Positions 1 through 15,448 are shown, counted from the first letter of the stretch. The stretch: DNA of 15,448 nucleotides from Prasinococcaceae sp. CCMP 1430 (GCA_013416795.1 RQSC01000071.1:11056-26503); one strand, 5' to 3'. Made by a program: numbers and translations. The notes: generated from the letters alone by a model not told the origin.

Positions 1-63
1 CGCGGCTCGGCCGCGTCGCGCCGAGGCTCGGCGGCGGCCGCCGCCGCCGAGGCGGCGACAGCG

Positions 64-954
64 ATGGCGCGGAAGCACCCCAAGAAGGTCAAGCAGCTGC
101 AGGTGGCCGCCAAGTTCGAGCGCAAGAAGGCCGCCGGCAACAAGCAGTGCCCCTCGTGCCTCACGTACGACACGCCCATGTGGCGCCGCGCCGAGTGGCC
201 GTACGGCAGCGGCAGGCGCATCCTCTTCTGCAACCTCTGCGGCCTTCGCTGCAAGAAGATGACGCTCGAGCCGCCGCAGCTGGCCAACTTGGCGCTGCTC
301 GAGGTGACCGCCGATCCCGGCGGCAAAGCCGCCAGCACGCCGAGCACGTCAGGTGGCGCGCAGGCCCGGCAGGAGGCGCAGGCGCCGGTCGAGCCCAAGC
401 CGATGGCCCCGCTCGTGCAGCAGTCCAGCTGCAGCAGCGGCGCGCTCGTGGCCGCCGTCGAGGCGGACACGCAGGCCGCGGCGGCGCCCGCGCAGGACGC
501 CGACGCTGACGAAACACTCTCGGTGGCCAACCACGTGCACCTGCCGGCCTCAGGAGTCGATCAGCCGCGCCCGCGTCTGCAGCTGCAGCTGCAGCTACTG
601 CCCCCGGCCGCGCCGGCGGCGCCCGCCAGGAGCCCGTCGCCGCTGTCGGCCGTGACGGCCGCCGAGTCGGAGGTCGGGTGCTGCGCGGCGTCGCAGGGCG
701 CGGCGACGCCCAACGCCGTCAGCGCCGGCAGCGACGTCGCGCCGCCGGCCAAAGCTGCCGCCAAGGCGGCCAGCGAGGTCGACCAGTGCATGCCCTTCCC
801 CAGCAGCAGCACGGTGAGCAAGCGGAGAAGCGTGACGCGCAAGCGGAAGCGCTCGGTGGAGAGCGCCGACATGGCGCCTGGCACACCCGTGCGCGCACCG
901 CGCGTCAGCGTCTCCGGCCGGCCGCGCCGCACGTGCAAGAGCACCTACGGCTGA
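64..954 (+). CDS. GATA-type zinc-finger protein (putative transcription factor), 296 aa; may extend 5' beyond the window
   Basis: CPSC-LTYDTPMWRR...-CNLCGLRCKK (148-240) matches the GATA finger pattern C-x2-C...TP.WRR...CN.CGL. Basic NLS-like KRRSVTRKRKR near the C-terminus. Codons almost all end in G/C. The frame is open from base 1 to the ATG at 64. Confidence 0.8.
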   Translation: MARKHPKKVKQLQVAAKFERKKAAGNKQCPSCLTYDTPMWRRAEWPYGSGRRILFCNLCGLRCKKMTLEPPQLANLALLEVTADPGGKAASTPSTSGGAQARQEAQAPVEPKPMAPLVQQSSCSSGALVAAVEADTQAAAAPAQDADADETLSVANHVHLPASGVDQPRPRLQLQLQLLPPAAPAAPARSPSPLSAVTAAESEVGCCAASQGAATPNAVSAGSDVAPPAKAAAKAASEVDQCMPFPSSSTVSKRRSVTRKRKRSVESADMAPGTPVRAPRVSVSGRPRRTCKSTYG

Positions 955-1032
955 GCGCCCGCCGACCACCCTACGCTCCGTGGAGCTCTCTCGTTGTACC
1001 ATCCTCTACAGTACGCATGTACTTTCCCCCCT

Positions 1033-1059
1033 CAACAACAACAACAGCAGCAACAACAC
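1033..1059 (+). repeat. Short imperfect (CAA/CAG)n microsatellite downstream of the GATA stop
   Basis: caacaacaacaacagcagcaacaacac read directly from the sequence. Confidence 0.7.
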
Positions 1060-1505
1060 CAGGGTACCATACATGTATAAGGCCGACTGGGGGCCTCTTA
1101 CTGCCTACACTATATCCACGTGTCTGAACGGCATGGTGGACAATCAATGCACCTATCTTTCGTCCTTTTTCTCACACAACCAGGGTGGTTCGTCGTCGCC
1201 ATCGTCGGGGGGGGCGCGCGTGTACGCGCAGACCCGCCGCACAATTAGCCTTCGGCCGAGCACAAGACCCCGCCCCGCCCCCCCACCCAGCGTCGGAGGC
1301 ACGCAACACCGTGATCCGGCAGGTAGGGGGGGGGCGGCGTGATCGGGGCGCGCGAGGGACAGGGCGGCGCGGCGCTCCGCGCAGGCCCATCCCCACACAC
1401 CCTCGGCTCGTAGACGTACTGTCTTTTTCCTCCCCCGGCGTGCCTGCGCGCCCGCGCGCGCCCCGCGCGGCTCGACGCGCGTGGCGCCCTCCCCTCTCCC
1501 CCCAG

Positions 1506-3102
1506 CGCCGCCGCCGCCGCCGGCGCGGCGGGCGGCGGGGGCGTCCCCGTGGTGCGGCTGCACAACGCGGCCTTCCTGCTGAAGCACCCGTCGCTCGACG
1601 TGGTGTACGCCTCCACCGAGCGCATCGACCGCGAGGGCTCGGTGGTGGCCATGCGCATGGACGCCGAGAGCGGCGCGCTCACGCTGCTCAACAGCGTGGC
1701 GGCGCGCGGGCGCTCCACGTGCTACCTCAACCTCGACGCGGCGCGGGGCGTGCTCAACGCCGTCAATTACTGGGACGCGCGCCTCGCCGCGCTCGGCGTC
1801 GACGCGGCCACCGGCGCGCTCGAGGAGAACGCGCCGCGCTGCGTGCTGCAGCAGAAGCGCGGCGAGTACGCCGACGCGGCGCGCCCGGGGCGCGAGGAGC
1901 ACTGGGCGTACCGCCAGCGCTGGGCGCACACGCACTGCGCGGTGACGGAGCCCTACACGGGCCTGCCCAACCTCTTCGTGTGCGACCTCGGCGAGGACCA
2001 GGTGCTCCACTTCGTGCAGGGCGCGCGCGGCGGCCTCGCGCGCGTCGGCCACGCGCAGCTGCCGCGGGGCGTCGGCCCGCGCCACCTGGTGTTCCACCCG
2101 AGCCTGCGCGTCGCGTACGTGGTCAACGAGCTCGACTCGAGCGTGAGCGTGCTCGACGTGAGCGAGAGCGCGCTGCGCAGGGCGGCGGCCGCCGCCGCGG
2201 ACGTCGCGGACGCCGCCTGCGCGGACGGGGCCGGCGCGGAGGGGCAGGTCGTGGTGCTCGACTCGGACGAGAGCGACGGGGGCAGCAGCGGCAGCGAGGC
2301 GGGCGGCGCGGACGCGCCGGGTGGGGAGGCCGCGTGCGCGCTGTCGATCGCGCAAACGCTGAGCACGCTGCCCCCGGAGTGGCAGGGGCGCAGCTGCATC
2401 AAGAACGGCGTGTGGAAGGCCGCCAGCCACTGCTCGGAGATCAAGGTGCACCCGTCGGGGCGCTTCGTGTTCGTCGCCAACCGCGGCCACGACAGCCTGG
2501 CTGTCTTCGCGGTCGACCCCGGCACGGGCGGGCTGTCGCCGCCGGTGTTCACGCCGAGCGGAGGGGCGACGCCGCGCAACTTCTCGTTCTGCTGCGGCGG
2601 GCGCTTCGTCGTCGTTGGCAACCAGGACTCGAACTGCCTGTGCCTCTTCGAGGTGGACGAGCGCACCGGCGCGCTGGAGCTCGCGCACTCCATCGACTGC
2701 CCGTCGCCCAACTACGTGTACGCGGTGCCGCGCGCGAAGAGCGCTGACGCCAGGGCCGCGGCCGCCGCCGGCGCCGGCGAGCGCGCGGCGCTCGAGGAAG
2801 AGAGCTTCGAGTGCGGCGTCACGCTGCGCCGTGGGCTGAGCGAGGAGGAGGTCAAGCGCATCGAGGCGGACTGGACGGGCTGGTCGTATTCGACGCTCAG
2901 CGTGCTCGACCCGAAGACGTTCCCGTGGACGTACGGCGAGACCGAACAGTGCTACGTGACCAAGGGCGGCGCGAAGGTGACGCCCGACGGGTCGGACGAG
3001 GTCATTGTGCTCGAGGAGGGAGTGCTGGCAACTTTTCCCAAGGGCATGAGCTGCACGTGGGAGGTGCCCGACAGGATCGAGAAGAAGTTCATCTTTGAGT
3101 GA
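1506..3102 (+). CDS. Lactonase (6-phosphogluconolactonase/Pgl-CMLE-type 7-bladed beta-propeller) fused to a C-terminal cupin_3 (DUF861-like) domain; 5' end unresolved
   Basis: Lactonase motifs: HPSLDVVYASTE, GALTLLNS, HTHC, GPRHLVFHP, YVVNEL, EIKVHPSGRFVFVANRGHDS, PRNF. Cupin_3 motifs: FPWTYGETEQCY...VTPDG...FPKGMSCTWEV...KKFIFE*. Near-total GC3. No in-frame ATG between the stop at 1411-1413 and the conserved region. A pyrimidine tract ending in CAG at 1503-1505 is a plausible acceptor. Confidence 0.85.
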
Positions 3103-3230
3103 CGCGCCGGAGCGCCCCCAAGCGAACCAGATCGTGCGACGGGAGAGGGCGAGCGAGCGAGCCAGCGCATCGAGCGCGCTTGCGGTAACCCAGTCACGCT
3201 ATTACTCAAAAGGGGCGACCGCGCGCCGTC

Positions 3231-5096
3231 CTAGTCTATGAGGATTTCCGCGCCGTCGAGCGAGCGCTGCTGCTTGGAGGCCTTGGCTGTGGCCGAGCCG
3301 CCGACCGCGGACTCGTCCTCTCGCGCGCGCTTGCGCGCGCCGCCGCCGGCAACAGCGGCGGCGGGCCCGTCCTCCATGATGATCATGTCGTCGTCATCGC
3401 TCTCATCGACAGCGTCCCCATTCGCCACTTCGCCGCTCGCCGAGCCGCCGTTGGCGCCGGCGCCGTTGGCCTCAGGCACATGCCCCTTCAGGATGAAGCC
3501 ATCCGGATGCTTCTCCTCGTCCCAGTCGCCCTGATGTGTGACCACGAGGTTCAGAGTGACATCCTGCTGGTCATCTATGACGGAGAGCACCTCGCCGTCG
3601 CCCACCCCCCCGCCGGGCAGCTTCGACAGCGTCGTCGCGAGGTTCCGCTCGTATGCCGCGATCTCGTCGTCCTCGAGACCATCGTACGGCTCGTAGAACA
3701 CGCTGGCATTCGTTTGGACGCTCGGGTCGTTGAAGCCCATGCGCTTGCGCACGACCGCCTCCAGCAGCGTGCGCAGCGTAGTCCTCGTCGTGTCGATGGT
3801 CAGCTGAAGCTGTCCACCACCGCAGACGAAGCACCCCGGGCGCTGCGGGGGAGGGAGCGTCGGCATGATGATGGTCGTTCTGCCGGCGGCCTTCGAGGGG
3901 AACTCGCGCACGTAGGTCCACTTGAGCTTGTTGTGGTGACCACAGATGATCTTGATGGCTTCCAACGTGAGAAGGCCGCTCACCACGGCGTTGGTGGTGG
4001 CCACGGCGTGCACGATGTTGCCTGCGATGCCCTTGATATCGAACTTGCTCTGCTGTTCGATGCCGAAGCACGCCATGCGCAGATTTGCAGCGGATGCCAC
4101 GAAGTCGACCATCACGTCCTGCTCCTTGTCGAAGGCCAGCTCGCCGACCTCGGCGCGCATATCGGCCAGGGCCATGCACGAGGCGATGAAGACCCCCACG
4201 GACTCGTCTGTCGACAGCACCGAGTGCGCGTTGTTCTTGCCGAGCGCAGGCGGCTCGCCAGCCGCCGCAGCCTCGTCCATCGGCGTCGGGGCCTTGCGGC
4301 CGGCCTTTTTCCACAGGTCCTCCATCGCCACGAGGCGGCGCACGTCCGCAGAATACACGCGCGCGAAGATTCGCCTGCTGTAATCGAGCGCGCTCTCGCT
4401 CTCGGCGCGCAAGAAGAATGAGGCATCCTGAGCTTGGCCTTCGGGAGCCGCATTGCCGTCCGCGTCGCCCTGAGCGCCCTCCTCCTCGTCGAGCTCAGAC
4501 TGCTGGTTGGCCGCGCCGAAGAGCCGCGCGAAGAGCATCTCCTTGGCCCACACCACGCAGTGCACCGGCTTGTCCGGCGTGTTTCGGATGGTGCACACAG
4601 GGTACGTCTTCGGCGCCGGCTTCGGCTGGCACTCGAAGCACTCGCTCTCGCCGCGCTTGTGCGTCGTCACCTGGCCGAGGAAGCCGTTCGTGCCCGACTC
4701 GACCAGGGGAACCTCCGCCGCGAGGCACAGCCTGTTCACGTGTCTGCGCGCCTCCATGTTGTCGAGCCCGTTGAGAACCACATCGAAGCCCCTGACGAAA
4801 GACGCACCGAAGCGCTCCTCCTTGACGTTGCCGTGATGCGCCACGATCTTCGCGTTCGGGCGCATCGCGAGCGCCGCCTCGCGCGCGACAGTTGCCTTCG
4901 ACATGCCTACATGGTGGCGGCGGAAGAGGAATTGGCGGTTGAGGTTGGACGTCTCAATGGTGTCCAGATCAATCAGCTGGATGTCCTCGAAGCCCGTCAT
5001 CACCAGCGTCTTCAACAGCTCGCAGCCGATGCCGCCCGCCCCGACCATCAGCACGCGCGCCTTGGTGATCGCCGCGAGCTCCTCCGGCGTCGACAT
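3231..5096 (-). CDS. UBA2: SUMO-activating enzyme E1 subunit 2 (UBA2/SAE2), 621 aa, intronless
   Basis: Starts MSTPEELAAITKARVLMVGAGGIGCELLK (ATG at 5096). Contains DLDTIETSNLNRQFLFR, Zn-binding CFEC and CFVC, catalytic-Cys motif TYPVCTIRNTP, GIAGNIVHAVATTNA, a ubiquitin-fold region, and an acidic tail with basic RKRAR. Confidence 0.96.
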   Translation of the reverse strand: MSTPEELAAITKARVLMVGAGGIGCELLKTLVMTGFEDIQLIDLDTIETSNLNRQFLFRRHHVGMSKATVAREAALAMRPNAKIVAHHGNVKEERFGASFVRGFDVVLNGLDNMEARRHVNRLCLAAEVPLVESGTNGFLGQVTTHKRGESECFECQPKPAPKTYPVCTIRNTPDKPVHCVVWAKEMLFARLFGAANQQSELDEEEGAQGDADGNAAPEGQAQDASFFLRAESESALDYSRRIFARVYSADVRRLVAMEDLWKKAGRKAPTPMDEAAAAGEPPALGKNNAHSVLSTDESVGVFIASCMALADMRAEVGELAFDKEQDVMVDFVASAANLRMACFGIEQQSKFDIKGIAGNIVHAVATTNAVVSGLLTLEAIKIICGHHNKLKWTYVREFPSKAAGRTTIIMPTLPPPQRPGCFVCGGGQLQLTIDTTRTTLRTLLEAVVRKRMGFNDPSVQTNASVFYEPYDGLEDDEIAAYERNLATTLSKLPGGGVGDGEVLSVIDDQQDVTLNLVVTHQGDWDEEKHPDGFILKGHVPEANGAGANGGSASGEVANGDAVDESDDDDMIIMEDGPAAAVAGGGARKRAREDESAVGGSATAKASKQQRSLDGAEILID

Positions 5097-5191
5097 CCCG
5101 ACGGCAGCAACCCCCAAGAACTTCGTCCCTCCCTCCCTCGTTCCCTCCCTCCCTCCCCCNCTCGGCGCGCCACGCGCTGCAGCCGGCGCAC
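5097..5191. promoter_or_regulatory. 95-bp spacer and putative bidirectional promoter between UBA2 and the aspartic protease, with (CCCT)n blocks
   Basis: Divergent ATGs at 5096 (-) and 5192 (+). (CCCT)3 at 5127-5138 and 5143-5154. One ambiguous base (N) at 5160. Confidence 0.65.
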
Positions 5192-6304
5192 ATGGCAAAC
5201 ATGAAGACGTTCGCCGAGCTCCGCGCGGAGGGCCGCCGCACCCGCGGCGGCGGCCGCAAGAGCGGCGGCCGCAGGGGCAGCGGCCGCGGCCAGGGGGGCG
5301 GCGGTGGTCGCGGAGGCGGTGGTCGCGGGCGGGGCAAGCCCAGGGACCCGGCGCTGCCATTCGCAGGGTGCGGCCCGGCGCGGACGCTCGAGGCCCCGAT
5401 TGCATCTGCGATGCGCAGCGACGCAGGCGGCAGGGCGGCGGCAGCGGCGCGCCATGCCGCATTCGTTGCCGCGCAGCAGGACAAACTTGAGCGGGAGGCC
5501 GCGGCCGCGGTAGCGCGCAGGCCAGGCGCGGCGAGCGCGCCCATTCATATATCCGACTCCGACGGCGACGCTGACGACGCGGAGGTGGCACAGGGCATGC
5601 CTGCGGCGAAGCGCCAAAAACGAGCGAATCATCCGGCCGGTGGCCGAGCTTCTGGCGCTGGGCCGGACGTCGACGCGCGGCATCAGAAGCGTCCGCGAGC
5701 GGCCGCGTCGCCTGCGGCGACGCACAAGCCCACAACCTCGGCGGCAGAATATAATCCTTGGGGCGCATCGGGTTACGTCCCCGACAACCCCGACGTGCGC
5801 GACCTGCAGCTGTTCACAGACGAATGGTGTGACGTCTCGCTGTCTCCGGGCGAGCCATCGCTGAAGCTGCGGGCGTGCTTGGACACAGGAAATGGCGGCC
5901 CAACAGTGATATCGCGTGGCGCTGCACAGCGTCTGGGAATGCTCTCTGACGAGCCTCTCGGCTTCGTGACCATGCGAGGTGCGAACAGCTGCGCTCTCCA
6001 CTCCACTTAGGCTGATGGCGTGCGCCCCCCCTCCTCGCTCCCATTGCGCTTCGGCGCGGGAACTCCCGACCCTCTCCCCTCGCGACCGTGCTGACCCCCC
6101 GCCCGCCTCCCTCGGCGCGACACAGGCGTCGTCGAGGGCGCATCTGAGAGGTCAGCTTTGTACATGTTGACGTACACGCTGAAAGGGAAAAGTATCACCC
6201 GCAAGGCTTGCGTGGGCGGCAACGCAATGGGCTGCGAACTCCTCATCTCGCGCCGTGACATCCAGGACTTCGAGGCTGATGGGTACCGCCTCTCTGCCAA
6301 GTAG
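5192..6304 (+). CDS. Retropepsin-like aspartic protease with RGG-rich, SIM-like and NLS-bearing N-terminus; join(5192..5978,6126..6304), 321 aa
   Basis: LKLRACLDTGNGGPTVISRGAAQRLG has the catalytic DTG (5882-5890) in the LDTG..T.IS...A.RLG context of retropepsin-like families. Splicing AG|GTGCGA...GCTGAC...CAG|GC restores the frame: MRGVVEGASERSALYMLTYTLKGKSITRKACVGGNAMGCELLISRRDIQDFEADGYRLSAK*. Alternative start at the second ATG (5201). Confidence 0.75.
5979..6125 (+). other. Spliceosomal intron (147 bp) in the protease gene
   Basis: GTGCGA donor, GCTGAC branch point at 6090-6095, CAG acceptor. Removal bypasses the stop at 6008-6010 and completes the protease fold. Confidence 0.8.
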
Positions 6305-6386
6305 GTGGTCGCACAGCAGGAGCGACAGCAAGCGCTTGAGGCCGCCGGGCGAGGACGTGTGCGAATCTGAGCACTTTCCCATGTAC

Positions 6387-6391
6387 TGTAA
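6387..6391 (+). promoter_or_regulatory. Candidate TGTAA polyadenylation signal of the protease gene
   Basis: TGTAA about 80 nt after the stop in an AT-rich patch. UGUAA is the established chlorophyte poly(A) signal. Position is consistent but unverified. Confidence 0.45.
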
Positions 6392-6573
6392 TATTGTGAT
6401 AGTGTACACGCTCCGCCGCGCAGCCGCCGGGCACCATACTGCGCACGTCGCCGCCAGCGAGCCGCGACACTCGCGGGTGTCTTCCAGCCGCGTGCATCGG
6501 GCTGTGCCTTCGCCGCACGCGCGGCGCGTGGCGCTCCGTGCCCCTAGCCGGCCCTCGCTTGCTCCAGCACACG

Positions 6574-8508
6574 ATGGTGAAGCGTCGGCGCGACGAGGGT
6601 GGCGGCGATGACACGGCGAGTGCGCTCATGGACGATGTAGCCGAGTGGGTGCGCAGCCGGGGCGGGCACGTGCACGCCTCACTGTGCATCGGTGGCGACT
6701 CAGTGCGAGGCATACGCACGAAAGACGCGCACGTACGTCAGGGTGACGTGCTCCTGCGGGTGCCGCTCTCGTGCTGCCTGACGAGTGTGCGCGCTTGCGC
6801 CGAGCTCCACGCGAGTGCGCCCGCGGCGGCTGAGGCGCTGCTCGATGCAGCGAGCTCAGGTCAGCTCAGGCATGAGCTTGGCGACATTGCGCTTGCACTT
6901 GCTCTTTGCAGGGCCGTAGAGAGGGGAAGCTCATGCGAGACCCACATGCGACACCTGCTGCGCACCACGCCCGGCGCGCAAGAGATGCTCGAGGGCGATA
7001 CGGCGCTCCCCGCGCACGCGTGCGCACTGCAGGCGGGAGGTGGGCGGCAACACGCGAGCGCGCTGCTTGCGGAGTGGGAGGCACTGCTAAGCCCCTCGCC
7101 AGTGCACGCTCACATCACCGATGAGGTGGGAAAGCTGCTCGCGTCCCACAAGGCCGTCGACTCTGCGCTCGCACAGAGTGCGCCGCCGCTTCGTGATTTC
7201 CTGTGGGCAATGGCTGTCGTGTCCTCGCGCACGTTTACAGTTCCATTTGACGGCGTCGCGGCGGCCGGTGCGGGCGCGGGTGCTGAGGCAGCGCGCACTG
7301 GAGCGTATGGCGAGTCGTGCCTTGCGCTTGTACCGCTCATGGACATCCTGAATCACAAAAGGCCGCGCGAGACGGCCTGGAGGCTGGATGCCGACCGCAG
7401 TGCTGGCTTGGACGGAGCGATGGAAATGACTGCGCTGCAGCCATTTGCCGCGGGGATCGAGGTGCATGACAACTACGGCGCTGCAGGCAATGGCCCGCTG
7501 CTTGTGCGCTATGGCTTTACTGTGGCGCACAACTTCGAGCCTGACAACTCGTGCAACGATACATTGCCTTACGCACTGTGTGGTACGCGCGTCGAGCTGC
7601 GTGCGGGCCCACCAGCGTACAGCTTCGGGCCCCTAGCCAAGCTCGTCGACGCCGTGATGGGCGCCACCCGCAGGGGCGGCGAGCACGCGACGCGGCCGAT
7701 GGCCGCGACTTGCACTGCAGGGGAGTACGCAGCTGATGCTAGTGCAGAGGAGGACGAGCTGGACGACGAGGCGCTCGACGCACTCTACGGTGCAGACGAC
7801 AAGTGGGAGGAGAAGGCCAAAGCTCAGGAGGCCCAAGCAGAGGCCGAAGCGCAAGAGGAGGACGAGCTGGACGACGAGGCGCTCGACGCACTCTACGGTG
7901 CAGACGACAAGTTGGCTGGCGACGAGGGCGCCAGCGATACGAAAGTCCGGGGCGAGTGCGTGCGAGAGGAGGTCGCAGCGCTTAAGGAGGTTGCGCGTGC
8001 GCTTCACGCTACGGCGTGTGGCTACTACGCCGACGCACCGAAAGAGGACAGCCCAGGTGCGACCTCCTCGCCGCGAGAGTGCATGCGCACGCGCGCCCGG
8101 TTTCAACCCACGTGTAGCTGACGCATCCATTGTCCATGTGCGCTTGCGGACCCCGCAGGCTGCACGAGTGCGCTCCATGCCGACACTCTCCGCGTGTGCG
8201 AGCACCCACTCTTCGGCAAGTGTGCGAGGGCATCCATGGCGCGCGACGTGGCACTGAGTGAGGCAGCAACGCTCAGCGCATACGCGATCGCCGCGAACGC
8301 TCTCGCGCATGGGCTCGAAACAATCATGACCAGGAGCGCCTCCGCGAGGGATGGGAAGGCCGTCGTTGCGGACGGTATGGAAAGCGCTTGCAGCCGCGCA
8401 GAGGGGGCGGTCGCTGCCGTGGCACCCGAGGCCGCGCCATATTTCAAGCATGTGCCAGATGCCGTGCGCGCGTACATTCGAGTGCGTTCGCATCGCTTCG
8501 TGGAGTAA
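6574..8508 (+). CDS. SET-domain protein lysine methyltransferase (Rubisco LSMT/SETD3/SETD6-like); join(6574..8056,8159..8508), 610 aa
   Basis: WVRSRGG...RGIRT...GDVLLRVPLSCCLT; FLWAMAVVSSRTF; LVPLMDILNH; EVHDNYG...LLVRYGF. The intron joins the ORF ending at 8121 in frame with ORF 8194..8508. Confidence 0.88.
7746..7912 (+). repeat. Two identical 59-bp direct repeats (7746-7804, 7854-7912; period 108 bp) encoding EEDELDDEALDALYGADDK
   Basis: Base-by-base comparison of the two copies shows no mismatch. Confidence 0.95.
8057..8158 (+). other. Spliceosomal intron (102 bp) in the SET gene
   Basis: CAG|GTGCGA donor, GCTGAC at 8117-8122, CAG acceptor; phase 1, frame-restoring. Confidence 0.8.
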
Positions 8509-8642
8509 CACTGGAGCCTACGTTGGATCTCTGCAGCGCATGGATGTCAACTGCGGCCATCCTTGCGAGCCATTCCTGTACTTTAATTATTGAGCTGTGG
8601 CAGCGCGAGAGCGCGCTCTTCGAGAGGGCACATCGTGCTGTG

Positions 8643-10968
8643 TCACCCGAGGCATGCCTGCGAGCGGAGGTCATGTGTGTCAGCCGACATATGAAATCAT
8701 CATAAATGCGAACGCGTTGGAACGCGCAGTCTGGCGCACGATGCACCAGCGCGCGCGTACCATCATGCTTGTCTCGATGTCCGTCCCCTCGGGCAGTACA
8801 GGCACGAGGCCCAAGTTGCGCACCTGCTCCTCGAGTGCGAGAATGCGCTTGAACATGCGAACCACCATGTCGTCCATCTTCTTGGTCATGTACTGGGCGT
8901 CCTCGACTGCGACCTCGCATGCGCTGATGGCCGAGCGCCCGCCCAAGGCCACCTTCTCGCTGCACACGTCCAGACGACGTTTAACTTCACGCACGGGCGC
9001 GCGCGCCGCCGCCAAAAGAGTCAGCCATGCCCACGCGAAAAGAGAGAGAGGCAATGTCTTTGAATCGAGATCTCCCAGGGGTGTAACGGCGGTCGCGGCA
9101 CATGTCGCCCCGGCACCTGACTAACCCTGGTGAATGTGATGCTCGCACGCGCGCGCGCGCGCACTCACCCTCCTTGATGCTCTCCTTGCGCTCCGCTGAG
9201 TTCATGGGGCGTTCGCTGCCATCGGGCATCTGCACGGCTGCAGAGGTGCTCAAAGTATCGATAAGCCGCTGCACGAGGTCTCGCCGACGGCTGTCCGCCG
9301 CGAGAGCGAGCTTTTGGAAGCCCTGCACGTGCGCGTGCAGCCAAAATAGAGCATGGGTGTAGGCATGTGCATGGTGGTGTCGGCACAAGCGTCGATGTCA
9401 GCACGCGCACGACTAAGGCGCCACCCGCGCATGTCGTTTGCCCTCGCAATCGCCTTAGCAGACACGTGCGCGCGCAGGCACGCACGCAGGCCGCGCGAAC
9501 GGACCTTCGCGTGCCCCCCCATCGGTCGCAATGATTGACCCTGAGCGGAGCCAGTCGTCAGCATCTGCATGGAGCCGTTTGTGCCCATGCCGCTGCTCCC
9601 GTCGGAACCATTCGACTTCATAGAATGATTCCTACTCAAGCTCCTGAACGTGTCGTTCAGTTGCTTGAGGTCTGTGACCTGCGCCTCGAGTGCAGCCTTA
9701 TCGGCCGCCGCTTGCGCGTTCGCCGCCGCCCCACGAGCCGCTGCTGCCTCGAGCGTGACAATCGATGCCTGAGCGGCCTTGAGGTCCTCGCGCGCGCGCG
9801 CGAGTTCAGCAATGTTGGCCTCAGCGGCTGCCATCTCCCCTGTACGCGCTTCCATCGCTGCCTTGGCGCCTTCTGCCGCCGCAGCGCTGGCCTCGGATCC
9901 GCCCGCTGAGGCGCGATCATACAGGTGCACAGCGAGCTCTAGCGAGACGGGCATACCCAGGCCATGCTCGGCCATGCCGCCAAGGTTGTGCAGCGCGTCG
10001 TGGGAGCCCTGCTCGGCCGCGCGTCGGAACCAGAGCTCGGCCGCGGCGTAGTCGCGGTTGGCGACCTTCATGTATGCGATGTTGTTCTGCGCGTGCATGT
10101 TGCCAGCTGCAGCAGCGCGCGCGTACAGTTCCTCCGCCTTGGTGGGGTCGGCGTCGACGCCGATTCCGTCCTCGTAGCAAATTCCCAGATTGTTGGCAGC
10201 GCTGCCGCTGCCGCCGCGTGCTGCGCGCCGGTACCACTCCACGGCCTTCGCTGGGTCCTGCGTGAGGCCGCCGCTGCCCTGAAAGTACATGCTGCCGAGG
10301 TTGTTCTGGGCCTTGGCGTGCCCCTTCTCGGCCGCCTCACGATAAAGCTGCACGGCGCGCACGGCGTTTTGCCTCACGCCCAAGCCTGTCTCATAGAGGT
10401 AGCCCAGAGCGGCTTTCGCATCCACCAGGCCCGCGTCGGCGGCCTTGCCGTAGTGCTTTGCTGCAGCAGCGTGATCGCGCGCGGCGGCGGGCGTCTCGCC
10501 GACTGTGGGTTCCCAACCGGCGGCATCGCCACCACCGGCCGCATCCTTGGCGCTGCGCGCGCCCGCATCCTCATGCGGTGCCGGCGTCGACGCATCAGCC
10601 TCGGGGGACTCCTCGAACATCTTGCCAAGGGCGAGATGCGCATCGGCGGATCCGCTCTCGGCTGCGCGCTCGAGCCACTTCCGTGCCGCGCGTAGATTGC
10701 GCGGCGGCAGCGCGTCTCCAGCATCGTCACCGCGCGCCTCGGGCCTCGCGCGCAGTGCGAGCGCCGCGAGGCGCACCATGGCCGCGACGTTACCCGTAGC
10801 CGCTGCGCGCTCGTACTTGGCCGCGGCCGCGGCCGCCGCCGCGGGCGCCGGAGGCGCCCCTTTCGCGGCGCCACCGATGGGCGCTCTGCTTGACGCGCCT
10901 GATGCGCCGGCATCGATGCCGAAGAGCATGCGGTCGCCCTCCAGCACGTACGCATCGCCCTGCGCCAT
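8643..10968 (-). CDS. Sel1-repeat protein with C-terminal coiled-coil region; complement(join(8643..8657,8761..8984,9169..9322,9505..10968)), 618 aa
   Basis: About 7 Sel1 repeats, e.g. AKAALGYLYETGLGVRQNAVRAVQLYREAAEKGHAKAQNNLGSMY, AANNLGICYEDGIGVDADPTKA and ALHNLGGMAEHGLG, followed by a heptad-like Ala/Glu region. The three introns (9323-9504, 8985-9168, 8658-8760) each have a GT donor and a GCTGAC branch point and keep the frame. The last exon is the least certain. Confidence 0.82.
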
Positions 10969-11245
10969 GGTTGCGCGCGCAAGCGCCCGCACGCGTGCCC
11001 CGCCCCACCCGGCCGCGTCCACCCTTAGGGCAGCCGCAGCGCCCCACACGCCCGAGCGCGTGACTCAACGCCCGCGCCAGCCCCAGCAGAAGCCCCCCCC
11101 CCCCCTCCCTCTCAATCCCACACCCTACCTCCTTCACCCGCGGTGGACCCGCACCCCAGACGCCTTCCCTACCCCCGCGATCGGCGCCCCTCCCCCCGCG
11201 CAGCTTTCCCTGCTCGCTGCGACCTCGCCGCCGCAGTGGCGTCGC

Positions 11246-11269
11246 GCCGCCGCCGCCGCCGCCGCCGCC
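11246..11269 (+). repeat. (GCC)8 microsatellite in the Sel1/TTLL divergent intergenic region
   Basis: Eight consecutive GCC units read directly. Confidence 0.9.
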
Positions 11270-11450
11270 TCTCTGCACTGGCCGGGCGCTGCCGCACGGA
11301 CGGTGGTGGATGGGGGTCGGCGGGGAGGGAGGAGGTGCGTCGGGAGGGGCTGGAACGCATGCGCTTTGCCTTGGCTGGGGGACGCCGCGGCCGCGGCCGG
11401 TTCGGCGGTTCCCCCAACCGCACCGTGCGCTCGCTCGCTCGCGCCGGCCC

Positions 11451-11482
11451 CGCTCGCGGAAACCCCGCGGTTTCCGCGAGCG
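11451..11482. repeat. Perfect 14-bp inverted repeat with 4-nt loop (hairpin/cruciform potential)
   Basis: CGCTCGCGGAAACC-CCGC-GGTTTCCGCGAGCG; the arms are exact reverse complements. Confidence 0.9.
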
Positions 11483-11941
11483 TGCGCCTGATCCTGATTC
11501 CAAATGCCCACGAAAACCCGCGGGATGATTTGACATTTCGAGTCGAATTCCCGTGTTTTTTTTCTTTTTTTTCTGCCTCCCGTCCTCTCCTTCAAGAGGC
11601 TATGAAGTACGCGGCGGCTCGGTCGGATTTTGACCCCGCGAGCGGATGCGATTTGATGGCGGGCGGTTCCCCGACGCGCTCGCGCGCGCCGCCGGGCGGG
11701 CGTGCGGCGGCGGCCGGTGCGACCGGGCCGAAAGGCGGGGAGAGGCACAGCCAGCCTCCAACGTCCATCTCGTCACTTGTGCTTGCAGGGGCTCGAAAAG
11801 GCTGCGCGCGCCGCGCGCCGGTGCGCCGCGGCCGCCAACGGCTCGATTTGCGCCGCGGGCCTAGGCGCGCGGCGCCGCGCGGCGAGCGGCGCGGCGAAGG
11901 CGCCGCACGCGGAGCAGGCCTCGCAGGTCGCGCAGGCAGCG

Positions 11942-13711
11942 ATGGCATCGCCGGTCGCAGAGGCTGCGGCGACCGGGGACGCCGCCACCGCCGCCGTGGC
12001 AGGGAAGAAGAACAACAAGTCCTCGTTTGAGACGCGCCCGCGTGGCGCTGTGCGCCTCGTGCCGCCGCTGCTGCCCTCGATGCCTCCGACAGTCGCGTTC
12101 ACCGACCGCGTGCCCGCACACGCGCCCGCGGCGTACGCGCTCGACGAAGAGCCGCGCGTGTACGTGCGCTTGAGCGGCATCGCGAACAACGGCGTCAAGC
12201 ACGCCTTCCGCGATGCGGGCTTCCGCTGTACAGCCAAGCAGCACTTCAACGCGCTGTGGACCAGCGCGCTCGCGGGGGACGAGTTCTCCAGGCTCAGGCT
12301 CGACAGGTTCCAGAAAGTGAACCACTTTCCGGGCACGTGGGAGCTCGGGCGAAAGGACCGGCTGTACCGTAACGTCGCACGCATGCGGCGTCGCCAGGGC
12401 GCCGAACACGAGTTCGACATCATGCCGCGCTCGTTCATGTACCCGCGCGACGCAGCCGACTGGTCCGCCGACATCGCGAACCTGCAGGCTGACGGTGAAA
12501 ACCCGCTGTACATCGTCAAGCCGCCCTCCTCAAGCAGGGGCAGGGGCATTCGCGTCATCAAGGGCCCGAAGGACCTGCCGGGACTCGCCAAGAGCGCAGC
12601 CAGTGGGGGTAATGGAAAGGGGCGCGGGCGCGACGTGCTGGTGCAACGCTACCTGCGACGTCCCCACCTCATCAATGGCTACAAGTACGACCTGCGTGTG
12701 TACGTGCTGGTGACATCCTTTGACCCTTTGCGAGTGTACCTGTACGAGGACGGCCTCGTGCGTTTCGCGACGGAGAAGTACCGTACAGACGGCTCGAGCC
12801 TCAATAAACGAGCAATCCATCTGACCAACTACTCAATCAACAAAAACAAGGCGGGTTTCGTGGCTACCGCCACGGAAGAGGAGGACGGCGCGGGCTCCAA
12901 GTGGTCCATCGGCGCGCTGCGAAGGCACTTCAAAGAATCAGGGCTGGGCGACTTCGACGAGCTCGTGTGGCCGCAGGTGAAGGACCTCGCAATCAAGTGT
13001 ATGCTGGCGGTCGAGGCCGAGGTCAACACAAGAATCAATATGCACCTTGGAATTGACCGCAACGTCTGCTACGAACTGTATGGCTTCGACGTTGTGCTCG
13101 ATCGCGACCTGCGCGGCTGGGTGCTGGAAGCAAACACAGGTCCGGCGCTGCAGGCTCCCGGCGCCATCGATCGGAAGGTGAAGCACAGGATGATCAAAGA
13201 CATGATGCATCTAATTGGCTTCTCGCCGTACGACCGCGACGAGCTGCGCCGCGCGGAGGAGGCCAAGCGCGTGGAACGCCTCACGGGTCTTGGCGCCGCG
13301 TCGCGGCGCGCCGGCAGCGCCGGCGCGGGCGGGCACGTGACGGGCGGCAAGGGGCGGGCGAGCTCTGCGGTGGGTTCGAAGGGCGATTCGATCGAGAGGC
13401 GCACGGGTCGCAGCTGGAAGGAGGCGAGCGAAGTGACCTTCGACGGCCTGAGCCTGGCCGACATGCCTGCGTGCATTCTCGACACGGAGGCGGAAGCTGC
13501 GCGCTGTCCGACGAGCTGGAGCCGCATCTTTCCGCGCAAGGACACCGACGCGCGCTACCGAAAGCTCTTTGAGGCGCAGCGGTACTCAAACACCATCATT
13601 GCCAGGTGGCTCGCGTGGCCGGGTCGCTCCGAAGAGCTCCGGCGCGCGCGCGAAGACATGGACGCGCTGATGTCCAGCGTGGCCGCCGATGGCAAAATGA
13701 GAGGCGCGTGA
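11942..13711 (+). CDS. Tubulin-tyrosine-ligase-like protein, TTLL4/TTLL5-like tubulin polyglutamylase, 589 aa from ATG 11942 (longer spliced N-terminus possible)
   Basis: QKVNHFPGTWELGRKDRLYRN; YIVKPPSSSRGRGIRVI; VQRYLRRPHLINGYKYDLRVYVLVTSFDPLRVYLYEDGLVRFATEKY; HLTNYSINK; CYELYGFDVVLD...WVLEANTGPAL. These are ATP-grasp TTL family motifs. The subfamily is judged by recognition only. Confidence 0.92.
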   Translation: MASPVAEAAATGDAATAAVAGKKNNKSSFETRPRGAVRLVPPLLPSMPPTVAFTDRVPAHAPAAYALDEEPRVYVRLSGIANNGVKHAFRDAGFRCTAKQHFNALWTSALAGDEFSRLRLDRFQKVNHFPGTWELGRKDRLYRNVARMRRRQGAEHEFDIMPRSFMYPRDAADWSADIANLQADGENPLYIVKPPSSSRGRGIRVIKGPKDLPGLAKSAASGGNGKGRGRDVLVQRYLRRPHLINGYKYDLRVYVLVTSFDPLRVYLYEDGLVRFATEKYRTDGSSLNKRAIHLTNYSINKNKAGFVATATEEEDGAGSKWSIGALRRHFKESGLGDFDELVWPQVKDLAIKCMLAVEAEVNTRINMHLGIDRNVCYELYGFDVVLDRDLRGWVLEANTGPALQAPGAIDRKVKHRMIKDMMHLIGFSPYDRDELRRAEEAKRVERLTGLGAASRRAGSAGAGGHVTGGKGRASSAVGSKGDSIERRTGRSWKEASEVTFDGLSLADMPACILDTEAEAARCPTSWSRIFPRKDTDARYRKLFEAQRYSNTIIARWLAWPGRSEELRRAREDMDALMSSVAADGKMRGA

Positions 13712-13906
13712 GCTACGCTTTCGAGCGCCGCATTGCGCTTGTACCAGTACGCAATTGTTAATACTCATACTTTGTACACTCTGTGGGCGGAACAGCAAGT
13801 ACGATGGTGCTCCGTGCGCGCGGCCGCTGCACGTGCGCCCGACAGCCCGATCACTGCCGTGCCGATTCGATTTGCTGAGACACGCCCGGGGTTTTTATGT
13901 CTCCAT

Positions 13907-15223
13907 CTACCAGCGCGTAGCGCCGGCCATGTTGTACCAATACCGCCGACCAGTCGAGGCGTCGACAGCAGGCAGCCACTCCGTCGCCGTCGGGGTCTGC
14001 TGCACTGATGGATGCATCTGCGCGCGCGTTGGCATCGGTGCCTGCGACTGCGCGCTGGCGCTCTTCCCGGCTGGCAGGTCCCAGCGCGTCTCCCCCGTGC
14101 GCGCGTTGGCAAAGTATGGCCGTGCAGTCGCAGCGTCGATCACTGCGTGCCACTGCGCATCATCGTGCGCGGCTGCGTCACTCTGGTCGATGGACTGAAA
14201 GCTGGCCTCCTCAGAGGTGGTCGGCTTCTGCTGCTGGGGGTCCAGCCTGGGCGTCGCCCCGTATCGAGGTGGCCCAAATAGGGTCGGGGCAGGCGTCGGC
14301 GCTGGCAGATGTGTCCGCCACGGTTGCCTCAGCACGCGCGAAGCCATGCGCTGGTCGGTCGGAACTGTCGCGCCACCAGCGTGCGTGTATGACTGTAGGG
14401 TGACATCGTACGCTGAGGTTGCCGACATGGGAGTCAGAGCGACGCCCATCGCGGTGTTGTTCCACCCACCGCCACCCACAGGCCCTTGCTGTACCTGAAC
14501 CGGCTGCTGCCGTTGCTGAAGTTGCGTTGTCATGCCGAAGGGGGTCTGCGCCGCCCGGGCGCCCGCCATCGCCGTGCGCGGCGCCATCATCTTCGCCACT
14601 GGCCCCGCACGCGCTGGCGATTGCGACGCAATTGTGCCTGGTGCAGGCGCGACGCCGACCGCGGGCGGGGGCGCGCCGTCGGTCGCGGGAGCCAGCGCAG
14701 GCGCCTCCGCGGGAGCGGCGGCGAGGACCTCTGGCAGCGGGTTGACAGCTGCAGCCTCCCTCCTTGCGGTTACCTGCTCCCTGAGGCGTTCGAGGTGGGC
14801 ATGCAAGGCGATGCACTCATGCGTAAGCTGCCTCTCTTCCTCCTTCAGCTCCTGCGCGCGCGAGCGGCAGCCCTCGCGCTGTGCTGCGAGCGCCTCGCCG
14901 CGTCCGAGTCCACACGCCGCGATGTGAGACGCAGCGTCCGGCGGCGCTGCAAAGTGGTACGTGCGTAGCGCTCGGAGCTCCACGCGCGCCGATCCACCGT
15001 CTGCCCTGTCGATGCTGAACACATCCTTGGGCGCCAGTGCCATGAGCTCCCTCGCGCGCGGGCTGTCCTCGCGCGCTCGCACCCCGCCGCCGGTCACGCG
15101 CACGCACACGCGTCGCTCGGGCGCCGCCCGCGCGGCACCGCGCACCCGCGCGCGCCGCGCCCCGGGGGAACCGCCGCCGTTCGAACCCGCTCTCGCCGCC
15201 GCCAAAATCGATTCCAATTGCAT
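13907..15223 (-). CDS. Protein with a coiled coil, Pro/Gln-rich linker and two C-terminal WW domains, 438 aa (alternative start at 15043)
   Basis: WW1 WHAVIDAATARPYFANARTGETRWDLP (14072-14152). WW2 WLPAVDASTGRRYWYNMAGATRW* (13910-13978). Coiled coil AQELKEEERQLTHECIALHAHLERLREQV. The ATG at 15223 is in ACCATG context next to an AT-rich promoter-like region. Confidence 0.8.
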   Translation of the reverse strand: MQLESILAAARAGSNGGGSPGARRARVRGAARAAPERRVCVRVTGGGVRAREDSPRARELMALAPKDVFSIDRADGGSARVELRALRTYHFAAPPDAASHIAACGLGRGEALAAQREGCRSRAQELKEEERQLTHECIALHAHLERLREQVTARREAAAVNPLPEVLAAAPAEAPALAPATDGAPPPAVGVAPAPGTIASQSPARAGPVAKMMAPRTAMAGARAAQTPFGMTTQLQQRQQPVQVQQGPVGGGGWNNTAMGVALTPMSATSAYDVTLQSYTHAGGATVPTDQRMASRVLRQPWRTHLPAPTPAPTLFGPPRYGATPRLDPQQQKPTTSEEASFQSIDQSDAAAHDDAQWHAVIDAATARPYFANARTGETRWDLPAGKSASAQSQAPMPTRAQMHPSVQQTPTATEWLPAVDASTGRRYWYNMAGATRW

Positions 15224-15410
15224 GGTTGGCGCAATTCAATCGCGAGAAAAGTAAAAAAAAAAGCAATGCAATACAAACTGCGATCTCCCGTTGGGTTTTT
15301 AAACCAAGGCATAAATGACACATCACGCCATGACGCGTCCGCCTTTTTTTTTTTGATGGCGCGCGGCGCGCCCGCAGAATCCGTCGGTTTGGTTTGCGCG
15401 CGCACCGGCC

Positions 15411-15445
15411 CGCGCGCGCGCGCGCGCGCGCTGCTGCTGCTGCTG
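15411..15445. repeat. (CG)10 tract immediately followed by (CTG)5
   Basis: 15411-15430 is pure alternating CG; 15431-15445 is CTG x5. Confidence 0.9.
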
Positions 15446-15448
15446 CGC

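Follow-up and report, generated by a model that had tools for sequence, protein, structure and literature searches.

A two-exon gene of Prasinoderma coloniale encodes a 321-residue protein that ends in a single retropepsin lobe, and this protein belongs to a family of uncharacterised retropepsin-like (clan AA) aspartic proteases. The family comprises about 36 clusters at 50% identity, from green algae and at least one haptophyte relative, and is without Pfam annotation in the databases that we searched. Upstream of the protease, its members share an ordered set of short motifs that includes a SIM and apparently conserved Cdc48/p97-binding motifs (SHP box and VIM), the latter unremarked in an earlier sequence-only reading of this DNA. 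From these motifs we infer a function: it is reasonably probable that the protein belongs to a family with SIM-, Cdc48- and nucleic-acid-targeting, an aspartic-protease counterpart of Wss1 that would cleave SUMO-marked, Cdc48-unfolded proteins.

The protease gene is expressed and lies beside UBA2

The window, by which we mean the whole 15,448-nucleotide stretch of DNA analysed, carries the protease gene on its + strand, as it does all protease features below. Exon 1 (5192..5978), an open reading frame, holds codons 1-262 and the first base of codon 263. It ends at the donor GT at 5979 and is followed by a phase 1 intron of 147 nt (5979..6125, GT..AG) and by exon 2 (6126..6304), which encodes the rest of the retropepsin-like domain (the G-V-V-E-G flap region, the G-C-E-L-L-I-S block and the C-terminal strand) and the stop codon. 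The splice junction was seen in contigs from two transcriptome-type runs, X1 and X2, of this alga (joint 5976/6124, cut +2), and is identical in the public gene model, PRCOL_00001341 (PRCOL_00001341-RA, here P0002). The gene is transcribed and spliced, and so is not an unexpressed retroelement relic, a possibility that had been raised from the sequence.

The public model begins at Met74 (5411), 73 residues too late relative to the ATG at 5192. Logan contigs end at 5341 in the protease gene and at 4963/5012 in UBA2, leaving the GC-rich RGG-coding stretch uncovered; because they stop short of the 5' ends, ATG 5192 is assigned not from reads but from homology, the N-terminus matching those of homologues from Trebouxia and elsewhere. 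This corrected start gives back to the public gene model 73 residues that contain the RGG tract and an SHP-like element. A second isolate has a 98%-identical protein (P0001). The closest relative, P0003 from a Tara metagenome (66% identical domain), has no intron at this place; its upstream sequence comes from contigs of about 1 kb only, in which the ORF runs on upstream and stops before any SIM region.

The sequence-only reading had described a spliced protease gene starting 95 bp from the start of UBA2 on the opposite strand, and both points were borne out by the sequence and the spliced transcripts. UBA2, the SUMO E1 large subunit (3231..5096, - strand), is a single exon encoding 621 aa, with its ATG at 5096 and its stop at 3231; it was identified by Pfam (ThiF E 1.6e-61, UAE_UbL 1.3e-19, UBA_E1_SCCH 3.6e-6), and both X1 and X2 have transcriptome contigs that cover it. 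The divergent spacer between the two start codons (5097..5191) has a CT-rich tract at about 5126-5159, which draws unrelated metatranscriptome contigs, and an N at 5160. The protease is flanked by UBA2 and by a SET-like host gene.

A functional link between the protease and UBA2, suggested by their adjacency, did not survive comparison. UBA2 was absent near the protease orthologues at all six orthologous loci, from three lineages, and we dropped this synteny as evidence. At these six other loci the orthologues lie among host genes, and synteny is kept within Trebouxiophyceae and within Mamiellophyceae-like genomes. Because unrelated genes elsewhere in the window are separated by 128 and by 233 bp, the 95-bp spacer is ordinary here. 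The caveat that the adjacency could be chance in a compact genome fits the lack of UBA2 synteny, and coincidence, as a consequence of genome compaction, is the most likely explanation.

The C-terminal domain is a retropepsin lobe

The first half of the domain is encoded at 5804..5978, with the catalytic D231-T-G-N at 5882-5893 (D231-T-G at 5882-5890). In single-sequence searches of the window's protein, the protease domain fell below noise in Pfam (Asp_protease_2 E 0.18-0.21, 13 bits, cut-off 24.3) and the PDB gave no significant match. The fold was therefore established through homologues and a model. AlphaFold2, whose models span residues 74-321 only, predicted the C-terminal ~115 aa with pLDDT 87.6 and pTM 0.77 as a single-lobe beta-barrel with a flap hairpin and a C-terminal helix and strand. 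All Foldseek matches listed against the PDB were retropepsin-type (RloA, Ddi1 RVP, the HIV, EIAV, FIV and foamy virus proteases, and DUF785), with E 1e-5 to 1e-4 for retropepsin structures. VIA gave Z 10-11 (DUF785 (2pma) 11.2, EIAV PR 11.1, RloA 10.7, Ddi1 about 10), HIV protease also being among its matches. Fold matches in AFDB and the ESM Atlas were mainly clan-AA (RimB-like, PEG10, DDI1/2, peptidase A2), plus the structurally related SpoIIGA, and the top Swiss-Prot fold match was PEG10.

The D-T/S-G-N block is invariant throughout the family sequences that we retrieved and in 25 aligned homologues (D, T/S and G in both alignments, A1 with 25 and A2 with 20 sequences), and the flap glycines are likewise invariant across these 28-66% identical proteins. 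A family profile matched Ddi1 RVP with the DTG aligned (E 0.03), the sole PDB sequence family that it matched. Asp_protease_2 was matched (E<=0.1) by 13 of 25 family members, and P0053 scored above the gag-asp_proteas gathering score (32 bits vs cut-off 28.2). The agreement of AlphaFold, Foldseek and VIA on the 321-aa product, together with the invariant block, upholds the original sighting of the DTG, which is not a chance tripeptide: the C-terminal ~115 residues are modelled confidently as one retropepsin lobe with an intact D-T/S-G-N. In the model the protein stops directly after the last strand, as viral proteases do, an ending that would suit a terminal dimer sheet.

The N-terminal region follows a family-wide motif order

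Family members share a fixed order of elements. The N-terminal motif is followed by a nucleic-acid module, then by the SHP box, the helix and the SIM with its acidic/Ser tail; next comes either a VIM or a basic tract, and a PPxY-like motif stands immediately before the protease. Judged from its translation, the Prasinoderma copy keeps this order, with weakened SIM and SHP elements; outside the protease lobe, AlphaFold (residues 74-321) predicts one helix of 31 residues, about 90 residues upstream, plus disorder. The protein opens with the motif M-x3-T-[FIL]-x-x-L-[KR] (5192..5233), common to P0011, P0084, P0093, P0010, P0021, P0026 and P0060, followed by an RG/RGG-rich tract, R15-G48 (5234..5335), presumed to be the nucleic-acid-binding module. 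At this position Trebouxiophyceae-type members have an RG repeat, P0021 (zf-CCHC E 1.1e-7) and P0060 a CCHC knuckle, and P0078 and P0028 a Cys-rich module. Such swapping of RGG tract, knuckle and Cys-rich module fits the suggestion that the protein may bind nucleic acid.

An SHP-box-like element, F57-A-G-C-G-P-A-R-T-L66 (5360..5389), occupies the position of textbook SHP boxes (FxGxGxxL) in relatives: FKGSGFSL, FSGSGASL, FTGAGASL, FAGTGVRL, FEGRGVRL, FAGVGHRL and FAGTGNKL. It is degenerate, with four instead of two residues between GxG and L. The predicted alpha-helix follows at residues 78-108 (5423..5515; H5-35 in the model of P0002, pLDDT 83-89), where relatives also have a helical segment. 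Compared with the VIM consensus (PMC5389986), this helix reads R-x5-AA-x2-D; it is without the pivotal last Arg, and a VIM reading was therefore rejected. VIM (Rx5AAx2R) is absent from the Prasinoderma protein.

The SIM-like element, P117-I-H-I-S-D-S-D-G-D-A-D-D129 (5540..5578), contains IHISDSDGDADD (5543-5578), lies in predicted disorder (pLDDT about 50) and is identical in P0001. In our residue-by-residue comparison it lines up with V-I-D-L-C-D-S-D-D-D of relatives. Its acidic tail, SDSDGDADD, is canonical, and its core, P-I-H-I, has two, not three, hydrophobic positions. The claim of a SIM is supported by the position, which is that of a canonical SIM in most full-length relatives; the protein's own core fails the strict pattern. 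Two NLS-like basic tracts come next, PAAKRQKR (5600..5623), at the place where Mamiellophyceae-type members have their VIM, and HQKRPR (5681..5698); from the classical K-K/R-x-K/R pattern only, we infer possible nuclear targeting. The RG/RGG tract, the SIM-like stretch and both basic motifs are present in the translation where they had been reported. The pre-domain motif N-P-W-G-A-S-G-Y-V-P (5753..5782) corresponds to the family consensus NP[FL][WF]xPPxYxP (alignments A1 and A2); PPxY precedes the protease in many family members, not in the Prasinoderma copy.

Consensus patterns for these motifs were taken from PMC5389986, PMC13078151 and PMC12902296, the SHP box being h(x)1-2 F/W (x)0-1 GxGx2L and the VIM Rx5AAx2R (PMC5389986). 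Among 27 N-terminal regions, the literature SHP pattern occurred in 7 (shuffles: mean 0.09, max 2), VIM in 9 (mean 1.25, max 6) and the strict SIM in 15 (mean 0.26, max 3), a strong enrichment in each case; because the members are related, the shuffles overstate the independence of these counts. The family SIM is a PIAS-like VIDLxDSDDD at one fixed position, and VIM matches occur in the Mamiellophyceae-type members P0063, P0007, P0013 and P0025. With relaxed SHP matches counted, the order is constant: wherever a SIM was found together with an SHP or a VIM, the SHP lay ahead of it and the VIM behind it. The Prasinoderma protein itself fails all three strict patterns.

In a second architecture, which has no SIM (P0030, P0033, P0054, P0053), a hydrophobic anchor at the N-terminus is combined with a VIM and the protease. 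P0022 has a weak, sub-threshold PUB match (Pfam E 0.007, 16.7 bits vs cut-off 34.3), for which PDB sequence support was absent; we take it as a weak hint only.

A proposed analogue of Wss1 and the alternatives

With an SHP box and a VIM in the family, the analogy to Wss1 becomes a testable architecture. Wss1 is an ssDNA-activated enzyme made up of WLM, SHP, VIM and SIM1/2 that binds both Cdc48 and SUMO chains (PMC4559962); SPRTN also has an SHP box (PMC5389986). Like Wss1, and loosely like SPRTN and GCNA/ACRC, the algal family joins a small protease to a disordered region with SHP, VIM, SIM(s) and predicted nucleic-acid binding. Wss1 and SPRTN, however, are zinc metalloproteases, whereas the family has an aspartic retropepsin lobe, and the domain order is reversed, the family's protease being C-terminal; the Prasinoderma copy differs further from Wss1 in its degenerate SHP and SIM and its missing VIM. 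Pfam found no WLM or SprT match (HExxH) in the window's protein, whose catalytic domain is a retropepsin, and it is therefore an analogue of Wss1 and SPRTN, not a member of their group. Among the proteases known to clear SUMO- or ubiquitin-marked proteins from DNA, none is known to unite a retropepsin with SIM and Cdc48-binding motifs, and literature searches for retropepsins bearing SIM, SHP or Cdc48 motifs, and for algal proteases of this sort, returned nothing describing this family.

In the mechanism that we propose, the retropepsin lobe would homodimerise to form a two-Asp active site, the SHP and VIM motifs would attach the enzyme to Cdc48/p97 at its N domain, the SIM would recruit the enzyme to SUMOylated proteins, and the basic and RGG parts would direct it into the nucleus and towards nucleic acid. 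Given such docking, recruitment and targeting, the enzyme would cleave SUMO-marked, chromatin- or nucleic-acid-bound proteins unfolded by Cdc48. A more specific version, in which green and some other algae use a homodimeric retropepsin counterpart of Wss1/SPRTN to cleave SUMOylated DNA- or RNA-protein crosslinks held by Cdc48, is tentative and, in our view, doubtful. RGG tracts and zinc knuckles are consistent with RNA binding no less than with DNA binding, and SHP, VIM and PUB motifs are found too in ERAD and other non-nuclear Cdc48 cofactors. For a SUMO-targeted, nucleic-acid-binding protease, as first suggested, speak the retropepsin, the family SIM and the RGG/CCHC modules; the UBA2 link has fallen away. 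Against a counterpart of Wss1 stand the window's own protein, with its failed strict motifs and sub-noise protease domain, and the unconserved UBA2 synteny.

RGG tracts and CCHC knuckles typically bind RNA, and the anchored, SIM-less architecture with a VIM resembles ERAD-type Cdc48 recruiters. Together with the weak Prasinoderma SIM core, these features would suit a Cdc48-associated retropepsin in general or RNA-linked protein quality control (ribosome or stress-granule clearance, membrane protein turnover), where SUMO has no real role and the acidic "SIM" is a CK2-type acidic patch or a histone/importin-binding element. We consider this unlikely, though worth serious attention: the PIAS-type V-I-D-L with acidic/Ser residues, at a fixed position in the soluble subfamily (15/27 vs 0.26 expected), is hard to explain by an unspecific patch, and basic NLS-like tracts are present. 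It is less probable again that the protein is a non-catalytic adaptor whose lobe serves only for dimerisation or peptide binding, a role that has been argued for in some functions of Ddi1. The catalytic Asp, Thr/Ser and Gly and the flap glycines are invariant at 28-66% identity, the pattern expected of a selected active site, although the family has Asn after DTG where Ala is usual (DSGA/DTGA in Ddi1, DTGN in the algal protein). The activity of cellular retropepsins such as Ddi1 has also long been hard to demonstrate (bioRxiv 10.1101/575860), which an adaptor role would accommodate.

Orthology with Ddi1 is very improbable. Ddi1/DDI2 (MEROPS A28) is likewise a cellular protease of retropepsin fold, with a VIA Z of about 10; Ddi1 acts in DPC repair, for which its catalytic Asp is needed, and an interaction with Cdc48 has been reported (bioRxiv 10.1101/575860). 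A highly diverged orthologue would account for Ddi1 structures among the top fold matches and for the lone profile match to Ddi1 RVP. Ddi1/DDI2, however, has a UBL, an HDD and a C-terminal UBA or UIM, none of which was found in the window's protein: Pfam gives no UBL or UBA, a single helix is predicted upstream of the protease, the N-terminus is RG-rich low-complexity sequence and the protease domain ends at the C-terminus; the earlier judgement that this is no canonical Ddi1 was correct. Algal targeting would use a SIM plus SHP/VIM, not ubiquitin-binding modules. Identity to Ddi1 in structural alignments is 10-20%, no better than to viral proteases, and RimB-like models match a longer span. 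Indeed, RimB-like/DUF785 proteins (PF05618) and RloA are the best structural match over the longest span (Atlas and AFDB RimB-like TM 0.68-0.72), but they are prokaryotic proteins that are periplasmic or often occur with RimK-type ATP-grasp ligases, as fusions or encoded alongside them, and they have no SUMO/Cdc48 motifs; the algal family has no significant sequence match to them.

We attach just as little probability to a Gag-protease left over from a retrotransposon, or only recently domesticated, that has no conserved role in the host; our analysis already largely refutes this reading. The family does share the single-lobe fold with retroviral/LTR proteases and PEG10/RTL1; in P0021 and P0060 a CCHC knuckle followed by the protease mimics the NC-PR order of LTR elements, PEG10, RTL1 and Ty3 are among the fold matches, and some members match the gag-asp_proteas model. 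The algal gene nevertheless stands alone, has an intron and lacks a Gag capsid, an RT and an integrase. Its neighbours are host genes, and the surrounding sequence yielded no ORF for an RT, RNase H or integrase; the gene is expressed and spliced, synteny is kept within both algal groups, and the closest fold neighbours are RimB/DUF785-like, not Ty3 PR.

Our preferred reading is an aspartic-protease counterpart of Wss1. The clearance of SUMO- or ubiquitin-marked proteins from DNA, by Wss1, SPRTN, GCNA, Ddi1 and FAM111A, is a current focus of genome-stability research, and our analysis provides a fold and a hypothesis for a family that has had no annotation. If the predicted contacts hold, the family would represent the convergent assembly of one targeting kit on an unrelated catalytic domain, would offer a simple, small model enzyme for the handing of substrates from Cdc48 to a protease, and would fill a gap in the SUMO-dependent proteolysis of early-diverging green lineages. 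Were the crosslink-protease version true, the proteolysis of crosslinks or SUMO conjugates would have a third catalytic solution of independent origin, and the enzyme would be the first SUMO-directed aspartic protease.

A transcribed and spliced gene beside UBA2

The window is nuclear DNA from the green alga Prasinoderma coloniale, with a G+C content of about 68%; the genome is published as compact, with 7,139 genes in 25.3 Mb and 69.8% GC (PMC7455551). UBA2, the large subunit of the SUMO E1, occupies the reverse strand as a single-exon ORF of 621 aa (ATG 5096, stop 3231), with Pfam matches to ThiF (E 1.6e-61) and UAE_UbL (1.3e-19) and an SCCH domain. On the forward strand, ORF and splice junction together define a protease CDS of 321 aa, in two exons (5192-5978 and 6126-6304) separated by a 147-nt GT..AG intron (5979-6125). 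The sequence-only reading had placed its ATG (5192) 95 bp from the UBA2 start; this distance, read from the sequence, and all its motif coordinates were correct when checked against the window.

The public gene model PRCOL_00001341-RA has an identical splice junction, and contigs from X1 and X2, two transcriptome-type runs of this alga, contain the same one (joint 5976/6124, cut +2). Because spliced contigs cannot be derived from genomic DNA, we conclude that the gene is transcribed and processed. Translation in the public model starts from Met74 (5411) instead of 5192; missing from it are 73 conserved N-terminal residues with three elements: the N-terminal motif, an RG repeat and the SHP-like element. 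These follow one another as M-x3-T-[FIL]-x-x-L-[KR], the RG repeat and then KP..P.F.G.G..L, and the identical order is found in the Trebouxia homologues P0084 and P0093 and in P0011, P0087, P0026, P0010 and P0021. Sequence conservation therefore indicates that the 73 residues are coding; the GC-rich stretch 5159-5340 lacks coverage in the assembled contigs, so support for the start at 5192 comes from homology and not from reads. The spacer between the two genes contains a CT-rich tract of tccctccc repeats (5126-5160) with an ambiguous N at 5160. This tract draws many unrelated metatranscriptome contigs (depth 137 in run X3 and 1200 in X4), which should not be taken for expression.

A retropepsin fold at the C-terminus

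In a single-sequence Pfam search, Asp_protease_2 gave a non-significant score for the Prasinoderma protein around the DTG (E 0.18-0.21), and a PDB sequence search with the same protein returned no match. Residues 181-321 served as the query for an exhaustive HMMER search, which after clustering at 50% gave 36 representatives; setting aside short fragments and some very long proteins, they are 200-600 aa long and carry the domain at the extreme C-terminus. In a 25-member alignment, A-x-L-D-T/S-G-N, one Thr, one Ala and a G-x-V-x-G flap block are invariant. The Asn after DTG is a hallmark of the family; in retropepsins this residue is usually Ala.

The AlphaFold2 model built on this alignment (pLDDT 87.6, pTM 0.77) matched retropepsin-type proteases almost exclusively in Foldseek, VIA, AFDB and ESM Atlas. 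Foldseek found RloA, the Ddi1 RVP domain and the HIV, EIAV, FIV and foamy virus proteases at E 2e-5 to 2e-4, and the VIA Z scores were 11.2 for DUF785 (2pma), 11.1 for EIAV protease, 10.7 for RloA and 10.6 for Ddi1. The nearest AFDB and ESM Atlas models were the family's own Chlorophyta cluster (TM 0.82), RimB-like domains (TM 0.68-0.72), PEG10 and DDI1/2. At the family level, the profile aligned with the Ddi1 RVP domain, DTG on DTG (E 0.03), 13 of the 25 members matched Asp_protease_2, and P0053, a relative from Prymnesium parvum, exceeded the gag-asp_proteas threshold. Structure and family-level sequence matches together make the assignment secure: the protease almost certainly has the retropepsin fold that had been predicted for it.

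Two further proteins are of note. The rank 3 AFDB cluster match, A0A2B4S482, is an uncharacterised protein of 344 aa that matches through residues 226-344 (TM 0.70, rmsd 2.6), at its very C-terminus as in the family layout, and could be a family member outside the algae. The closest relative found, P0003, comes from Tara and other marine metagenome contigs (L003/L004; GC about 62%) and shares 66% domain identity; it lacks an intron at the Prasinoderma position, and its ORF runs upstream to the contig end.

Ordered motifs in the family N-termini

The model of residues 74-321 consists of a helix (78-108), about 90 disordered residues that include the SIM-like element and both basic tracts, and then the domain. 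When full-length homologues were compared, their linear motifs kept a fixed order. It begins with a nucleic-acid-binding-type module, which is an RG repeat in Prasinoderma and Trebouxiophyceae-type proteins, a CCHC zinc knuckle in P0021 (Pfam E 1.1e-7) and P0060, and a Cys-rich CxC-type segment in P0078 and P0028. An SHP box follows (FKGSGFSL, FSGSGASL, FTGAGASL, FAGTGVRL, FEGRGVRL, FAGVGHRL or FAGTGNKL), in agreement with the published consensus h(x)1-2 F/W (x)0-1 GxGx2L, or FxGxGxxL (PMC5389986, PMC13078151, PMC12902296). A helix then separates the SHP box from a PIAS-type SIM, V-I-D-L-[CS]-D-S-D-D-D. Mamiellophyceae-like members, from which the SHP box is absent, have next an exact VIM, Rx5AAx2R (RAELAAAAAKR, RAAEELAAARR, RADDAAAAAKR, REEMRKAAQRR). 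Directly N-terminal of the protease lies the conserved segment NP[FL][WF]xPPxYxP (5753-5782 in the window and the same columns of the family alignments A1 and A2), in which PPxY is found in 11 of 28 members and is absent from Prasinoderma. PPxY is of the WW-domain-binding type, and the aromatic-Pro pairs in this segment resemble retropepsin autoprocessing sites.

We shuffled 27 N-terminal regions 1000 times. The SHP box was present in seven of them (shuffle mean 0.09, maximum 2), the VIM in nine (1.25, maximum 6) and the strict SIM in 15 (0.26, maximum 3), figures whose independence is overstated because the sequences are related. Wherever both members of a pair were found, SHP preceded SIM (relaxed SHP matches included) and VIM followed it. 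Outside these motifs the disordered regions can hardly be aligned, with a mean column identity of 22% in A2, so SHP, SIM and VIM are conserved motifs rather than chance matches. At the sequence level, then, the family shows conserved and ordered motifs with interchangeable nucleic-acid modules; a SIM at the family level is likely, and Cdc48 binding only slightly less so. In P0022 there was also a sub-threshold PUB match (E 0.007), which found no support in a PDB sequence search.

A second architecture, found in P0030, P0033, P0054 and P0053, consists of an N-terminal hydrophobic anchor, VIM, PPxY and protease, and looks like a membrane-tethered Cdc48-binding protease. The VIM-like Rx5AAx2R is in P0030 and P0033; P0053 is the Prymnesium protein.

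The Prasinoderma protein keeps all elements in order in weakened form, and matches none of the three strict patterns (SIM, SHP, VIM). Compared by eye, residue by residue, its SIM reads P-I-H-I-S-D-S-D-G-D against V-I-D-L-C-D-S-D-D-D, leaving two of three hydrophobic core positions; P0001, from a second isolate (98% identical), has the same SIM. The SHP-like F57-A-G-C-G-P-A-R-T-L66 has four residues from GxG to Leu instead of two, and PAAKRQKR, readable as an NLS, occupies the place of the VIM. The SIM originally noted is thus canonical in relatives but degenerate in the very copy in which it was noticed. It follows that binding of SUMO and of Cdc48 can be predicted on good grounds for the family, and is no more than plausible for the Prasinoderma protein.

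The adjacency to UBA2 is not conserved

The proposed synteny with UBA2 did not hold: UBA2 is missing from the orthologous loci on six contigs. In [Myrmecia] bisecta and Trebouxia sp. (L001, L006) the orthologue adjoins Nuf2; a syntaxin gene is the immediate upstream neighbour in Myrmecia and is one gene more distant in Trebouxia. The sixth contig has a PHD/MS1-like neighbour. On three Mamiellophyceae-like contigs the orthologue lies downstream of a radical-SAM gene (L002, L007) or an unannotated ORF (L008). Its 3' neighbour is a convergent RecQ-family helicase on the reverse strand in L002 (11254-15012) and L007 (10749-13085), and in L008 an unannotated 1240-aa ORF; the L008 stretch 3693-7415, also on the reverse strand, probably belongs with these two helicases. 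In the same Mamiellophyceae-like genomes a Cdc48-like AAA ATPase is encoded about 4-6 kb upstream. The RecQ and AAA ATPase neighbours are suggestive of a DNA-repair context, and count as one observation because the three contigs share ancestry.

Between unrelated genes of the window the distance is 128 bp in one case (stop at 3102, stop at 3231) and 233 bp in another (6304 to 6538), so a divergent spacer of 95 bp is normal for this genome. UBA2 and the protease gene may share a promoter region, which would not in itself speak for a functional link; their X1 and X2 contig depths are alike, and unusable as a measure of co-expression. The remaining genes comprise a single ORF with a lactonase 7-bladed propeller (E 1.1e-66) and Cupin_3 (E 3.1e-14) by Pfam (1549-3102, forward), and four genes among which none is SUMO-related: a sub-threshold GATA zinc-finger protein (64-954), a Sel1-repeat protein (9250-11049, reverse), a tubulin-tyrosine-ligase family protein (11702-13711) and a WW-domain protein (13907-15223, reverse). 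Directly downstream of the protease, a forward ORF of about 527 aa (6538-8121) has no Pfam match; by eye it carries SET/Rubisco-LSMT-like signatures (..LMDILNH.., ..HDNYG.., ..LLVRYGF..), it contains an acidic 19-residue segment, EEDELDDEALDALYGADDK, twice as an exact direct repeat, and it is expressed (X1 contig 6550-6800).

A predicted SUMO- and Cdc48-linked protease family

Retropepsins work as homodimers, V-I-D-L plus acidic/Ser motifs bind SUMO, and K-K/R-x-K/R tracts are nuclear localisation signals. SHP boxes and VIMs bind the Cdc48/p97 N domain (PMC5389986). Combined, these properties predict a nuclear, SUMO-reading, Cdc48-linked protease, which would read SUMO on a nucleic-acid-bound protein, recruit Cdc48 or be recruited by it, and cut the unfolded substrate. 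A specific function as a chromatin, DPC or SUMO-conjugate protease is possible, on balance doubtful. By analogy, the closest functional counterpart is Wss1, a WLM protein with SHP, VIM and two SIMs that binds both Cdc48 and SUMO chains and that ssDNA activates (PMC4559962). Ddi1 offers a precedent for a retropepsin in this pathway: without Wss1, its catalytic Asp is needed to tolerate crosslinks (bioRxiv 10.1101/575860).

Several rival explanations bear on this prediction. A diverged Ddi1, to whose RVP domain the family profile aligns, is very unlikely: the Prasinoderma protein lacks UBL, HDD and UBA domains and its chain stops after the protease lobe, and the original judgement that it does not look like canonical Ddi1 stands. 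A retroelement remnant is just as unlikely; PEG10 is among the structural matches, but the gene is expressed and spliced and its neighbours are host genes. A non-catalytic adaptor is improbable: the Asn after DTG would speak for it, the invariant catalytic motif against it. Finally, a Cdc48 quality-control protease linked to RNA or to membranes could act without SUMO, a reading to be weighed with the anchored architecture and the degenerate Prasinoderma SIM on one side and the canonical SIMs of relatives on the other.

The SUMO-reading, Cdc48-linked protease would be a new combination of known parts, a clan-AA protease and SUMO/Cdc48 linear motifs. Full-length soluble members have no Pfam family attached, clan-AA Pfam matches being confined to the shorter relatives P0029 and P0053; these two are also the (predicted) aspartyl proteases among the few source-named proteins, which are mostly 'hypothetical' or 'uncharacterized'. 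Full-text literature searches turned up no account of a retropepsin that carries SIM, SHP or VIM motifs, and the one studied aspartic protease named in a review of Chlamydomonas proteases is chlapsin. Named matches come from green algae and one haptophyte, with no land plants among them. Overall, the existence of the second architecture suggests that the family is unified by a retropepsin lobe and a predicted Cdc48/p97-binding motif, to which the soluble subfamily, including the Prasinoderma gene, adds a putative SIM and a nucleic-acid module.
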